IMG/VR virus record: IMGVR_UViG_3300009873_000007
Span: 1-64,000 of that record
Source: a virus
Taxonomy: Duplodnaviria; Caudoviricetes
DNA length: 64,000 nucleotides
Strand: one strand, 5' to 3'
Shown here: in pieces, positions 1 to 64,000 of the stretch
How the letters are laid out: each line of letters starts with the position of its first letter
Numbering within the stretch: the stretch's first letter is position 1
Notes under the pieces: model-generated
The model's input: the letters and a program-made list of their open reading frames with translations, nothing else
Told to the model about the DNA's origin: nothing
Database searches by the model: none
Position numbers and translations under genes: made by a program

Positions 1-10
1 CAATATCTAT

Positions 11-256
11 GTGGTGCTGACCGAGTTGGAGCGTGAAGTATTCGACACCATTATGAGCAAAGAGGCTGTTGCTAAAGAAATGTCTGAACAGTTGATCCAA
101 CACGTTAGGAGCTACGAAATGGACGAACTGAACGCCAGTCAGGAGAGGACGTTTAACTATCAAGCCAAACAGATTATGCAGCTCCCGCCGTGGTTAATTG
201 CCCACTCTGGATCGAACGGCTTCTCGAAGCAGAACCAGTATTTCAGCGTTCAATGA
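11..256 (+). CDS. hypothetical protein, possibly the 3' part of a gene entering the window
   Basis: 81-aa ORF at the window edge; its 3' end overlaps the convergent Arc-like gene. Confidence 0.35.
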   Translation: MVLTELEREVFDTIMSKEAVAKEMSEQLIQHVRSYEMDELNASQERTFNYQAKQIMQLPPWLIAHSGSNGFSKQNQYFSVQ

Positions 257-358
257 TCGAGAATCATCTTTTGACAGTTGAATGATTTGTTCGTGCAAGT
301 CGGTTGGGATGCGGATGGTCAATTTCTTTTCTGGCACTTGAGTTTGCGTCTTTGGCAT
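194..358 (-). CDS. Arc-like ribbon-helix-helix DNA-binding protein (54 aa, not in ORF track)
   Basis: Hand translation MPKTQTQVPEKKLTIRIPTDLHEQIIQLSKDDSRSLNAEILVLLREAVRSRVGN fits the Arc pattern (IRIP.DL...RSLNAEI); GAGGAG SD upstream. Confidence 0.85.
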   Translation of the reverse strand: MPKTQTQVPEKKLTIRIPTDLHEQIIQLSKDDSRSLNAEILVLLREAVRSRVGN

Positions 359-380
359 GTTGATCTCCTCGTTGCTATTA

Positions 381-460
381 ATGCCGCTATTATACCACTA
401 TTTTGCGGTTGCGCAAGTGTGTGTTACAATAGCGGCATAGTAACGGCATAATAGCGGCAA
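381..460. promoter_or_regulatory. divergent promoters with three ATAGCGGCA operator-like sites
   Basis: ATGCCGCTATT (381-391, inverted), AATAGCGGCAT (428-438), AATAGCGGCA (450-459); TATAAT on minus (389-394) and TACAAT on plus (425-430) overlap them. Confidence 0.65.
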
Positions 461-1182
461 TGGGGATAAACATGATTGAGTTTGATTGTATTGTCTGTGG
501 AAAACACGTCAAAAAGCGTTGGGCAAAGAATGACACTCGCACGCCAAAGTATTGCTCATTAGTGTGCAAGGCAGCAAAACAGAGAGAGCAAAGACCGGTT
601 GACCGGGAGTGGCTTTATCAAAAATATGTGGTTGAAGGTTTGGACTGTACGGCCATTTCCAAGATTGTCAATCGTAACTCAAAGCGAGTTTGGGAATGGT
701 TGCAAGATTGCGGCATTGAAACACGCAAGCGGGGTCATTCGGCCCCGATGGGATTTGGCAAAGGGCAAAAACAAAAACCAAGACCACAAACGCCAGAGAC
801 ACGAGAAAAAATTCGGCAGGCTAGGCTAAAAGATGGACACGTACCATACCTCAAGAATGGTGTGCATTATTTGAAGGGAAAGCGAGGTGCTGATACGCCC
901 AATTGGAAAGGTGGTGTAACACCAGAGCGGGCCAAAGTCTATGATTCAAAAGAATGGAAAGAAGCGGTCAAGGCTGTATGGGCCAGAGATAATGCAATTT
1001 GTCAACGTTGCGGCAAACACCATAACCAGACCGAATATAGAGGTACATTCGACATTCATCACATCAAAGGGTTTGAATGTGTTGAGCTTCGATGTGAACC
1101 GTCTAACTTAGTCCTTCTTTGTGAAGATTGCCATTACTGGGTGCATAGCAAAGCCAACGAAAGAGGAGAGTTTCTAAAATGA
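460..1182 (+). CDS. HNH endonuclease with Zn-finger and NUMOD3-like DNA-binding segments
   Basis: CxxC motifs, NWKGG, RDNAICQRCG...DIHHIK...NLVLLCEDCHYWVH. Confidence 0.9.
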   Translation: MGINMIEFDCIVCGKHVKKRWAKNDTRTPKYCSLVCKAAKQREQRPVDREWLYQKYVVEGLDCTAISKIVNRNSKRVWEWLQDCGIETRKRGHSAPMGFGKGQKQKPRPQTPETREKIRQARLKDGHVPYLKNGVHYLKGKRGADTPNWKGGVTPERAKVYDSKEWKEAVKAVWARDNAICQRCGKHHNQTEYRGTFDIHHIKGFECVELRCEPSNLVLLCEDCHYWVHSKANERGEFLK

Positions 1183-2099
1183 TCAACGTGATTGAACAAC
1201 AATTCGGCAAAAACTGGGCGGCATATAACGGGGATTCCGTGCAAGTGTTACCAGGCATCCCCGATGAATCAATCGACCTGTCATGTTATTCTCCTCCATT
1301 TTGTGATTTATATGTTTATTCCAACAGTGAATTCGACCTCGGCAATAGCCGCAATGCTGATGAGTTTTTCAACCATTACGCCTTTATCATCCGGCAATTG
1401 CTGCGAGTAACAAAACCTGGCCGCCTGACCTGCGTGCATGTGGCCGACATTCCCGCAATGGCGGTCAAGGACGGCTACATCGGCATGAAAGATTTTCCCG
1501 GCAAAGTGATTGAGGCTTACGAGGCTGCCGGCTGGATTTACCACGGCTGGGCAGTCGTCGAAAAGAATCCGCAAGCGCAGGCTATTCGCACAAAAGCGAA
1601 GGCATTGTTATTTGTCCAGTTGCGCAAAGACAGCACCGCCAGCCGACCGGCCATTCTGGATCGCATCCTGTTGTTTAAGAAGCCGGGTGATAATGCCGTG
1701 CCGGTGACACCGGTCGATAACGGTGAGATTGACAACGAAACATGGATTGACTGGGCCGGCGGCATCTGGACAGGCATTAGCGAGTCTGACACGCTGCAAT
1801 ATCAGAATGGCCGAGATGAAAATGATGAAAAACACATTTGCCCTCTCCAGCTTGGCACAATCGAGCGGTGCATCAAGATGTATAGCAATCCTGGCGAAAC
1901 GGTGCTCGATCCGTTTGGCGGAATTGGATCAACCGGACATGAAGCGATTCGTCTTAACAGAAGTTTCATTGGGATTGAATTAAAGCCATCGTATTACAAG
2001 CTCATGGTCAACAATCTTCAATCTGTTGAGTGGAACAAGAATCGTCCTTCACTTTTTGATTTGGTCGATCTTGTTCAACCATTGCAGCTTGTAGCATAG
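1179..2099 (+). CDS. DNA methyltransferase, N4-C/N6-A beta class
   Basis: SPPF catalytic motif near the N-terminus; VLDPFGGIGST...GIELK SAM-binding motif near the C-terminus. Confidence 0.92.
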   Translation: MINVIEQQFGKNWAAYNGDSVQVLPGIPDESIDLSCYSPPFCDLYVYSNSEFDLGNSRNADEFFNHYAFIIRQLLRVTKPGRLTCVHVADIPAMAVKDGYIGMKDFPGKVIEAYEAAGWIYHGWAVVEKNPQAQAIRTKAKALLFVQLRKDSTASRPAILDRILLFKKPGDNAVPVTPVDNGEIDNETWIDWAGGIWTGISESDTLQYQNGRDENDEKHICPLQLGTIERCIKMYSNPGETVLDPFGGIGSTGHEAIRLNRSFIGIELKPSYYKLMVNNLQSVEWNKNRPSLFDLVDLVQPLQLVA

Positions 2100-2775
2100 T
2101 CCAGTTTTGCATGGTTCCACTCTGTGACAGACGTTCTGCATATTTATGGCAACTGTCACAGAGTGAAATCAAATTAGATAAAGCGTTAGCCTTTTTAATT
2201 TCATCAGCATCAAAGAGTCTAAACGGAACAATATGATGAACATCCAAAGCTCGTCTACATTCCGATTCATTAATACCGCAAAACTGGCATTGATGCCGAT
2301 CTCTGCGCCTAGCCTCTCTTTGTTGTCGTTTCCAGTTGGCACCGTAATATGGCGGATGACCACCACGCCAGCAAGGATTATCTTCTCCCGTCCAGTTTTT
2401 AGCTTTCCATTCCCCAAAACACACACGATCACAAAACGCCAAATCTCCTTGTTTTGCATGCCAGGGTGGACGCTCCAAAAGTTTACCGCAATTGTTACAA
2501 AATCGATTTTCTCTACCCTTCCATCTGGGAGATTTTTCGCCTACAAAGCGCCCCTTGTAGGCATCAGACATACAGGAACGGGAGCAATAATTCGATTTTC
2601 CTCTACCGTATCTATCCGCTCGATTGGCCGGACTGCGATAAAACTCTTTGCCACATTGAGCACAAATCAAATTATCGCCTTTCCGGACATTAGGCTTAGG
2701 CGGAGCACCATTCTTCAATTCGGCACGCCGTTGTCGATGATATTCACGTCTTTTTTCTACATCTTTCCATGCCAT
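2008..2775 (-). CDS. HNH endonuclease, antisense to the operon
   Basis: Repeated CxxC...FC modules, RRRDRHQCQFCG...LDVHHIVP...NLISLCDSCH; GAAAGGAG SD. Confidence 0.9.
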   Translation of the reverse strand: MAWKDVEKRREYHRQRRAELKNGAPPKPNVRKGDNLICAQCGKEFYRSPANRADRYGRGKSNYCSRSCMSDAYKGRFVGEKSPRWKGRENRFCNNCGKLLERPPWHAKQGDLAFCDRVCFGEWKAKNWTGEDNPCWRGGHPPYYGANWKRQQREARRRDRHQCQFCGINESECRRALDVHHIVPFRLFDADEIKKANALSNLISLCDSCHKYAERLSQSGTMQNWTMLQAAMVEQDRPNQKVKDDSCSTQQIEDC

Positions 2776-2796
2776 AATAAATCTCCTTTCAGGAGT

Positions 2797-2825
2797 ATTA
2801 TATCGCTTTTCGGCGATAATGTCAA
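2797..2825 (-). promoter_or_regulatory. sigma70-type promoter for the antisense HNH gene
   Basis: TTGACA-17 nt-TATAAT exact consensus; spacer holds the inverted repeat TATCGC..GCGATA. Confidence 0.85.
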
Positions 2826-2883
2826 AAGAATTGCTATTGGTTCGGAGGCATATCTGCCGATGTTCGCAGCAATGGAGGCAGCA

Positions 2884-3036
2884 TGACCGATTTCGACAAT
2901 GACGGCACTGAAGACAACGACACGTCAGCAGCAGTAGTGGCGTTGGTCGGTGGTGCTGTAGTCACGTTGATTGCGGCAATCATCTATGCGATGCCGGTAG
3001 TTGTAAGTGTGGTTGCGAGATGGATCGAGGGATGAT
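2884..3036 (+). CDS. small membrane protein (~50 aa)
   Basis: GGAGG SD, ATG overlapping the upstream TGA, one hydrophobic segment. Confidence 0.5.
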
Positions 3037-3209
3037 CCCAGCGTGCATCATCAATAGCGATGGTGCATTGCTGGGAGGTGTAAGCGTTGACCTGGGAAGC
3101 CTCACTTACATCTCTAGTTCCTCTCCCTTTCCTCCTGGTGATGCTGCTGGCTCTGACCTGGCCGGCGGCATCACCTCCACACTGGGAGAATCACAAGGAA
3201 GGTGTAACG

Positions 3210-3968
3210 GTGTATGAACTCAGCTTATTCACAGGAGCAGGCGGTGGATTACTCGGAACTCACTTACTCGGATGGTTTCCGGTCGGATATGTGGAATGGA
3301 ATGATTACTGTCAACGAGTCATTGCCGCCAGAATCAGAGACGGAATCTTACCCAACGCACCTATCTTTGGCGACATCCGAGCATTCATCAGTGAAGGGTA
3401 CGCCGCAAGCTATACGGGACTGGTTGATGTCATTACGGGCGGATTCCCCTGCCAGCCGTTCAGCACAGCCGGGAAACAACTCGGAGCCGATGACGAAAGA
3501 AACATGTGGCCCGAAACAATTGAGTGCATTCGCATTATTCGACCTCGATACGCATTCTTGGAGAACGTTTCAGGCTTGCTTACTAACCGGTACTTTGGCG
3601 TTATTCTCGGAGACTTGGCCTCGGCAGGGTACGATGCAAGATGGTGTGTGCTATCGGCTTGCACCGTTGGTGCGCCACACACACGGGAAAGGCTGTTCAT
3701 TGTGGCCGACGCCGTTGGCGTCCGAGGCGGTGGGAGGCGGCAGCGCAAGGATGGCGCAACGATCACTGAATGGCGAGAAACGGAAAAGCGGAGCAAGTAT
3801 CACATTAAAAGTCGGCGACCTCTTAAGGCTCAAATATGGAATAGTGAAGAAGTCGATATTTTACGAATGGCTGATGGGGTGGGTTCCAAAATGGAGCGCA
3901 TTAGAGCCACTGGAAATGGACAAGTTCCGGCAGTGGTTAGAGCAGCATGGGAATTGTTAACGGCTTAA
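3210..3968 (+). CDS. C5 cytosine DNA methyltransferase, alpha-like chain (motifs I-VIII and X)
   Basis: LFTGAGG (I), GFPCQPFS (IV), ENV (VI), HTRERLF (VIII), ATGNGQVP (X); GTG start at 3210 after AAGGAAGG. Confidence 0.92.
   Translation: MYELSLFTGAGGGLLGTHLLGWFPVGYVEWNDYCQRVIAARIRDGILPNAPIFGDIRAFISEGYAASYTGLVDVITGGFPCQPFSTAGKQLGADDERNMWPETIECIRIIRPRYAFLENVSGLLTNRYFGVILGDLASAGYDARWCVLSACTVGAPHTRERLFIVADAVGVRGGGRRQRKDGATITEWRETEKRSKYHIKSRRPLKAQIWNSEEVDILRMADGVGSKMERIRATGNGQVPAVVRAAWELLTA
3214..3960 (+). CDS. overlapping +1-frame ORF, putative beta-like MTase chain carrying motif IX
   Basis: 248 stop-free codons nested in the MTase; WPTP.AS and EWLMGW.P.W segments resemble the TRD/motif IX missing from the main frame; true start unknown. 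Confidence 0.7.
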   Translation: MNSAYSQEQAVDYSELTYSDGFRSDMWNGMITVNESLPPESETESYPTHLSLATSEHSSVKGTPQAIRDWLMSLRADSPASRSAQPGNNSEPMTKETCGPKQLSAFALFDLDTHSWRTFQACLLTGTLALFSETWPRQGTMQDGVCYRLAPLVRHTHGKGCSLWPTPLASEAVGGGSARMAQRSLNGEKRKSGASITLKVGDLLRLKYGIVKKSIFYEWLMGWVPKWSALEPLEMDKFRQWLEQHGNC

Positions 3969-4048
3969 TCGTGTGGATGCCCTACACCGTCGCCGTCATC
4001 GCAGTAGCGGATCGTTTGTTGGTTCGGTTTAATTCAGGAGGTTTTCAG

Positions 4049-4321
4049 ATGGCTACTATCAGAAAACAACTCACCACCATGCAGCTAGACGAACTTCGCA
4101 CACATTTACCAGACATCGAATTTTCGTGTACCGAAACTGGCATTCATTTCGATGCCGTACACGAGGCCGCCATGCTAGACGCCCTCTGCGAGATTTTGCC
4201 GCCAGTGCGAGAGGTGCAACTGACCATGCCGCCACGCAAGCCACGCCCGATTGAGTATCGGCGGCCACAGCACAATCGGACTGTGCGCAATGCTGATCCT
4301 GTGTTCCTTGTGAGTTTGTAA
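4049..4321 (+). CDS. hypothetical protein
   Basis: ATG at 4049 after AGGAGG; 3' part of track ORF 3947..4321. Confidence 0.6.
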   Translation: MATIRKQLTTMQLDELRTHLPDIEFSCTETGIHFDAVHEAAMLDALCEILPPVREVQLTMPPRKPRPIEYRRPQHNRTVRNADPVFLVSL

Positions 4322-4537
4322 ATGGTTGAACCTGTTGGCTTTACCGACCGTGAGATCGAAATCCTTGAGTACATGAGTGAAAACACCGAAGCAACCTACT
4401 CAGACGTAGCGAAAGCGTTGTATATCAGCATAGCCACAGCACGCACGCATCTTGTCAGGATGCGCAGCAAGGCGAACGTACACAAAACTGCTGCATTGAT
4501 TATAGGATGGCGAGAACACCGCTGGGGGCATAAATGA
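4322..4537 (+). CDS. LuxR-type HTH protein
   Basis: FTDREIEIL...VAKALYISIATARTHL..MRSK. Confidence 0.8.
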   Translation: MVEPVGFTDREIEILEYMSENTEATYSDVAKALYISIATARTHLVRMRSKANVHKTAALIIGWREHRWGHK

Positions 4538-4628
4538 CATTCATCATCAATAACCTATGGCTCACCATAGCATTGATTGTCATCTCGTATGCCTGGTGCA
4601 GTGTGGAGATAGGACGGGGTAAAAGATA

Positions 4629-5243
4629 GTGAATAGACGCATAGGCATAGGAGTAGGCATAGGATTACTATTCCTATGCGCCTGCACCACAGAACCATCA
4701 CCAGAATATCTCGTGACGCTCACCAGCAGTGGTGGCGCATATTGCAGCGGGTCAGCAATTGACGATACCCACATCCTGAGCGCCGGTCATTGTGTGGCGT
4801 ATGGGTTGGACACGGTAACGATAGAAGGTTATGCAAGCCCTATACAAGCTATAGCGATGTGGCCGGAGATTGATACAGCACTCTATGAGACATCCAAACC
4901 GATGAACCTAGCGACCTACGCCACACCAGGAGATTTTTCACCACTGACCACAGCGCAGCTATACGGCTCGTGTCGGTTGGCAAACCACGCTGGCCGTCTC
5001 GTCACCTACACTGGCGGCTGGGTCGATACGCCGTACTGTAGCGGGTGGCGTGTGGCGATGACGTACTCGTGTAGTGGCGATTCTGGCGGGCCAGTCACAC
5101 AGGATGGCAGGGTTGTGGGTATGATGGTGCGCCTCGTGGACTGGCAGACTAGAGACGATATGAGTATCGGCAATCAATTGTGCATTGTGCCGGCGACGAT
5201 GATTCAAAAGCGTTTGGTCATGTGGAGAAGTGAAGATCAATGA
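4629..5243 (+). CDS. trypsin-like serine protease, predicted lipoprotein
   Basis: SAGHC, DTAL and GDSGGP triad motifs; signal peptide with LCAC lipobox. Confidence 0.85.
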   Translation: MNRRIGIGVGIGLLFLCACTTEPSPEYLVTLTSSGGAYCSGSAIDDTHILSAGHCVAYGLDTVTIEGYASPIQAIAMWPEIDTALYETSKPMNLATYATPGDFSPLTTAQLYGSCRLANHAGRLVTYTGGWVDTPYCSGWRVAMTYSCSGDSGGPVTQDGRVVGMMVRLVDWQTRDDMSIGNQLCIVPATMIQKRLVMWRSEDQ

Positions 5244-5515
5244 CTCACCTAAACGGCACACAGGACTGGCGAGACTACCACAGTAGCACTGTGCCAGCGC
5301 CTATGGCGTCCACACCTGGGCGGGTGTGGAATGGCGTCAGTGTGGGGAAGCCACCTGAGCCGACCGCCAATATGCAATTGACCGAGGGTGCGCCGATCAG
5401 TGATAGCCGGTACATCGTGATTACGCACGACAGCACACCAGAAGCGACGGCGGCGCTACTCAAGGCGAACATGGGCGATGCGTGGTGGGCTGAGTTTGTG
5501 GAGGTCGTGCGTTGA
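5240..5515 (+). CDS. hypothetical protein
   Basis: ATGA-coupled to the upstream gene. Confidence 0.6.
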   Translation: MTHLNGTQDWRDYHSSTVPAPMASTPGRVWNGVSVGKPPEPTANMQLTEGAPISDSRYIVITHDSTPEATAALLKANMGDAWWAEFVEVVR

Positions 5516-5757
5516 GCGAATACGAACAAGTTGACCATCCACAGCACTATAACAATCATCCTAGCGGCGTTGAGTGCATCACCATTATCGAATGGTATCC
5601 GGCCAACACCGCGATGGCGATGAAGTATCTTTGGCGTGCAGGTCTAAAGCCTGGTGTGGATGTCATCACCGATCTATAAAAAGCGATTTGGTACATTAAC
5701 CGAGAAATTCAACGATTGCAATACACGGAAGGTGAAAATGCAAAGTCAACCCGTTGA
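5512..5757 (+). pseudogene. DUF3310-like (T7 gp1.7-like nucleotide kinase) gene with in-frame TAA
   Basis: TTG start; VDHPQHY...KYLWRAGLK...DL*KAIWYINREI; TAA at 5677-5679. Confidence 0.75.
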
Positions 5758-6376
5758 ACTTGTTGCCATCCACGGTAGCGACCTCTCACACGCACAGGCG
5801 GCATGGTATAGCACTGCTAACGAATTGAGTGAGGAGAAAATCAAGCGAGTGCCGGCCATGCTCCGTATTTTGGCGCAAGGTGATCCGCCTGAGCATCTAC
5901 CCCACTCAGTACCATTTGAACACTCGTCAATCAGCTTTCGCATCACGAGTGAAATTGCAACGCATATCCATTTTTTGAAGCATCGAACCGGGGTGTCTAT
6001 CTCGTCACAGTCGGCACGCTGGGCAGAGTTCAAGCAGGATAGATACTATGTGCCGGAGGACTGGCCGGAAGTCCATCAAGAGGCTTTTCGCACTCACCTA
6101 CAGGCATCATTCACCTTGTATCATGCCTTGATTGATGTATTAGTGGCCGCCGGCATGGATCGCAAACGTGCCAAAGAGTCTGCCCGCTTCATCCTACCTT
6201 ACGCCACGCAGATTAACTATCTCGTAACGTTCAACTTCCTATCATTCATTCACTTTCAGAACCTCCGCAACACTGACCACGCACAGGCGGAAATTCGCCT
6301 GATCGCTGATGAGATGCTGAGGTTGGTACGAGAAACAGGCAAATTCACACATTCACTGGCAGCATGGGGGTATTGA
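5738..6376 (+). CDS. thyX: FAD-dependent thymidylate synthase
   Basis: HSVPFEH, KHRTGVSISSQSAR, ARFILP, FQNLR...HAQAEIR. Confidence 0.9.
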   Translation: MQSQPVELVAIHGSDLSHAQAAWYSTANELSEEKIKRVPAMLRILAQGDPPEHLPHSVPFEHSSISFRITSEIATHIHFLKHRTGVSISSQSARWAEFKQDRYYVPEDWPEVHQEAFRTHLQASFTLYHALIDVLVAAGMDRKRAKESARFILPYATQINYLVTFNFLSFIHFQNLRNTDHAQAEIRLIADEMLRLVRETGKFTHSLAAWGY

Positions 6377-6377
6377 G

Positions 6378-7001
6378 ATGATCTGGAACGATACCAAACT
6401 CCGTGAGTATTGCGAATCGCATAGCCTGGTGACGCCGTATGATTCTGAGTGTGTGAATCCTGCGAGTATCGATTTGCGGCTTGGCAATCTCATCAGAATC
6501 CCTAATACCGTATGGCAAGGAAGCCTCATCCGCCAGATGAAACCGGCGGCACTGACACAGATGATTGCTGATAATCCGTACTGGTCAGACCCTATCGAGT
6601 TTGATTCCCACTGGCTGCTACCAGGTGATTTTGTGCTATGCCATAGTTTAGAACTCGTACAACTGCCATCCACGGCGGCAGCGATTCTGGTGCTGAAATC
6701 ATCGATGGGTCGCAAGGGATTAAATCATAGCCACAGCGGCTGGGGTGATCCAACCTTCGGTTTAGCGAGTGAATCAAACCCAACAGGCGGCGCAAGCTGG
6801 ACATTTGAGCTTTATAACATCGCACCGTGGCCGGTTGAATTGAAAGCCAGCCAACGTGTGATCCAAATGGTGATGATGGATTTGGTTGCGCCGCCGGAAG
6901 TGGACTATCGCAGTGTCGGTCATTATGTTTATCAGACTGGCCCAACGCCAGCACGAGAATCATTAGCCTCAAAGGTAAACGATTCTGAGGTGACACCATG
7001 A
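6378..7001 (+). CDS. dcd: dCTP deaminase
   Basis: NPASIDLRLG, KSSMGRKGL, FELYN, Y..QTGPTP. Confidence 0.88.
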   Translation: MIWNDTKLREYCESHSLVTPYDSECVNPASIDLRLGNLIRIPNTVWQGSLIRQMKPAALTQMIADNPYWSDPIEFDSHWLLPGDFVLCHSLELVQLPSTAAAILVLKSSMGRKGLNHSHSGWGDPTFGLASESNPTGGASWTFELYNIAPWPVELKASQRVIQMVMMDLVAPPEVDYRSVGHYVYQTGPTPARESLASKVNDSEVTP

Positions 7002-7291
7002 GCGAATGGACAACCACACTGCCGACAGTGCCAGGATGGTGGTGGACATGGAACGGTTATGAGGCGTGGCCGATCTTGTTGCACGAATGGCAGGGACGAT
7101 TGTTCCACCAAATCACTACGGACATTGAAGAATCCGTGGAAAAAACCGGCACTCACTGGCTCGGCCCCATCCCCGTACCAGAGCCGCCAATGATTGATGA
7201 TCCTGATGACGATGCCGCCGATGCCGAGAGAATCAGGGAACGTGTGAGGTTGTGGAAGGCCGGCGAACTCGAAACTGTGCCGTGGGAGTAA
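6998..7291 (+). CDS. hypothetical protein (WT..PT.PG...WLGPIP family)
   Basis: Coupled ORF; resembles 29463..29702. Confidence 0.65.
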   Translation: MSEWTTTLPTVPGWWWTWNGYEAWPILLHEWQGRLFHQITTDIEESVEKTGTHWLGPIPVPEPPMIDDPDDDAADAERIRERVRLWKAGELETVPWE

Positions 7292-7488
7292 GTCAAACAA
7301 GAGTTAATCGACAAAGGTGTGCTTGATGCCGATACCGTAATTAGCACCAACAAGATTTACGTTGGCGATAACACAAGCAGCACCGCCGGAATAGCGACGA
7401 TTAACGACTAGGCAGCCTGTACCGTGCGCTACCACAGGCACGGACAAGCATCATCGCTACAAGTGCCGCATGGCTGAAAGTGGCGACC

Positions 7489-7752
7489 CTAGTCAACCTT
7501 GACACTGACGGATTCGGTGAGGGTGATATGGTCAGTGGATTTGACTTGTGTATCAGGTTCGAACTCAATCAAATCAGCGATGCCGCACTCCAACAGATTA
7601 CATAGTTTGTTGAGAATAGTTGCATCGTAGGTGGTGGCTTCATTAAGCCAGTATTTTTGAATGGTTGGATAAGAAATGCCGGTCTGCATAGAAATTTGGT
7701 GGCGATTGATTTTCTTAGCTTCAGCGACTTCTTTCAGACGCAAGGCGATCAT
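7489..7752 (-). CDS. XRE/Cro-C1 HTH repressor
   Basis: LRLKEVAEAK...TGISYPTI...LNKLCNLLECGIADLIEF; divergent from the early operon. Confidence 0.85.
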   Translation of the reverse strand: MIALRLKEVAEAKKINRHQISMQTGISYPTIQKYWLNEATTYDATILNKLCNLLECGIADLIEFEPDTQVKSTDHITLTESVSVKVD

Positions 7753-7823
7753 GGTTTTCTCCCGTCCAGTAAATGATATTTTCAACTGTTATAAATTCAA
7801 CCATAAAAAAGCAAAATTGCCTA

Positions 7824-7852
7824 TTGACATATTAGAAAGAAGTCTTTATAAT
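7824..7852 (+). promoter_or_regulatory. strong rightward sigma70-type promoter
   Basis: TTGACA-17 nt-TATAAT exact consensus. Confidence 0.85.
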
Positions 7853-7948
7853 GTTCAATTAGGAATTAATAGTTTCAAAAGCGCAGTTGCAAGCGTGGCG
7901 GCGAGCAACACACAAGCGCATCAGCGGTTCAGAAAAATAGGCGTAACG

Positions 7949-8045
7949 CATCCGTTGTAAATTCGGATGCTGCTTGGCACACCCGCCAGTGTGGAAATCC
8001 GCTGAAAAAAATTTCCAAGCAGCATGACCGAATTTGTAACGGATG
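7949..8045 (+). other. long leader RNA hairpin (~29 bp)
   Basis: CATCCGTTGTAAATTCGG-ATGCTGCTTGG pairs with CCAAGCAGCAT-GA-CCGAATTTGTAACGGATG; both mismatches are G.U on the plus strand. Confidence 0.75.
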
Positions 8046-8076
8046 TTTTTATTTCAGGTCACAGGAGGATACGAGA

Positions 8077-8364
8077 ATGTTTGTACACCTAGACCCACAC
8101 GGCCACATCGTCAGCATCCCGACCATCAACAGCGGGTGGGCGTATTGCAAGGTGTGTGGATGCTACTACAGCCGAGGTCAATTGCGATCCACCGTGACCG
8201 ATGCGGATCGCCAGCAGGATTTGGCCGATGCGATGGCGATCCTGGCGGCGATTGACGCCAATCCTAGTCTCAACACGACCTGGCAAGGCTTGACCTATGC
8301 CGAGCAAGTGCAACAAGCGAGATTGTATGAATCAGCTAACACCGAAACAACGCCAGATCGTTGA
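8077..8364 (+). CDS. hypothetical protein with CxxC
   Basis: AGGAGG SD; first gene after the leader. Confidence 0.7.
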   Translation: MFVHLDPHGHIVSIPTINSGWAYCKVCGCYYSRGQLRSTVTDADRQQDLADAMAILAAIDANPSLNTTWQGLTYAEQVQQARLYESANTETTPDR

Positions 8365-8530
8365 CCTGATTTTAGCCGGCCACACCTCATACAAGGAATT
8401 AGCACGATTGTGCGAGGTGAGTCCACGAACGATACACGCACATCTGGCCGGAGCGTACAAGAGGCTAAACGTACATAAGATGACACAGTTGGTGGCAGTA
8501 ATCGCAGGAGGCACAAATGGACATGATTAA
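8327..8530 (+). CDS. LuxR-type HTH protein
   Basis: LTPKQRQIVDLI...ELARLCEVSPRTIHAHLAGAYKRLNV. Confidence 0.75.
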   Translation: MNQLTPKQRQIVDLILAGHTSYKELARLCEVSPRTIHAHLAGAYKRLNVHKMTQLVAVIAGGTNGHD

Positions 8531-8717
8531 ACCGAATGTCCCTGTCAGCATCACCACCCGCACGCCACAGCATCGCAATTTTCGCACCTACGGCGTACTG
8601 ACGGCGGTACGTGGTGGATATGCCAAAGTGCGGCTGTACGGTGGCCGTGAAGTCGTGCGGCGAATTGAGGATGTGAGGTTTGAGGCGCAACCACAGACGC
8701 AGGAGGTGCAGCGGTGA
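8517..8717 (+). CDS. hypothetical protein (small beta-rich)
   Basis: AGGAGG SD, coupled ORF. Confidence 0.65.
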   Translation: MDMIKPNVPVSITTRTPQHRNFRTYGVLTAVRGGYAKVRLYGGREVVRRIEDVRFEAQPQTQEVQR

Positions 8718-8989
8718 CGTGGACAGAGATCGCCAACATACTTGAACAATGCACCATCAGCCTTAATTATGCCAGCGCAACGGTATCACTAATAAAACAA
8801 GCGTTGACGCAGAAAGAAGCGGAGACCAACGAATTGCGTCAACGCCTCGCACGCATGACAGCAGCGGCGACCTGTGACCTCAGCGACCATCGCACCGAGC
8901 TAGACGGCAATTACTATGTGCCGTATGCGGTGGCGCAGGATGCGATAACGGCGCTACGAGCGAGGGTGGCGGAGTCGGAGGCGAAGTAG
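8714..8989 (+). CDS. hypothetical coiled-coil protein
   Basis: AGGAGG SD, GTG start. Confidence 0.6.
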   Translation: MTWTEIANILEQCTISLNYASATVSLIKQALTQKEAETNELRQRLARMTAAATCDLSDHRTELDGNYYVPYAVAQDAITALRARVAESEAK

Positions 8990-9031
8990 CGGCGATTGGT
9001 AGGGCATAGAACACGAAGAAAGGACACAACA

Positions 9032-9985
9032 ATGAGTATGTTTAAGAAAGCCACGAAACACGAAGCAAAATTGAGAATGGCGATTGCAGGGCCATCTGGT
9101 GCGGGCAAAACCTACACAGCATTGACGCTGGCAACCGAACTCGCCAACGGCAAACCTATTGCGCTGGTTGACACCGAACATGGCAGCGCCAGCAAGTATG
9201 CCGATTTATTTGAGTTCGATGTAATGGAGATGTCTCCACCGTATCATCCTGACCGGTACGGCGAGGCCATCAAAGACGCTGCTGCTGCCGGCTATGGCGT
9301 GCTGATTCTGGACAGCCTCACGCACGCATGGAAAGGCGAGGGTGGCATGTTGGAACTGGTGACGGAGATCGCCAAGCGCAAGTATGGCGGCAACTCCTAC
9401 GCCGCATGGAATGACGCCACACCGGTTCAAAAGCGCCTGATTGAGTCTATCATCAGCGCACCGATCCACATTATCGCCACCATGCGCAGCAAAATGGATT
9501 ACGTGCAGGAAAAAGACGAGCGGGGTAAATCTGTGATTCGCAAGGTCGGCATGGCTCCTGAGCAGCGAGACGATATGCCGTATGAGTTCGATGTCATGCT
9601 CGATATGAATATCGACAATGAGGCCATTGTCACCAAGACCAGATGCCCGGCACTAACCGGCAAAGTGATTGCCAAGCCAGGTAAGCAGGTAGCCGACATC
9701 CTTAATCAATGGCTGCAAGGTGCGCCAGCGCCGCAAGTCACCACGAACGGACATGCCAACGGCAATGGTGTGCTACTCGAACAACTCCACAAACTAGGCG
9801 GCGAGCTATACGGCGATCAGTGGACGCAGGTATGCCGCCACAATGCCGAACGCATCAGCAACGGTGTGACCGTAGACGCCAACGCACTGAACACCGAACA
9901 GGTGCAAAAGCTCATCAATGGACTGCAAAGCCTGAAGCGCAAACGACAAGCGCCGGATAACGCATTAGAACAGGAGGCAGCGTAA
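9032..9985 (+). CDS. phage AAA ATPase (AAA_24/Sak4-like annealing protein)
   Basis: GPSGAGKT Walker A, VDTE, ILDSLTH Walker B, YEFD; directly upstream of ssb. Confidence 0.8.
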   Translation: MSMFKKATKHEAKLRMAIAGPSGAGKTYTALTLATELANGKPIALVDTEHGSASKYADLFEFDVMEMSPPYHPDRYGEAIKDAAAAGYGVLILDSLTHAWKGEGGMLELVTEIAKRKYGGNSYAAWNDATPVQKRLIESIISAPIHIIATMRSKMDYVQEKDERGKSVIRKVGMAPEQRDDMPYEFDVMLDMNIDNEAIVTKTRCPALTGKVIAKPGKQVADILNQWLQGAPAPQVTTNGHANGNGVLLEQLHKLGGELYGDQWTQVCRHNAERISNGVTVDANALNTEQVQKLINGLQSLKRKRQAPDNALEQEAA

Positions 9986-10393
9986 GTGTTCCAGCAAACA
10001 ACTTTAGTCGGCAATGTCGGTAATCCACCGGACATGAGATATACACCCAGCGGTGTACCGGTTTGTACGTTCTCACTAGCTGTCAATAAGTCTTGGATGG
10101 ATGCCAACGGCAATAAGCAGGATAAAACAACGTGGTGGCGTGTGACCTGTTGGCGCAAGCTGGCCGAAACTGTAAGCCAGTATGTGACCAAAGGAATGCG
10201 GGTGCTGGTGGTGGGTGAGGATGTAGAAGCCAGAGCCTACACCAACAGAGCCGGTGAAGCCGCTGCCAGTTTGGAAATCACGGCAAACGTGGTGCGCTTC
10301 CTCAGTGCCAAGAATGAGAACAACCACGGCGCAGAATCAGCGCCACAGGCTGTACAGGATGCACCTGGCAGCGATATGGATGTGCCTTTTTGA
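9986..10393 (+). CDS. ssb: single-stranded DNA-binding protein
   Basis: LVGNVG..PDMRYTPSG..VCTFSLAVN...WWRVTCWRKLAE; acidic tail DMDVPF. Confidence 0.95.
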   Translation: MFQQTTLVGNVGNPPDMRYTPSGVPVCTFSLAVNKSWMDANGNKQDKTTWWRVTCWRKLAETVSQYVTKGMRVLVVGEDVEARAYTNRAGEAAASLEITANVVRFLSAKNENNHGAESAPQAVQDAPGSDMDVPF

Positions 10394-10402
10394 GATAAGC
10401 AG

Positions 10403-10838
10403 ATGAATCAGAAAGAATGCTTTGTTTGTCACCAAATGAAATCGTTAACCGAGTTTTACCGCCACCCTCGGATGGGAGATGGACATCTCAACAAGTGCAA
10501 GGAATGTACCAAGAGAGATGTCAAGAACAACTATGCTGCACGCAGAGAACATTACTCGGCATACGAACACGAACGCAACCAAGAACCTGAGCGTAAACGC
10601 AAGAGGCTTGACTATCAAAGAACACGTCGCCTGCGTTTTCCTGAGAAATACAAGGCACGACAGGCGGTAAGTAATGCACTGCGGACGCATTGATCGTCAA
10701 CCGTGTCACTTTTGCGGCAATCACGAATCGCAAGCACACCACACGGATTACAGCAAGCCGCTGGACGTGGAATGGGTATGCTTCAAGTGCCATCGGGAAC
10801 ATTATCACGGTCAGACGGTAGTTGCAGAAACTTTTTGA
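10403..10838 (+). pseudogene. frameshifted HNH-like Zn-finger protein
   Basis: Frame 1 ends ...AVSNALRTH*; another frame from 10686 reads [39 protein letters not shown]. Confidence 0.75.
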
Positions 10839-10932
10839 TATTGATTCTCGCCTACTCGTGACAAGCGTTGGCCGTGAAGCTGCCGGACATTCGCCAACAA
10901 TCCGGCATAGACGGTAGGTGGGATGACCAAAG

Positions 10933-11169
10933 GTGATGACCATGAACCTAGATTTTGCGCCACTAGATGAAGCGTTTGATCTTGACGATTACGAATGGAT
11001 GAACCGCAACGCACCCAACCACATGGCCGCTATCGAGCGCATGTTGGCACAAGGCGCAACAATTGAGCAGATTAAAGAACGTGCGCAGCGCCGGGTGCAT
11101 ATCAATCGGGAACCATTCGTCAAACGGTGCGAAGGTGCGGCACGGTACGTGATGAGCCGGAGAGGGTGA
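10933..11169 (+). CDS. hypothetical protein
   Basis: ORF with AAGG SD in operon. Confidence 0.6.
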   Translation: MMTMNLDFAPLDEAFDLDDYEWMNRNAPNHMAAIERMLAQGATIEQIKERAQRRVHINREPFVKRCEGAARYVMSRRG

Positions 11170-11172
11170 GCT

Positions 11173-11838
11173 ATGACGAATGAAGTGTTAGCCTTGAATG
11201 AACATAATCGACTGGTAGAATTAGAGCGAACGATTGAAGCGGGACTAAAGACATTTGTAATTGTTGGTTCGGCACTGATTGAAATCAACAATGGTCGTCT
11301 ATACCGTTCTACACATGATACATTCGAGCGTTATTTGGCCGACCGATGGCCCGATATCAGTAGACGACGGGCCTATCAATTGATGGACACTGCCGCAGTA
11401 GTTGGCAATATCACCGACGATGTGAAAAATTTTTCACATCGTGAATCCCATGTTGCTCCACTTGCCCAACTCCCGGCTGATATTCAACCAGAGGTGTTTA
11501 AGAAGGCGGTAGAGACAGCACCTAACGGCAAGGTCACAGCCAAGCACGTTGAACGCACGGTCAAGGCATATCAGCGACAATCAGAGCCGGATGAAGATAA
11601 GCAGTTTTTAGACGAGTTAGCGGGGGATGGTTACGAATGGTCAGATGACCAAGAAAAGGAGGATAAGCCGGCCATCGAACTAGACGAGGAAGAACAACGC
11701 AACGCATATTTTTTTGGGTTATTTCAGGACGGGGAACGGCTATATAACCACTGGTTTGACGCCGAATTACCAGAGAGTCGCAAGAAGTACCGAGAGCAGT
11801 TGTGTGCGTTGATGGAACGTGTTGATAAGGAAAGATGA
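11173..11838 (+). CDS. hypothetical helical DNA-binding protein
   Basis: LE..IE.GL..F..VG.AL.EI...RLY...H.TFE.Y N-terminus common in phage replication regions. Confidence 0.7.
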   Translation: MTNEVLALNEHNRLVELERTIEAGLKTFVIVGSALIEINNGRLYRSTHDTFERYLADRWPDISRRRAYQLMDTAAVVGNITDDVKNFSHRESHVAPLAQLPADIQPEVFKKAVETAPNGKVTAKHVERTVKAYQRQSEPDEDKQFLDELAGDGYEWSDDQEKEDKPAIELDEEEQRNAYFFGLFQDGERLYNHWFDAELPESRKKYREQLCALMERVDKER

Positions 11839-11841
11839 GAG

Positions 11842-12639
11842 ATGCTAAACAATCCAGTGTACATCATCCACGAAACAACAGATTATGACAAGTTTCACGT
11901 TGATAAGACCAACCGACCTATCAAGTATGGTCATTTGCAGCGCATGAAAGCCGCTATCCGTGAAAAAAATTTCTTGTCTGAATTTCCGATTGTTGTTGAT
12001 GCCGATATGAATCTGTTGGATGGTCAACACAGACTGGCGGCAGCTAGAGAGTTGGATGTACCGGTCTATTACATCGTATCAAATACGATGCGCTTGCGAG
12101 ATGTGCCGGGAGTCAATGACGTTCATTTGGGCTGGACACAGCCCGATCATCTGCATCACTACGTCGAAAAGAGCTATCCTGACTATATCGCCTTGCAGCG
12201 ATTTACCCAACAGTTCCCCGAAATCAAACTGAGCGATGCGATTGAACTTTGCCACCTGAACGGCAACAAAGATGGTGGCTGGTATGGCGATATTGCGCTT
12301 GGCAAAAAACAGGTTATCGCCATGTTTGTTGCCGGTGATTACACCGTCAACAACCTCCCTTTTGCCGAAAAGGTGGCGTCAGCCGTGCGTGATTTCAAAG
12401 TGTATATGAAGACGCACTACAAGCAACGTCAGTTTGTTCGAGCTATCGCCAACCTCATTGCTCACCCTCAATATGATCACGGTCGCATGATGCAAAAAAT
12501 GGAATACCTCAGCGCAAAGTTGCGGCCATGCGTCTCTACATCTGACTATCTGCTCCTCCTGAGCGAAATCTATAATTACAAAGTCAGACCAAAGGACGTA
12601 GTTGAGTTCAAGATTCGTGGCAAGAAAGAAACGGTGTAG
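11842..12639 (+). CDS. ParB N-terminal-like domain protein
   Basis: NRPI...PIVVD...LLDGQHRL. Confidence 0.7.
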   Translation: MLNNPVYIIHETTDYDKFHVDKTNRPIKYGHLQRMKAAIREKNFLSEFPIVVDADMNLLDGQHRLAAARELDVPVYYIVSNTMRLRDVPGVNDVHLGWTQPDHLHHYVEKSYPDYIALQRFTQQFPEIKLSDAIELCHLNGNKDGGWYGDIALGKKQVIAMFVAGDYTVNNLPFAEKVASAVRDFKVYMKTHYKQRQFVRAIANLIAHPQYDHGRMMQKMEYLSAKLRPCVSTSDYLLLLSEIYNYKVRPKDVVEFKIRGKKETV

Positions 12640-12670
12640 GTCAAAACCCCAGTAGATTTGGAGAAGCAAC

Positions 12671-13702
12671 ATGGCACGCAGGATGATTGATGCCTCTCTT
12701 TGGCAAAGTGAAAGTTTCGCAGAATTGCCGTTTGGTGCAAGGCTGCTTCAGGTCGGCATGATAAATTTGGCCGATGATCAAGGCCGCATCAAAGCGCATC
12801 CTTCATACCTGCGTGCGCAAATATTCCCGTATGACGATATTCCAAACGCCGAGATCCAATCTTGGCTAGAAATGATTCACCGTCACGAAACCATCATCCT
12901 ATACACCGTGGACGGCAAACAATTCGCACAATTAACCAACTGGTGGAAGTATCAATCCCTTCAGTATGCGCAGCCGTCGCAATATCCCCGACCCGAAGGC
13001 TGGCAGGATCGCATTCGCAAGACCTTTACCAAAGGCAACATCGTTACTTGCAACTGGTACACCGTAGACGGCAACCGGGTGGAAGATACCTGCGACATGG
13101 ATGGAAACCCATTACCAAAGGTTGTCAAAACGCCGTCAGTACCGTCCACCCCATCCACTAATGGTGTATCTGCCCAACATTCAGCTACAGTATCACCTGT
13201 TTATTCACCTGAATCATCACCTGAAGATACAAGATTAACTAAAGATAAAGAAGAAATTACAACTACACTACCATGCGCGCGCGGGGCGGAACCGGAAGAA
13301 CAGCCGAACAATGGTGGTGGTAGTGGTGGCGCTTCGCTTCTGGAACCACCAAAACTGGCTAATCGGCAAAACGATCCTGATTATGCGAAGGTTTGCACCG
13401 CTATTGAAAGCAATGGCTTTGGGTTTATGACGCCGTTTTTGGCTGAGGAGGTTGGCGAATTACTCAACGAATACCCGCTTCAGTGGATTTTGGATGCCAT
13501 GCGGGTATCGGTTGAAGCCAACAAGCGCCAAATGCGCTATGTGCGGGGCATCCTGCGGAAATGGAGGGCTGACGGTCGTGATCCGTCACAGTCGGCAGTT
13601 TCGCAGGTGCAATCATCGTCACCGGCGCAGCCTGAAGTGTTCGTCATGCCCGCCGCCGCCCGTGTGCTTCGTGACCGTGCGCAAAGTCTTTCGCTACAGT
13701 AG
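12671..13702 (+). CDS. replication initiator with C-terminal DnaD-like domain
   Basis: ARRMI...ADDQGR N-terminus; WILDAMRVSVEANKRQMRYVRGILRKW DnaD signature. Confidence 0.85.
   Translation: MARRMIDASLWQSESFAELPFGARLLQVGMINLADDQGRIKAHPSYLRAQIFPYDDIPNAEIQSWLEMIHRHETIILYTVDGKQFAQLTNWWKYQSLQYAQPSQYPRPEGWQDRIRKTFTKGNIVTCNWYTVDGNRVEDTCDMDGNPLPKVVKTPSVPSTPSTNGVSAQHSATVSPVYSPESSPEDTRLTKDKEEITTTLPCARGAEPEEQPNNGGGSGGASLLEPPKLANRQNDPDYAKVCTAIESNGFGFMTPFLAEEVGELLNEYPLQWILDAMRVSVEANKRQMRYVRGILRKWRADGRDPSQSAVSQVQSSSPAQPEVFVMPAAARVLRDRAQSLSLQ
13193..13266. other. putative replication origin inside the initiator gene
   Basis: Three TCACCTG direct repeats at 12-bp spacing (13193, 13205, 13217) followed by an A-rich tract. 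Confidence 0.55.
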
Positions 13703-13710
13703 GAGGGATT

Positions 13711-15072
13711 ATGTCTGCTGGTTTGCCGTATCCTGCGAATCTGGAAGCTGAACAAGCCGTTCTCGGTTCAATTATGATTGACCCGGAACTGATGACAGTG
13801 ATTGAGCTAAACGATAAAGATTTTTTTGGAGAGCGTCATCAGGTCATCTATCAGTCGATGCGCAGTTTGTGGGATAGCGGAATGCCGATTGACTTTACGC
13901 TACTCACAGATGAGATTGAACGTACCGGTAAACTAGGAACGATTGTTACCACCAGCGATCTATCATCGCTGCTCGACAACACGCCAACGGCGCTGTACGG
14001 CCAGCACTACGCAGCGATTGTCAAGCGTGCGTCAATTGCTCGTCAGTACATCTATATGGCGCAAAAGCTAGTAGAGATGGCATTTGAGGATCAGAATGTT
14101 GATACGCTGTACTCGTGGATTATGGAGCAGGTTGCCATTATCAACAGTGGCAAGACCGACGACAAGGCGCTGATGTTGTGGGAAGAATCGTTTGAGGTCT
14201 TTCGTCAGATTTTAGCAGAGCAACAAGCACGATTAGACGAAGGTGATGCCGGTTGGACATGGCCGTGGGATTCTTGGACAAGCATTTTAGGTGAGGCGCA
14301 GCCAGGTATGCCGGTGCTAGGCGCAGCGGCTACCGGTGTTGGCAAAACAACATTTGTGGAATGTATTGCCGAACACTGGGCAAGACAGGGTAAGCGGGTG
14401 GTCATTGTTCATCTGGAATTGAACCGCAAAATCATGTTGGCACGGCGCATGACCCGGCACACAGCGATTGATGTACGCTCTATTCTGAGTGGTAAGTTAG
14501 TGCCGGCGCAAATGCAGGTGATTGACCAAGCCGATAGATTTATGCAGGACTGGATCGGCAATATTCACTACTTGCACGCTCCGGGGTGGAGTGCAGAGCG
14601 TATCGTCAAGGAATTGACCAAACTGTATGAGCAGGGCGCTTGCGATGGTTTTTTGATTGATTATATGCAAAAGGTACAGCCAAGCCAGAATCAAGTGCGT
14701 ATGTTCCGTGACAATATCTATGCTCGGCAAGCCGACGATGCCGAACGGTTTAAGACGCTGGCAGAATCCAAAGAGATACGATGTTTTCTTTTAAGCCAGC
14801 TGACCAAAGAGGCACAAGACATCCAGTTTGATTTGCTATCGCTGTCGAATCTACGAGGTACGCAAGAAGTAGCGGATAAGGTCAATGTGGTGGCTTTGTT
14901 CCACCGGCAAACGTTAGCCGCCGGCAAGGTTGACGAGAATGGTAGAGAGTTGGTGCGGGCTGGTGGATTAGATGTGATTGTACGCACCAAGATTGACAAA
15001 AATACGCTTGGTGAACATGGCGCAATTGAGCAGGTGATTGTGCCGGAGCAGTTCAATATCTTTGATAAGTGA
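13711..15072 (+). CDS. dnaB: DnaB-like replicative helicase
   Basis: NLEAEQAVLGSI, AATGVGKT Walker A, IDYMQ, LSQL. Confidence 0.92.
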   Translation: MSAGLPYPANLEAEQAVLGSIMIDPELMTVIELNDKDFFGERHQVIYQSMRSLWDSGMPIDFTLLTDEIERTGKLGTIVTTSDLSSLLDNTPTALYGQHYAAIVKRASIARQYIYMAQKLVEMAFEDQNVDTLYSWIMEQVAIINSGKTDDKALMLWEESFEVFRQILAEQQARLDEGDAGWTWPWDSWTSILGEAQPGMPVLGAAATGVGKTTFVECIAEHWARQGKRVVIVHLELNRKIMLARRMTRHTAIDVRSILSGKLVPAQMQVIDQADRFMQDWIGNIHYLHAPGWSAERIVKELTKLYEQGACDGFLIDYMQKVQPSQNQVRMFRDNIYARQADDAERFKTLAESKEIRCFLLSQLTKEAQDIQFDLLSLSNLRGTQEVADKVNVVALFHRQTLAAGKVDENGRELVRAGGLDVIVRTKIDKNTLGEHGAIEQVIVPEQFNIFDK

Positions 15073-15076
15073 GGTT

Positions 15077-15418
15077 ATGAGATACACAATCGATTTACCA
15101 TATCCGCCTAGCAGCAATCGGTACTGGCGCAACTGGAATGGCCGCATGGTCAAATCCGACGAGGCGAGAAACTACCAGACGCAAGCCGGATGGTGCGCAA
15201 AAGCTGCCGGCGTTGAATTGTTCGATGGTAACGTGGCGCTGGAATTGCACCTGTACCGGCCACAGAAGCGGGGCGATCTTGATAATCGTATAAAGGTGCT
15301 TTTGGATTCCTTACAGGGTGTCTGCTTCGATAACGATAGTCAGGTTGTAGAACTACATGCGTTTCTAAATGACGATAAGCACAATCCACGGGTAGAAGTC
15401 ACGATTTGGGGAAAATAA
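15077..15418 (+). CDS. rusA: RusA-family Holliday junction resolvase
   Basis: LPYPPSSNRYWR, GDLDNRIKVLLDSL...DNDSQV. Confidence 0.92.
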   Translation: MRYTIDLPYPPSSNRYWRNWNGRMVKSDEARNYQTQAGWCAKAAGVELFDGNVALELHLYRPQKRGDLDNRIKVLLDSLQGVCFDNDSQVVELHAFLNDDKHNPRVEVTIWGK

Positions 15419-15420
15419 CC

Positions 15421-16584
15421 ATGCACTTATCCATCAACCAACCAACCCTACAGAAAGCCTTATCACTCGTCAGCAAAGCCGTCAATCCCCGTTCGTCGCT
15501 GCCAGTGTTGTCGAATGTGTTGCTCGAAGCCACCGAAGACGGTCTACGCATCGCAGCGACCAACCGAGCTATAGCGATCAGCGTGTGGTGTGTTGCCGAG
15601 GTTAAAGAGCCAGGTAGCACCACAGTACCGGCGAGATTGTTTCAGGAGTTCATCAATAGCCTGCCAGGTGAGGCTGTGTGGATGGAATTGAATAGCCGCA
15701 CAGAGACGCTACGGGTATCGACACGTCGCAACAATGCCAACATCAAAGGCATTAGTGCTGAGGATTTTCCGATCCTCCCGACCATCGGCAGTAGCGCAAT
15801 CGAGTTGGATGCAACCATACTCACCAGTATGATCGACAGCGTAACTTTTGCGGCCAGTGGTGATGAGTCAAGGCTGACACTAACAGGCGTGCTAGTCTCT
15901 GTGGATGTTGAAACCGGTGCTGGTATCGAGATGGCGGCCACTGACGGCTATCGATTGGCGACACGCAGCAATTTGCCGTTAGACACGAGTAGCATTATCA
16001 GTAGTGTGATTGTGCCATCGTCGCATCTTGACCACCTCTCTAAGCTGATGAGAGAAGCCGATAGCGCCGCCGCTGTTGGTTGTGAGATTAGCCAGGAGCG
16101 AAGCCAAATCATTTTTGATCTGACCTGCGATGCCGTCACGACAGGATTGCAGCGTATCGAGTTGAGTAGTGAGTTGATTGACGCCAAATACCCCGACTAC
16201 ATGATGATTGTGCCGAAAACGTGTGACACCTCGGTCACAGTGACAACCGCAGAATTACTAAATGCACTGAAGGTTGCGGCTCTGTTTGCTCGTGACGATA
16301 GTTTTCGTGTGTTCCTGCGTGTCCACGGCGGAGGTGTGGAAGTCAAGGCCACATCTCCGCACATGGGCGACTCGTGCAATGAGGTGGCGGCCACGGTGGA
16401 AGGCGATGGGCTAGAAATCGTCTTTGACGTGCGATACCTGATTGAGTCGTTGAATCATGTCAATGCCGATTCTGTGCGAGTTGAGTTCACGCACCCCACA
16501 CGACCGGCACAACTGTGCCCATCGGGAATGGAGTTTGAGAACTGGCGTCATGTGGTCATGCCGATGTTTCCGGGGAACCGATGA
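15421..16584 (+). CDS. dnaN: DNA polymerase III beta sliding clamp
   Basis: LPVLSNVLL, EDFP, ATDGYRLA, LIDAKYPDY..IVP, HVVMPM. Confidence 0.92.
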   Translation: MHLSINQPTLQKALSLVSKAVNPRSSLPVLSNVLLEATEDGLRIAATNRAIAISVWCVAEVKEPGSTTVPARLFQEFINSLPGEAVWMELNSRTETLRVSTRRNNANIKGISAEDFPILPTIGSSAIELDATILTSMIDSVTFAASGDESRLTLTGVLVSVDVETGAGIEMAATDGYRLATRSNLPLDTSSIISSVIVPSSHLDHLSKLMREADSAAAVGCEISQERSQIIFDLTCDAVTTGLQRIELSSELIDAKYPDYMMIVPKTCDTSVTVTTAELLNALKVAALFARDDSFRVFLRVHGGGVEVKATSPHMGDSCNEVAATVEGDGLEIVFDVRYLIESLNHVNADSVRVEFTHPTRPAQLCPSGMEFENWRHVVMPMFPGNR

Positions 16585-16859
16585 TGAGCAACGAATTGAC
16601 CAACGCTGAACGTGAGACGCATTTATCAATGATGGCAGATGACCGCAGCGTGTGGGTAGTATTCAGTGATGATCCTGTGATGATGCGGCATTTTGATAAG
16701 GTTGCCGAGGCTATCAAAGTTGTGGGCGCTGGCAAACAATACAAACTGCGTGCCGATCAACTTTCTTTCCGTAAAGGCAAGAAACAGCTATCGGAGACGC
16801 AAAAGGCACAATTAGCCGCCCGTATGCGTGCGTTGCGCCAAAACACAGTACGTGCTTAG
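16581..16859 (+). CDS. hypothetical protein
   Basis: Coupled ORF. Confidence 0.65.
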   Translation: MMSNELTNAERETHLSMMADDRSVWVVFSDDPVMMRHFDKVAEAIKVVGAGKQYKLRADQLSFRKGKKQLSETQKAQLAARMRALRQNTVRA

Positions 16860-16944
16860 AGAAAACAGGCAAACAGGGCATTCTGGAGGAGAAGCGGCGA
16901 CTAGGGTCAGCGATTGCACCAACATTGTTTGATGTGGAAATGGT

Positions 16945-17193
16945 ATGAGCGAACCGTGGGAGATTGAATTAAACGGTCATATCGAGCTATTGCACTTTGC
17001 GAACGGCACGTTCGAGGAGTACATACCATATCTGGCGGCCAAACAGATGATAGCGGCGTTGCATGAGCGGATAGCCGAGTTGGAGCGGCAAACGCAATGG
17101 CAGCCAGTGTCGGAGGATGTGTTGATCCATGCAAACGCTTATATCGCAGGGGTGTTTATGTCGCCGTGGAAGATTTGCCGTAAGGTGAGATGA
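16945..17193 (+). CDS. hypothetical protein
   Basis: ORF in operon. Confidence 0.55.
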   Translation: MSEPWEIELNGHIELLHFANGTFEEYIPYLAAKQMIAALHERIAELERQTQWQPVSEDVLIHANAYIAGVFMSPWKICRKVR

Positions 17194-17528
17194 TGATAAC
17201 TAAACTCCTGTCAACTATCCTGATTTTAACTTTCGTAATCCACATCCGCATCTATGCCGATCTCAATGTCAACGGTCAGCAAGACGATAACGAACCATAT
17301 CTGGCCGGTGTCCCTGTTGGTGTCCACAACTTCGATACCGGCACAATCATCACCGGTACATCAAATGAGACTGGCGAGTTTATCTCACAAAGCAGCGAGT
17401 ATGGTATCTGGCAAGTCACCGCTAGTTGCCACTGGATACGGTTGCGAGTGACGCCAGATGATGAGTTTGGCCTACTGGCGAGTGTTGGCGTTACTGAGTG
17501 CGTGTGGATGCCGGTGGTGCGCAAATGA
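17190..17528 (+). CDS. secreted SdrD-B/Cna-B-like protein
   Basis: Signal peptide; YADLNVNGQQDDNEPYLAGV.V; C-terminal VWMPVVRK. Confidence 0.7.
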   Translation: MMITKLLSTILILTFVIHIRIYADLNVNGQQDDNEPYLAGVPVGVHNFDTGTIITGTSNETGEFISQSSEYGIWQVTASCHWIRLRVTPDDEFGLLASVGVTECVWMPVVRK

Positions 17529-17788
17529 CACCTCACCTCGCTTGTCCACTAACCGATGCCACAGCGCCACTCTATGACGAACTCTACGCTATCAAGGCGC
17601 AATGGCGGCAAGAGACGGATCACCTGAAGCGATTAGCGTTACTGACGGTACTAGGCAAACTGACCCAACAACTCTGGAGGGAATCACGCAATGGCAATCA
17701 CTCTACCATCAATGACCGATCTCAAGAAAACCAGTCTCAACATTGCCGACAACGAGATGCGCAAGTTGGCGCAGACGCAGCAAGGTAG
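17525..17788 (+). CDS. hypothetical protein
   Basis: ATGA-coupled start. Confidence 0.45.
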   Translation: MTPHLACPLTDATAPLYDELYAIKAQWRQETDHLKRLALLTVLGKLTQQLWRESRNGNHSTINDRSQENQSQHCRQRDAQVGADAAR

Positions 17789-17936
17789 TCTGTCGCTACA
17801 GTATCATCTTGAGTCGGACACCTGGCATGGTACGATTGTAGGCGCATTCGGCTTGCGTACGGCGCACGGTGGGATTGTGGAGGTGATAGCCAGCCTACAG
17901 CGGATGCACGAGGATCGGATGAAAGAATCCGCATAA
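17691..17936 (+). CDS. hypothetical protein
   Basis: GGAGG SD. Confidence 0.6.
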   Translation: MAITLPSMTDLKKTSLNIADNEMRKLAQTQQGSLSLQYHLESDTWHGTIVGAFGLRTAHGGIVEVIASLQRMHEDRMKESA

Positions 17937-17958
17937 TGCGTTGCATGAATTTTCGTTA

Positions 17959-17987
17959 TTGTCAAGCGGCATAAATCGTGTTATGAT
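17959..17987 (+). promoter_or_regulatory. putative late promoter
   Basis: TTGTCA-17 nt-TATGAT. Confidence 0.6.
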
Positions 17988-17999
17988 AGAGGTGCAGGT

Positions 18000-18194
18000 G
18001 TGGAGCAGGGATACAAAGACGAGCGAATGAACCGAATCGCTCAACAATTGTTGGATAGGCTCATTCAGGATTTGACCAAAGAACTGCTGCCACTCCTGAA
18101 AAGTGATTGTCGATTTAAGGTTGAGATCAACAGTGGTAGCGAAAGAACCGTTGAGAAGCCGATAGGATTTGCTATCACGAAGCATATCAACTAA
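18000..18194 (+). CDS. small leader protein
   Basis: GAGGT SD, GTG start; lies between the promoter and a terminator. Confidence 0.6.
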   Translation: MEQGYKDERMNRIAQQLLDRLIQDLTKELLPLLKSDCRFKVEINSGSERTVEKPIGFAITKHIN

Positions 18195-18221
18195 CTGAAT
18201 AGCTGCGTAAACGGTAAAGCG

Positions 18222-18268
18222 GGCGCACGTAATGGGGATCACTCCCTGATACGTGCGCCTTTTGTTTT
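18222..18268 (+). terminator. intrinsic terminator ahead of the late genes
   Basis: GGCGCACGT...ACGTGCGCC followed by TTTTGTTTT. Confidence 0.8.
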
Positions 18269-18389
18269 ACCTGAAAATATACGGATACGCCCTGCCCAGC
18301 GGTTAGCCTTCAGAACTTCACCGCCGAACAGAGCGCAAGGATATGATAAAGCAAGTTTCGTATCCTGGCAAGGCGATGTTTTTTGGACT

Positions 18390-18956
18390 GTGCCAGGTGT
18401 GGATGTGGATGAACAGCATGATGTTACCGGGCGTAACAGCACGATTGGCGGTGATCATGTTGGTGGCACAAAGGCCGGACAGGATTATATCGAGGGTGAA
18501 GTTTCCGTCGAAGGTGACGACGCTCTCACTGTTGTTGGCAAAAACGTTAACCAAGACATCACCAGATTACGTGATCAGGTGGTTGGCGGCAGCGTCCAGA
18601 TCAACGTACCCGGCTGGAATCCAACGGTTTCACATGGTCAGGATAGTGGTCGTGGAGACATTAGCGTGAGCGTCGAGGCTGAATTGCGTGGCGAATTAGG
18701 CCGGTTGCGTGACACTATCAATAATCTGGCTGTGCAGGTTGGTCGCCTAGATACGACGTTGGTATTCGAGGTTAAATCGACCGAGGCACGATTCGCTAAA
18801 ATTGAGGAGCTACTAGAGAAGTTTTCTGACATCGCTAAAGAGCCAAGATCGACGCTCGGCACAAACGCATTGTATTCAATTCTTTTTGTGCTCGGCTTAA
18901 TCGCTATCCTGTTGGGTATCGGCCTATGGATGTTGGCGAATGGTGGTGGCGTATGA
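18390..18956 (+). CDS. hypothetical protein with coiled coil and C-terminal TM helix
   Basis: Heptad region then ALYSILFVLGLIAILLGIGLWML. Confidence 0.7.
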   Translation: MPGVDVDEQHDVTGRNSTIGGDHVGGTKAGQDYIEGEVSVEGDDALTVVGKNVNQDITRLRDQVVGGSVQINVPGWNPTVSHGQDSGRGDISVSVEAELRGELGRLRDTINNLAVQVGRLDTTLVFEVKSTEARFAKIEELLEKFSDIAKEPRSTLGTNALYSILFVLGLIAILLGIGLWMLANGGGV

Positions 18957-19315
18957 TGCCGATCCTGTATGACCTGTGGGATCGCCTGATGAGTATCCCA
19001 TATGAACTATGGCAGACGCTCATCTACAACGGCCTCGCCGTGTGGACGTTTGTAGCTGCCGCCGGTACGGTACTTTGGTATATCAATGTGCGACGGGAAG
19101 CAGTGACGCTCGGACTGGCATTTTATTTGTTTTTTCAATTCATCAACGTTGTGCTGATTGCACTCTCTACCGGTATTGCTCCGATGTTTGAGTTAGACGA
19201 GTTTCGACCATACATCCTGGCGAGTCGTGGCCTAGTGCTACTGTCATTGCATGTGATTGTGCCGGTTGTGATCTGGCGAGTGATTCAGGCATCAAAGCAG
19301 CAAGGTGGTGATTAG
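18953..19315 (+). CDS. multi-pass membrane protein (holin candidate)
   Basis: Three hydrophobic segments; function not assignable. Confidence 0.6.
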   Translation: MMPILYDLWDRLMSIPYELWQTLIYNGLAVWTFVAAAGTVLWYINVRREAVTLGLAFYLFFQFINVVLIALSTGIAPMFELDEFRPYILASRGLVLLSLHVIVPVVIWRVIQASKQQGGD

Positions 19316-19806
19316 TGGCTACTCGTTTTGTCGGTACTCCATTTGGTGCAGAGTTTCCAGCGTCGAATTTTCCGCAATTGACGCTGGTCAACCGGCGGCC
19401 AGTGCTTGCTTTCGATGCTTCAACCGACGAAACGGCCTACTGGACGTTCGTTGCGCCGCAGGGATTGACCGGCACGATTACGTTGGTGATCACCTACATG
19501 ATGGCATCGGCCACTAGCGGTACAGTTGGGCTTCAGGCACAACTAGAGGCGGTTACGGATGGTGATGCGACCGACCTAGACAATACCACGTCATTTGACA
19601 GCGTGAACAATTCGGCCAGCACCACGGTTCCAGGCACGGCGGGCCACATCGATCAGATTTCAATCACACTTACAAACAGTGATTCGTTGGCCGCTGGTGA
19701 TTATGTGCGCCTGAGCGTCAACCGCGATGCCGATGGTTCGGCTATTACTGATAGCGCCACTGGCGATCTCTATTTGTTGACTGTCGAACTGCGGGATGCA
19801 GCTTAA
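19315..19806 (+). CDS. beta-rich putative virion protein
   Basis: S/T/G-rich beta-sandwich-like composition; coupled to the fibre module. Confidence 0.7.
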   Translation: MATRFVGTPFGAEFPASNFPQLTLVNRRPVLAFDASTDETAYWTFVAPQGLTGTITLVITYMMASATSGTVGLQAQLEAVTDGDATDLDNTTSFDSVNNSASTTVPGTAGHIDQISITLTNSDSLAAGDYVRLSVNRDADGSAITDSATGDLYLLTVELRDAA

Positions 19807-19953
19807 ACAGTCGTGAGGATTATCAGATTCCAAAATTTCTTCTAACTGGCGAAGGCATAAAACACACACGCCATCATCATTGAAACGGTGTTCGATGCCT
19901 TCGATTAGCGGGCCGATAAATGGCATTTGTCGCATTTGTTCGTAATTAGTCAT
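19660..19953 (-). CDS. small antisense ORF with CxxC motifs
   Basis: AAGGAG SD and TGcTATACT extended -10 upstream of ATG 19953. Confidence 0.45.
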   Translation of the reverse strand: MTNYEQMRQMPFIGPLIEGIEHRFNDDGVCVLCLRQLEEILESDNPHDCLSCIPQFDSQQIEIASGAISNSRTIGIAVDAQAHIITSGQRITVCKCD

Positions 19954-20030
19954 ATTTGCTCCTTTTGGATGCAAGTATAGCATAAAAACATCTTTATCTG
20001 TGTTGCAATTTGTTAACAAATCGGTGATCT

Positions 20031-22421
20031 GTGAGTGTACGATTTGATGCGTCAGGAGATAATTTAGCACTAGCAAGCGCACCATCTGGCGACTTCGCCA
20101 TCATGGGTTGGTTTTACATCAGTGTGGATCGCAATGACTATTCCACAATGATGTATATGGGGCCAACCACCAACAATTTTGCACAAACATTTTGGGTTGG
20201 CACAGGCTCGGATGGGGTAACGCTAGAGGTATTTTCGCTCCAAAATTCAACGCCACGATTTACCGCTGCCACACTATCGACGGCAACGTGGTATCACCTG
20301 GCGCTAGTCGGCAACACCGGATCAGGCCAGACGCTAACGCTCTATGTCAACGGCGCATCGAGTGGAAGCGGAACAAGCGGCGCAGGCACATACAACGCCG
20401 GCCAAACGAAATTCGGCGCTGACAACGAAGGCACAACCGAGCCGTTCAATGGCCGAGCGGCGTACATTAAAATTTTTAATTCGGCGCTGACCATCACCGA
20501 TGTGCAAGCCGAGATGAACACCATCCGGCCACATCGGGCGACCTGGGCATGGCTGCCGGTTTTCCCTGGCGCAACAGAACGGGCCAGAGATTACAGCGGC
20601 AATGGTCGCAATTTCACCGAAAACGGCACGCTGACGGACGAGGCAGAGCCGCCAGTTTCACATGGCGGGCAGACGTGGTTTCTGCCATTCTATGTGGCGA
20701 CGGGTGGCGATTTATCGGTATCGGTCAGCGACTCTATCACAGTAAGCGAGTCGGTATCTCGCCTGCTTGAATCGTACATTAACAAATCAGAGAGTATTGA
20801 AGTTACCGAAGCGGTATCGGCGGAACTGATCCACCTGGCATCGGTGAGCGATAGCGTTGCTGTCGCAGAGTCGGTGACTGTGGATGTACCGTTGACCGTA
20901 TCGGTTAGTGAATCGGTGACGGTGGCTGAGTCGATTATCCGGCATGTTGAATCCTACATCAGTGTAGCCGATTCTGCCACGGTCACAGACACGCCAGCAT
21001 TGACGCTAATCCATCTGGTAAGCGTGGCTGATAGTGTGGAGGTCAGCGAGTCGGCTAGTGCGTTGCTCGTCTCCGATGTCAGTGTCACCGATGGTATTAC
21101 GGTTGCAGAGACAGTCACCCGGCATCTGGAATCGTATGTCAGCGTCAGCGAGTCGGTTAATGTTGCTGAGTCAATCGAGCGGCTAGTAGAGTCCTACATC
21201 GGCGTAGCTGATAGCGCATCGGTCGCTGAGGCTGTTAGCGCCACATTGATTCATCTGGTCAGCGTTGAGGATACTGTCAGTGTTGCTGAGGTTATCACAC
21301 GGCTACTAGAATCCTACATCAACGTTAGCGATTCTATTACCGTTGGTGAGTCGGTATCACTATCGATTGTATCGGCGGGCGATCTGACTGTCAGTGTCAG
21401 CGATGAAATTGCGGTAGCCGAAGCGGTATCACGGTTAGTCGAATCATACATCAATGCCAGCGACGCGATAGAAGTCACTGAGACGATTAGCCGAACGCTG
21501 ATCAGTGATGTATCGGTAGCCGATAGCATCACGGCTGATGAAACAGTAGCAGCAATCTTGGTGCATCTACCGAGTGTGGCAGATAGCATCACGGTTGATG
21601 AATCGCTATCGCTGGACGTGCCAGTATCGGTATCCGTTGCCGATGCTATCACCGCTAGCGAATCTATCACTGTTGCCGTGTTGGATAGCGGTACACTGGC
21701 GATTAACGTATCTGACTCCGTAGCGGTCGCTGAGGCGGCTACAGTCAGTTTCGATGCCGAGATCGCAGTAAGTGACAGTGTAGCGGTTTCTGAAGCGTCT
21801 AGCGCCGTTCTGGTGAGTTTAGTCAGTGTCGCAGATTCTATCGCCGTCGCTGAGTCGATTGTCGTCGCCACGCTGATTGACATGGTGGCCGCCGACGCTA
21901 TCACGGTCGCTGAATCAACCACACTGACGATTGATACTGAGATCGTAGCGGCGGAATCAATCACGGTCGCAGAATCCACATCGGCGCTCGTTGAATCACT
22001 CGTCAGCGTTGCAGACAGCATCACAGTAGCCGAGTCTGTGGAAGTCGCTACATCGCTGGCTGTGGCTGTCAGCGAAGCGATTACGGTCAGCGAGTCAATT
22101 ACGCTAGTCGTTGTGGTGGAAACAGCGGTTAGTGACTCGGTAACGGTTAGTGAAGCGGTCGCTATCACTGTTGGCGCTGCGGGCCAGATTGAGATCAGCG
22201 TCAGTGAGTCAATCACGGTCACCGAGTCTGTAACGGTACTGCTACCTGACCCGCTGGCGATCAGCGCCAGTGATGCAATCACCGTGAGTGAGTTAGTAAC
22301 GGCGTTCATTTTGGGCGCTGTCCTAATAGATGTCACATTGTCTGATAGTGCGGTCACCAGGCTATCACTATCCGATTCAGTTGTCACAAGGTTAGTTTTG
22401 TCAGACAGTTCTAGATCATAG
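20031..22421 (+). CDS. LamG/ConA-like head plus ~25 acidic 20-aa repeats; putative fibre
   Basis: WYHLALV...LYVNG...FNGRAAYIKIFNSALT; then DS[IV]xVxES[VI] repeats. Confidence 0.85.
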   Translation: MSVRFDASGDNLALASAPSGDFAIMGWFYISVDRNDYSTMMYMGPTTNNFAQTFWVGTGSDGVTLEVFSLQNSTPRFTAATLSTATWYHLALVGNTGSGQTLTLYVNGASSGSGTSGAGTYNAGQTKFGADNEGTTEPFNGRAAYIKIFNSALTITDVQAEMNTIRPHRATWAWLPVFPGATERARDYSGNGRNFTENGTLTDEAEPPVSHGGQTWFLPFYVATGGDLSVSVSDSITVSESVSRLLESYINKSESIEVTEAVSAELIHLASVSDSVAVAESVTVDVPLTVSVSESVTVAESIIRHVESYISVADSATVTDTPALTLIHLVSVADSVEVSESASALLVSDVSVTDGITVAETVTRHLESYVSVSESVNVAESIERLVESYIGVADSASVAEAVSATLIHLVSVEDTVSVAEVITRLLESYINVSDSITVGESVSLSIVSAGDLTVSVSDEIAVAEAVSRLVESYINASDAIEVTETISRTLISDVSVADSITADETVAAILVHLPSVADSITVDESLSLDVPVSVSVADAITASESITVAVLDSGTLAINVSDSVAVAEAATVSFDAEIAVSDSVAVSEASSAVLVSLVSVADSIAVAESIVVATLIDMVAADAITVAESTTLTIDTEIVAAESITVAESTSALVESLVSVADSITVAESVEVATSLAVAVSEAITVSESITLVVVVETAVSDSVTVSEAVAITVGAAGQIEISVSESITVTESVTVLLPDPLAISASDAITVSELVTAFILGAVLIDVTLSDSAVTRLSLSDSVVTRLVLSDSSRS

Positions 22422-22432
22422 GAGTTTCAACA

Positions 22433-22945
22433 ATGAGTTACGCAACACTTGAGCAGGCGATTGCGGCGAAGTCCAATGTTCCTGCGGAACCGGTTAAAAT
22501 CCGTGGTTTCTTCCGCGTGCAGATCGATCAGAGCGGCGAGATCGTCGGGGATTCCGGTTGGAAAGAAAACCAGGTGGTCAACCTGGGATTCAATCAGTAT
22601 TTGGTCAGCACGTTGGGTGCTATCGCTGGTAGTAAGCAAGTCTCGCATATGGTGCTCGGCACTGGCGGTGCTCCTGCGGCTGGTGATACTACCCTGGCCG
22701 GCGAAGTCGAGAAACGAGCGGCTGTGACCGCTGCCACGTCCAGCACGAGCAAGGCTGTGCAATTCACCGCTACCTTTGCCAGCGCCAACAGTTTTGTGAC
22801 CAACACGCAAAACATCAGCAACATTGCCCTGGCGCACACTAGCACGAAGGATGCTGCGACGATCTTCGCCGGCAATACTTTTGCGTCAAGCGCCGTGGCT
22901 ACGAATCAGAGCGTTAACGCCACTTATGTTGTGAGTTTTACGTAA
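22433..22945 (+). CDS. tail-collar-fibre-like (DUF3751-like) adaptor
   Basis: N.VVN.G...HMVLGTG..P..GDT.L..E motif; similar to 41581..42213. Confidence 0.6.
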   Translation: MSYATLEQAIAAKSNVPAEPVKIRGFFRVQIDQSGEIVGDSGWKENQVVNLGFNQYLVSTLGAIAGSKQVSHMVLGTGGAPAAGDTTLAGEVEKRAAVTAATSSTSKAVQFTATFASANSFVTNTQNISNIALAHTSTKDAATIFAGNTFASSAVATNQSVNATYVVSFT

Positions 22946-23003
22946 TAATCAACATAAATTGCAGAATCACATCAGGGCTGTATAGCCGTCAGATGAGAGG
23001 TTT

Positions 23004-23618
23004 ATGAAAGACATTCAAGAATTGTTAGCCAGTCGAAGCGGCATCCGCTTAGACATCGGCGGGGGTGCAAATCCGCAGCCCGGCTTCGTTAATCTCGATG
23101 TGAGAGATTTACCGACTGTGGATATTTGCTGGGACGCCAGGCGTATGCCGTGGCCGTTGCCAGATGAATCGGTGCTATGTGCGGTCGCTAGTCATCTCGT
23201 GGAGCATATTAGCCCGGATGCTGGCGACCATCGCATCGAATTGTTGGTGAATCTGTTAGTTAGCAAGGGTTTGCTATCGGCGGATGAAGTCAATGAGCAT
23301 CTAGGCGAAGTGGAATCAAAGCCAAGATTCATTCGATTCATGGATGAGGTGTGGAGGGTGCTAAAGCCGGGTGGTGAGTTTGCGATCTCCTGCCCTCATG
23401 CGTTTAGTGTGGGCCAGTCGCAAGACCCAACGCATGTCAATCCGGTGAATGAGATCACATGGGCCTATTTCGATCCATTTGAGTCGAATACTGGCGGGCT
23501 TTTGTGGCGTATTTATCGACCCATGCCCTATCGAATTAAGTACATCGCATTCGATCCATCGGCCAACATGGAAGTTGTTTTGGTGAAACGCTCATTGTCG
23601 GAGGTTGCCAATGTCTAA
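23004..23618 (+). CDS. class I SAM-dependent methyltransferase (non-DNA type)
   Basis: LDIGGG, NLD, SHLVEH, EVWRVLKPGG, DPTH. Confidence 0.85.
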   Translation: MKDIQELLASRSGIRLDIGGGANPQPGFVNLDVRDLPTVDICWDARRMPWPLPDESVLCAVASHLVEHISPDAGDHRIELLVNLLVSKGLLSADEVNEHLGEVESKPRFIRFMDEVWRVLKPGGEFAISCPHAFSVGQSQDPTHVNPVNEITWAYFDPFESNTGGLLWRIYRPMPYRIKYIAFDPSANMEVVLVKRSLSEVANV

Positions 23619-24390
23619 CGGTATCCAAGATTCTGGCAACTCCGGCTATGTCAATCGGTTTCTGATTGCGACCGCCACTACCGGTAACGTGCGTATCGAG
23701 TGGGTCGCTGCACGCTACAATCAGACGATCCCGGCAAACTGGTCAATGGTGCAGATGAACCAGTTTATGAACTCGTATTACCCGCTGCGTTATCAGGTGG
23801 CGGATGCACAAAACCTAATCGCAAGAGAATGCGTCAGAGGTGACTTCGAGTGGTTATTTTTGCTTGAACATGACGTGATTCTGCCATCTGAGGCGTTCGT
23901 TGTACTTCAGGAGTACATGCGAGAAAAGCGGTATCCTGTGGTTAGTGGGCTGTACTTCACTCGCTCACATCCATCGGAACCGGTGCTGTATCGTGGCCGG
24001 GGCAATAGCTACTATGCCGACTGGAAGATGGGCGATAAGGTGTGGTGCGATGGTGTGCCTACGGGTTGCTTGCTGATTCACGGTAGTCTCATCAAAGCCA
24101 TGTGGGACGAATCAGAAGAATACCGGCTTGGTGACATTGTGACAAGGCGAGTATTTGACACGCCACGCCATGCCTGGAGCGATCCTGAGACCGGCGCATT
24201 CAACACGAGTAGTGGCACATCCGATCTGGAATGGTGTAGCCGGGTGATGCAGGGCAACTTCTTTGCCAAAGCAGGCTGGCCGGAATATCAAAATATGCGA
24301 TGGCCGTTTCTTGTTGATACCGCAAAACTTTTTTGCCGCCACATCAACCCAAACGGTGAACAATTCCCGCCAGCGGGTACGAGGTGGTGA
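23611..24390 (+). CDS. GT-A fold (GT2-like) glycosyltransferase
   Basis: AQNLIA, WLFLLEHD (DxD-like), VVSGLY, TGCLLI, SDLEWC. Confidence 0.8.
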   Translation: MSNGIQDSGNSGYVNRFLIATATTGNVRIEWVAARYNQTIPANWSMVQMNQFMNSYYPLRYQVADAQNLIARECVRGDFEWLFLLEHDVILPSEAFVVLQEYMREKRYPVVSGLYFTRSHPSEPVLYRGRGNSYYADWKMGDKVWCDGVPTGCLLIHGSLIKAMWDESEEYRLGDIVTRRVFDTPRHAWSDPETGAFNTSSGTSDLEWCSRVMQGNFFAKAGWPEYQNMRWPFLVDTAKLFCRHINPNGEQFPPAGTRW

Positions 24391-24393
24391 CAA

Positions 24394-24783
24394 ATGATTC
24401 AATGGGGCCATGAGGATTCCAAGACGGTTGCCACCGGTAAATTCTATGTCACTGGCGGTACAGGCACTATCTACACCTCTGATGGTGTATCTATCGGGTC
24501 GTGTACGGTGAACGATAATGGCTGGAAAATCAGCACGAATGAACTTTCGATAGGCTACAGCGGAGGCAACATGCGAGGATTGTACAAGGCATACATTGTG
24601 ACGGCGGACGATGAGATCATCGAAGTTGAACCGTTCCTGTCTTACAAGGACAAGGCTGAAACAAAAGCATTGCTGAAATCCGGCTTGTTGACCGCCGATA
24701 ATGCTGATGACGTTGACGATTTCACCGTGATTCTGCAACGCCTCGGTGATGCGCCAGAGCATGATGAGGATGATAACGAGTGA
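24394..24783 (+). CDS. hypothetical protein
   Basis: ORF in operon. Confidence 0.65.
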   Translation: MIQWGHEDSKTVATGKFYVTGGTGTIYTSDGVSIGSCTVNDNGWKISTNELSIGYSGGNMRGLYKAYIVTADDEIIEVEPFLSYKDKAETKALLKSGLLTADNADDVDDFTVILQRLGDAPEHDEDDNE

Positions 24784-24995
24784 CCAACGTTACTGTTTTC
24801 ATCACCATCACTGGCGATGCCACCATTGATCGTGTTGCTATCCACGCACAGGGCGTCGATTATCATGCGGTCGATTGCGCCAGAGTGAATGACCTACATC
24901 GTTACACATTTCGCCTACCGCTGATTGAGGATACCACACCGACGATTGCTGTTAGCGTTACCGATGGCATTGCCACAGGAGAGCGACTTGGCTAA
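24780..24995 (+). CDS. hypothetical protein
   Basis: GTGA-coupled ORF. Confidence 0.5.
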   Translation: MTNVTVFITITGDATIDRVAIHAQGVDYHAVDCARVNDLHRYTFRLPLIEDTTPTIAVSVTDGIATGERLG

Positions 24996-25296
24996 CTTTG
25001 TTGCAAACACCTACGATATAGGCGATGTGGTCAGATGTAGGGCGATCTTCACTGACGCCGATAGTGTGGCTGTTGATCCCGCTGCTGTCGTGTTCAAATT
25101 CAAAGCGCCAGGATCGGCTATCGTCACCTATACGTATGGCGTTGATGGTCAACTACTCAAGACCTCCACAGGCATCTATTACGTTGACCTGACGATTGCC
25201 GCCGCCGGTACATATCGCTATCGGTTTGCTGCGACCGGCAGCGGTACGAGTGCCGGCGAGAAAACGTTTGTGGTGAGTGAGAGTGCGTTTGTGTAG
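24964..25296 (+). CDS. Ig/BppU-like beta-sandwich protein
   Basis: All-beta pattern ending STGIYYVDL...GTYRYRF. Confidence 0.6.
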   Translation: MALPQESDLANFVANTYDIGDVVRCRAIFTDADSVAVDPAAVVFKFKAPGSAIVTYTYGVDGQLLKTSTGIYYVDLTIAAAGTYRYRFAATGSGTSAGEKTFVVSESAFV

Positions 25297-25298
25297 CT

Positions 25299-25844
25299 AT
25301 GTTAAGCCTGAAGCATCAGCAGTTTGTAAATGAATACTTAAAATGCTGGAATGCAACCGAGGCATATCAACGGGTTTATCAGCGCGCAAGTTATGATACT
25401 GCCAGAGCGAACGCTGCAACATTACTAGCAGATACTAACATCTCTGAAGTGATCCGAAAACGCATCGAAGAAAACGCTATGTCTGCTGATGAGGTATTGA
25501 AGCGACTAGGCGAGCAGGCACGAGGCAGTATCGGTGATTTTGTTAGTATCAAAGACGGTTTACCGTTTGTTGACTTCAGCTTGGCGCAAGACAAGATACA
25601 CTTGGTTAAAAAGCTGAAAACTAAAACCAAGACATACACGCTGAAGGGTGATGAGGATAAATCAATCACCGAAACCGATGTGGAGTTTGAATTGTATGAT
25701 GCACAATCGGCGCTAGTGCATCTTGGCAAGCATCACGGTTTATTTGTGGATAAACAAGAAGTAACCGGGGCAAACGGCGAACCGATGCGGATGCGAGTTG
25801 AGTACGTAAATAACTGGCGTGCGTCATCTGATGAAAACAATTAG
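25299..25844 (+). CDS. terS: terminase small subunit
   Basis: HQQFVNEYLKCWNATEAY..., ALVHLGKHHGLF; directly before terL. Confidence 0.9.
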   Translation: MLSLKHQQFVNEYLKCWNATEAYQRVYQRASYDTARANAATLLADTNISEVIRKRIEENAMSADEVLKRLGEQARGSIGDFVSIKDGLPFVDFSLAQDKIHLVKKLKTKTKTYTLKGDEDKSITETDVEFELYDAQSALVHLGKHHGLFVDKQEVTGANGEPMRMRVEYVNNWRASSDENN

Positions 25845-27120
25845 ATTGCCATATCCGCACACCGGTCAACAGATTGTGCGCCAACAGGCGAAGCGATTCA
25901 ATTTTCTTAGTGGAGGCCGTCGCTGGCGCAAAACTACACTCGTCATGTCAATCGCCGTGGAAAGTGCCATCAAAAACCGTCGCATTATCTGGGGTGCGCC
26001 AACATACCAACAGGTACGGATTGGATTCAATGAAACGTACAAGGCGGCGGGCGGCATTGCTGATTTCAATCAATCACGCATGGAGGTTGTCTTTCCTACC
26101 GGTGGTTCTATCCTCTATCGTAGCCTTGATGATCCTGATAATGCTCGTGGTGAAACCGCCGATGGTGTGGTAATTGATGAGGTAGCAGACGTAAAACCGG
26201 CGGCATGGTATGAGGTGCTGCGACCGATGTTGATTGATACCGGCGGGTGGCTGTGGGCGATAGGCACGCCAAAAGGACGCAACTGGTTCTTTCAGGAGCA
26301 TACCGGCGCATTTAACCGTGATGATTCAATGGCATGGCAAGCACCGACCGTGGGCGCAGTGATTGAGAATGGCGTGTTGGTGCGTAAGCCACATCCATTA
26401 GAAAATCCACATATCCCGTTTGGTGAGATTGTTAGCTTGCATCAAACAATGACGGAACGGGCATTTCGACAGGAAGTGATGTCAGAGTTCCTCGAAGGGG
26501 AGGGAAGCGTCTTCCGAAACATCTATGCCTGTATGAATGCACCAGTATCGACACCGGAAGATCACAGAGGCCATCGCATTGTGGCCGGCTGTGACTGGGG
26601 CAAGCAGAATGATTACACTGCAATCTCGTTTGGGTGTGTTACTTGCCGCCAAGAGGTTGACAGAGATCGATTCAACAAGATTGACTATATGTTTCAGGCG
26701 CAACGGCTTCGTGCTATGTGCGAGAAATGGCGACCTGCCAGCATCCTGGCAGAACGCAATAGCATCGGTGAACCGGTGATTGAACAACTTGTTCGCATGG
26801 GCATGCCGATGGCACGAGGCGCTGATGAACAGTTTGGTTTTCTGACCACAGCGACAACCAAGCCGCCATTGATTGAGAATCTAGCGTTGACGCTGGAAAA
26901 AACAGAATGGCAGTTTCAAGCCGATCCTGTATGGACGGCGGAACTCGAAGCCTACGAACGTGAGGTATCGACTTCCACAGGGCGAAGCACATACGGTGCG
27001 CCGGAAGGCGGCCATGATGATACGGTTGTCGCTAGGGCGCTTATGGTGTGGCAAGCAACCAACATGGCGTCAGGTATGCCGCTAGTGATGGGTAGAGTTA
27101 AAGGTTGGAATCCAAGATGA
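25831..27120 (+). CDS. terL: terminase large subunit
   Basis: GGRRWRKT Walker A variant, VVIDE Walker B, GTPKG, GCDWG, HDDTV nuclease motif. Confidence 0.93.
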   Translation: MKTIRLPYPHTGQQIVRQQAKRFNFLSGGRRWRKTTLVMSIAVESAIKNRRIIWGAPTYQQVRIGFNETYKAAGGIADFNQSRMEVVFPTGGSILYRSLDDPDNARGETADGVVIDEVADVKPAAWYEVLRPMLIDTGGWLWAIGTPKGRNWFFQEHTGAFNRDDSMAWQAPTVGAVIENGVLVRKPHPLENPHIPFGEIVSLHQTMTERAFRQEVMSEFLEGEGSVFRNIYACMNAPVSTPEDHRGHRIVAGCDWGKQNDYTAISFGCVTCRQEVDRDRFNKIDYMFQAQRLRAMCEKWRPASILAERNSIGEPVIEQLVRMGMPMARGADEQFGFLTTATTKPPLIENLALTLEKTEWQFQADPVWTAELEAYEREVSTSTGRSTYGAPEGGHDDTVVARALMVWQATNMASGMPLVMGRVKGWNPR

Positions 27121-28658
27121 GATGGTACGAACGATGGTACAACCGTATATTTCCACGAGCCACACCGCCAGCGCCGCAAGCCGCTAATGTGTTGCGCCGC
27201 TTGCCGGGTGGTCGTACAAGTCGAGATACAGACAACTCATTCCTCACTCGCAACTGGGTTGTAGAGCCGCCACCTGATTATGATAGCAATTGGCGACTGA
27301 TTAACCTCGATACTCGTTACCTTGACCGGCTATCCCCAACAGAGTTGATTGATCTCCTGGCTGATTTCTCACCAGAGGTTAGCAAGGCACTGTGGGATTT
27401 CCTACGACTCTGCAATCCCGGTTGGGAGTTTCAGGCTGTGGGCGACGATGGGGAGACACAAGACGAGCGGGGCCAGGAGGCAACGCAATTGTTTCTCGAT
27501 ACGCTTGCTGATCTCTATGGCTCTACCGATGTCGTGTGGGGAAAACTCTTTTTCGGTGCGTTTTCTCGTGGGGCATTGTGCGCAGAGTTGGTACTAGATC
27601 GTCGTGGACGTGTACCGATTGACTTTGCCACACCCGACCCATACAGCATTCGCCATCGTCGTAAGAGTGACCCTGTTCGTGGTGAAATCTGGCAAGCGGG
27701 GCAATGGCAAGGCAACAATTTCATGCCGCTAGACATTCCCACGTTTCGCTATGTACCGATTGACCCTGGCTTTGGCGCTCCATACGGGCGACCGTTGGTG
27801 ATGCCAGCATTATTTACGACGTTATTTTTGCTAGGGATGCTGCATGACCTGAAACGTGTTATTCAGCAGCAAGGCTATCCACGGCTCGATATTTCTATCG
27901 ATACTGAACGCATGGCGACCATCAATCCTGCGATGGCAAGCGATTCAGCGGCGTTCAACACTTGGGCCAACGACATTGTTTCTCAAGTGACAGCGGCACT
28001 CGCACAACTTGACCCCGATGATACGTTCGTCCACACAGACCTATTGACCGTCAATCGGCCTGTGGGAACCGCCGATAGTGGTTCGTTAGGTGGCATTGAT
28101 GCTGTTATCAAAATGCTCGAACGCATGGCGGTGCGGGCGCTGAAAACAATGCCATTGATGTTGGGCATCACGGAAACAACTGGCGATGTGCAGAGCAACC
28201 GCCAATTTGAAATCTTCGCCGCCGGTATCAAGAGCATCCAACATTACGCTGAGACGATGATCGGGCGACTGTTGACGCTCGGACTTGAGGCGCAAGGCAT
28301 CCAGGCCAAAGTGATATTCACGTTTGCTGAGGTGCGGGCCAGCGAAGCCCTTCGAGACGCTCAGACCGAAGCCATGCAGATCGCCAACGCTGAAGCGAAA
28401 TACAAAGCCGGTTGGGTCAGTCAGGACGAAGCATCTGAGGAAATTACCGGCCATCCGGCAGACGCACCAGAGCCGAGATTGTTTGGCTTCGATAATCCTG
28501 CAATGGTGCAAGGTGATGGCGACGGGCAGGAACAAATGGATGATGAAACCGACGAGGCCGCTAACCGTGTGTTGTACCTGAATGAGATTCGAGCGGCACG
28601 TAATGATGTGGCGACGATGTTGGAGAGAATTGCGCTTAATGGCTATCACCCTGCCTGA
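27117..28658 (+). CDS. portal protein
   Basis: ~510 aa after terL; PYGRP and helical C-terminal pattern. Confidence 0.8.
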   Translation: MRWYERWYNRIFPRATPPAPQAANVLRRLPGGRTSRDTDNSFLTRNWVVEPPPDYDSNWRLINLDTRYLDRLSPTELIDLLADFSPEVSKALWDFLRLCNPGWEFQAVGDDGETQDERGQEATQLFLDTLADLYGSTDVVWGKLFFGAFSRGALCAELVLDRRGRVPIDFATPDPYSIRHRRKSDPVRGEIWQAGQWQGNNFMPLDIPTFRYVPIDPGFGAPYGRPLVMPALFTTLFLLGMLHDLKRVIQQQGYPRLDISIDTERMATINPAMASDSAAFNTWANDIVSQVTAALAQLDPDDTFVHTDLLTVNRPVGTADSGSLGGIDAVIKMLERMAVRALKTMPLMLGITETTGDVQSNRQFEIFAAGIKSIQHYAETMIGRLLTLGLEAQGIQAKVIFTFAEVRASEALRDAQTEAMQIANAEAKYKAGWVSQDEASEEITGHPADAPEPRLFGFDNPAMVQGDGDGQEQMDDETDEAANRVLYLNEIRAARNDVATMLERIALNGYHPA

Positions 28659-29463
28659 CGCCGCTTTTGCCGCCGGCCTAACCCGCCTCCACAGTGCGCT
28701 ATCCGCTCTGCTGGCTGTGGAGGTACGCCAGCTTGACGAGTTGACGCCGGAAGAAATCGCACTAGAAACGCAGTGGATTGCAGAGCTTGACCCGGTATTG
28801 ACCGATCTCTACTGGTGGCCGCTGCGCAATGGTGTACAGGAAGCGCCAGAGGATGAAGATAGCCTGAAGGAATGGCTACTAGCGGCATTCCTGCTAGGCG
28901 GTACTTCCACACTTCGTAACCTGCTGAGTCGCAATCAGCGACGGGGCGCAAACATCGGTGGGCGTGTGGGCCTGGAGTTGATGGGCATCGGCGGCGGATT
29001 TAGCTTACAGAATCGTGACTATCTGGACATTATCGATGCTCACGCTGCACAACTGACCACGCCGGGTGGTGACATGAGTCTGATTGACACAACAATCAAT
29101 CATTTGACTGTGGGAATCCCGCTAGCACGAGCCAACGAAGGTAACACCGTGCAGATGCTACAACGGATGATTGCCGGATGGGTAGCAGTGCGGGCGGTGA
29201 ACATTACAGTCACTGAGTTATCACGGTCATTTGCACGTGGTTTGAACTGGGTATACCGGCGCAACAATGTAGCACAGCAGATATTTCAAACTAGGCAAGA
29301 TGATAGGGTTTGCCGTCTATGTTTGCCGCTGCATGGCCGTATTATGCCGGTGAACAATATTCCGCTCGAATTGCTTGTTCCTATCCATGCCGGTTGCCGG
29401 TGTGGATATGTCCCGTACACTGAAGGATGGTCGCAACCTGAGCAGATTTGGCGAGGTGAGTAA
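28639..29463 (+). CDS. MuF-like minor head protein
   Basis: DDRVCRLCLPLHGR...HAGCRC. Confidence 0.85.
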   Translation: MAITLPDAAFAAGLTRLHSALSALLAVEVRQLDELTPEEIALETQWIAELDPVLTDLYWWPLRNGVQEAPEDEDSLKEWLLAAFLLGGTSTLRNLLSRNQRRGANIGGRVGLELMGIGGGFSLQNRDYLDIIDAHAAQLTTPGGDMSLIDTTINHLTVGIPLARANEGNTVQMLQRMIAGWVAVRAVNITVTELSRSFARGLNWVYRRNNVAQQIFQTRQDDRVCRLCLPLHGRIMPVNNIPLELLVPIHAGCRCGYVPYTEGWSQPEQIWRGE

Positions 29464-29702
29464 TGCAATGGACTACGGAAACACCAACGCAGAATGGTAT
29501 GTACTGCGCTAGACTTGTAACCAGTGGTGGCGATTATTTATATGTTGTTCATATCGTGCATATGGATGGTCAAATCTACGCAATTGACACAAACAAACGC
29601 ATGTTTTCGCTTAATTCATTTTCGGCTTGGCTAGGGCCACTGCCGCCTGAATCGCAACCGGGCAACAAACCACCTAATCCACGCCATGCGCAGCCGCTAT
29701 AG
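29463..29702 (+). CDS. hypothetical protein (WT.ETPT..G...WLGPLP family)
   Basis: Resembles 6998..7291. Confidence 0.6.
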   Translation: MQWTTETPTQNGMYCARLVTSGGDYLYVVHIVHMDGQIYAIDTNKRMFSLNSFSAWLGPLPPESQPGNKPPNPRHAQPL

Positions 29703-29714
29703 GAATTTGACATA

Positions 29715-29924
29715 ATGACGCAACCGGTATTGACTAACGTAAAAAAATCTACTATACTTATTGTCAACGAAGCGGCTGAAACCGTAACGCTATCGCTGGA
29801 CTATATTAAGATGCGCCACGATCAAGCGGTGGCAGAGGCGCAATTCTGGCGTAAGCTGATGGGGTTGGAACCGTTGCCAACCGGAGCAATGCAGCGTAGG
29901 ACAGCGAAGCAGGTGAATCGTTAA
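29715..29924 (+). CDS. hypothetical protein
   Basis: ORF; start uncertain because a promoter lies inside its 5' end. Confidence 0.5.
   Translation: MTQPVLTNVKKSTILIVNEAAETVTLSLDYIKMRHDQAVAEAQFWRKLMGLEPLPTGAMQRRTAKQVNR
29730..29758 (+). promoter_or_regulatory. sigma70-type promoter
   Basis: TTGACT-17 nt-TATACT. Confidence 0.65.
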
Positions 29925-29928
29925 TTAT

Positions 29929-30060
29929 GTTGTCTGTAGCTCAGAAGCAGAGCAGTCGCCTACCGGCGATGATACACGCAACGTCAGGTTGACATCTGGC
30001 CGAGAAAACGTGTAACCGCAAGTCAAAGCGGTGGCGCTAGTGCAAATCTAGCTGGACAGC
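29929..30060 (+). ncRNA. tRNA-like RNA with expanded central region
   Basis: Acceptor-like stem, TA-GCTC/GAGC D arm, GCTAG-TGCAAAT-CTAGC T arm; no canonical anticodon loop or CCA. Confidence 0.55.
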
Positions 30061-30076
30061 CTCAAAAAATTAAATA

Positions 30077-30139
30077 TTACGCCTAGAGCGTTCCGTTGAT
30101 AAGGCGAGCATCGATTTAGTTCGATGTCTCGCCTTTTTT
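30077..30139 (+). promoter_or_regulatory. antiterminator/terminator element, copy 1
   Basis: CGCCT-AG-AGCG-ttc-CGTT-GATA-AGGCG overlaps terminator stem AAGGCGAGCATCGA/TCGATGTCTCGCCTT plus T6. Confidence 0.75.
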
Positions 30140-30152
30140 GTTACCCGAAATT

Positions 30153-31355
30153 ATGACCATGAACGACGTTTCAGAACTCACATTTCCCTATCCGGCTCGT
30201 GTGTTGCGTGTGGATGTAGCGACACGAGCAACCGATTTGCTATCACTGGCGAAATCGCAAAGCGCCTTTGATCCATCCATTTTCGATGAACGAGCGCCTT
30301 TTTTCTGGACTGCCGAGATCAGCAACGACCAGATCGACTACTATTTCACCCACATGCTCGATAGTACGTTGGAAAACTTCGCCGCCGATGCCCGTTCCGG
30401 TGTCGCCTTTCAAAATAGCCATAACGTGCGAGAGTTGCCGCTTGGCCGAAGCCTGGATAGCCGCATTGAGACTGAAACTAACCGCAAGCGGGTAATGGTG
30501 GATTTTTATACGCTTGCCGGTCTGCGATTGAACGATGTCAGCACCGATGATTTCATTGCTGGCGTGCGCAGTGGCATCGTATCGGATGTTTCTGTTGGGT
30601 TCGGCGGTGGGAAGCATTTCTGCGATATTTGTCGCTCCAACTATCTGAGTTGGGATTGCCCACACGTTGCCGGCATGACCTATGACGTGAAAGACGCTGG
30701 CAGTGTGGTTGCTACTGTGAGTATTGATGGCGCACGATTGCACGAGGTCAGCGCCGTCTATGAGGGTGCTACACCTGACGCAACGATTGTCAAGGCACAA
30801 CGCATGGCAGAGGCGGGCGAACTCCGACCCGAAGCCGTGCAAGTGTTGGAAGCTAGATACCGAATGCGATTACCGGCTAAACGAACATTCGCCGGGGTTG
30901 ATGTACCAAAAAAGGATGAACCAATGGACTTTGAAACAATTGTGAATCAAGTGCGTGAGGCGCTCAGTGTTCCCGCCGATGGCGATGTGGTTGCCACTGT
31001 CACCGGCATCACTGGCGAGTTGGCGCAGTTGCGCACGGCCAAAGAAGCCGCCGATCAACGAATTCGCACACTCGAAACTGAGGCCGCCGATGGCCGTCAG
31101 TATCGCACAGATTTGGTGGCTGAAACGCTGGCGGAGGGCGTGCGAGCCTACGGTGATAAGTTCGAGCGGGCGACGTATGAGGAGCTTTTGAAAACAGCCT
31201 CACTGACCGTCATCAAGCGGATGAAAGCCGACTGGCAGAGTGTGGGCGACGAACGGTTCAGCGGTGGCCGCAAGAGCAATGATAACGGCGATGCGCCTGT
31301 CAAGTCGCAAAGCAAACAGGCCGCTCGTGTTCCGAATGCAGCGTACAAGGCGTGA
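30153..31355 (+). CDS. prohead protease/scaffold fusion
   Basis: VSDVSVGF, C..C, LHEVSAVYEGA protease-like motifs; coiled C-terminus. Confidence 0.8.
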   Translation: MTMNDVSELTFPYPARVLRVDVATRATDLLSLAKSQSAFDPSIFDERAPFFWTAEISNDQIDYYFTHMLDSTLENFAADARSGVAFQNSHNVRELPLGRSLDSRIETETNRKRVMVDFYTLAGLRLNDVSTDDFIAGVRSGIVSDVSVGFGGGKHFCDICRSNYLSWDCPHVAGMTYDVKDAGSVVATVSIDGARLHEVSAVYEGATPDATIVKAQRMAEAGELRPEAVQVLEARYRMRLPAKRTFAGVDVPKKDEPMDFETIVNQVREALSVPADGDVVATVTGITGELAQLRTAKEAADQRIRTLETEAADGRQYRTDLVAETLAEGVRAYGDKFERATYEELLKTASLTVIKRMKADWQSVGDERFSGGRKSNDNGDAPVKSQSKQAARVPNAAYKA

Positions 31356-31364
31356 GGTGATGAG

Positions 31365-31868
31365 ATGAAACAAAAATTCTACGTTGCTGGATTTGTGGCT
31401 TTTGCGCTGCTGAGTGCGTTGCTGCTGTCTGTGATGCTCACCGGCTCGACTGTAGCTCAGTCGGACGTGAGCAATTACGATAATGTGCGCACGTCGGGCT
31501 ATGTCATTGCCGGTACTACCGTCACTGCCGGTACGGATGTTATCGCCGGGGATGATGTGACGTTGGGCGGCCATCTAGGTATGACTCCGGCCACGACTAT
31601 CACCGTAGGCTATCAAGGCACGATTACACCCACCGGCGGACTGCAATATCTCACTAGCACTGCCAATCGTGGCACTCGCCTGGTGGTAACTACGACGTTG
31701 ACCGCCGGGACGATTCAGGCATTTTACAACAGTGGTTCCAACACAATCACACTGACTGACACAGCGCCGTTGGTGCTGGGCGGCAATGCTGCTCTTGGGC
31801 CTGGCGATACGTTAGTTCTGTTTCACAACGGTACGTCTTGGGTTCAGTTGAGCAAGACAGATAATTAG
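31365..31868 (+). CDS. beta-rich protein with signal peptide or TM anchor
   Basis: MKQKFYVAGFVAFALLSALLLSVML...AQS; T/G-rich body. Confidence 0.75.
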   Translation: MKQKFYVAGFVAFALLSALLLSVMLTGSTVAQSDVSNYDNVRTSGYVIAGTTVTAGTDVIAGDDVTLGGHLGMTPATTITVGYQGTITPTGGLQYLTSTANRGTRLVVTTTLTAGTIQAFYNSGSNTITLTDTAPLVLGGNAALGPGDTLVLFHNGTSWVQLSKTDN

Positions 31869-31884
31869 TTCAGGAGCAATCACA

Positions 31885-32310
31885 ATGGCAGACCCTAGAG
31901 CGACTACGACGGTAGTCGGCATCGGCTACGAAGCCGAAACTTATCCGCACGATAATACCATCGTGTACAGTGCCACCACAGCCGGTGGATCAGCGCAGGT
32001 TGGCTTGGCTGTGACCATCGAAGCCAGCAATGCCGTATCGCTGGTTGGCGATGGCGAGAACGTGCTTGGCAAGTTGATCAAAGTCGAAAGCGACGGTCTG
32101 TGCGTCGTGCAAACCGGCGGCCACATGACCCTGCCAGGTGGCGACGGCGCTACGTTGACCGCTGGCCTGAAGATCGTAGGCGATCTTGGTGCGGCAAACG
32201 CTGAAGGCTACATCCAAGCCGTTAGCACGCAGGACACGGTATCTCGTGGCATGATTATCGATTCCTCCACCTCAACCGCTGTGGTTGTGCGTATGGAACG
32301 GGCAGCGTAA
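31885..32310 (+). CDS. head decoration/cement protein
   Basis: Small G/A/V-rich protein directly before the capsid gene. Confidence 0.7.
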   Translation: MADPRATTTVVGIGYEAETYPHDNTIVYSATTAGGSAQVGLAVTIEASNAVSLVGDGENVLGKLIKVESDGLCVVQTGGHMTLPGGDGATLTAGLKIVGDLGAANAEGYIQAVSTQDTVSRGMIIDSSTSTAVVVRMERAA

Positions 32311-32325
32311 GAGGAGATTAGCAGA

Positions 32326-33570
32326 ATGGATACACAAGTTACCACGTTGGGTACTCGTGAACTGTGGGAACAGTTTGAGAAGAACCCGCTGAATGTTTAC
32401 ACCGATGTCGCTGTGCGGATGAAAGATGCTGGCATTGAGGAAGCGCCTACGCTCAGCCGTGCGTTGGAAGAAGTTAGCCCGACCGAAAAAGGCGACAATC
32501 TGGATGCGTTCGAGCGTCTCTTGCAAGAGGCTGGTATTCGCACCCACAGCGACCCGACCGCCGGATACTGGGCCAGCAATGCCGGTGTGTTTGCCAAGTC
32601 GCCCGGTACTCGTGCGTTGCTGACTGAGTTCTACGCCCGCAACTGGCGCAAGGTTAGCTACGGCATCAGCAACCGCAACGAACGTGCGATTCTGCTGAGT
32701 AGCGATAGCGTGGTTGGTTCGTTTGACCGCCCATACGCTGACGCCATGACGCCTCGTGAAAGCCAAAAGGTTGAACCGGCGATCCCGCTAAGCGAGCTGG
32801 TTGCGATGACCACCGCCATCGATGGCGATGCGTTTCGCAGCTACTACCTGACCTATAGTGCCGCTAACCTGCGCCAAGTGCGTGTGGGTGAGAGCGCCGA
32901 AATTCCTATCGCCACAATCACAGGTAGCGAGCATACCATTCGCCTGAAGAAATACGGGCGTGGTCTGCGAGCGTCCTATGAGGATTTGCGTCGCCTGCGT
33001 GTGGATAAGCTCGCTCGTTTCATTCAGTGGCAAGCCGTGCAGAGCGAGATTGATAAAGTCGTGGCCGCTATGGATGTGATCATCAATGGCGACGGCAATT
33101 CTAGCACCGCTGCGACTGAAACTGACATCACCACACTGGATAGCAGCGCCACGAACGATGTGCTGACGCTCAAAGGTTGGCTGGCATTTAAAATGCTGTT
33201 TGCGCAGCCGTATGTGCTGACCACAGCCTTGATGCGGTCTGATGTGGCACTGCAACTGGCAATGCTCAACACTGGTTCGGCTAACGTACCGTTGGTGAGT
33301 GTCAATCTTGGCGGCTTGGGCGTTGGTGCTACGCCGATCAATCGCTTCGCTGATAACGTGCGCTATGGCTGGCTGAGTGATGCGCCGGCCAACAAGATCG
33401 TGGCATTCGACAATCGCTTCGCCCTGGAACGTGTCACCGAGATCGGTTCAGAAATCACCGAAATGGAGCGGTACATCACCAACCAAACGCAGGTGATGGT
33501 TGTCTCCGAGGTGGAAGGGTACGGGGTAATGGATCCCAACGCTTCCCGAATCCTTGACGTTGCCAATTAG
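32326..33570 (+). CDS. major capsid protein (HK97 fold expected)
   Basis: 414 aa; VGESAEIP, LKKYGRGL..SYE, position in head module. Confidence 0.88.
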   Translation: MDTQVTTLGTRELWEQFEKNPLNVYTDVAVRMKDAGIEEAPTLSRALEEVSPTEKGDNLDAFERLLQEAGIRTHSDPTAGYWASNAGVFAKSPGTRALLTEFYARNWRKVSYGISNRNERAILLSSDSVVGSFDRPYADAMTPRESQKVEPAIPLSELVAMTTAIDGDAFRSYYLTYSAANLRQVRVGESAEIPIATITGSEHTIRLKKYGRGLRASYEDLRRLRVDKLARFIQWQAVQSEIDKVVAAMDVIINGDGNSSTAATETDITTLDSSATNDVLTLKGWLAFKMLFAQPYVLTTALMRSDVALQLAMLNTGSANVPLVSVNLGGLGVGATPINRFADNVRYGWLSDAPANKIVAFDNRFALERVTEIGSEITEMERYITNQTQVMVVSEVEGYGVMDPNASRILDVAN

Positions 33571-33572
33571 CC

Positions 33573-34232
33573 TTACGGTCTAGGGATATGACACCAAGAT
33601 TTACCGGCGACGATACTATGAATGGTTCCAGGGTTTACACCAAATTCACGAGCGAGAGCGGATTGACGTTCGCCTTGTTTCAATCGCTGAAGAATTTCAG
33701 TAACCTTGCTATCGTTCAGTATGCGCACGGCATCGGTAAATGTTACGGCTGGGCGTGCGATGTGCGCCCATGTTTCACCTCGGCAAATTTCGCCAATGGA
33801 TTGAGACAACAAGCCGTAATGATTAGCGATTTCTTGGTAAGAGTATCCACGGTTGCGCAAATCAAGGATTTCAAGCACCTGTGTTTCGGTCAGCCTAGAA
33901 TTGCCATGCTTTTCACCACGGCAAGCAAGTTCAATGCCGCCATTGCGCATTCTGCCCTTTTTTGCTGCATCAGCTATGTTGTCAGCCGGTGTACCAAGAA
34001 ACAAATGATCGGGGCGAACACAAGCGGGGATGTCACAATGATGACAAACGCACAATCCGTCAGGGATAGTGCCAAAGTGCAATTTCCAACTGAAGCGGTG
34101 TACGAGTTGGGTACGTCCATTAACTCGCATTTGTCCGTGACCGAATGGCATAGTGCATCCAGTCCAGAGCCAACAAGTGTCGGTCTTGTTGACCTTATTC
34201 CAGAATCTTACTTCGGGAGATGGGTGGGCCAT
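33573..34232 (-). CDS. HNH endonuclease with C-terminal HTH domains, antisense
   Basis: RFWNKV..TDTCWLWTG, VHRFSW, VCHHCD.PACVRPDHLFLGT..DN; GGAG SD. Confidence 0.92.
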   Translation of the reverse strand: MAHPSPEVRFWNKVNKTDTCWLWTGCTMPFGHGQMRVNGRTQLVHRFSWKLHFGTIPDGLCVCHHCDIPACVRPDHLFLGTPADNIADAAKKGRMRNGGIELACRGEKHGNSRLTETQVLEILDLRNRGYSYQEIANHYGLLSQSIGEICRGETWAHIARPAVTFTDAVRILNDSKVTEILQRLKQGERQSALAREFGVNPGTIHSIVAGKSWCHIPRP

Positions 34233-34315
34233 ATTTGTTCTCCAATCAAAAAGTCCTTTGCCGGCATCCAAGCGTTTGTGTCGAGCAAGCGCATAGATCA
34301 GCAAAGGACAATGAA

Positions 34316-34344
34316 AGCATATCCTAGATATGCTTGGATGACAA
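34316..34344 (-). promoter_or_regulatory. promoter for the antisense HNH gene
   Basis: TTGTCA-17 nt-TATGCT, flanked by two interleaved inverted-repeat pairs. Confidence 0.55.
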
Positions 34345-34387
34345 ATACGCTTGCTCGACAGGTGTATTGTACCACAGAAGGGGGCGT

Positions 34388-34669
34388 ATGAGCGAATTTG
34401 TAACCGTGAAATCCGCTAGTCGAGATGATCGGGTAGCTCTGTGGGAGTCGAATACCGATCATCCTAATGGCGAGGCGTTTATTGTCGGCAATGGCAAGAC
34501 GCACAAGGTTGCGTTGACCGCCGCTGTACAGCAACGCCTCAACGCTGGCGTGCTTGTGGAAGTCAAGACGAAGATCGTTGAAGCCGTTGCCGAGACTGTC
34601 ACTGAGGCTGTGGAAGCCGCTACCGATGCTGTGACTAAACCGACTAGCCGCAAGCGCAAGGCTGACTAA
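34388..34669 (+). CDS. small capsid-adjacent protein
   Basis: AAGGGGG SD; basic tail RKRKAD. Confidence 0.7.
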   Translation: MSEFVTVKSASRDDRVALWESNTDHPNGEAFIVGNGKTHKVALTAAVQQRLNAGVLVEVKTKIVEAVAETVTEAVEAATDAVTKPTSRKRKAD

Positions 34670-35079
34670 TGGCTGCTGTGACACTGACAGTATCGGATTT
34701 TATCTATCCACAAGGCGAGCTACAGCCTGCGATGTTTCCGACCGCTGGCGAGTTGCAAGCCAATCTTGCACAGTGGCTAGATGAGGCTGCCGGTAAATCC
34801 GCCATTACGTCGCTATCCACTGCTGACGAAGCCAACACCGCTGCAACGCACTGGGTTCTCTACCGTGCCTATGCTGCGGTGGCGCAGCGTATCGCTCTAC
34901 AGCCGTCCAGCGAAAGCCGTGGGGATGTGGATCGTAGCTGGGGGCAGGGTCGCATCGATTATTTCAGCGGCCTATCGGCGGCACACAAAGCTAGTTTTGA
35001 TGGTCTGGTAACGGTCACAGGAACGGCTACCGGCATGGCATTGTTCACAGTGGCAAAGGCAAACCGTCTCAATGGGTGA
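34669..35079 (+). CDS. head-tail adaptor
   Basis: Size and position; SESRGDV..SW pattern. Confidence 0.7.
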   Translation: MAAVTLTVSDFIYPQGELQPAMFPTAGELQANLAQWLDEAAGKSAITSLSTADEANTAATHWVLYRAYAAVAQRIALQPSSESRGDVDRSWGQGRIDYFSGLSAAHKASFDGLVTVTGTATGMALFTVAKANRLNG

Positions 35080-35581
35080 ATCTGCCTGGGTTGATACCGA
35101 TGCAGCGTTGGTCGCACTGTTTGACGAGCATATGGGCAATAGTAGCGATTACACAACACTACAGGTTCAATACGTCGCTTCCCTAATCGGCATGGATGTG
35201 ACCGACTGGGATACGTGGGCGACCGAAGGCAAGCTGCCTGCGATCATCGTGCAAGGTCGCTTCACACGTCCACAGCAGCGGGAACATGGCACAATGTTTA
35301 CATCACCGCTACATATCGCCAAAGAGTATCAGTATATCGTTGGTGCTGTGGTTGAGGGTGATAGGCAAACTGCTGAACAGTATGCCAAGATTCTCGTCAA
35401 GCGCATCGAAAAAGTTGTGTTGACAGAGAAGAAAGTTAATGTCACTGATAGCAACGGCGAGCAGGTGCAACGCATCCAGCTTGACGGGCCAACCGGCATC
35501 CATCCATTTAGGAAAGCCGACAGCGATAACCGCTGGTATGCTGTGGGCGCTGTGGGTCTAGTAGCAAAGACAACGACTTAA
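35072..35581 (+). CDS. tail terminator-like protein
   Basis: Position before the tail tube; PAIIV...Y pattern. Confidence 0.6.
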   Translation: MGESAWVDTDAALVALFDEHMGNSSDYTTLQVQYVASLIGMDVTDWDTWATEGKLPAIIVQGRFTRPQQREHGTMFTSPLHIAKEYQYIVGAVVEGDRQTAEQYAKILVKRIEKVVLTEKKVNVTDSNGEQVQRIQLDGPTGIHPFRKADSDNRWYAVGAVGLVAKTTT

Positions 35582-35605
35582 CAATAAGTCGCTTAACAAT
35601 AACAA

Positions 35606-35720
35606 ATCACGCCTAGAACGAACACGTTGACAAGGCGACATGGTAGCCTAAAGGCTGCTTTGTCTTCCTTTGATGCAGGCGACAGGTAGCAAATCGCTAC
35701 TATGTCGCCTGTTTCATTTG
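35606..35720 (+). promoter_or_regulatory. antiterminator/terminator element, copy 2 (two downstream hairpins)
   Basis: CGCCT-AG-AACG-aaca-CGTT-GACA-AGGCG, then two related AGGCGACA-GGTAGC hairpins. Confidence 0.7.
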
Positions 35721-35730
35721 GAGGACTCGC

Positions 35731-36747
35731 ATGTCCGTTAATTCACTAGATGCCAGTATTAGCGTTGGCGTGCAATCCGCCAAAGGAACTGCCGCCACTG
35801 CGTATAAAACCGCACTGGCAACCACGAGCGGTGTCAACGCACGATTTGATGAGCGTCCTACGTTGTTGGAGCATCCTGGGTCGGGTAGCTCTGTGCCGTG
35901 GGAACTCAAAGCGGTCGCTGAACGCACCGGTTATCTCGTGCCGGTAAATGCCACATTCCTATTGCGCCCTCGATTTATCGGGCCAGTGTTGCGGGGTGTT
36001 ATGGGCGTGAGCAGCGTCAACAATACGACGCACTACACCCACACGTTTACTCCTGCGACCAACGCCAACCTTGCATGGTTGACCGTCCTGCATAAATTCG
36101 TTGGTGACAGCGATTTCGAGCGGAAGATCACCGATGTTCGACTGACGCAACTCAACATCGATGCAACACTGGAACAAGTGCAATGCCAAATGCAGGGGAT
36201 GGGGCTAACAGAAGGGATTGCTGCCGGTACAGAAACCAAAGTTGCGGAAATCGGTACGGAGATTTCGCCCTACAGCGGCTCTGTCACTTGGACAATTGCC
36301 GGGGATGCGCCTACCTCCACAATCCGTGGTGCGCAGGTTCAGATCACCCAAACGCTTGACGAGAATGATCGTGTGCTGTTCTCGCAGACTCGTGCCAACC
36401 TGCCACGCCAGCGGATTGCCGTAACTGGCACGGTGCGAGGTGTGGATATTGACGCTGATACGTATGAAGCGTACAAACTGACCAAATACGGTTCTGCCGC
36501 TGGTACTGCTCCCACACTGACTGCTCCTACCGGCCCACTCACCCTCACTTTTCAATCGCTGTCTAACATTAGCGGCGCTGCGGTTCCGTTCCGGCTGACG
36601 ATGGCTTTCGCCAAAGTGCAATGGGACTTAGAGTCACCCAACGCCAACAATGATGATACCGTGAGGGCTGATATTACCTGGCGGCTAGTCGGTGATTCGA
36701 GTCCTGCCATGACATTTACGGTTGTTTCCGATCAGGCGACACCATAG
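35731..36747 (+). CDS. major tail tube protein
   Basis: 338 aa, T/A/S-rich, YTHTFTP; GGAGG SD; followed by chaperones. Confidence 0.8.
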   Translation: MSVNSLDASISVGVQSAKGTAATAYKTALATTSGVNARFDERPTLLEHPGSGSSVPWELKAVAERTGYLVPVNATFLLRPRFIGPVLRGVMGVSSVNNTTHYTHTFTPATNANLAWLTVLHKFVGDSDFERKITDVRLTQLNIDATLEQVQCQMQGMGLTEGIAAGTETKVAEIGTEISPYSGSVTWTIAGDAPTSTIRGAQVQITQTLDENDRVLFSQTRANLPRQRIAVTGTVRGVDIDADTYEAYKLTKYGSAAGTAPTLTAPTGPLTLTFQSLSNISGAAVPFRLTMAFAKVQWDLESPNANNDDTVRADITWRLVGDSSPAMTFTVVSDQATP

Positions 36748-36762
36748 GAATCTTAACAATCT

Positions 36763-37275
36763 ATGCCACGAGCTACTAAGGCGACTACGCCCAAAGCTAA
36801 CATCGAATCCACTCCCTTGATGGACTGGGAGCAATTCGCACAGATTGATTGCCGCACGCCGGACGGCCAGCAGGCTCGCATCTATGCAGGCGAGTGCCAG
36901 GTGCTAGACCAGGGTCGCTACAACAAATATATCAACGAGGCTGCCGATTATCTACGTCAAAAGTACGGCGAATCGGTTGACGATATGGAGATTTGGAGCG
37001 ACCGATTTAACGAGAATGTGGCGCTGCGCAACCGGGCGGCGATGCTGGCGACGTTCCGCAAATTCGAGGTGATGAACGGCGACGGTGCATACCACGAAGC
37101 GCCATTACCGAGGGAATGGGTAGAGATTGAATCCTTTTTCAAGATGAACGGCAAACTGTACCGGGAATGGTCGCAGAATGCCGTGATGCTCAATCCCGAT
37201 CTTTTTGGCGTCAATCTGGATGATGACCAAAAAAAAGGATTAAGCGTCTCAACGACTTGGTTAACTCGTATGTAG
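36763..37275 (+). CDS. tail assembly chaperone (G-like)
   Basis: After tail tube; CAAAAAAAAG slippery site near the 3' end. Confidence 0.8.
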   Translation: MPRATKATTPKANIESTPLMDWEQFAQIDCRTPDGQQARIYAGECQVLDQGRYNKYINEAADYLRQKYGESVDDMEIWSDRFNENVALRNRAAMLATFRKFEVMNGDGAYHEAPLPREWVEIESFFKMNGKLYREWSQNAVMLNPDLFGVNLDDDQKKGLSVSTTWLTRM

Positions 37276-37574
37276 TGCGGGTTGTGGACGCTGACGAGGA
37301 GCGGGAAAAGCGGCGCAAGGATGAGGCCGACAAAAAGTTACTTGCGCCAGAAGTGCGCCACAAACGCAATGAGGAACGCAAAAAGCGCCACGAGGCAGAA
37401 TCATTGATAGACGAAGCAAACCTGAGAATCTATCAAATCTGGCGTTTTTTTGGTGGTCGTGAGCGGGGTATCAGTCCTGTAGAAGCTAGGGATATGCCTG
37501 CAGACTTGTGCCATGATTTTATGTTGATTGAATCTCGATTGTTTGATGAAGAAGAAAGACGGAAGGGTAGATAG
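37230..37574 (+). CDS. -1 frameshift extension (GT-like chaperone)
   Basis: -1 frame is open from A AAA AAA (37230-37236) to 37574. Confidence 0.75.
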   Translation, partial: KKRIKRLNDLVNSYVVRVVDADEEREKRRKDEADKKLLAPEVRHKRNEERKKRHEAESLIDEANLRIYQIWRFFGGRERGISPVEARDMPADLCHDFMLIESRLFDEEERRKGR

Positions 37575-40500
37575 GTGACAACTTATTGGATTGCCCCTCC
37601 GACGCACGCTACCACCCCCGGCAATGATTCTACCGGCAACGGCAGCAACGCTACCCCGTGGGCGACCTTTGCCAAAGCCATCACGGTGCTAGTCGCTGGT
37701 GACACGCTCAAGGTCAAAGCCGGCACATACACCCCTGCCGCCAAAGTTGAATTTAAGATCAACGGCACATCCTCCGGTAATCCTGTGGTTGTGGAAGCCG
37801 ACGATCCCACCAACAAGCCGACTGTTGATGGTCAATACAACATTCCGCCAGATGACGACCCAGAGGCCGGCTATACCTCCACAAACGGGACTCGCGGTTT
37901 GTTTGGCGGCTTAATCACCATTCGCACCTCCTATTTCACCTGGCGCAATATCAATGTCAAGCGGTCGCAAGGTCGTGGATTCAATGTGTACGGCTCTCCA
38001 TCCTCGCGCATCACAAATATCGTGATAGAAGATTGTGAAATACAGAAAAGCCGTACAAATAATGTTGCGATTCAGGATGCAAACTATGTAACCGTTCGCC
38101 GCAACCACTCGCATCACTCGTGCGATTATCTCGAAGGTTTGACCAATTCCATTAGTCCCGACGACAAATGGTGTGCCTCCATCAAAGGCATCAAGATGGG
38201 CAATATCACCTTCGAGTATAACCATGTCCACACGGGCTGGGGCGAAGGGATGATCTTCGGGCCAGGGAGTGAGAATTGCACAAGCCGCTACAATCTCATT
38301 TACAACACGGCAAGCGGCAAAATGTATGTGCAACGTGGAACCGGCCATCGCATTTATGGCAACCTTATTTATGACACTCGTGATAACGAGGTACACAAAG
38401 GTGCATCCGGTTCTACCGGCATGTCGGTGCGTAACGAGGCTGGCAGCGAAGGCACACCGATTGATGATGTGTGGTTCTACAATAACATCAGCATCGGCAA
38501 CAGTTACAATTTTACGCTAGGTGGATCGCAGGGCGGCTCAGAGGAAGCTGTAACTGGCGTCAAAGTATGGCATAACATTTTTGTCAATGCCATATTGCCG
38601 GGAACACGTCCGTTTGCTGCACTATCTATCACAGGCAATACCTACATTGTCGATTGTGAATTTGTCAATAACATCATCTGGCAGCCAGATCACGAGTATT
38701 GCAATCGCAACAGTCTACCGAATAATCCAGATGGTACGCCAGCGGATTTAGATTTTCGTGACAATGCCTGGGATAGTGCTAGTGGTGATGTCCCTGCGTG
38801 GTTGCGAGACGGCAATGATGATTACAGCATTAGCTTGTTTGCACCAAATACCGCATTGACGCCAGGCACGACAGCTTACAATAACTATCGACCAACGACT
38901 GATTATATCGGTGAAACAATAGCCGGTGTCACCACGGATTTCCTGGGTGAGCTACGAGCGACGTATTTCAAGGGCGGGCTGCCGAGTGGTAACAATGTCA
39001 CACCACCGCCAGCCTCTACCGGTCTAGTACGTGCCGGCGTGACCTACAATACGGTAGGTCAAGCGACCGGCACAGTTGATCACACCGATTCGACTGGTAT
39101 GGCAGGCGAGACGCCATCGGCGGCGCTAGTGTTTGCTTCGCATGCTACAAGCGCCGGTAGTGTGGCGCAATTCGCTCGTCTGTCTGTGGGTGTCTATGCG
39201 ACCGGTCAGGCTGTGGGTACAATCCGGCTTCGTGATGCTGTAGGGACAGCCGCTAACCACACGTCGGGCTCTACATCAGCACTCGTGCAACTTCGCCACA
39301 ACAGCACGACGGCGGTTGACCACCAGCAAGAAGCTGATGCTTTTATTGCCAACGGTCTACGCACCACACGAACCGTACTGCCATCAATGGATGCTGGTAC
39401 GATTACGGCATTGTTTGGCGGTACTGCGTTCCGTGCGCAATCCGGTACGGTGACTTGCTCAAGCAGTAATGGCGGCACTGCTACGATCTCACTGCCGTGG
39501 ACGCCATCAATATTGTTTTTGTTCTGTACGAATACCGACTTCGCCGGTACTAACTCTAGTGGCGGCGCTATGATGTCGCATGGTGTGGCGACGGGAACAG
39601 GTGCACAGTTCGCATTGTCGTTCTACGCATCCACAGCTATCAATAGTGAGGCGACGGCATATTTAACCAATGCCAGCATCGGGTATAACGCAGCAAATTC
39701 ACAAACTCATACGATCACGACCTGGGGTGCAAGCACTGTTCTCACCACTGGCGGCACAACCGGCACACGCATCTATGAGTATTTGGCGTTGGAAGTGACG
39801 GGCGCTGCGGTCTATGCGGGAACATTCAGCAGCCGTACAACCACAGGCAGTCAGACACTATCCGGGCCAAACTTTGAACCTGCCATCTGCGGCACATTTA
39901 TGTCGCTTGTGGATGCGTTGAACACGAGCAAAACTGATGCGCAGGCCGGTGCAATGGCGGTCAGTGTGTTTACCGCCGATGCCGAGGAATCAATCGCCTT
40001 TAGCTATCAGGATAACGTTGCCACGACCAACAGCGGCACGGTGTACGATGCCAAAGCCATCAATATCATGCAGCATGATCAGAGTGCGGGCATCACAGCC
40101 ACATTAACGAGCATGGGCGGCACTGGCCCAGTGCTGGATTACACTGCGGTGCTCGGTTCCGCCCGCTATGGCATCCTGTGGGCCATTGAGGCGCAGAATG
40201 TAACGAGTATCGTTAAGCTCGTGCCAGAGGTGTTGAGGTTGATTGACAACACTAGCCGCCGCATGGCGATGTGGAGGTTGAAAACCGAAACACTCAATCT
40301 TGTCGAGTCTGTGCGCAACGTGCGAGGGTTAAGCCGGGTTGCCAGTGAGGTATTGAATCTCGTGGAATCCGTTAGCTATCTGTATGGTGCGGTAAAAGTC
40401 ATCAGCGAGGTATTGAATCTCGTTGAAGGTGTGATTCCGCATCGCAAATTGCGCCAGGTGATTATCGAGATTCTCAATTTTCACGAAACGGTACTTCCAC

Positions 40501-40823
40501 GCCGGGGATTCGCACGAATTATCAATGAGACGCTGAATCTCGTAGAGGGCAATATCGGCAAGAAACTATTGCTGATGATCATCAATGAGGTGCTAGACCT
40601 GGCAGAGTCAATTGTTCCGGCTCGTGCAATTCGACGTGTAATCAACGAGGGTCTTTTGCTTGATGAATCCATCCGGCGCATCCGTGGATTAAAAGAGATC
40701 ATCAGCGAAACGCTGAATCTGTCTGAAATCACCGACAAGATCAAGAACTTTACCGTGATTCGCAGCATCATTCGCATCGCCGGCAACGTGACACGGCGCA
40801 TCCGGCTAGGGGGCCGCCTATGA
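37575..40823 (+). CDS. right-handed beta-helix (pectin-lyase-like) protein with C-terminal basic 20-aa repeats
   Basis: GNDSTGNGS..TPWAT..KA start, Asn-ladder repeats (N.T.RYNLIYN), nine E[TV]LNLVES[VI] repeats. Confidence 0.82.
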   Translation: MTTYWIAPPTHATTPGNDSTGNGSNATPWATFAKAITVLVAGDTLKVKAGTYTPAAKVEFKINGTSSGNPVVVEADDPTNKPTVDGQYNIPPDDDPEAGYTSTNGTRGLFGGLITIRTSYFTWRNINVKRSQGRGFNVYGSPSSRITNIVIEDCEIQKSRTNNVAIQDANYVTVRRNHSHHSCDYLEGLTNSISPDDKWCASIKGIKMGNITFEYNHVHTGWGEGMIFGPGSENCTSRYNLIYNTASGKMYVQRGTGHRIYGNLIYDTRDNEVHKGASGSTGMSVRNEAGSEGTPIDDVWFYNNISIGNSYNFTLGGSQGGSEEAVTGVKVWHNIFVNAILPGTRPFAALSITGNTYIVDCEFVNNIIWQPDHEYCNRNSLPNNPDGTPADLDFRDNAWDSASGDVPAWLRDGNDDYSISLFAPNTALTPGTTAYNNYRPTTDYIGETIAGVTTDFLGELRATYFKGGLPSGNNVTPPPASTGLVRAGVTYNTVGQATGTVDHTDSTGMAGETPSAALVFASHATSAGSVAQFARLSVGVYATGQAVGTIRLRDAVGTAANHTSGSTSALVQLRHNSTTAVDHQQEADAFIANGLRTTRTVLPSMDAGTITALFGGTAFRAQSGTVTCSSSNGGTATISLPWTPSILFLFCTNTDFAGTNSSGGAMMSHGVATGTGAQFALSFYASTAINSEATAYLTNASIGYNAANSQTHTITTWGASTVLTTGGTTGTRIYEYLALEVTGAAVYAGTFSSRTTTGSQTLSGPNFEPAICGTFMSLVDALNTSKTDAQAGAMAVSVFTADAEESIAFSYQDNVATTNSGTVYDAKAINIMQHDQSAGITATLTSMGGTGPVLDYTAVLGSARYGILWAIEAQNVTSIVKLVPEVLRLIDNTSRRMAMWRLKTETLNLVESVRNVRGLSRVASEVLNLVESVSYLYGAVKVISEVLNLVEGVIPHRKLRQVIIEILNFHETVLPRRGFARIINETLNLVEGNIGKKLLLMIINEVLDLAESIVPARAIRRVINEGLLLDESIRRIRGLKEIISETLNLSEITDKIKNFTVIRSIIRIAGNVTRRIRLGGRL

Positions 40824-41443
40824 CGGCAACTGCACAGAATTTTGCATTTTACCAGGGTGAGACGAAAACGTTGGAGGTGCTTGTCACCGATGGCGATAAT
40901 GAGAATGCGCCGTTTTCACTGACCAACGTAATCGAAATCGACTGGGGTGCATGGGTTGACATCAACACTCGCATCCTCACCAAAAAATTGACGCTAGGCG
41001 CACCGGATAATATTGTTCGGTTTAGTTCTGCCGGTACAGATGATGCGCTGCGAATGAATTTCACCGTTACCGATACGCAAATCCTGAACGGTGATTACTA
41101 CCACGAATGTCGCATTATCGATAGTAGCGGTAATCAAGACGTAATTTTCATCGGCACAATGACGATTGGTGACAGTCGCACGGTGCAACCATCGATGCTC
41201 GGTTCGGAGACTATCACGGTTACGGAAGCGGTAACAGTATCGGTGCAAGCGACCTCCACACCGTCTATCAGCGTGAGTGATAGCGTAACAGTGACGGAAG
41301 CGGTAACGCTGATGATTGAATCATACATCGTTGTAAGCGATGGCGTGAGCGTGGCCGAGTTGATTGAGTTGATCCTGGTGTCACTGGCGAATGTGAGTGA
41401 GTCGATTACGTTGGCCGAGGAAGTGACGGTGGCGATTGAGTAA
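40820..41443 (+). CDS. BppU-like domain plus four acidic 20-aa repeats
   Basis: QGETKTLEV, YYHECRIID..G; DSVTVTEAV repeats. Confidence 0.7.
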   Translation: MTATAQNFAFYQGETKTLEVLVTDGDNENAPFSLTNVIEIDWGAWVDINTRILTKKLTLGAPDNIVRFSSAGTDDALRMNFTVTDTQILNGDYYHECRIIDSSGNQDVIFIGTMTIGDSRTVQPSMLGSETITVTEAVTVSVQATSTPSISVSDSVTVTEAVTLMIESYIVVSDGVSVAELIELILVSLANVSESITLAEEVTVAIE

Positions 41444-41580
41444 ATTGTTTAGAACACTGACAGGATTGCTGCTGTACTGGTGCGATCCCGTCTTTCGCAA
41501 AATGGTAGACAACAAACGAAAAAACGTTGAAACGATTCAGCGTGGCGAGAGTGTATTAGCAGTCAAGAGGAGCAACGGCA

Positions 41581-42213
41581 ATGTTTCTAAAATTGAAATC
41601 GGCGGCGCTTGAACACTACCGGCGCACTTATCCACAATACTGGCTGGATTGTCTGGTTGACCGGATTATGAAGGATGTACGCAATCAGCGTGCGAAATTT
41701 GACGGTGTGCGATTGACATTCGGCCAGGTGTTGGCGGTCAAACGCCATGCGTATCTCGATTTGGAGTTGGTGATTCCCGGCCTAAACATCGTCACCAACA
41801 ATGGCGATCTGTACTATGCTCAGATGGCCGCTGGCGAGTCGCCTGCATCCACAATCGACTACGATGGTAGTAATGGTGGCTTGCGCCTCGGTAGCGGATC
41901 AACATCACCGACTAAGACGAGCAACGATGTGACAACGTTTCTTGCTGGTACAGGTCATGCGTTGGATGCGACCTACGAGAAAACCAACGATGGTGATAGC
42001 GATAATACCGGCGCTGCTACCGATACGGTGACGTGGCGATACTCATACACCACATCGGAAGGCAATGTCAGCGGCATCAATGAGGGAGCGATTGTCGATA
42101 ATCGCACTACGCCAAACACGGCATTGACGCATTTTCTCTTTGCTGCAACATTCCAGAAAACGAGTTCAGACACCCTGAAGTGCTTCGCCAATCATAATTA
42201 TTTGGGAGTCTAG
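41581..42213 (+). CDS. tail-collar-fibre-like (DUF3751-like) adaptor
   Basis: NIVTNNG...LRLGSGSTSP...D...EGAI; similar to 22433..22945. Confidence 0.6.
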   Translation: MFLKLKSAALEHYRRTYPQYWLDCLVDRIMKDVRNQRAKFDGVRLTFGQVLAVKRHAYLDLELVIPGLNIVTNNGDLYYAQMAAGESPASTIDYDGSNGGLRLGSGSTSPTKTSNDVTTFLAGTGHALDATYEKTNDGDSDNTGAATDTVTWRYSYTTSEGNVSGINEGAIVDNRTTPNTALTHFLFAATFQKTSSDTLKCFANHNYLGV

Positions 42214-42278
42214 TCTTATTGCATAAATAAAAAATTATGCAATATAAATTGTAAGAGGATTGTGACACAACCGCAACC

Positions 42279-42770
42279 ATGAATCTCACCATCACCGGCC
42301 CAACCGATCCATTCGCCGCCCTGCGTCAGTTCTTTGCGAGGCTCGAACGTCCCGGCAATGGTGAGATTCGCCAGGTTGCTACTGCTATAGCGCAGGGTCA
42401 TCAGGCGAATTTTAGCGGTGAGCGTAGCGGCAGCGGCGAAGCATGGGCAGAACTGTCACGAGTAACGGTGCTGGAGCGTGTGCAACAAGGCTACCCCGGC
42501 GCACATCCGATCCTGAGACGGTCGGGGCGTCTACGTGATAGCCTTGTCAATCCTGCGCATCCTGACCACTACCAGGCGATGAATCGTGCCGCCGATGGAT
42601 GGTCGCTAGAGGTTGGAACGAATGTTGATTATGCGTTGGAACTAGAGATCGGTGAAGGTCGAATGCCAGCTAGACCGTTTACCGGCCTGTCTGACGATGC
42701 GGAAAATCGAATTGTGACCGTACTGGAACACGTTATCGACCAGGCGAGACAACGTTATTTGAGGAAATAG
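42279..42770 (+). CDS. phage virion morphogenesis protein (Mu gpG-like)
   Basis: W..LS..T..R...ILRRSGRLRDSL...VGTNVDYA..LE.G...MPARPFTG. Confidence 0.85.
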   Translation: MNLTITGPTDPFAALRQFFARLERPGNGEIRQVATAIAQGHQANFSGERSGSGEAWAELSRVTVLERVQQGYPGAHPILRRSGRLRDSLVNPAHPDHYQAMNRAADGWSLEVGTNVDYALELEIGEGRMPARPFTGLSDDAENRIVTVLEHVIDQARQRYLRK

Positions 42771-45700
42771 TGCCAGATCAAAGACTCCTTTACACCGTTG
42801 CGCTGAGTGTGGGTAACGCTCAGGCTGAACTAAATAAACTGACACAGATTGTGCAACGCACCAATGCGCAACTCGCCAATCAGCCAGCGGCTCGTGCAAT
42901 AGCGACGGGTGCGATTGAGGCTGAACGACGACTAACGGCTACTACCAGAGCAGAAGCACAATCACGGATAGCAGCAGCACGGGCAGAGGCGAACGAACGG
43001 ACACAACAAGCACGGGCGGCGGCAGAAGGTGTCATCCAACAAGAGCGCAGAATCACACAACAGGCGGTAGCCGAAGCACGTCAGCGAGCGCAGGCGCAAC
43101 GAGCGCCAACAGTGGCGTCCACACCACCACCAGGGGGTACGGGTGGTGGGCTAGGGCTTGGTGGCGCTGTGCTTGGTGGTTTAGCTGGCTATGCGACCAT
43201 TCAGGGCGTACAAGAGATTGGCCGGCAAGCGATTGCTCTATCCGAGCTTGGCACACAGGCTAATCGTGCTGAGGCTGGATTTCGTATTCTATCTGGCGGT
43301 GCTACTGAAGCCGCCAGGCGCATCCGTGCTATCCAAGAGGCGGCAGGCGGTACAATTGATTCACTGACCGCAATGCAGGTTGGCAATCAGGCCATTGCAC
43401 TGGGACTCGCTAAAACAACATCTGAATTTGGCAAGCTGACCACAGCGGCCAGAGCCGTGGCGCTTGTATCGCCAATCATCCACGATGTACAAGGCGCAAT
43501 GGCCGAACTTGGTTTGGCGGCTGCAAACCTATCATTTCGGCGCTTGGATCAGCTAGGGTTATCGGTTGGCGAAGTCAAAGATCGCATGGCCGAATTGCAA
43601 GCCGAAAATGCCAACCTGGATGATTCGCAGGCGTTTTTGGCGGCCAGCGTTGACATTTTAAATACCAAATATGGCGCTCTATTGCAGAGCACCGAAGCGC
43701 AAGCGTCTGGTTTTGAACGACTGAAAGTTGCCATCCAAGAGGCGAGATTGGCGCTGGCTGAAGGGCCTGTTGGTGGTGGCATTGATGCGCTGTTGGGCGG
43801 CCTTGTGCCAACCGTGGAAGCTATCGGCGGCACACCAGGCGAAGCGGTCGTCAACTGGAAACTATTGCTTGGTATTAGCGACCTGGAAGATAACATTGAA
43901 CGCATCAAGACGTTGATTGACCCGAAAGGGTTATCGTCTGTACTTGAACAAGGGCTACGTTTTGCTACCGGCAACCAGGTAAATCAGCAACAATTGCTAG
44001 AGGTGGTGAATGTCACTGAGCAGTACAACGCTGCTATTGAACGTGGTGTGCCAGGGTTGGAGGGTTATCGGGTAGCACTAGCAGCTATCGCAGAACAGGC
44101 ATCACGCACTGGTAGCCTGACCGCCGAAAATCAGGTTGCGCTCGATGCGCTTTCTCTTTCCATCTCTCAGGCAGAATCCGCTTACAACAGACTAAATAGT
44201 GCTAATGTTGATGTCAACCTTGAAGCCTTCGAGGGACTAGACGATCTTTCCAAGCGCATCACTGACGCTTTTACCGCCGCCGATGCCGCTGTACGTGCCG
44301 GCATTCCTGGCGCTGAGGAGTACCGTAGTGCAATTTCGCAACTAGCCGCCGATATTGCCAGCGGTACAGGCACAATGGAGGAGCAATCAGCGGCGCTAGG
44401 TGAGTTAGAAAGCTGGCTCACATTTGCCGGTGATGCGTCTAATCTCCTCACACAAGCGCAAGGCGGCACGGCTAACGCATCTGGCATCATGGGATCATCG
44501 GCGTTGGATGCTGCACAACTCATCTCAATGCTTGGTGATGAGTCGCTGACCTCTGCGGAAAAGGTCAACATCCTGCGGGCGGCGCTGGCTGGCGTTTCTG
44601 CGTTACAGGGACAATTCGACGCTGCACGTAGACAAGCGGATGCAGCGGTGCTCGGTGCGTCAAAATCGTTGATTGACATTGGCGGCGATCCATTTGCCTA
44701 TTTACGCCAAAATCAAATCAGCGATACGCAGATTAAACAGCTACAGGCGCAATATCCCGATCCTAAAGAGTTTCAGCTTGCACTAGCACAACAAATTGAA
44801 ATGAGTACCGCTGGCGCTGAGGCGCAAATCGAAGCCGTGCGGGAATCCGAACGAGCCATGAAACGGGCAGCATCGGAATCCGAAAAAGCATTCAAAAAGG
44901 CCGCACAAGCTGCTGAGGATGCTTGGCAGGATGCCGCCAGTTCGCTGCAACGTGGGTTGGAAACAACACCAGGACTATTTGGCTCATCAAAAGTCACACA
45001 GGAACAATTAACACTGGCCGAAGGTGGCATACCGCAGAACTTTGCCGATAATTTTATCCGTCGCCTTGAAGCCGAGATCAACGAAAAGAAAGATTTATTC
45101 CCCGATGTCTCACTCGACAAAGCACGAGAGGCGCTATCTCGTGTGGGTATCATCCCTGGCGAAACTGTGGAAGCCACGCTGATCCAGTTACGCCAAGCCT
45201 GGGAGAATAGCGCATTGTTTGCGCATCCGGCGAACCTTGAGTTAATCGACCAAGCGGCGGTCAAAGAGAATTTGGCGTTGCAGGAAAAAGCCGAGCAGGG
45301 CCGCAAAAACATCTATCAATTTTTCGCCAGCACGATTGATGCAGCGTTGAAACCATTTTTACCAGGTGGTGAGGGGTTGGAGAAACCTTCAGGGTTGCCA
45401 GAGGGGTACACTGTGGATGCTGATGGTAATGTGACAGCACCGCAGGGCGCATGGGCAGGCATCGATCAGGATAAATTAGAGCAGATTCAGCAATTGCCGA
45501 ACAAGATCATCGAAACAGCACTGACGCAGGTTGACCAAGCACTAGCCGGTACAGGTGGCATTGGCGGCGCTGGTGGTCTAACTGGTGGCCTAGCCGCTGG
45601 TGTGGAGGGTGCGCCGCCGATCCAGGGCTTAACTGGTGGCGTGCTAACCATCTCCACAATTGAAATAGCGCCGGATGCGTTGGAATCAGCACTAGCCGGT

Positions 45701-46015
45701 CTATCTGGCGGCATCAATGAAGAAAATCAAGCCATGTTGGAAGGTATCGGGGACGGGATGGCACAGTTTATCGATGTCGGTCTAATCGGTTACGACTTCG
45801 CACCGGCGGCCACATCGATTATCACGAATCTGCGCAGCGGGTTTGCGACCGAAGATAATCTTGACAAGCTCATTGGCATCGGTGACGGTTTTATGGAGTT
45901 CATCAGGCAAGGCATGTCAGCACGAGCGGGCCGGCCAGAGTTTGCCGAGGATTTAGTCAATATTCTCGTGTCTGCTTTTGCCGAACAATTGCAGGAGGCA
46001 TTAGCAAATGGCTGA
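42770..46015 (+). CDS. tape measure protein
   Basis: 1081 aa, Ala/Gln-rich helical. Confidence 0.85.
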   Translation: MPDQRLLYTVALSVGNAQAELNKLTQIVQRTNAQLANQPAARAIATGAIEAERRLTATTRAEAQSRIAAARAEANERTQQARAAAEGVIQQERRITQQAVAEARQRAQAQRAPTVASTPPPGGTGGGLGLGGAVLGGLAGYATIQGVQEIGRQAIALSELGTQANRAEAGFRILSGGATEAARRIRAIQEAAGGTIDSLTAMQVGNQAIALGLAKTTSEFGKLTTAARAVALVSPIIHDVQGAMAELGLAAANLSFRRLDQLGLSVGEVKDRMAELQAENANLDDSQAFLAASVDILNTKYGALLQSTEAQASGFERLKVAIQEARLALAEGPVGGGIDALLGGLVPTVEAIGGTPGEAVVNWKLLLGISDLEDNIERIKTLIDPKGLSSVLEQGLRFATGNQVNQQQLLEVVNVTEQYNAAIERGVPGLEGYRVALAAIAEQASRTGSLTAENQVALDALSLSISQAESAYNRLNSANVDVNLEAFEGLDDLSKRITDAFTAADAAVRAGIPGAEEYRSAISQLAADIASGTGTMEEQSAALGELESWLTFAGDASNLLTQAQGGTANASGIMGSSALDAAQLISMLGDESLTSAEKVNILRAALAGVSALQGQFDAARRQADAAVLGASKSLIDIGGDPFAYLRQNQISDTQIKQLQAQYPDPKEFQLALAQQIEMSTAGAEAQIEAVRESERAMKRAASESEKAFKKAAQAAEDAWQDAASSLQRGLETTPGLFGSSKVTQEQLTLAEGGIPQNFADNFIRRLEAEINEKKDLFPDVSLDKAREALSRVGIIPGETVEATLIQLRQAWENSALFAHPANLELIDQAAVKENLALQEKAEQGRKNIYQFFASTIDAALKPFLPGGEGLEKPSGLPEGYTVDADGNVTAPQGAWAGIDQDKLEQIQQLPNKIIETALTQVDQALAGTGGIGGAGGLTGGLAAGVEGAPPIQGLTGGVLTISTIEIAPDALESALAGLSGGINEENQAMLEGIGDGMAQFIDVGLIGYDFAPAATSIITNLRSGFATEDNLDKLIGIGDGFMEFIRQGMSARAGRPEFAEDLVNILVSAFAEQLQEALANG

Positions 46016-46400
46016 TCTTCCATTGCCGATGCAGATCGGAACATATACGCTCACACGAGTTGATGCGGCTGGTACGTATTTGTTGGGCGGTCGTGGTGAT
46101 TATAAATTCGAGCCATACACGTTGACCGGGCGGCGTAATGGTCGTGGGTTGCAAGTCGCTACGGGATATGCAAAAATCGTGTGGAAGTGGAGTACATTGC
46201 CGTGGATCGACTGGCAATTCCTGGCAGGCGTGCTATTGTTGGAGCAACCATCTAGGCGATTCACGTTCGCACGATTCTACAATCAATTCAACTCGCTGCA
46301 AACATTCTCTCATTGCATCGTCCACACGCCTACGTATGAGGGTCAGTATGGCGGCGACTTTCTCAACGTGGTGCTGAATATCGACAGGATCATGGTATGA
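46008..46400 (+). CDS. distal-tail-like protein
   Basis: Directly after the tape measure gene; beta-rich. Confidence 0.55.
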   Translation: MADLPLPMQIGTYTLTRVDAAGTYLLGGRGDYKFEPYTLTGRRNGRGLQVATGYAKIVWKWSTLPWIDWQFLAGVLLLEQPSRRFTFARFYNQFNSLQTFSHCIVHTPTYEGQYGGDFLNVVLNIDRIMV

Positions 46401-46603
46401 CCCTAGAAGAATCGTTTGCTTCAGTTCTCACGGGATTGATGGAACAGATAAAAGCCAGAAGGATGGCCGGCGATCCTGAACCTGTAATTTCTGAGTTTTG
46501 GGATACTTTCTTGTGGGAAGCGATGAAACCTAAATCGGAGATTGATACTAATGGCAACCAAACCACCAACACAGGCCGAACGCCTGTATATGCTGCTGGC
46601 TGA
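46397..46603 (+). CDS. hypothetical protein
   Basis: ATGA-coupled. Confidence 0.5.
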   Translation: MTLEESFASVLTGLMEQIKARRMAGDPEPVISEFWDTFLWEAMKPKSEIDTNGNQTTNTGRTPVYAAG

Positions 46604-46766
46604 TGCGTTGTGGAGTGCAGAGGGAACAGACAGCGCCGCCACGGTGCGCAATCGAGTGATGCAAGGTGTGGATGATGCCACACGCACTGAGGTGGAAGCG
46701 TTAGTCCGTGGCCGACGACTACTGTATACGCAACAGGCAACGCCAGAAAGTGCGGAAGCCGAATAG
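46551..46766 (+). CDS. hypothetical protein
   Basis: GGAG SD. Confidence 0.5.
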   Translation: MATKPPTQAERLYMLLADALWSAEGTDSAATVRNRVMQGVDDATRTEVEALVRGRRLLYTQQATPESAEAE

Positions 46767-46769
46767 GTG

Positions 46770-46951
46770 TGGTAGAATGAAAGTCGTTGCGGCCTCGACA
46801 GCGAACGCAGGCAGGTGAATACACCATCGAGGCTTACACTGGCGTCGGTGTGGATGGACACACAGGGATTGACCAACACGCAAACATCCTTTGAGGTGTA
46901 CCCGTAGGTGACGGTTTCAGCAGCCTACTAGCCGGATACCGGCACGCCAGT
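46770..46951 (+). ncRNA. highly structured intergenic RNA
   Basis: TG-N-TAGAAT extended -10, a three-way junction and a multi-arm junction closed by ACTGGCGT/ACGCCAGT. Confidence 0.55.
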
Positions 46952-46961
46952 ATAACTACAT

Positions 46962-47027
46962 ATCACGCTTAGAACGTTCTCGTTGACAAAGCGACAGTAT
47001 CCCATCGGGGGTATTGTCGCTTTTTTT
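46962..47027 (+). promoter_or_regulatory. antiterminator/terminator element, copy 3
   Basis: CGCTT-AG-AACG-ttct-CGTT-GACA-AAGCG overlaps GCGACAGTATCCC/GGGGGTATTGTCGC plus T7. Confidence 0.78.
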
Positions 47028-47038
47028 GTTTCCTATGT

Positions 47039-49771
47039 ATGTCCTTTTATTGCGAATGGCGTGCGCTAATCGGGCCACGATACGACCATTATAACTGGTG
47101 GCAGCTTAATTACGGTGCGACAACCGAATTAAGCTTTAACACGTTCCTCGCACAACCGATCCTCCCAAATTCGACAGTTATCACACCATCCTCGTTGACC
47201 TATTTTTCCACACCTGGCGGCGGCTTGTGGATTGGGCCAGGTGCGACCGGCGAACAATGGGCATATTTTCGCTACACTGGCACGACTGGCAGTCAGTTTG
47301 GTGGTCTCACCAAGCAACAGATCGATACTGAATATACCGGCAATCATTCGATCAATTCCATTGTCTACCAGTGGTATCCAGTGGATGGCGACGATGGTAC
47401 GTACATCCTCAACGAGATGAGCGATTCATCATTCGCCGCTGTAGGTATGTGGACGCTGAAGCTAAAAGGCGTCAACTTCCCGCAATGGGCGCTGCGCAAC
47501 AATCATCTCTGTGTAGTTCAGACTCGCACAAGTCCGACCGGCACATGGGCGATTCAGAACGTAGGCGTTATTGATGGGCCGGCGGTGCGTGATGACTGGC
47601 AGGGGTTGAGAGAATGGACAGTAACGGTTCGGTCGCTTGATTTTGTCTATGGTAAAAATCCGGTGAAGGGTGTCAAAGTTGGTCAGTTGAACGTCGCCAA
47701 ACTATCACAAGCTTCGGCGTCAATGCCGCTTGTCAATCCATTCGAGGAGCGTCACCGCGGCGAATTTAAGGCAGCGGAACCATCATTTGATGCTGGTGTA
47801 GTCATTGACGAAGACCCTGGTACGCTATGGATCGGGGAACGATACATCGGCAGTCAGTATCCGATTTATCGACAAGCGACTGAAGATGGAAACAATGGCA
47901 AATCCGGCGGCACATTCCATCAACTTTATTTGAATCCTCCTCCTGGCACGCCGCCGGGCGCACGGTGGATAGAGATTATCGTTCTATCTGGCGGCTTGAA
48001 CGGCTGGACGATTGTTTCCTCCAACGGCAATAATCGCACAGAGATTTGTAGTCTTGCCGGCGCTGGCGATGTAGAGAATGATCCAGATCGTAACCAATCC
48101 AAATTGATTATTTGTGAAGATCAAGAAGTTTTTACTCGTCTCAATCCACTGGCGCAACCTGGCGCAATTATCGAGCGCCGTGCGTGGTTTCGGCACATTC
48201 GAGCGGCGGGCGGTGATCTGTGGTTGCGACAACCACAGCTAGGATTTTGGTACAACCGTGTGGCCTGGGGTGACGGCAATTATGGTAGCGATCCCTGGCC
48301 GGATCACGAGGATGCGCCAGAGCGGGCATTTGGTGGTGGCATGATTCGAGCGCCAGGGCCAGGAGAAAATATCCGCTATATGTTTAGCGGTAATGCTCAA
48401 AATCTTGCCAACAGTGGGAATACCCACTGGCGAGTTGAGCTAATCAAAAATGCCGGATACGAGATTACGACCTCACCGGATGAATGGGTGATGATTACCT
48501 TGCCGCCGCTGGGGTTAAAACTTACTGCGGATATTTCATTTGAGCGACCATCGGCGGGCGAAACATTACGGATTAGTAATGACGGCGGGCCATCCACAGC
48601 AGGGCTACCGGATAGTGGTACATTGCTATTTGCGGCGGAGCAAATCACCTACAACGGCAAAACCACTGACGGTGTAACGGTTGTGGCTCGTGGCGCAAAC
48701 AGTACCATTGCCGATGACCACAAGGCGGGAGATACGGTTTATCTCCTCGTCAGCGGCATTGCAACCGATGGGCAACTCGTCAAATCCGTTGGATGGTATC
48801 GTTATCTCGGACTCATCAACCCCAAAAATTTTACTTTTCGATACTCTCTCCTTGCTGGCAATGCTCGCGATCCTGGTCAACCTGACTGGCAGAACGATTG
48901 GCAAAATGCCGTAGTCGATTTTGATAATTACACAGCGCCGCAATGGGAGTATTTTTTTAGTCCGTCCATTCGAGCGAAGCATTTATTGCTGCAAATCGAA
49001 CGGATGAATGTCGATCCGGCTCGTGCCAGGGTGAATGAGATCAGGGCGATTCTCGATCCTGCGGCGTACTCCTCTGATCTGTGGCTGCCGGATGGTCAGC
49101 CGTCATTTGCGGTATTGCGTGCCATCATCCTGCAGTCCGGCTATCCTGTGGATGCCATTAGCTATGAGAACGCTAATTCACCAACCATCAGCGATGTGAT
49201 CACCGCAGATGATACCATGTGGACGGTGGCAGTAGATTTTGCTGAGTACGCCAACTGTCAGATTAGGGTGCGTAGGGATAGCAAGATTGAACTCTATAAC
49301 AATCCACTGTGGACAAACACACTAGCACCGTCATTCACCTGGACGGATGAAAATACCGCTGCTGTGGATGTCAACTGGCAGAACGGCATCGGCGTCAATC
49401 AGGTCAAATTGAAATGGAAACGGTTCAACGCTAGTGAGAGCGGCGAACAATCGTATCCATCCACACCGCAGGCGGTTGGTCAGCCATTAGAGCTTGACGA
49501 GGTGAGATACGCCAACGACGCTGCGATGCTGGCGGCTATCCGTCGCAAATTCACGCTCGCACGCTATCCAACATTGATTGATGTTGAGTCCGCCGATGCG
49601 CAACCGACTTTCCGGCCAGGGGGAGTGTGCAAGACGCAATGGCGACTACATGGGGAGATGAATGCGTTAGATCGTACTTGTTTCGTTGTGGAAGCGCAGC
49701 ATTCGATTGAGGAAAATCAGTGGTATACGGCGGCGTCATTGCAGCAGGTGGGGAGGGAGCAAGAAGACTAA
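47039..49771 (+). CDS. tail tip/hub protein
   Basis: 910 aa after the tape measure region; hub-like C-terminus. Confidence 0.7.
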   Translation: MSFYCEWRALIGPRYDHYNWWQLNYGATTELSFNTFLAQPILPNSTVITPSSLTYFSTPGGGLWIGPGATGEQWAYFRYTGTTGSQFGGLTKQQIDTEYTGNHSINSIVYQWYPVDGDDGTYILNEMSDSSFAAVGMWTLKLKGVNFPQWALRNNHLCVVQTRTSPTGTWAIQNVGVIDGPAVRDDWQGLREWTVTVRSLDFVYGKNPVKGVKVGQLNVAKLSQASASMPLVNPFEERHRGEFKAAEPSFDAGVVIDEDPGTLWIGERYIGSQYPIYRQATEDGNNGKSGGTFHQLYLNPPPGTPPGARWIEIIVLSGGLNGWTIVSSNGNNRTEICSLAGAGDVENDPDRNQSKLIICEDQEVFTRLNPLAQPGAIIERRAWFRHIRAAGGDLWLRQPQLGFWYNRVAWGDGNYGSDPWPDHEDAPERAFGGGMIRAPGPGENIRYMFSGNAQNLANSGNTHWRVELIKNAGYEITTSPDEWVMITLPPLGLKLTADISFERPSAGETLRISNDGGPSTAGLPDSGTLLFAAEQITYNGKTTDGVTVVARGANSTIADDHKAGDTVYLLVSGIATDGQLVKSVGWYRYLGLINPKNFTFRYSLLAGNARDPGQPDWQNDWQNAVVDFDNYTAPQWEYFFSPSIRAKHLLLQIERMNVDPARARVNEIRAILDPAAYSSDLWLPDGQPSFAVLRAIILQSGYPVDAISYENANSPTISDVITADDTMWTVAVDFAEYANCQIRVRRDSKIELYNNPLWTNTLAPSFTWTDENTAAVDVNWQNGIGVNQVKLKWKRFNASESGEQSYPSTPQAVGQPLELDEVRYANDAAMLAAIRRKFTLARYPTLIDVESADAQPTFRPGGVCKTQWRLHGEMNALDRTCFVVEAQHSIEENQWYTAASLQQVGREQED

Positions 49772-52700
49772 TGGCAACCACACCACGTATCCGCCGAATG
49801 CAGGCACGGCGCAATCTTCGTGACCTGAAATCAACGCTATCGGACAATTACAGCACCAACGAAACCACACGTACTGCCACGGCGTGGGGGCGTGGCTATG
49901 TGCAGATCAATGGGCAACTCTATCCTGGCTCGTTAGATGGGCCTGCGGGTGAGGTCATCAATGCAGGCAGACCAGCGGCGGCGAACTATGTGCCAAAAAC
50001 CGGCGCTGGTGTGGTTGTCGTGAATGGCAGCGTTAGCGGTAGTGGCGATGTGGGTGCGGCTGGTGGCAGCATCAATGGCACTGTACGATGGCGTGATATT
50101 GATTTTACCGGATCAAATATCACGAGTGTACAGACCAGACGGCTAGGCGATCTTCAGGGTCTTGGTGAAGATGTGCTACCTCAGTACGTTCACAAAGACA
50201 ACGCACGCACGATCACTGCACAACACACGTTTGCGCCAGAAACAGCCAAAGCGCCGTTTGTCCTCGGTTCGTTGGCGCTGGGCCAGCTAGTCACTGGCCT
50301 AAATAGTCAATATGTTGGCGGCCAGCTTGAAAACGTATTCATGCGGAAATACGCCAACAGTCCGCTAGATATGAATCAATATCAAATAACAAGTAATGAT
50401 GCTGATATTGCAACGTATCTAGGTCGTATTGCATTAGGTGGTATGCAATTTGCCGGTCATGCTGGATTTAGCCATCGTGCGCAGGTAGGACAGGGCAGTT
50501 TTGCTTTGTTGCAGAACGCCAGCGGCGACACTATCATAAACGCTGCCAACACTCGCACGCTCCATTTTCGCATCAACAATCAAAACAAGTTGCAATTATC
50601 CGCTTCTACATTTCGGATGTTTGCTGACACCGATTCTACGGTCTACGCCGGGTATAGTGCTATCGGCCACATGGGTCATCTCGGCTATGCGGGATTTGCT
50701 CACCAGAATCAGGCAACACAGACAGGATATGCACTATTACAGGATGGTGGCGGACATACACTCCTAAATGCAGCAACGAGCCGTTCTATCTTCCTCAAAA
50801 CCGGCAACGTCAATCAATTATCCATTTCTTCTGGATTGATGAACGTCCACAGCGCCGTGGCGGTATCGACGGACAACTATCAAAGCCAGGTGCGTGGGTG
50901 GCGGCTAACCTACAGCGGCGAGGCGGATTTCCGCTATCTCTATGTTGATGAGATGCACGCCAAGCTGTTTATTGCTGACTTGGAACAAGCGTTAGCTGGC
51001 GGTCAGATCATCGCAAAATCGGTGTGTCTATTAGCTCAAGTGTTTACAGCACCATCGCCAGGGGGAGCACCGGTGATTCTGCGGGTGCGGGATTTGCCCT
51101 CCGCTCCAGGCATGGCGGTCTTTCAGCCAAATGACATCATCCGTTTGCGCATTATGAGCCGTGCAAATGGCAGTTTGATTCTCTCCGATTGTTGGGGCAA
51201 AGTCGATAATTTCATTCCCGCCGGCGATGGCACGCAAGCCTGGGATTTCTTTCGCTCGGCAACGCCGAACGCCGGGAGTATGAGCGCAGGCCATCAAGTG
51301 CCTGTGGATAGCATCGTACTCGACTATGGCACGAGTGGCAACGGCTTCCATGAGATCAACGCCATTGATGGTCGGTATGGAGCGAACTCACCATACAGCC
51401 AGCTAGTGACCTGGACGGATCATCCAGCGACGGGTCAGGTTGTCCGAGTGCGTACCGGCAATCTAACAGGGTTGAACTTCCCCGGCGAATTTGGATTTTA
51501 CACGCAAGGATCGACCAATTCGCAGTATCTCAAAGCGACTAATACCGGTCTCACCCTGCGCAATGCCGATGTGAGAGCGTACAATGGATCGCTGCCGACC
51601 GTCCACATTAGCAGCGCCGATGGTTCGATGAAACTTGGTGCTGACATCAATAATCCCGCGCTGACCACATTCGATTTTGTCGGCACAAATGGTGCATGGC
51701 GATTAGGGCCAGTCGGAACCAACAAGCCGAATCTGTACTGGACAGCCACGGAAATGCAGTTGCGAATGAACGCAACGCCAGTCATCACGCTAGACGCCAG
51801 CGGCAACAGCTATTTCTCTGGCGTAATGACCATCGGCACATCTGGCGAGATTCGTCAGGGTAGTGGGTCATTAGCCGCCAACAGTTTCACTGGTCTACGC
51901 ATCCATCGCAGCGGTGAGGTAGGGTTGATCACCGGTTACAATGGCAGCATTCCGCAATGGTACGCTAGTACCGATGGTAGAATGTATGCTGGCGGCGGCA
52001 ATGTCGTATTGTCCGCCGATGGCATCGATTTGCAAGCCGATACGACGCCATCCGATGGCCGTAAAGTCATTTCCTGGTGGCAGAATGTCGGCACTCGCAC
52101 CGGCAACGCACAATCAACCATCCGTGGATTTGCCGATCCGGTGTTTCAGGCAGAGACATTAGAGTTATCGGTTCGTGGATCACAGACTAGAAACATAAGC
52201 GCCATTCGTCTACTTGCAACAAACAACGCTGGCACAACCAGCTATTTGCAGATGTTCAGCACTGACGGCATCTCCACAAATACCGGTCTAGCGGTTGTGC
52301 CTGACCCACAGGCCATTAACGCCACTCTGGGACTTATTCCCGGCCAGATTCGCACCCACTGGCTGGCAATGAAAAGCACAACAACACCGGCGGTTGTGAG
52401 CGGTCACGCCATGATGTATCAGGATAGCGCCGATAATGGCATCAAGGTGCTGTTTGATAGTGGCGTATCATATCGGGTTTTCGATCCGCTTGCCGTGGGT
52501 TTTACGTCTCTCACACTCGGCACTGGCTGGGCGTTCTGGGGAGCACCGTATCATCCGCTAATGTATACTCGCCAGTACAACGGCGTAATTGAGGTACGAG
52601 GGTTGGTTAAGGCAACCACAGCAACGCCAGCTACCGCAATCGCTGTCATGCCAGCGGGATCACGGCCACCGTACCGATTGATTTTTGCCTGCATGAGCAT

Positions 52701-52833
52701 CAATGGTGATGGCAATACGGCAGCAGTGCGACGTGTGGATGTGGACACGAACGGGGAAATTACGCCAACCGGTTGGACACCAGGGTTAAATGACTGGATT
52801 TCAATTCATTTGATTTATTCACGAGGAGGGTAA
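49771..52833 (+). CDS. tail fibre/receptor-binding protein
   Basis: Gly-rich beta repeats with an internal duplication (AGFSH.AQ..QGSFALLQ / AGFAH.NQ..QTGYALLQ); C-terminal VIEVRGLV...MPAGSRP. Confidence 0.8.
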   Translation: MATTPRIRRMQARRNLRDLKSTLSDNYSTNETTRTATAWGRGYVQINGQLYPGSLDGPAGEVINAGRPAAANYVPKTGAGVVVVNGSVSGSGDVGAAGGSINGTVRWRDIDFTGSNITSVQTRRLGDLQGLGEDVLPQYVHKDNARTITAQHTFAPETAKAPFVLGSLALGQLVTGLNSQYVGGQLENVFMRKYANSPLDMNQYQITSNDADIATYLGRIALGGMQFAGHAGFSHRAQVGQGSFALLQNASGDTIINAANTRTLHFRINNQNKLQLSASTFRMFADTDSTVYAGYSAIGHMGHLGYAGFAHQNQATQTGYALLQDGGGHTLLNAATSRSIFLKTGNVNQLSISSGLMNVHSAVAVSTDNYQSQVRGWRLTYSGEADFRYLYVDEMHAKLFIADLEQALAGGQIIAKSVCLLAQVFTAPSPGGAPVILRVRDLPSAPGMAVFQPNDIIRLRIMSRANGSLILSDCWGKVDNFIPAGDGTQAWDFFRSATPNAGSMSAGHQVPVDSIVLDYGTSGNGFHEINAIDGRYGANSPYSQLVTWTDHPATGQVVRVRTGNLTGLNFPGEFGFYTQGSTNSQYLKATNTGLTLRNADVRAYNGSLPTVHISSADGSMKLGADINNPALTTFDFVGTNGAWRLGPVGTNKPNLYWTATEMQLRMNATPVITLDASGNSYFSGVMTIGTSGEIRQGSGSLAANSFTGLRIHRSGEVGLITGYNGSIPQWYASTDGRMYAGGGNVVLSADGIDLQADTTPSDGRKVISWWQNVGTRTGNAQSTIRGFADPVFQAETLELSVRGSQTRNISAIRLLATNNAGTTSYLQMFSTDGISTNTGLAVVPDPQAINATLGLIPGQIRTHWLAMKSTTTPAVVSGHAMMYQDSADNGIKVLFDSGVSYRVFDPLAVGFTSLTLGTGWAFWGAPYHPLMYTRQYNGVIEVRGLVKATTATPATAIAVMPAGSRPPYRLIFACMSINGDGNTAAVRRVDVDTNGEITPTGWTPGLNDWISIHLIYSRGG

Positions 52834-52834
52834 C

Positions 52835-53038
52835 ATGAGGGAAATAATCATCGAGCGTCGCAAGGCGCTGATCAGTGATCTTGAGACGCTCGACAAACAA
52901 ATTCTGACGTTGGAAGCGAGGTTGAATGAGGCAACAGAACTCAGGATTCGGATGTCGGGTGCGGTTCAGGTTCTTGATGAGTTGTTGAATCCGGCGGCTT
53001 CAACGCTTGAATCGCCAGAGGCAACTCCTCAGTCGTGA
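52835..53038 (+). CDS. small coiled-coil protein (fibre chaperone-like)
   Basis: GGAGG SD; heptads. Confidence 0.7.
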   Translation: MREIIIERRKALISDLETLDKQILTLEARLNEATELRIRMSGAVQVLDELLNPAASTLESPEATPQS

Positions 53039-53117
53039 TTGGGTGAAATGCACTTAACAATAGTAACTCGATTTCATCTTCGGTTAGTTCATCGCAAATC
53101 AATTCGTCTATCATCAT
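52941..53117 (-). CDS. small acidic protein (58 aa, not in track)
   Basis: AAAGGAGAAT SD as in neighbouring genes; MMIDELICDELTEDEIELLL... Confidence 0.45.
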   Translation of the reverse strand: MMIDELICDELTEDEIELLLLSAFHPITTEELPLAIQALKPPDSTTHQEPEPHPTSES

Positions 53118-53136
53118 ATTCTCCTTTCAATACTAG

Positions 53137-53165
53137 CCCGGCGCAGATGTGGCCGGGCTTTGTTG
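53137..53165. terminator. hairpin at the late/early convergence
   Basis: AGCCCGGC/GCCGGGCT followed by TTGTT on the plus strand. Confidence 0.6.
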
Positions 53166-53187
53166 GTGGGCAGGGCGCTGAGGGCTA

Positions 53188-53487
53188 CTACGCTGCGTTA
53201 AGTTCCAACGACAGGGGGAAGGCCGTTTTCTGCTGCCCGCCCCGCCAGACGTTGAGAAAATCGTGCCACAATCGCAACGACTCCTCGTTGTGCTTCACAA
53301 TCCACATCTTTGCGCCGTCAACTACTAGCGCATGTTCCTCCCACACGCCGGATACTTCGTCACCGGCCTTCGCCAACGCCAGCGCAAGAGGCTGGCAGAT
53401 GACCATGTGAGATTTGGCGGTACGCTGCCGCATGGCCTCTAGGCCGCTGTCAAAATCTTCTTGTGTGACGGTCGTCTGGATTTTCAT
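53188..53487 (-). CDS. hypothetical early protein
   Basis: GAGGAG SD. Confidence 0.75.
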   Translation of the reverse strand: MKIQTTVTQEDFDSGLEAMRQRTAKSHMVICQPLALALAKAGDEVSGVWEEHALVVDGAKMWIVKHNEESLRLWHDFLNVWRGGQQKTAFPLSLELNAA

Positions 53488-53559
53488 GTCGTTCTCCTCC
53501 CCGCATCTAAGGCGGCGGGGCTGCCAGTGTGGCCGGGCTAGTTGCTGATTACACTGCGC

Positions 53560-53886
53560 CTATCGTTCGCACAGGTGAGGTGGTAATTTTCCCCCGTTCA
53601 ACTTCTGAAATAGTCCCCCCCCCCAAAGGGGGAGGTTCAGGGCGATAGCCTGCTCGATGGCTTCGTCCTGAATCCAGGGGGGGAGATTATCGGACGCCAA
53701 GAACCACTCACAACCAACCATGTTCCGGTCGTATGCCCCCCAGCGCAAGACCGCCAACATGCGGTCTTGCTCGTCTTTTGGCTCGTTTGCCAAGCCGTAC
53801 CGCTTCTTCGTTTTCGACACAACCGCCAGAATTGTTGGTCGGTCTTCATAATCGCCATCATTCGTTTTGCCAAAATCGATTTTCAT
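53560..53886 (-). CDS. hypothetical early protein
   Basis: AAAGGAGAAT SD within repeat. Confidence 0.75.
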   Translation of the reverse strand: MKIDFGKTNDGDYEDRPTILAVVSKTKKRYGLANEPKDEQDRMLAVLRWGAYDRNMVGCEWFLASDNLPPWIQDEAIEQAIALNLPLWGGGLFQKLNGGKLPPHLCER

Positions 53887-53933
53887 CTCATTCTCCTTTG
53901 CCGCACTGGGCGGCGGGGCTGCCAGTGTGGTTG

Positions 53934-54239
53934 TCAGGCCAGCTTGCTGCGTTCGAATAGTAGACGCTCGGCCAAAGCGAACTCGACTGCGGGATGTGCC
54001 TGCACCTCGACCTTGCAGGCGTGGGCCGGGGTGTCCCAGGCAATCAGGGTGTCCCCCTCGTGGAGGGAGAGTTGGTGGCGAAAGGCCGATGTCGGCTGGC
54101 CTTCTGCGTACTCCGCTCGCAAGCTGTTGACGTAATCTTCCACCGCTGCGGCCAGTGCTTGACGCTGCGCTAGCGTTGGCGGATTTCCAAACACTGGCTT
54201 ATTTTCTGCCAAAAATTGATTGAGTTGATTAAGGTTCAT
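53934..54239 (-). CDS. hypothetical early protein
   Basis: Repeat-associated SD. Confidence 0.75.
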   Translation of the reverse strand: MNLNQLNQFLAENKPVFGNPPTLAQRQALAAAVEDYVNSLRAEYAEGQPTSAFRHQLSLHEGDTLIAWDTPAHACKVEVQAHPAVEFALAERLLFERSKLA

Positions 54240-54270
54240 CTCATTCTCTCCTTTGCCGCACTCTGCGCCG

Positions 54271-54573
54271 TCAATTTCCGTATGTAACTGCGTGCCACAG
54301 CCTGCCGGTGGCATCCCGGCGGCAAGGCCAGCCGTGCGTGCCGGGGCCGCACTGGATACTAATGCAACGGGGGCGGCGAATGCCGTCGGCTTTCGATTTG
54401 TGGTGGTGTGGATTTGGAACTTCTATCACCACCGGGAATCCGCCACGAAGAACGATATGGCTGACATCGGCAAGTGAAAATCCGAATGCTTGCACGGCAT
54501 TTAAAACGATGTCTTTGCCTGCGACTTCGATTAATTCCTGCGTCATTTCGGCATCATATTGTTGGCTGTTCAT
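54271..54573 (-). CDS. hypothetical early protein
   Basis: Repeat-associated SD. Confidence 0.75.
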   Translation of the reverse strand: MNSQQYDAEMTQELIEVAGKDIVLNAVQAFGFSLADVSHIVLRGGFPVVIEVPNPHHHKSKADGIRRPRCISIQCGPGTHGWPCRRDATGRLWHAVTYGN

Positions 54574-54600
54574 CTTATTCTCCTTTGCCGCACTGGGCGG

Positions 54601-54888
54601 CTAGTTGCTGAAACTAAACTCTGCTATCACTCTCTCGACTGCTTCCATGTCTTCCGCCATCCATTGCGGCCAGGTAGCGAAGCCACGAGCTTCGAGTTCG
54701 CTGATGCGCTGGCGAAGGTAGCTGATGGCGTGGCGGAGTCCTTCGGTGTCGCTTAACTCACTGTGGTATAGCCGGTCAACTGCCAGCGTAATTGTCTCTG
54801 TGTGGCTGAGTGTCAGCCGTGATTGCAATTCGTTTAACTGGCGTTCGGTTAACTGATTAATGCGTAGGTTCTTTTGTGTTTTTGCCAT
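54601..54888 (-). CDS. putative ribbon-helix-helix protein
   Basis: KTQKNLRI...RQLNEL...TETITLAVDRLY. Confidence 0.6.
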   Translation of the reverse strand: MAKTQKNLRINQLTERQLNELQSRLTLSHTETITLAVDRLYHSELSDTEGLRHAISYLRQRISELEARGFATWPQWMAEDMEAVERVIAEFSFSN

Positions 54889-54932
54889 GTGCGTCACCCG
54901 GATTGGATTCGGCTCCGGGTGGGCCGAATTCG

Positions 54933-55133
54933 TTAGGCGGTCAGGTTCTCAACGATAATGTCAATCGCTTGTTGTTCGGTGAGTCCGGCGACTTCTTCGC
55001 CGTTGTCGCAGACACTATACGTGCCGTCTGCGTTCAGAACCAGCACCGTGGTGTCTGCTACCGATTCCGGCTCACCTACTGCTACCACATCCATTGCATC
55101 CTGCGCTAATTGTTTGGCTTGTTTGGCGTTCAT
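54933..55133 (-). CDS. small acidic early protein
   Basis: GAAAGGA SD. Confidence 0.7.
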   Translation of the reverse strand: MNAKQAKQLAQDAMDVVAVGEPESVADTTVLVLNADGTYSVCDNGEEVAGLTEQQAIDIIVENLTA

Positions 55134-55188
55134 TGTTCGTTCCTTTCTGTTGGTTGGTGTGCCAGGCGGGGGACACCCGGCGGGGCGC

Positions 55189-55380
55189 TTACTGATTCTC
55201 AATCTGTTCTCGTAGTCGGTACGCATCACGCCGCAATTGATTGCGTCGCTGTGCGGTCTCTGCGTTGCACACATCCGCACGGAAGGCTAGGTCGTTGCGG
55301 CAACGCTCAACAATTACGCTGTCATTCTGCGCCCACGTGGGCAGGTCGCTGGCGTTAAACCTCGTGTTGATGGTGGTCAT
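55189..55380 (-). CDS. hypothetical early protein
   Basis: AAAGGA SD; first gene after a promoter. Confidence 0.7.
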   Translation of the reverse strand: MTTINTRFNASDLPTWAQNDSVIVERCRNDLAFRADVCNAETAQRRNQLRRDAYRLREQIENQ

Positions 55381-55466
55381 TGTTCTTTGTCCTTTGGTTA
55401 TCTCCGGCGCTCGATGGCCGGGTACTCACTCTGTAGAGTCGTTATCTGTTTGCTTCTGATGGATTC

Positions 55467-55495
55467 AGTATAGCATATAGATATACGGTTGTCAA
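55467..55495 (-). promoter_or_regulatory. early promoter
   Basis: TTGACA-17 nt-TATACT. Confidence 0.85.
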
Positions 55496-55515
55496 TAGGG
55501 TTGAGTGACGGGTTT

Positions 55516-55722
55516 TCAAGAAGACGATAATTTTAAGGTTCGCCGCGCCATCGCTCGCCTCACCCGCCGCACCTCCTCCACACTGAGCGAGTTGCGCACC
55601 TGCTGCGCCGTCGCCTGGTGTGGAGTCCAGTAGCCAACTTCGCCGGTATCGGTGAGGGTGGCGATGAGTGCGCCGCCGGCTACGAGTGTGTCGAGGTGAA
55701 CGAGTAATTCTTTCTGCGTCAT
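55516..55722 (-). CDS. hypothetical protein
   Basis: AGGAGG SD inside a terminator arm. Confidence 0.6.
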   Translation of the reverse strand: MTQKELLVHLDTLVAGGALIATLTDTGEVGYWTPHQATAQQVRNSLSVEEVRRVRRAMARRTLKLSSS

Positions 55723-55779
55723 AAAAAAAGCCTCCTGGGTGATTATGAGTGGTGTACTCACTATATCACGACAGGAGGC
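55723..55779 (-). terminator. long-stem intrinsic terminator after the Csx15-like gene
   Basis: GCCTCCTG...CAGGAGGC followed by T7. Confidence 0.75.
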
Positions 55780-55806
55780 GGAAAGACGCAACTCTGGCGA
55801 AACTCG

Positions 55807-56148
55807 TCAGCGCACTGGTCGCACCAGACCGCCCGGCAAAAACACCGGCGGCAAGCCGCGGCTTGCCATGACGATGATGTTGGCGGTCGGAAACCGCCGA
55901 GCGATGTAGCCAGCGGCAACGCTGTGGCCGGGTAAAATCACGCAATCGACGTTGAACGGATTGCCGTGGATTTCCGGCAATGCCAGGGCTTCGTCGGCCA
56001 GGGCATCCAGTTGCGACGTGAGCGGCTGGGCCATGTCCAACTGGACTTTGATGGTATGGACGACGGCATCGCCAGCACCGTACTCGTCGGTGATGATGCG
56101 CTGCGCTTCGGCGTTGAGCGGATGCGAGAAATTGATTACGACGATCAT
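55807..56148 (-). CDS. csx15: Csx15-like (divergent CARF-related) protein
   Basis: INFSHPL start, VQLD..QPL..Q..ALAD, ILPG, G.PP.F match my recollection of Chloroflexota Csx15; AGGAG SD. Confidence 0.75.
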   Translation of the reverse strand: MIVVINFSHPLNAEAQRIITDEYGAGDAVVHTIKVQLDMAQPLTSQLDALADEALALPEIHGNPFNVDCVILPGHSVAAGYIARRFPTANIIVMASRGLPPVFLPGGLVRPVR

Positions 56149-56200
56149 GTTCTGTTCTCCTGATTGATTGTGCCAGGTGGGGGGACCCTGGCGGGGTGGG

Positions 56201-56521
56201 TTAGGGCTTGCGATCTGGATGCAGCACGCACCAGCGATAATGCTGCTGTGGCTGCGCTGGCCGCTCTACATCTGCCAACTCATGGAAGTAATAGCCGTTG
56301 GCGTCTGGCTCGTCGTAATACTTCGCTGTTTTGTAGGTGGCGACGAACGGTTCCCACCAGACAGCACCGCACTGCGGACACCACGATAGCGAGATGTCAG
56401 CGTGAGCCGTGGCAGGCTCACCGAACACTAAGCCTGGCGGTGTGGCAGTCAGCGTGCGCACACTCGTGCGTTTGCGACCGCCACCAGAGCGCCGGGACTT
56501 GCCGGGGCCACCTTTAGCCAT
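56201..56521 (-). CDS. hypothetical protein with CxxC
   Basis: WCPQCG; coupled start. Confidence 0.6.
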   Translation of the reverse strand: MAKGGPGKSRRSGGGRKRTSVRTLTATPPGLVFGEPATAHADISLSWCPQCGAVWWEPFVATYKTAKYYDEPDANGYYFHELADVERPAQPQQHYRWCVLHPDRKP

Positions 56522-56751
56522 TAGACGCTTACCCGTGGGTCATATCTGCCGATGAAAATCCATTCATCGGCGGGCGTCGCATCGGTGGCTACGATAGCTG
56601 CCACCACTTCGTTCTCAGAGGCATACAGGTAGCACGCTTCTGAAATATCGAGATCGGCAACGATCTCTTGAATCGGCGTTGTCAGCGCATACGTGGCAAT
56701 GTCGGGGCCACAGACATCATTTGAGAACTTCTTGGCTGCTAAAACTTTCAC
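56521..56751 (-). CDS. hypothetical acidic protein
   Basis: GAAGGA SD, GTG start. Confidence 0.65.
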   Translation of the reverse strand: MKVLAAKKFSNDVCGPDIATYALTTPIQEIVADLDISEACYLYASENEVVAAIVATDATPADEWIFIGRYDPRVSV

Positions 56752-56797
56752 GGTAATCCTTCCCCCGGTGTACGATGCCCGCCGGGAGGCTCAGAAA

Positions 56798-57028
56798 TTA
56801 GCTCAGAAACGCTGCCGCTGAGGGCTTGACTTCCAAACTATTGTACCGAACGATTTCACGAATCAGACTGTAGTTACCGTTCAGCGGAGCGATTTCGATG
56901 CTCCAAATCTTTTTTTCGGGATTCCAGCGACCACCGGCTTGCTTCATCAGCTTGACGCTACGGCCATCGTAGCTGGTGGCGATGATAAAGAATTTCTTAT
57001 TGGTGTCCGTGCAGATTACGTTGCTCAT
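56798..57028 (-). CDS. hypothetical protein with GGRWNPEKKIW motif
   Basis: AGGAG SD; first gene after a promoter. Confidence 0.7.
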   Translation of the reverse strand: MSNVICTDTNKKFFIIATSYDGRSVKLMKQAGGRWNPEKKIWSIEIAPLNGNYSLIREIVRYNSLEVKPSAAAFLS

Positions 57029-57066
57029 TTTTGCCTCTCCTGAATCACTCCGTTTCTCTGCTATTT

Positions 57067-57095
57067 ATTTTAGCAGAAATAAATAATCTTGTCTA
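57067..57095 (-). promoter_or_regulatory. early promoter with overlapping palindrome
   Basis: TAGACA-17 nt-TAAAAT; TCTGCTA-N7-TAGCAGA inverted repeat. Confidence 0.7.
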
Positions 57096-57140
57096 GTAGG
57101 GGAACCTTAAATTTTCATGCTTTTGCAAAACTCACCACGC

Positions 57141-57173
57141 CAAACAAAAAGCCGCCAGCACCAGGCCGGCGGC
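57141..57173 (-). terminator. intrinsic terminator
   Basis: GCCGCCGGC/GCTGGCGGC followed by TTTTTGTTT. Confidence 0.8.
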
Positions 57174-57180
57174 GAGTGGG

Positions 57181-57459
57181 TTAGGGGTGCGTTGGGGGTC
57201 TGCCAGCACCCTCACGAGCGCCGCCCCACTGTTTTTCATCCGACTGCCCACGCAATTGCCGGGCGGCCTGGGCCAGATGCACCCTCGCCGTCTCCCTGTG
57301 GCATCCCGTCTGCGCTATCAATTGATGACGGAATACTGAGTATTGCGCCTTGCGCGCTGGGCCGCCGGGGATTTGGTCTAGCTGCTCGATTCCAAATTTT
57401 CTGATGATAGCAAGCGCCGCCTCGTGAATCTCCTGATAGCGTTCTTTGGTTGTTGGCAT
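57181..57459 (-). CDS. hypothetical protein with C-terminal GGAREGAGR motif
   Basis: AGGAG SD. Confidence 0.7.
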   Translation of the reverse strand: MPTTKERYQEIHEAALAIIRKFGIEQLDQIPGGPARKAQYSVFRHQLIAQTGCHRETARVHLAQAARQLRGQSDEKQWGGAREGAGRPPTHP

Positions 57460-57818
57460 CAGTAATCTCCTGCATCGTTCGTGGTAGACGGAAACAGGCT
57501 CAGGCGATAGAAGCCTAGCTGCTTGCTCACGCCCAAATCGGCCAGCGGGATAAACTCGTTTTCATCGTGGAACACAACGCCGATTTCGCCATTATCTCGT
57601 GTAATCCAGTGGGCCTGGCCGGATTCCTCGATATATTGTTGAATCACCGAGGCGATCAATAGTTGCTCGCGGGGTAGCGCATCGTCAACGCCGCCGTGCG
57701 TGATGTGTTGGTAGACCAAGCCTCGTTGGTCATCAATTCTAGCGTAGACGGTTCCGGCATCGTAGCCGGTGAGCAGGATTTGAAACAGTTCGTCGTTGTA
57801 TAGGTCGGGATGTGCCAT
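57459..57818 (-). CDS. hypothetical protein
   Basis: Probable ATG at 57818. Confidence 0.6.
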   Translation of the reverse strand: MAHPDLYNDELFQILLTGYDAGTVYARIDDQRGLVYQHITHGGVDDALPREQLLIASVIQQYIEESGQAHWITRDNGEIGVVFHDENEFIPLADLGVSKQLGFYRLSLFPSTTNDAGDY

Positions 57819-57862
57819 ACGATCCTGCCGGTTACAAGGCCACCGGCTGGGCGCATAGTTAT

Positions 57863-58462
57863 TTAATTGCTCATTCGGTCGTAACAGTCCGGGCAAGTTG
57901 TACCCTGGCTGCTCGTCATCACCAACACTTGCGGCACACTATGACCGCAAGCGCAATCAATCAATTTGACCTGTGGCGCGCTACGCTTGCGACGAATAAC
58001 GCCTTTGCTGTGGTCGTAGTAGTAGTTCGGTGAGTCTTGCCACTCGACAGCCTTGCCAGTCAGAAGCAACCGTTTAATTTCCTCCTCGGTTTTGCCGTTA
58101 CGCTCTGCCGCCAGTGTGACGGCTTCCGTCAACGTTTCATCTGTGGCTGGCTTGTAGGTTTTGCCATACATCCCCACATAACCATCGGTGATTTCGTACT
58201 CTGCCGGCTGTAGGGTGATGGTCGGCTTGGGCTGCTCAGACGGCCAAAGCATTTCCCAGTAATCTTCCGGTTCCATTTCTTTTGACGGTGCAATCTGATC
58301 CTGAGTCTCACCGGCTAACTGGTGGGCCTGCTCATCACTCAGGTCTAACACCTTCGCCACGCTGTATAGGATAGCGTCGAAATACTCGTCTAATTCGTCG
58401 TTGCCACGCACCGACTCATTGCGATACTGCATCAATCGCTCAAAAATCTCTTGGCTGGTCAT
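57863..58462 (-). CDS. hypothetical protein with C-terminal Zn ribbon
   Basis: CACG...CPDC. Confidence 0.75.
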   Translation of the reverse strand: MTSQEIFERLMQYRNESVRGNDELDEYFDAILYSVAKVLDLSDEQAHQLAGETQDQIAPSKEMEPEDYWEMLWPSEQPKPTITLQPAEYEITDGYVGMYGKTYKPATDETLTEAVTLAAERNGKTEEEIKRLLLTGKAVEWQDSPNYYYDHSKGVIRRKRSAPQVKLIDCACGHSVPQVLVMTSSQGTTCPDCYDRMSN

Positions 58463-58465
58463 GGT

Positions 58466-58795
58466 TTACTTTCCTTTGCTGATGATTTTCTTGGCGGTCG
58501 TCTTGCCGTACTTGTCGCTGATCTTCGCAAACCCTTTGCGCCCGTAGTGCTGGCGTTGCTTGTGGGCGGCGGCTTCGTAAATCTGCTCAACGGTCTGACC
58601 TAGAAACTGCTCCCACTTCATCGTAACGCCGCCGTGCGCCTTGCTGGCATCATCGCACAAATCCATGTGGGCGGCCAGTTCATCAATCGTTACATTGCCG
58701 AGTGGGTGCGAGTAAGTCATCCCCATCTGCTCGTATCGGGCCTTCGCCGCCTGATGGTCACTCACGATTTTCTCTGCCTGTTGTCGGTTTTTCAT
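58466..58795 (-). CDS. hypothetical protein
   Basis: GGAG SD; first gene after a promoter. Confidence 0.7.
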   Translation of the reverse strand: MKNRQQAEKIVSDHQAAKARYEQMGMTYSHPLGNVTIDELAAHMDLCDDASKAHGGVTMKWEQFLGQTVEQIYEAAAHKQRQHYGRKGFAKISDKYGKTTAKKIISKGK

Positions 58796-58837
58796 TGCTT
58801 GCTCTCTCCGCTTGTCTGTTTGCCGTTCGATGTCTCC

Positions 58838-58866
58838 ATTATAAATCAACTATCGCCAAAATACAA
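58838..58866 (-). promoter_or_regulatory. early promoter with inverted repeat
   Basis: TTGTAT-17 nt-TATAAT; TCAACTA...TAGTTGA palindrome. Confidence 0.7.
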
Positions 58867-58924
58867 GTAGTTGAATTATACGATTGCCCTACGAAATTAT
58901 ACGTTTTGGCGTAGTATTTTGGGC

Positions 58925-58958
58925 AACAAAAAGAGCCGGCTCCCATCAGAACCGACTC
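58925..58958 (-). terminator. intrinsic terminator
   Basis: GAGTCGGTT/AGCCGGCTC followed by TTTTTGTT. Confidence 0.75.
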
Positions 58959-58999
58959 CTTGTGTAAAGCTATGCTTTGGTCCTGCTTGAAACTACAAT

Positions 59000-59098
59000 C
59001 TACACCCTACGCTCAATCCTCACGGGTCTTGCAATTTGCCAAACATCACGATTCCGAAACCTCACACGATAACTGCGACGCCTGCGACGTTGTACCAT
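59000..59098 (-). CDS. 32-aa arginine-rich peptide
   Basis: AAGGAG SD; MVQRRRRRSYRVRFRNRDVWQIARPVRIERRV. Confidence 0.6.
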   Translation of the reverse strand: MVQRRRRRSYRVRFRNRDVWQIARPVRIERRV

Positions 59099-59219
59099 GT
59101 GTTGCTCCTTGAATGTGGCGTTGATGGGGGCTGCTGGGGAGTCTCGCTGCGGGTTCCCCCGTCGGCGCTGTGCGCCACCCGATGGGCGATGCTCCCCAAT
59201 TGAAAATAGCACAATTTTG

Positions 59220-59525
59220 CTAATCTGCAAATTCGACAATTGACCGATTGCGATGAATAGCTGAATGGCATTTATCGCACAGGCATATCGTTGCGCCGAT
59301 CTCCTGCGTCAGCGACCACACATCCAGCCACGCACCGGGGAACATCCGCACAGGTGCGTAACTCGCATGGTGGACTTCCACATCGCTACGCTCATGGCAG
59401 GTTCGGCACTGACGGCCATCCAGCCACAGCCGCACACCTCGCACGAGTTTCCATCGCCACGAGTGCGCTAGATAGTGGCGATAGGCGATCTGTCTATCTG
59501 ACATTGCAGAGACGAAATTAGCCAT
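59220..59525 (-). CDS. small HNH endonuclease
   Basis: DGRQCRTCH...VHHASY...CLCDKCHSAIH. Confidence 0.8.
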   Translation of the reverse strand: MANFVSAMSDRQIAYRHYLAHSWRWKLVRGVRLWLDGRQCRTCHERSDVEVHHASYAPVRMFPGAWLDVWSLTQEIGATICLCDKCHSAIHRNRSIVEFAD

Positions 59526-59976
59526 TGCGCACCGCCGGCAACGCCTTAACCTCATAGCTATTATCGCCGGCAACTAGATAGTATCGGCCATTGTCCATTT
59601 CGATTTGTGCGTTGTGCTTGCGTGCAACCCGGCGCAGGGCTGGCACAAAACCAGGATCGCCAGGTTGCAGCATGGCCGGCTGCCGCCGCACCTGCTCCAG
59701 CGCAATTTGCCCTCGCCACCACAGCACGATGGCGAGCAGGATGATTGCACCGATAATCACCAGCACCCAGGGCAGCATATCCGCCCAGGTGCGGGCAACC
59801 TCCACAGACGCCTGTGATTGCAACTCGGCCACCCTCACGGCGGCATCGGCTTCGATGCGCGCCCGCTCGACATTGCCGAATAAATCAAGGCTGGGGAAAG
59901 CAACGCTAACCCCGCCTGACATTAACACAAAGACGACAGCGACCAAAACCATCAAAACTGCAACGAATTTTGCCAT
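59518..59976 (-). CDS. membrane protein (two TM segments)
   Basis: GGGAGG SD; hydrophobic segments. Confidence 0.7.
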   Translation of the reverse strand: MAKFVAVLMVLVAVVFVLMSGGVSVAFPSLDLFGNVERARIEADAAVRVAELQSQASVEVARTWADMLPWVLVIIGAIILLAIVLWWRGQIALEQVRRQPAMLQPGDPGFVPALRRVARKHNAQIEMDNGRYYLVAGDNSYEVKALPAVRNG

Positions 59977-60020
59977 TTACCCCTCCCCTACCCTACTGGG
60001 TTGATGCTCGGATGACTCGG

Positions 60021-60725
60021 CTACACGAGGCCCGGCTCGGCGGCAACCGAGCGCCGAGCAAATTCCTCTGCCATAGACAAGGCCATGTCTGATGATACCC
60101 CCATACTCCCATTGTTGATGGGCACACCGGCATCGGCTAAGAATTGTCGGGCAGATTCCCATTGATCTCTTGACATCACTCCCGCCGCCATAACTTTATC
60201 TCTGGAAATTGTTCCATTTGTCTCATAGAATCCACATAGAGCAATGACACTCTCCATGCGCCGCCGATCAGCAACTTCAGCTAGTTGAGGGGCTAATTTT
60301 TCATCTTTCAGCAGAGAGCGTGCCCCACTTTTGCCCTCCATATCTAACATGCGCTGCAAAGTCTTGACCTTGTTTTCTGCCCGCAGAGCCAACCTTTTCC
60401 AGTATTCAATTTCCTTTTCCTTTGGGTCAAGCTTTACGTATTCACGATGCAGCGCCTCACTATCATTTAAGGCGATGATGGGTAATGGGCACGGCAGATA
60501 ATCATTCTGCCAACAAATTATCATGTCACAAAACCTATGATCGTGACCATGATTCAGAAAGTTTGACGCCACAAACTCAAATTCTACTGCCCAAACCTCT
60601 CCATTCTTGCGGATTTTTGCATCCGGAAAGGTCAAATCGCTGATCTCGACAAATTCCCATCCTGCTTTTTCAGCTAAAGTCGAAAACAACACAATTACAC
60701 CTTGTTCGTTTTGTGGGATAAACAT
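60021..60725 (-). CDS. PD-(D/E)xK-like nuclease fused to a C-terminal helical domain
   Basis: NEQGVIVLF...FPDA...VEFE..ASNF..HGHD...CDMIICW. Confidence 0.7.
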   Translation of the reverse strand: MFIPQNEQGVIVLFSTLAEKAGWEFVEISDLTFPDAKIRKNGEVWAVEFEFVASNFLNHGHDHRFCDMIICWQNDYLPCPLPIIALNDSEALHREYVKLDPKEKEIEYWKRLALRAENKVKTLQRMLDMEGKSGARSLLKDEKLAPQLAEVADRRRMESVIALCGFYETNGTISRDKVMAAGVMSRDQWESARQFLADAGVPINNGSMGVSSDMALSMAEEFARRSVAAEPGLV

Positions 60726-60733
60726 GACTCCTC

Positions 60734-61498
60734 CTATCTTGCACTTGGCGCAACAAAACCTTCCGGCATTTGACGTTGACGAGCAACGAACTCACGTACT
60801 TTGCCCATAGCCTCTACAGCCGATGAACCGATTATTCCATTCGCCACGGGTACGCCGGAATGCTCCAGCAGGCGCTTGGCAGCCTCCCAGCGGGTGCGAT
60901 CCATTGCGCCCGATTGAATCACCACATCACGACTAATTTTGCCGTGGGCATCCTGAAACCGGCATAGGGCCAGCGCATCGCGCAACGGCTCTGCGTATTC
61001 GTCCTGTGGCAATCGAGGCGGCGCCTTGGGCAACTCATCAACGCCGGTGGTCACACGCACGTTGCGCACCATCTGAGCGTTGGCGATGGAGAGTTCACGA
61101 ATCTCCTGATTGAGTCGGTCATTCTCGTTTTCGAGCGCCTCAATACGCTCGGTGGAATATCCCTCCGCCCAACCCCGCCCCCAGCGGTGAATGAACATTT
61201 GGATTTCGTCTTTGAACGCACGGATCGCACACACCACGCCGAACGCACCGCCTGACCAGTACACTGCCTCCAGCATGATCCGCTCAACCGTGGCTTTGGA
61301 ATTGCCAAAATCAATGCGCCACATCTGCACAGCCACAATTGCCACAAAGAGACCTAGACCGCCGGCCACATTCTGCAATAGCGGCACAAGCACATCGCGC
61401 TCTAGGTTCTGCGTCAGCAAATGCTCGATTACCGGATCGTACTCGGCTTGTGGCGCTTCCGGCGCTACAAATGTACTGGCTGTGTTGTATCTGCGCAT
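60734..61498 (-). CDS. membrane protein with coiled coil and the same C-terminal domain as the downstream nuclease
   Basis: Two TM segments; ALC.F....G.ISRD.V...G.M.R..WE.A...L...GVP..NG shared. Confidence 0.75.
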   Translation of the reverse strand: MRRYNTASTFVAPEAPQAEYDPVIEHLLTQNLERDVLVPLLQNVAGGLGLFVAIVAVQMWRIDFGNSKATVERIMLEAVYWSGGAFGVVCAIRAFKDEIQMFIHRWGRGWAEGYSTERIEALENENDRLNQEIRELSIANAQMVRNVRVTTGVDELPKAPPRLPQDEYAEPLRDALALCRFQDAHGKISRDVVIQSGAMDRTRWEAAKRLLEHSGVPVANGIIGSSAVEAMGKVREFVARQRQMPEGFVAPSAR

Positions 61499-61500
61499 GG

Positions 61501-61926
61501 TCACTCCGATGTCGTACCCTGATACTCGCACTGTTCGAGGTCGCTGACTGTCTGTGGCATCGCCTCGCACAATGCCAGGTCGCCATCAAATGTAACCTCC
61601 ACACCGCCGGCGACTGTACGAACTCGGAACACCTCATCAACGCCATCAATCACAAACACAACCGGTTGCCACTCACCTACCGGTTGCGCTCGTGGCGTTG
61701 GTACGGGTGTGGGCGTCGGTGTGGCTTGCACTGTGGCCGGTTGCTGCATAGACACAGCCGCCTGTACTGGCGCATCGTGACGAGCGTTCAATCGAGACTC
61801 ACCCCAGTACCGCAGACCATAGACGGCAGCGGCGGTCAGCACAATCACGATAAAGATTTTAGCCAGACCACTGCCAGCAGCAGCGGGTTGCGTCGGATTC
61901 GGTGTCACTACTCGATAGGTTGCCAT
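61501..61926 (-). CDS. single-pass membrane protein with Pro/Thr linker
   Basis: TM segment then TPTPTPVPTP. Confidence 0.65.
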   Translation of the reverse strand: MATYRVVTPNPTQPAAAGSGLAKIFIVIVLTAAAVYGLRYWGESRLNARHDAPVQAAVSMQQPATVQATPTPTPVPTPRAQPVGEWQPVVFVIDGVDEVFRVRTVAGGVEVTFDGDLALCEAMPQTVSDLEQCEYQGTTSE

Positions 61927-62190
61927 TATGGTTGCTCCTCGGTCGCACAACCGCTCAATACACTCGTCACCACAGGCGCAGCGGCTTGTGTGTGAGAATC
62001 ATTCGACACGTACAGGGCCAGCACAATGCCGACTAGCAGCAATGTGGTTTTGATAGCGAGTAGCACTAGAATGATTGTTTCTCTGATGTCGATCACAGGT
62101 CGCTCTCCTCACGCATACCGAACATTCCAGCAATCAGTATTATCACAAACGCACCGGCCAGCATACCGGCGAGGAATGCAAGCAATGTTT

Positions 62191-62847
62191 TCATTGTGCG
62201 GCCTCCATTGTGCCATTCGTCTGTTTCAGCCAGTTCGCAATTGTGTTGCGATGTACGCCTAGTTCTTTGGCGATCTGTGGGTAGCTCAATCCCTCATCAT
62301 GCAATTGTTGTGCTCGTTGTCGCTTGTCGATTGTGATTAGCGCATCGGGCAATGGCTCCGATTGTACGTCTTCCACAGCCTGTGGTTGTACCGGTTCCGG
62401 CTCGGTCTGTGGGTCTGTGGTTGTCGCCTTTGTGGTGCGAGTTGTGCGCTTGGACGGCTGCTCAGCGTGTGGCTGTGCTTCCACAACCACATGGCTGTAC
62501 CGTGCAATGGCCGCCGGCAGCGCCACAGACACCAACCAGGACGGCAACGCACCAAACGAGAACAACGAAACATCAATCAAATAGTAGTAGCTCAGATTCA
62601 TCGCAATGCTGACGGCGGCAAATCCGTAGCTCTCGTTTTGTCTGTTTTGCACCACAAACACAAGCACGGCTAGTTCCAGCGCAATGGCAAAGAAATAGCT
62701 ATGGATGTATGCCAGGATGCCGTGCGCATGGCCGATGCCTCTGAACACATCGGCGGCGTGTGGGATTTGAGCCACAAGCGCGAGCACCAACACAATCAGG
62801 ATAGCGTTGGGTGATTTTAGGATGTCAAGAAAGCGGATATTGTGCAT
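62191..62847 (-). CDS. four-TM protein with C-terminal HTH (DUF2637-like)
   Basis: FAIALELAVL...VSIAMNL; GLSYPQIAKELGVHRNTIANWL. Confidence 0.7.
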   Translation of the reverse strand: MHNIRFLDILKSPNAILIVLVLALVAQIPHAADVFRGIGHAHGILAYIHSYFFAIALELAVLVFVVQNRQNESYGFAAVSIAMNLSYYYLIDVSLFSFGALPSWLVSVALPAAIARYSHVVVEAQPHAEQPSKRTTRTTKATTTDPQTEPEPVQPQAVEDVQSEPLPDALITIDKRQRAQQLHDEGLSYPQIAKELGVHRNTIANWLKQTNGTMEAAQ

Positions 62848-62977
62848 TGCTCCACCTTACATTTGCAGGTAGAGCGGGGAGAGGCTAATAATATGCGATT
62901 AGCCTATCAGCCCGCTACTACGGGTTGATACGGTTAGTCACCTATCTGTGTTTGCTCCACGGGTAGGTGACGCTGGG

Positions 62978-63217
62978 TTATTTCCAGTAAATCATCGAAT
63001 TGATACAATCCACGGCACAGCCGGCCACCTCCACGCCGCTTTTGTCCGCCATCTGTAGAGCCTCCACAACAAACGATACCCGCTCGTGCGGTTCCAACTG
63101 GGCCAGCACACCGGGGATAGCTGCCAGCCATGCCGTGGGCGTCAGGGCGAGGGGTGGCAGTGTTGGCGCTGTGAATGGCGGATTTCCGGCAAGGATCACA
63201 AAGTCATCGTTGGTCAT
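62978..63217 (-). CDS. hypothetical protein
   Basis: Coupled to the upstream gene. Confidence 0.55.
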   Translation of the reverse strand: MTNDDFVILAGNPPFTAPTLPPLALTPTAWLAAIPGVLAQLEPHERVSFVVEALQMADKSGVEVAGCAVDCINSMIYWK

Positions 63218-63435
63218 TTTCCCGGCTCCAGTGCATTCAGCAAACGATCTATTTTCTTTTCTATACGCTGCATGATGCTAACTTTACTGTTCTCCTCTTG
63301 GTCATAAAACCATCGCAACAATGCTCGTGTAAGTGCTTGTGAATCGTTGGTGGTATCGGGGAAAGTCTTACGTGCAAGATTGACCACCTCTCCCATTTTA
63401 CCTTTAGTTGTAATCCACGCTTGCCCTTTTGCCAT
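63214..63435 (-). CDS. small putative DNA-binding protein
   Basis: First gene after a promoter; NDSQALTRAL RHH-like helix. Confidence 0.6.
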   Translation of the reverse strand: MAKGQAWITTKGKMGEVVNLARKTFPDTTNDSQALTRALLRWFYDQEENSKVSIMQRIEKKIDRLLNALEPGK

Positions 63436-63474
63436 TATCCCCGCCTAACTGTAAAAATATGGTAAGTTAGAACG

Positions 63475-63503
63475 ATTCTAAACTAAAATCGTCAGTTTGT
63501 CAA
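63475..63503 (-). promoter_or_regulatory. early promoter
   Basis: TTGACA-17 nt-TAGAAT. Confidence 0.8.
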
Positions 63504-63625
63504 TAGGCAAAAATACCATACGGTACGGTATGGAAAAACATACGATACAGTATGGTATGGTTCCGCCAACCTCCACACTTGCACACAACCCCGGCGCTAT
63601 ATCCAAAAATGATGGAAAATGGATA

Positions 63626-63668
63626 TAAAAAAACCGTCCGGGCGCTCTCCACGCCTCAGACGGTTGAC
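63626..63668 (-). terminator. intrinsic terminator
   Basis: AACCGTCTG...CGGACGGTT followed by a T run. Confidence 0.75.
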
Positions 63669-64000
63669 ATTCAGCGACTATATAGAAGATGTAGTTTGCA
63701 CGAGTAGCTAACGATTGTTGCGATGTGTCAGTTATTTAGTTAGCGGTCGTGTGGCGGTATAGGCGATCTCCATTCACTCAGCGACACGCCAGGGCTGGCG
63801 TCAACAGATGCGTATGCGGTTATTTATGTCAAACGCTGCTCAGTGGCGGCGTGTTGGCATCTTGCCGTAGGCGATGCGCCATGTATCGCATGATACTAAA
63901 GTCAGCCACAAATAGGCCATTTGTAGTGCTTGGCAACCCACGACCGGATTTTAACGATGTGATTGTAGCGCAGGCGATGCCATTCAAAGGTAGTCGCATC

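Follow-up and report, generated by a model that had tools for sequence, protein, structure and literature searches.

The late gene region of an uncultivated phage contained a genuine, conserved and structured RNA element, which occurred three times on the + strand and was tied at each place to the terminator in front of a late operon. The stretch of DNA that was analysed (hereafter the window) covered positions 1 to 64,000 of an IMG/VR virus record that is 73.7 kb long. The most likely function of the element is predicted to be factor-dependent antitermination, to which we assign a probability of about 0.5, and when a variant that resembles the nut sites of phage lambda is counted in, this general function is reasonably probable.

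The + strand of the window carried a gene block that spanned 0 to 53 kb and encoded nucleotide metabolism, replication, and then head and tail proteins, with the large tail proteins encoded after the tail tube gene (Table 1). The window did not encode a phage RNA polymerase gene, and its early promoters were perfect matches to the sigma-70 consensus. No cultured relatives were present among deposited phage records, no relatives of the 910-aa gene behind copy 3 were found among viral contigs, and the host could not be assigned from MAG contigs. Many diverged direct repeats with a period of 60 nt were located within a 796-aa ORF (20700-22300), and one copy was located in a second tail gene (41200-41330).

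The initial annotation had reported a motif in three copies, and the motif was present at all three places on the + strand, whereas 100 shuffled sequences contained 0 matches. No further copies were detected in the whole 73.7-kb record, and an exact-pattern scan of viral, metagenome and genome contigs returned 0 motif matches. The three copies could be aligned over 48 columns. The A-rich box came first, followed by the outer helix (5 bp), AG, the inner helix (4 bp), a variable loop of 3-4 nt, GAYA, and the 3' arm of the outer helix. The A-rich box added 14 nt of conservation 5' of the hairpin that the earlier description had lacked. The features which that description did include, namely a covarying outer stem, a fixed AG/GAYA internal loop and a variable apical loop, were all seen in the alignment: the outer stem was CGCCT/AGGCG at sites 1 and 2 and CGCTT/AAGCG at site 3, the internal loop was AG/GAYA in each of the window's copies, and the apical loops were TTC, AACA, and TTCT. 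The two sides of the internal loop were unequal in all copies (2 nt vs 4 nt between the sub-elements). In isolation, the motif folded as a 5+4 bp hairpin with energies of -7.8 to -9.7 kcal/mol across the copies. A search of Rfam, which had been set beforehand as a refuting check, matched no family; it gave 0 matches at the gathering score across the whole window, and relaxed thresholds around the three sites yielded chance-level matches only (E of 2 or more).

Table 1. Positions of the element, its terminators, candidate regulators and neighbouring genes in the window.
Feature	Position	Strand	Description
GerE/sigma-region-4-like HTH genes	4322-4537, 8297-8530		Stand-alone proteins (71 and 77 aa), early region
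Self-contained unit	17959-18266		Extended -10 promoter, 64-aa ORF (18.0 kb), strong terminator without the motif
Terminase	25299, 25819	+	
Portal, then MuF-like protein		+	Between terminase and protease/scaffold-like gene
69-aa ORF	29715..29924	+	Directly 5' of copy 1; 64-69 aa family; candidate trans factor
Sigma-70-like promoter	29730..29758	+	TTGACT-17-TATACT; ~350 nt 5' of copy 1; conserved in L030
Motif, three copies	30066-30112, 35596-35643, 46952-46999	+	
Copy 1	30066..30106	+	A-rich box 30066-30079, outer 5' arm 30080-30084, AG 30085-30086
Copy 1, inner part		+	Stem 30087-30090 with 30094-30097, loop 30091-30093, GATA 30098-30101
Copy 1, outer 3' arm	30102-30106	+	
Terminator 1	30102..30139	+	Stem 30102-30134, then T-run; first five bases are the 3' arm of copy 1
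405-aa protease/scaffold-like gene	30153/30159 (start codon)	+	Behind copy 1
Major capsid	32326	+	
Copy 2	35596..35637	+	A-rich box; outer arms 35610-35614 and 35633-35637; inner stem 35617-35620 with 35625-35628
Site 2 composite	35637..35719	+	Second hairpin 35637-35664 with weak T-rich tail, then linker
Site 2 strong terminator	35676-35711	+	5' arm repeats the arm sequence; T-rich tail to 35719
Tail tube gene	35731 (start)	+	Behind copy 2
Extended -10 promoter-like site	46770..46778	+	In the gap ~190 nt 5' of copy 3
Copy 3	46952..46993	+	A-rich box; outer arms 46966-46970 and 46989-46993 (C-G to U-A); inner stem 46973-46976 with 46981-46984
Terminator 3	46988..47027	+	16-bp stem, then T-run; base common to the 3' arm of copy 3
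910-aa gene (tail-tip)	47039 (start)	+	Behind copy 3
32-aa Arg-rich ORF	59000-59098	-	12 arginines, strong AAGGAG ribosome site, intrinsic terminator behind

Covariation was assessed on six close copies from three phages, which are related sequences with few independent compensatory events, and the support that it appears to give is real but modest. Paired cells amounted to 96% across these copies, compared with 33-50% in slid controls. Three pairs had changed on both sides (C-G/U-A, U-A/C-G with U-G intermediates, and A-U/G-C), and the observed covariation score was reached in only 2 of 500 shuffles. The departures from pairing consisted of five G-U, plus two G-A at the loop-closing pair (in two copies). 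That all departures except those at the loop-closing position were G-U fits an RNA of the + strand rather than a DNA palindrome bound by a protein. Moreover, the 3' arm of the terminator had changed along with the outer helix in copy 3 and in two related loci, L030 and L134.

Diverged forms of the element were located at the same gene position in related phages (L030, L122, L031, L035/L123, L134, and L135), a conservation at orthologous positions that, together with the covarying stems, bears out the proposal of a structured + strand RNA. L030, L122, L031, and L035/L123 were reached through homologues of the 405-aa protein, which was 75% identical in L030. These loci kept the A-rich box, the outer helix (CGCC/GGCG or CGCTT/GAGCG) and the arm shared with the terminator. 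The inner stems varied in sequence yet paired (AACG/CGTT, AGC/GCT, TGCG/CGCA, and GTTG/CAAC). A covariance model built from the window's three copies ranked the same sites as the best non-self matches in 274 kb, and across 274-604 kb of relatives the orthologous elements were the best non-self matches of the covariance models. L134, which is a mosaic and has a head module of another type, was found through a homologue of the tail-tube protein. One copy of the element stood before a head gene of this phage and a second before its tube gene, and each had an AG/GANA loop and an arm in common with its terminator. A distant clade (40-46% protein identity) had the same arrangement and its own compensatory case (TTGCT/GGCAA in L055). 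An A-rich box and a small hairpin without the shared arm were present in L119, L044, L126, and L068. The first covariance model gave no matches in relatives whose capsid was 47-69% identical, and these relatives lacked an intergenic gap at site 2. A terminator directly 5' of the protease/scaffold-like gene was common across the family, and the sequence ahead of it had several layouts.

Some further features of these terminators were recorded. GTAACA or TAACA occupied the terminator apical loops of L030 (2110-2125), L031 (7945-7965), L035 (9670-9690), L119 (9935-9955), and L134 (9953-9965), and was not found in the apical loops of the window's own terminators. Genes of the homing-endonuclease type (T5orf172/MUG113, HNH_3) on the - strand were inserted between the terminator and the protease/scaffold-like gene in L123 (718-1305) and L124 (593-1339).

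A strong intrinsic terminator was found behind each copy of the motif, with T-runs at 30134, 35712, and 47021, and the + strand of the 53-kb gene block had only one other strong terminator, at 18259. The 3' arm of the hairpin was also the base of the terminator 5' arm at sites 1 and 3, and an arm shared in this way was seen in seven copies of relatives, including L030, L122, L031, L035, and both copies of L134. When the downstream sequence was added to the fold, the terminator state won. It was more stable than the antiterminator state by 6-16 kcal/mol where the arm was shared, and stopping is thus expected to be the default. The terminators ahead of the major capsid and tube genes had energies of -22 to -25 kcal/mol. 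The initial annotation held that the hairpin and the terminator exclude each other in every copy; this was the case at sites 1 and 3, where enforcing the upstream hairpin cost 8.0 and 6.4 kcal/mol, and failed at site 2, where the cost was 1.6 kcal/mol. In a per-sequence test, the complementarity of the upstream region to the terminator arm was not above chance.

At site 2, the minimum-energy fold held the motif hairpin, a second hairpin that abuts the motif, and the strong terminator together. They can coexist because the arm sequence is present twice and the terminator draws on the second copy. L135 carried the site-2 composite nearly unchanged: the intergenic region was 90% identical, compared with 71-74% for the two flanking genes, and all substitutions in the structured part were in a loop, the linker or a bulge. 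Site 2 would have to work somewhat differently, either via the proximal weak terminator or via an effect on the polymerase.

The distance from the T-run to the start codon was only 12-19 nt at each site, which leaves no room for a promoter. The capsid, tube, and tail-tip genes can thus be transcribed only if the polymerase gets past the terminators, a situation that calls for control of read-through in one form or another. Promoter-like sites on the + strand of the window were few, and full -35/-10 matches that scored at least 10 of 12 numbered three, one of them being the sigma-70-like promoter before copy 1. Copy 2 had no promoter-like site close to it, and this speaks for action of the element at the terminator rather than at a promoter. 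The promoter-like sites before copies 1 and 3 would predict short terminated leader RNAs, by analogy with the PR'-tR' region of lambda. The regions upstream of the copies had no significant similarity to one another, that is, no shared leader.

The sequences ahead of the copies had additional properties. A non-coding stretch of 142 nt (29925-30066), which separated the 69-aa ORF from copy 1, folded somewhat better than its shuffles (z -2.3); it was absent from L030 and matched nothing in Rfam. A 186-nt non-coding leader ran from the extended -10 site to copy 3 (46767-46952) and was dissimilar to the stretch before copy 1. In a distant clade, L098, L104, L115, and L102 had a TTGACC-17-TATAAT promoter, a hairpin and a terminator within ~110 nt before the protease/scaffold-like gene, and this leader was compact and PR'-tR'-like. 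Several simpler identities of the motif and its surroundings were rejected. ARAGORN found no tRNA upstream of copy 1. A promoter for a T7-like phage RNA polymerase was discarded, given that no such polymerase was encoded and that the early promoters followed the sigma-70 consensus. A plain sigma-70 promoter on either strand was also discarded, as the would-be spacer was conserved, only the hairpin loop varied, and the -35 part was not kept in orthologues.

In the predicted mechanism, the motif would be a cis-acting RNA that is transcribed within the late mRNAs and forms a weak two-part hairpin, in which an AG/GANA internal loop joins an outer helix of 5 bp to an inner helix of 3-4 bp. The RNA alone would prefer the terminator, and transcription would stop just before the head, tail-tube, and tail-tip operons. 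A putative factor would recognize the conserved internal loop and the A-rich box and hold the hairpin closed; the terminator would then lose the five base pairs next to its U-run, and RNA polymerase would read on. We infer that termination occurs at these sites and that a factor binds. This factor may be the syntenic 69-aa protein, the product of the 32-aa Arg-rich ORF, or a factor of the host. Several results count against this mechanism, namely the coexisting folds at site 2 that were conserved in L135, the relatives without a shared arm (L119, L044, L126, and L068), the complementarity test at chance level, the small number of independent compensatory events, and the absence of an RNA-binding protein family from the record.

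This mechanism resembles that of the RAT elements recognized by BglG, SacY and LicT, which are also weak imperfect hairpins with conserved internal-loop bases, are present in several copies per regulon, and have termination as the default. In RAT elements the 3' part of the hairpin is the 5' arm of the terminator, and this was found at sites 1 and 3, in L030, L122, L031 and L035, and in both copies of L134, although not at site 2, where the folds were not mutually exclusive. On the other hand, the sequence and shape of the two elements differ, RAT elements control sugar operons rather than a phage late operon, and the record lacked a CAT domain. The targets of ANTAR proteins (AmiR, NasR, and EutV) likewise involve an antiterminator hairpin that is stabilized by a protein and overlaps a terminator, but they consist of two tandem hexaloop hairpins, whereas a single hairpin with a loop of 3-4 nt was found here and no ANTAR domain was encoded. 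By analogy, the element appears RAT-like in its working at sites 1 and 3 and nut-like in its layout of box and hairpin, and it is probably a member of neither group. The initial claim of a new antitermination system goes too far, because the logic is a known one, of the RAT type or the nut type, although the sequence family is new.

The record was searched for proteins that could act on the element, and no RNA-binding protein family was found in it. Searched at E up to 1, the 73.7-kb record contained no CAT domain (PF03123); by estimate the record is incomplete, and a protein of the host may serve instead. The ANTAR domain (PF03861) and Q-type proteins (PF06530 and PF03589) had no match in the record. 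By its position, the 69-aa ORF may be the best-placed candidate: a gene of its 64-69 aa family lay directly 5' of the element in all ten aligned loci with the layout of A-rich box and hairpin, including the mosaic L134. The ORF matched no known family, and its protein was predicted to fold as a beta-hairpin and two helices (pLDDT 71), a model for which no fold match was found. The two candidates put forward in the initial annotation were not linked to the element. Of these, the 32-aa Arg-rich ORF had no family match or detectable relatives, and the 64-aa ORF at 18.0 kb had no family match either, a search of 5.8 billion proteins giving just two homologues with 70-75% identity.

Other loci of the family had an alternative layout, in which one or two palindromic hairpins were combined with a TACAT-type box and a terminator. 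A gene for a stand-alone GerE/LuxR-type HTH protein of 63-73 aa was located upstream of the palindromic hairpins in at least seven loci; it was directly adjacent in L036, L043, L047, L049, L120, and L121, and two ORFs away in L045. This gene occupied the position where the window's group had the 64-69 aa gene and the motif. From this arrangement, it looks as though cassettes that consist of a regulator and its signal are exchanged at one genome position.

Three other explanations were weighed against antitermination by a clamped hairpin. The box and hairpin may form a nut-like loading site, which would recruit a phage factor and possibly host factors onto the elongating polymerase and make it resist the next terminator or terminators, with the shared arm as a by-product of compaction and not a mechanism. 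As in the boxA and boxB of lambda, a linear box was conserved among relatives and was accompanied by a small hairpin that differed between phages, several copies stood before terminators, and the genome contained a small Arg-rich ORF, here with a strong ribosome site. Such a loading site would also account for site 2 and for the relatives without a shared arm. However, N-type peptides read the apical loop of boxB, whereas the present element has a free apical loop and a fixed internal loop; a loading site has no need for the three-way covariation in which the terminator 3' arm takes part; and the element abuts or overlaps each terminator and does not act at a distance as nut does. No N homologue was identified, and the Arg-rich ORF, besides its lack of detectable relatives, is presumably too short to hold the known polymerase-contact regions of lambda N. 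A nut-like site is considered rather unlikely. The possibility that the hairpin has no switching function, and is instead an accessory to the terminator or to mRNA ends (for instance a signal for processing or stability, or a barrier between operons) with late genes expressed by constitutive partial read-through, is similarly improbable. It agrees with the dominance of the terminator state in every fold, with the non-significant complementarity test, and with the fact that no factor was identified. Nevertheless, it does not explain why unpaired internal-loop bases and the A-rich box were conserved across three phages while the stems covaried, nor why the whole site-2 region was more strongly conserved than its flanking genes, and the strong terminators described above stand before the major capsid and tube genes, which have to be highly expressed.

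The remaining explanation places the signal in the DNA, as an imperfect inverted repeat with a TTGACA-like hexamer that is bound by a small GerE/sigma-region-4-like HTH protein, which would be either a late activator or an antiterminator loaded on DNA in the manner of Q or AlpA. Two stand-alone GerE-type proteins were encoded in the window, the second of them ~450 nt behind a perfect TTGACA-17-TATAAT early promoter (7824-7852), and many relatives had a GerE-type gene directly before palindromic hairpins and a terminator at the same position. Small antiterminators that load on DNA and act on promoter-proximal terminators are known, such as AlpA of Pseudomonas (PMC7969949), and this type of antitermination appears to be the closest analogue on the protein side for a DNA-level signal. 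The promoter-like sites 190-350 nt before copies 1 and 3 and the late structural genes behind a terminator are further likenesses to AlpA and to the Q system at PR'-tR' of lambda. In contrast, Q and AlpA load at a DNA site in the promoter, whereas copy 2 had no promoter nearby, the signal covaried as RNA, and no Q-type protein was found. The repeat was also asymmetric in all copies, the changes in its arms were compensatory or G-U, as RNA pairing requires, and no consistent -10 element was found at a working distance from the TTGACA-like hexamer. Furthermore, the loci with this motif type adjoined the 64-69 aa gene and not the GerE gene. A DNA-level signal is regarded as doubtful.

Antitermination by a clamped RNA hairpin remains the preferred reading. 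In its most specific form, it would be an undescribed late-gene switch. A new small phage protein (of the 64-69 aa family, or the 32-aa Arg-rich peptide) would clamp the AG/GANA hairpins ahead of the late operons and so disarm the terminators one by one, and in relatives the cassette would be replaced by a GerE-type regulator and the palindromic sites that go with it; this full version is tentative.

To our knowledge, the timing of late genes in tailed phages is understood in only a few models, which are lambda N and Q, Mu C, P2 Ogr, and T4 gp55. In the phage group described here, the capsid, tube, and tail-tip genes are reachable only through strong terminators. If a small phage protein or peptide does clamp the hairpin, the two would form a compact new RNA-protein antitermination pair that could be useful as an orthogonal genetic switch, and phages would be seen to swap whole cassettes of regulator plus signal at one genome position.

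Follow-up and report, generated by a model that had tools for sequence, protein, structure and literature searches.

A short Csx15-like protein lacking the canonical tail, encoded by phages and other mobile elements: a candidate counter-defence gene

We report that a phage contig carries a gene for a divergent, short form of Csx15, a bacterial protein that acts on the cyclic-adenylate alarm signal of type III CRISPR by binding or cleaving it (10.64898/2026.01.21.700848; 10.64898/2026.10.26.761840). Both the homology to Csx15 and the Csx15 fold are established, by HMM and profile matches and structure comparisons taken together. This short Csx15-like gene is a credible candidate for a counter-defence gene, and we lean towards reading it as a whole as a divergent short Csx15, present as a stand-alone phage accessory gene, which would sequester a cA4-type signal in the service of counter-defence. 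The idea of a viral anti-CRISPR Csx15 is not new, since the AcrIII-3 hypothesis is already in print (10.64898/2026.10.26.761840). What is new here, at the level of sequence, is a tail-less Csx15 variant that keeps the head-face histidine and has many relatives on mobile elements.

The window, which is the whole stretch of 64,000 nucleotides that was analysed, makes up the beginning of a 73.7-kb virus record of IMG/VR, which is given there as linear with a completeness of about 54%. Genes for a large terminase, a portal, a major head protein, a tail protein, a DnaB-like helicase and a sliding-clamp homologue were recognised in it, and the G+C content of the phage is about 52%. The tail genes and a tyrosine integrase flank a leftward arm of small orphan ORFs to which the Csx15-like gene belongs; the integrase is located beyond the window end, at the far end of this arm. 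The presence of the integrase on the contig indicates that the phage is probably temperate. The enzymes with family matches that concern us here are the following.

1179-2099, plus strand: DNA methyltransferase (N6_N4_Mtase, 4e-25), near the left end
3087-3968, plus strand: DNA methyltransferase (C-5 cytosine methylase, 9e-36), near the left end
70899-71852 of the contig (L007:6899-7852), minus strand: tyrosine integrase (Phage_integrase, 3.4e-30, with SAM-like N-domains)

The two methyltransferases (1179-2099 and 3087-3968) may be anti-restriction functions. Also, HNH endonucleases were seen at 460-1182, at 59220-59573 and at L007:6275-6760 (the last one with HNH_3 and AP2 domains), and a SNF2-type helicase (L007:8097-9692) runs off the contig end. 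From 53188 to 62847 on the minus strand, about 20 small ORFs follow each other nearly without PHROG or Pfam matches, and this region has the look of an accessory arm rich in orphans, of the kind usual for counter-defence genes or morons.

Neither Cas10/Csm1 nor Cas10/Cmr2 was detected in the whole phage record, the control genomes being positive, and the window contained no CRISPR-like tandem array and no Rfam family. The first-pass annotation had described a standalone gene for 113 aa with no cas genes or array around it, and this description holds, with no Cas10 in the record and no tandem array in the window. A genome search found exactly one Csx15-like match in the phage record (30.2 bits). 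The TerL protein has a match at 55% identity on a short contig from a Pseudomonadota MAG, while the head protein shows 25-33% identity to those of Achromobacter, Xylophilus, Caulobacter and Pseudoalteromonas phages; the host is probably a member of the Pseudomonadota.

The Csx15-like coding sequence is the sole long frame with homologues at its place (55807-56148, minus strand). Its start at ATG 56148 is fixed by the homologues, which open with the same MI(V/T)V(I/L)NFSHP sequence, and a Shine-Dalgarno GGAG can be read from the sequence at 56157-56160 (minus strand), 8 nt 5' of this ATG. The three motifs quoted in the first-pass annotation are present: INFSHPL at residues 5-11, QLD..QPL..Q..ALAD at 36-52, and PP.F at 100-103. 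The predicted elements of the surrounding unit are listed below in the direction of transcription.

57151-57173, minus strand: terminator-like hairpin of 9 pairs, 8 of them G-C, with a T-run, closing the preceding unit
57067-57095, minus strand: sigma-70-like promoter, TAGACA-17-TAAAAT with TG before the -10 (extended -10), scoring 10/12 in a consensus scan
56798-57028, minus strand: small ORF 5' of the Csx15-like gene (ORF call)
56521-56751, minus strand: small ORF 5' of the Csx15-like gene (ORF call)
56201-56521, minus strand: small ORF 5' of the Csx15-like gene (ORF call)
55807-56148, minus strand: intact Csx15-like coding sequence of 113 aa, with ATG at 56148 (ORF call)
55516-55791, minus strand: small ORF 3' of the Csx15-like gene, likely starting at ATG 55722, which is preceded by GGAGG

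The predicted promoter probably drives a unit of four or five genes that includes the Csx15-like gene, and the three ORFs on its 5' side are likely to be in this same unit. A family search gave no match for any of these three ORFs within 56201-57028, nor for the 3' ORF at 55516-55791. The ORF at 56201-56521 (minus strand, 106 aa), which may be co-transcribed with the Csx15-like gene, has an N-terminus that is basic and rich in Gly and Arg, as well as a CPQC motif, and it is without a family match. The gene had earlier been attributed to an early operon. It is indeed the fourth gene of a leftward run of small ORFs which follows a hairpin and a promoter, but promoter and terminator are pattern matches, so that an early operon is no more than plausible.

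Two features close to the 3' end of the gene deserve mention. A terminator-like hairpin of 8 pairs with a T-rich tail (55849-55868, minus strand) lies within the 3' end of the coding sequence, and it could be due to chance or be an internal attenuator. Also, the ORF at 55516-55722 (minus strand) ends with an Arg-rich stretch (EEVRRVRRAMARR) that superficially resembles the C-terminal Arg helix of canonical Csx15. We considered a split gene, in which this 3' ORF would be the missing tail, and rejected it, because the close relatives are of the same length and have different neighbours; the absence of any homologue of the 55516-55722 ORF beside other Csx15-like genes makes such a split unlikely as well.

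The Csx15 family had first been named in the first-pass annotation. When the protein was compared with the NCBIfam model CAS_Csx15 (NF040560), the match was significant (E=1.5e-7) but reached 31.7 bits against a cut-off of 35 bits, and it spanned just model positions 1-77 of 125. The PADLOC Csx15/20 model matched weakly, with E of about 1e-3. No family was found for the protein in PHROGs, nor in Pfam at E up to 10, where just a chance match to Sulfotransfer_3 appeared. This Pfam scan gave no match either to DUF1874, the family of the viral ring nuclease AcrIII-1. HMMER was run exhaustively against 1.84 billion cluster representatives and yielded 63 matches at E <= 1e-3, among which P0038 (ankyrin/DnaJ) and P0062 (PKD repeats) were long false positives and were left out.

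The alignment used in the following, A1, contains 57 relatives, all of which match CAS_Csx15 (best 2.4e-30). Its profile retrieved from the PDB the Csx15 domain of CbCash (9ylu, 9.5e-11) and the Csx15 structures 9teu (5.8e-8) and 9tet (6.4e-7), and nothing else of note. The profile alone succeeded in this, as a single-sequence phmmer search of the PDB sequences gave nothing meaningful. A BLASTP alignment with a canonical-type relative was limited to residues 4-80, and the longer relatives (150-218 aa) showed no recognisable fused domain. The earlier family call is thus upheld by HMM, profile-to-PDB and fold evidence, but for a divergent form, below the cut-off and without the canonical tail. 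Because of this score and the absent tail residues, we describe the protein as Csx15-like and not as an equivalog.

Structure prediction agreed with this assignment. The AlphaFold2 model obtained with A1 (pLDDT 97.6, pTM 0.89) has the Rossmann-like fold of Csx15, in which helices flank a central sheet of five strands, with strands at 2-6, 28-32, 69-71, 90-97 and 102-109 and three helices, and without the C-terminal helix. A structure search of the ESM Atlas returned three Csx15 clusters with TM values of 0.77-0.78 over 108-109 residues, the next match being at 0.61-0.62. The best matches among solved structures were sensors of cyclic oligonucleotides, namely the SAVED domain of Cap5 (Z 7.3) and the viral SAVED protein 9r8s (Z 6.8); other matches were more SAVED domains, Crn1 (Z 6.1) and the CARF domains of Cad1, Card1, Can2 and Csx1. 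Each Z value is middling alone, and the enrichment in SAVED and CARF domains fits the published kinship, Csx15 having been described as a close relative of SAVED (10.64898/2026.10.26.761840). Foldseek found nothing in the PDB at E <= 1e-3. In BFVD, just weak matches (TM <0.5) to small uncharacterised phage proteins were obtained, including K4K6A9 of Caulobacter phage CcrColossus. Phage proteins of the Pam3_gp32-like type (PF23992), with a structural TM of 0.58, came nearest in the language-model feature search of the Atlas; they were set aside, as their feature score of 0.83 is below the meaningful level and Pfam gave them no support. Together with the BFVD matches, they may represent another small Rossmann-like phage family, for which no sequence support was found.

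In order to place the residues of the phage protein on the known structures, we combined the alignments of the A1 profile with PDB chains, which carry seven extra N-terminal residues, and the published residue numbers. The characterised Csx15 proteins are HaCsx15 and CsCsx15 (10.64898/2026.10.26.761840), and CliCsx15 (9teu) and PfCsx15 (9tet) (10.64898/2026.01.21.700848). The two faces of the protein are as follows.

Head-face residues: N6-F7-S8-H9-P10, Q36, P73-G74-H75-S76, F103
Tail-face residues, as inferred from the strand topology of the model: D68, R84, R85, N90, R110, R113

The head face is strongly conserved. Residue H9 aligns with H8 of HaCsx15 and CsCsx15, H11 of PfCsx15 and H13 of CliCsx15, S8 aligns with S9 of PfCsx15, F103 with F106 of HaCsx15, F106 of PfCsx15, Y113 of CliCsx15 and F275 of CbCash, and H75 with F241 of CbCash. 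None of the 57 sequences departs from N6 or P10, and conservation is 90% or more at F7, S8 and H9. The head-face histidine H9 is found in 55 of the 57 relatives and in 50 of the 52 sequences of the short form, and an aromatic residue (F, Y or W) occupies position 103 in 51 of these 52. In HaCsx15, H8 and F106 stack on the adenines and H8 touches the scissile phosphate, and the H8A mutation abolishes cleavage (10.64898/2026.10.26.761840), while in PfCsx15 the H11A mutation abolishes binding (10.64898/2026.01.21.700848). In CbCash, the cA4 pocket of the Csx15 dimer is formed by F241 and F275, and a stacked dimer contributes no contacts (PMC13462974), which makes a head-only binder plausible. We propose that the phage protein dimerises and that its conserved head pocket binds a cyclic oligoadenylate. 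This would most likely be cA4, as this ligand is preferred by all characterised Csx15 proteins and the head pocket is conserved. Residues H9 and F103 would stack on the adenines, with S8 and H75 alongside.

The canonical tail, on the other hand, is absent. Where the canonical proteins present the LHGxxGxFP loop (with H82 in PfCsx15 and H90 in CliCsx15), the phage protein reads ARRFP. The canonical Arg triad (R118, R122 and R125 in HaCsx15, and R116, R120 and R123 in PfCsx15; 10.64898/2026.10.26.761840; 10.64898/2026.01.21.700848) is also missing, since the protein ends at residue 113 and the equivalent positions would be 115, 119 and 122. In HaCsx15, R118 and R125 act in trans across the head-to-tail interface; the R118A mutant shows no binding or multimerisation and the R125A mutant no catalysis (10.64898/2026.10.26.761840). 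The canonical tail is lacking in 52 of the 57 sequences of A1, and about 50 related clusters at 50% identity have the short tail-less form. As far as the alignment tells, the short form is a group of its own and not a broken copy. It carries a signature, with D68 in 41/52 sequences, PP at 100-101, P105, R or K at 110 in 26/52 and R84 in 19/52. These positions and the model suggest that the tail of the short form has been remodelled rather than simply deleted.

Without the His loop and the Arg triad of the tail, and considering the roles of R125 and R118 in HaCsx15, we would expect sequestration of the ligand and at most slow cleavage. Any stacking of dimers would go through the remodelled basic tail (R84, R85, R110, R113), and this relocated tail might restore a composite active site. 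Taken further, this leads to a true and efficient ring nuclease, in which H9 would meet, within a head-to-tail stack, a basic partner at a new place on the tail face (R110 and/or R84), and cA4 would be degraded as it is by canonical Csx15. The frequencies of H9 and of the tail-face residues in the short form agree with such an enzyme, and viruses are expected to prefer degradation over sponging (10.64898/2026.01.21.700848). Nevertheless, we regard this as possible but rather doubtful: the catalytic R125 and the binding residue R118 of HaCsx15 are without aligned equivalents, the conservation of H9 is no proof of catalysis since the H11A mutant of PfCsx15 shows that the histidine is needed for binding, and the tail face has been placed from topology.

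A conserved head with a missing canonical tail would also suit a dominant-negative cap, that is a head-only dimer which docks on cA4-loaded filament effectors (Cash, CalpL, SAVED-CHAT, Cap4/5) and stops their growth. Head-to-tail stacking activates Csx15 and SAVED proteins (10.64898/2026.10.26.761840), and CbCash polymerises on cA4, though cA4 does not bridge the stacking interface (PMC13462974). We consider such a cap highly improbable, as the conserved tail-face residues of the short form argue for a functional tail. A broader conjecture is that the short tail-less form is a distinct Csx15 lineage, found mainly on phages and other mobile elements and exceeding in size the published set of "over 20" from viruses, whose members work in another way than cellular Csx15, as filament-free dimer sponges or as filament caps; we think this unlikely. 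If it were true, an isolated-dimer sponge or a filament cap would constitute a new anti-signalling mechanism in a known fold.

Sequestration of a cA4-type signal by a divergent short Csx15, which is the reading that we prefer, also has to be examined in the light of where the relatives live. The neighbourhoods of 12 relatives from 11 families (two of them from one cluster) were viewed, three contigs being too short for much to be seen. About 9 of the 11 sampled neighbourhoods were phages, prophages or a plasmid-like element, and no cas genes were found in any of the 11. The settings were the following.

P0002 (65% identical): integrase, cI-like repressor, several small genes in a row
P0008 cluster: portal and capsid genes
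P0011: protein-primed DNA polymerase
P0013 cluster: 56-kb siphophage contig with Dit and tail genes
P0017: tape measure protein and methyltransferases
P0022: ParM-like, FtsK-like and LexA-like genes (partition set)
P0026 cluster: phage DnaN, ThyX and ParB-like genes
P0063 (canonical type): integrase, cI/Cro-like genes and Dam
P0061 (canonical type): part of a MAG that resembles a prophage
P0037: chromosomal orphan

The gene is thus found in unrelated phages, among which it is mobile. An all-against-all comparison of the retrievable homologue loci revealed no common gene besides the Csx15-like one, which therefore behaves as a self-sufficient mobile accessory gene; a two-gene system was rejected for the same reason. 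The canonical-type genes at L010:10001-10375 and L011:10001-10375, with their HGRxG loop and Arg triad, were also located in prophage-like regions, one with an integrase, cI/Cro-like genes and Dam, and the other with an HTH repressor followed by small ORFs. Both the long and the short forms of Csx15 consequently occur on mobile elements. As the sample is biased towards query-like sequences, "mostly viral" is to be taken as an indication and not as a census. The search for homologues in phages found relatives in phages and prophages, but none in GenBank phages: by tblastn, the gene was absent from GenBank phages and from PLSDB plasmids. Pattern-based scans of viral, genome and metagenome contigs gave zero confirmed relatives.

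In a maximum-likelihood tree, the five sequences with the canonical tail fell within one clade of six (support 100/96), whose sixth member, P0065, is without the tail. The phage protein belonged to a supported group with P0002, P0003 and P0018, and the remainder of the tree was an unresolved bush. The first-pass annotation had seen in the gene a captured off-switch of the host. This view found no support, as the nearest relatives are on phages and other mobile elements and lie in a bush apart from the canonical-tail clade.

The same neighbourhoods bear on whether the gene serves counter-defence. It might instead be a prophage or lysogeny damper of host type III autoimmunity directed at the integrated phage, or a nucleotide-binding protein of unrelated role. 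The phage has an integrase, several relatives (P0002, P0063, P0061) lie in prophage-like regions, P0037 is a chromosomal orphan, and damping by cellular Csx15 has been proposed by Chi et al. (10.64898/2026.01.21.700848). However, the gene is also carried by contigs of apparently lytic type (P0008 cluster, P0013 cluster, P0017), and damping of cyclic oligoadenylate (cOA) to the benefit of a prophage would be mechanistically the same activity. We consider a role other than counter-defence very unlikely.

The short Csx15 of this phage can be compared with several known systems. With the Csx15 proteins of NF040560, it shares the Rossmann-like fold, the size class, the head histidine in NFSH(P), the aromatic residue equivalent to F106/Y113 and the PGxS loop, and it is likewise a stand-alone protein without effector domain. 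In contrast to them, it scores below the cut-off, has neither the LHGxxGxFP loop nor the C-terminal Arg-triad helix, presents its own signature (D68, PP at 100-101, P105, R110) and is encoded by a phage, away from cas genes. Like vCsx15, the proposed AcrIII-3, it is a virus-encoded Csx15 homologue from metagenomes, and for both the anti-type III role is a proposal; whereas the published set was gathered by BLAST with canonical queries, the short form described here comprises about 50 clusters at 50% identity. The Csx15 domain of CbCash (9ylu) is the best PDB profile match, with F241 and F275 aligning with H75 and F103, but Cash is a sensor fused to a Schlafen tRNase, with NFLQP in place of NFSHP and a longer C-terminus. 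The viral SAVED ring nuclease AcrIII-2 (9r8s), a viral remover of cA4, is the second-best structural match (Z 6.8 over 99 residues), and differs by being a fused double domain of 235 aa. AcrIII-1 (DUF1874) also removes cA4 for viruses, but with an unrelated fold. Finally, the likeness that we propose with Acb2, Tad1 and Tad2 is that of a small stand-alone phage protein which would sequester an immune second messenger; the folds are unrelated, and the signals taken up by these three are those of CBASS and Thoeris.

Among solved structures, the folds closest to the phage protein are SAVED domains of CBASS, and we also considered that CBASS, or another cyclic tri- or dinucleotide pathway, is the target rather than type III CRISPR, so that the protein would be an Acb-like anti-CBASS factor. 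The similarities of TerL and of the head protein make the phage look associated with Pseudomonadota, in which CBASS is commoner than type III CRISPR, and this counts for such a target. Csx15 enzymes cut 3'3'3'-cAAG and 2'3'3'-cAAA besides cA3-cA6 (10.64898/2026.10.26.761840). On the other side, the host assignment is weak, the characterised Csx15 proteins prefer cA4, and Csx15 is found together with Cas10 far more often than with cyclases of CBASS (10.64898/2026.10.26.761840). We find a target of this kind distinctly unlikely.

Under the sequestration of a cA4-type signal that we favour, binding would lower the free signal and so blunt the type III CRISPR effectors activated by cOA. CBASS could be affected too, since Csx15 enzymes cut such signals as well. 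Two precedents concern activities of this type: PfCsx15 is a cA4 sponge with slow cleavage at most, and CliCsx15 relieves cA4-dependent immunity in vivo (10.64898/2026.01.21.700848). Chi et al. argue that sponging would not serve a virus well against type III systems, which produce cOA in large amounts (10.64898/2026.01.21.700848).

The first characterisation of Csx15 dates from 2026. According to Chi et al. (10.64898/2026.01.21.700848), who cite the work, Hoikkala et al. reported no Csx15 among 28,114 phage genomes, and from this absence Chi et al. suggested that Csx15 may have no anti-CRISPR use (10.64898/2026.01.21.700848). In October 2026, Klimavicius et al. described one viral Csx15 in NCBI, from Lokiarchaeota virus Skoll (URC17498), and more than 20 from IMG/VR and env_nr (10.64898/2026.10.26.761840). 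They found viral Csx15 to be rare and mostly in prophages, and proposed the name AcrIII-3, the activity being undemonstrated (10.64898/2026.10.26.761840).

The gene of this phage and the about 50 related clusters suggest that a shortened Csx15 has spread among unrelated phages and other mobile elements. In this form, the head pocket for the ligand is kept and the catalytic tail is replaced. If the protein had no effect on cOA, its conserved NFSHP pocket would need a different ligand. If it neutralises cOA signalling, it would constitute a third viral anti-type III family, and the short form would be a test case provided by nature for telling which half of the composite Csx15 site is enough for binding and which one is enough for cleavage.
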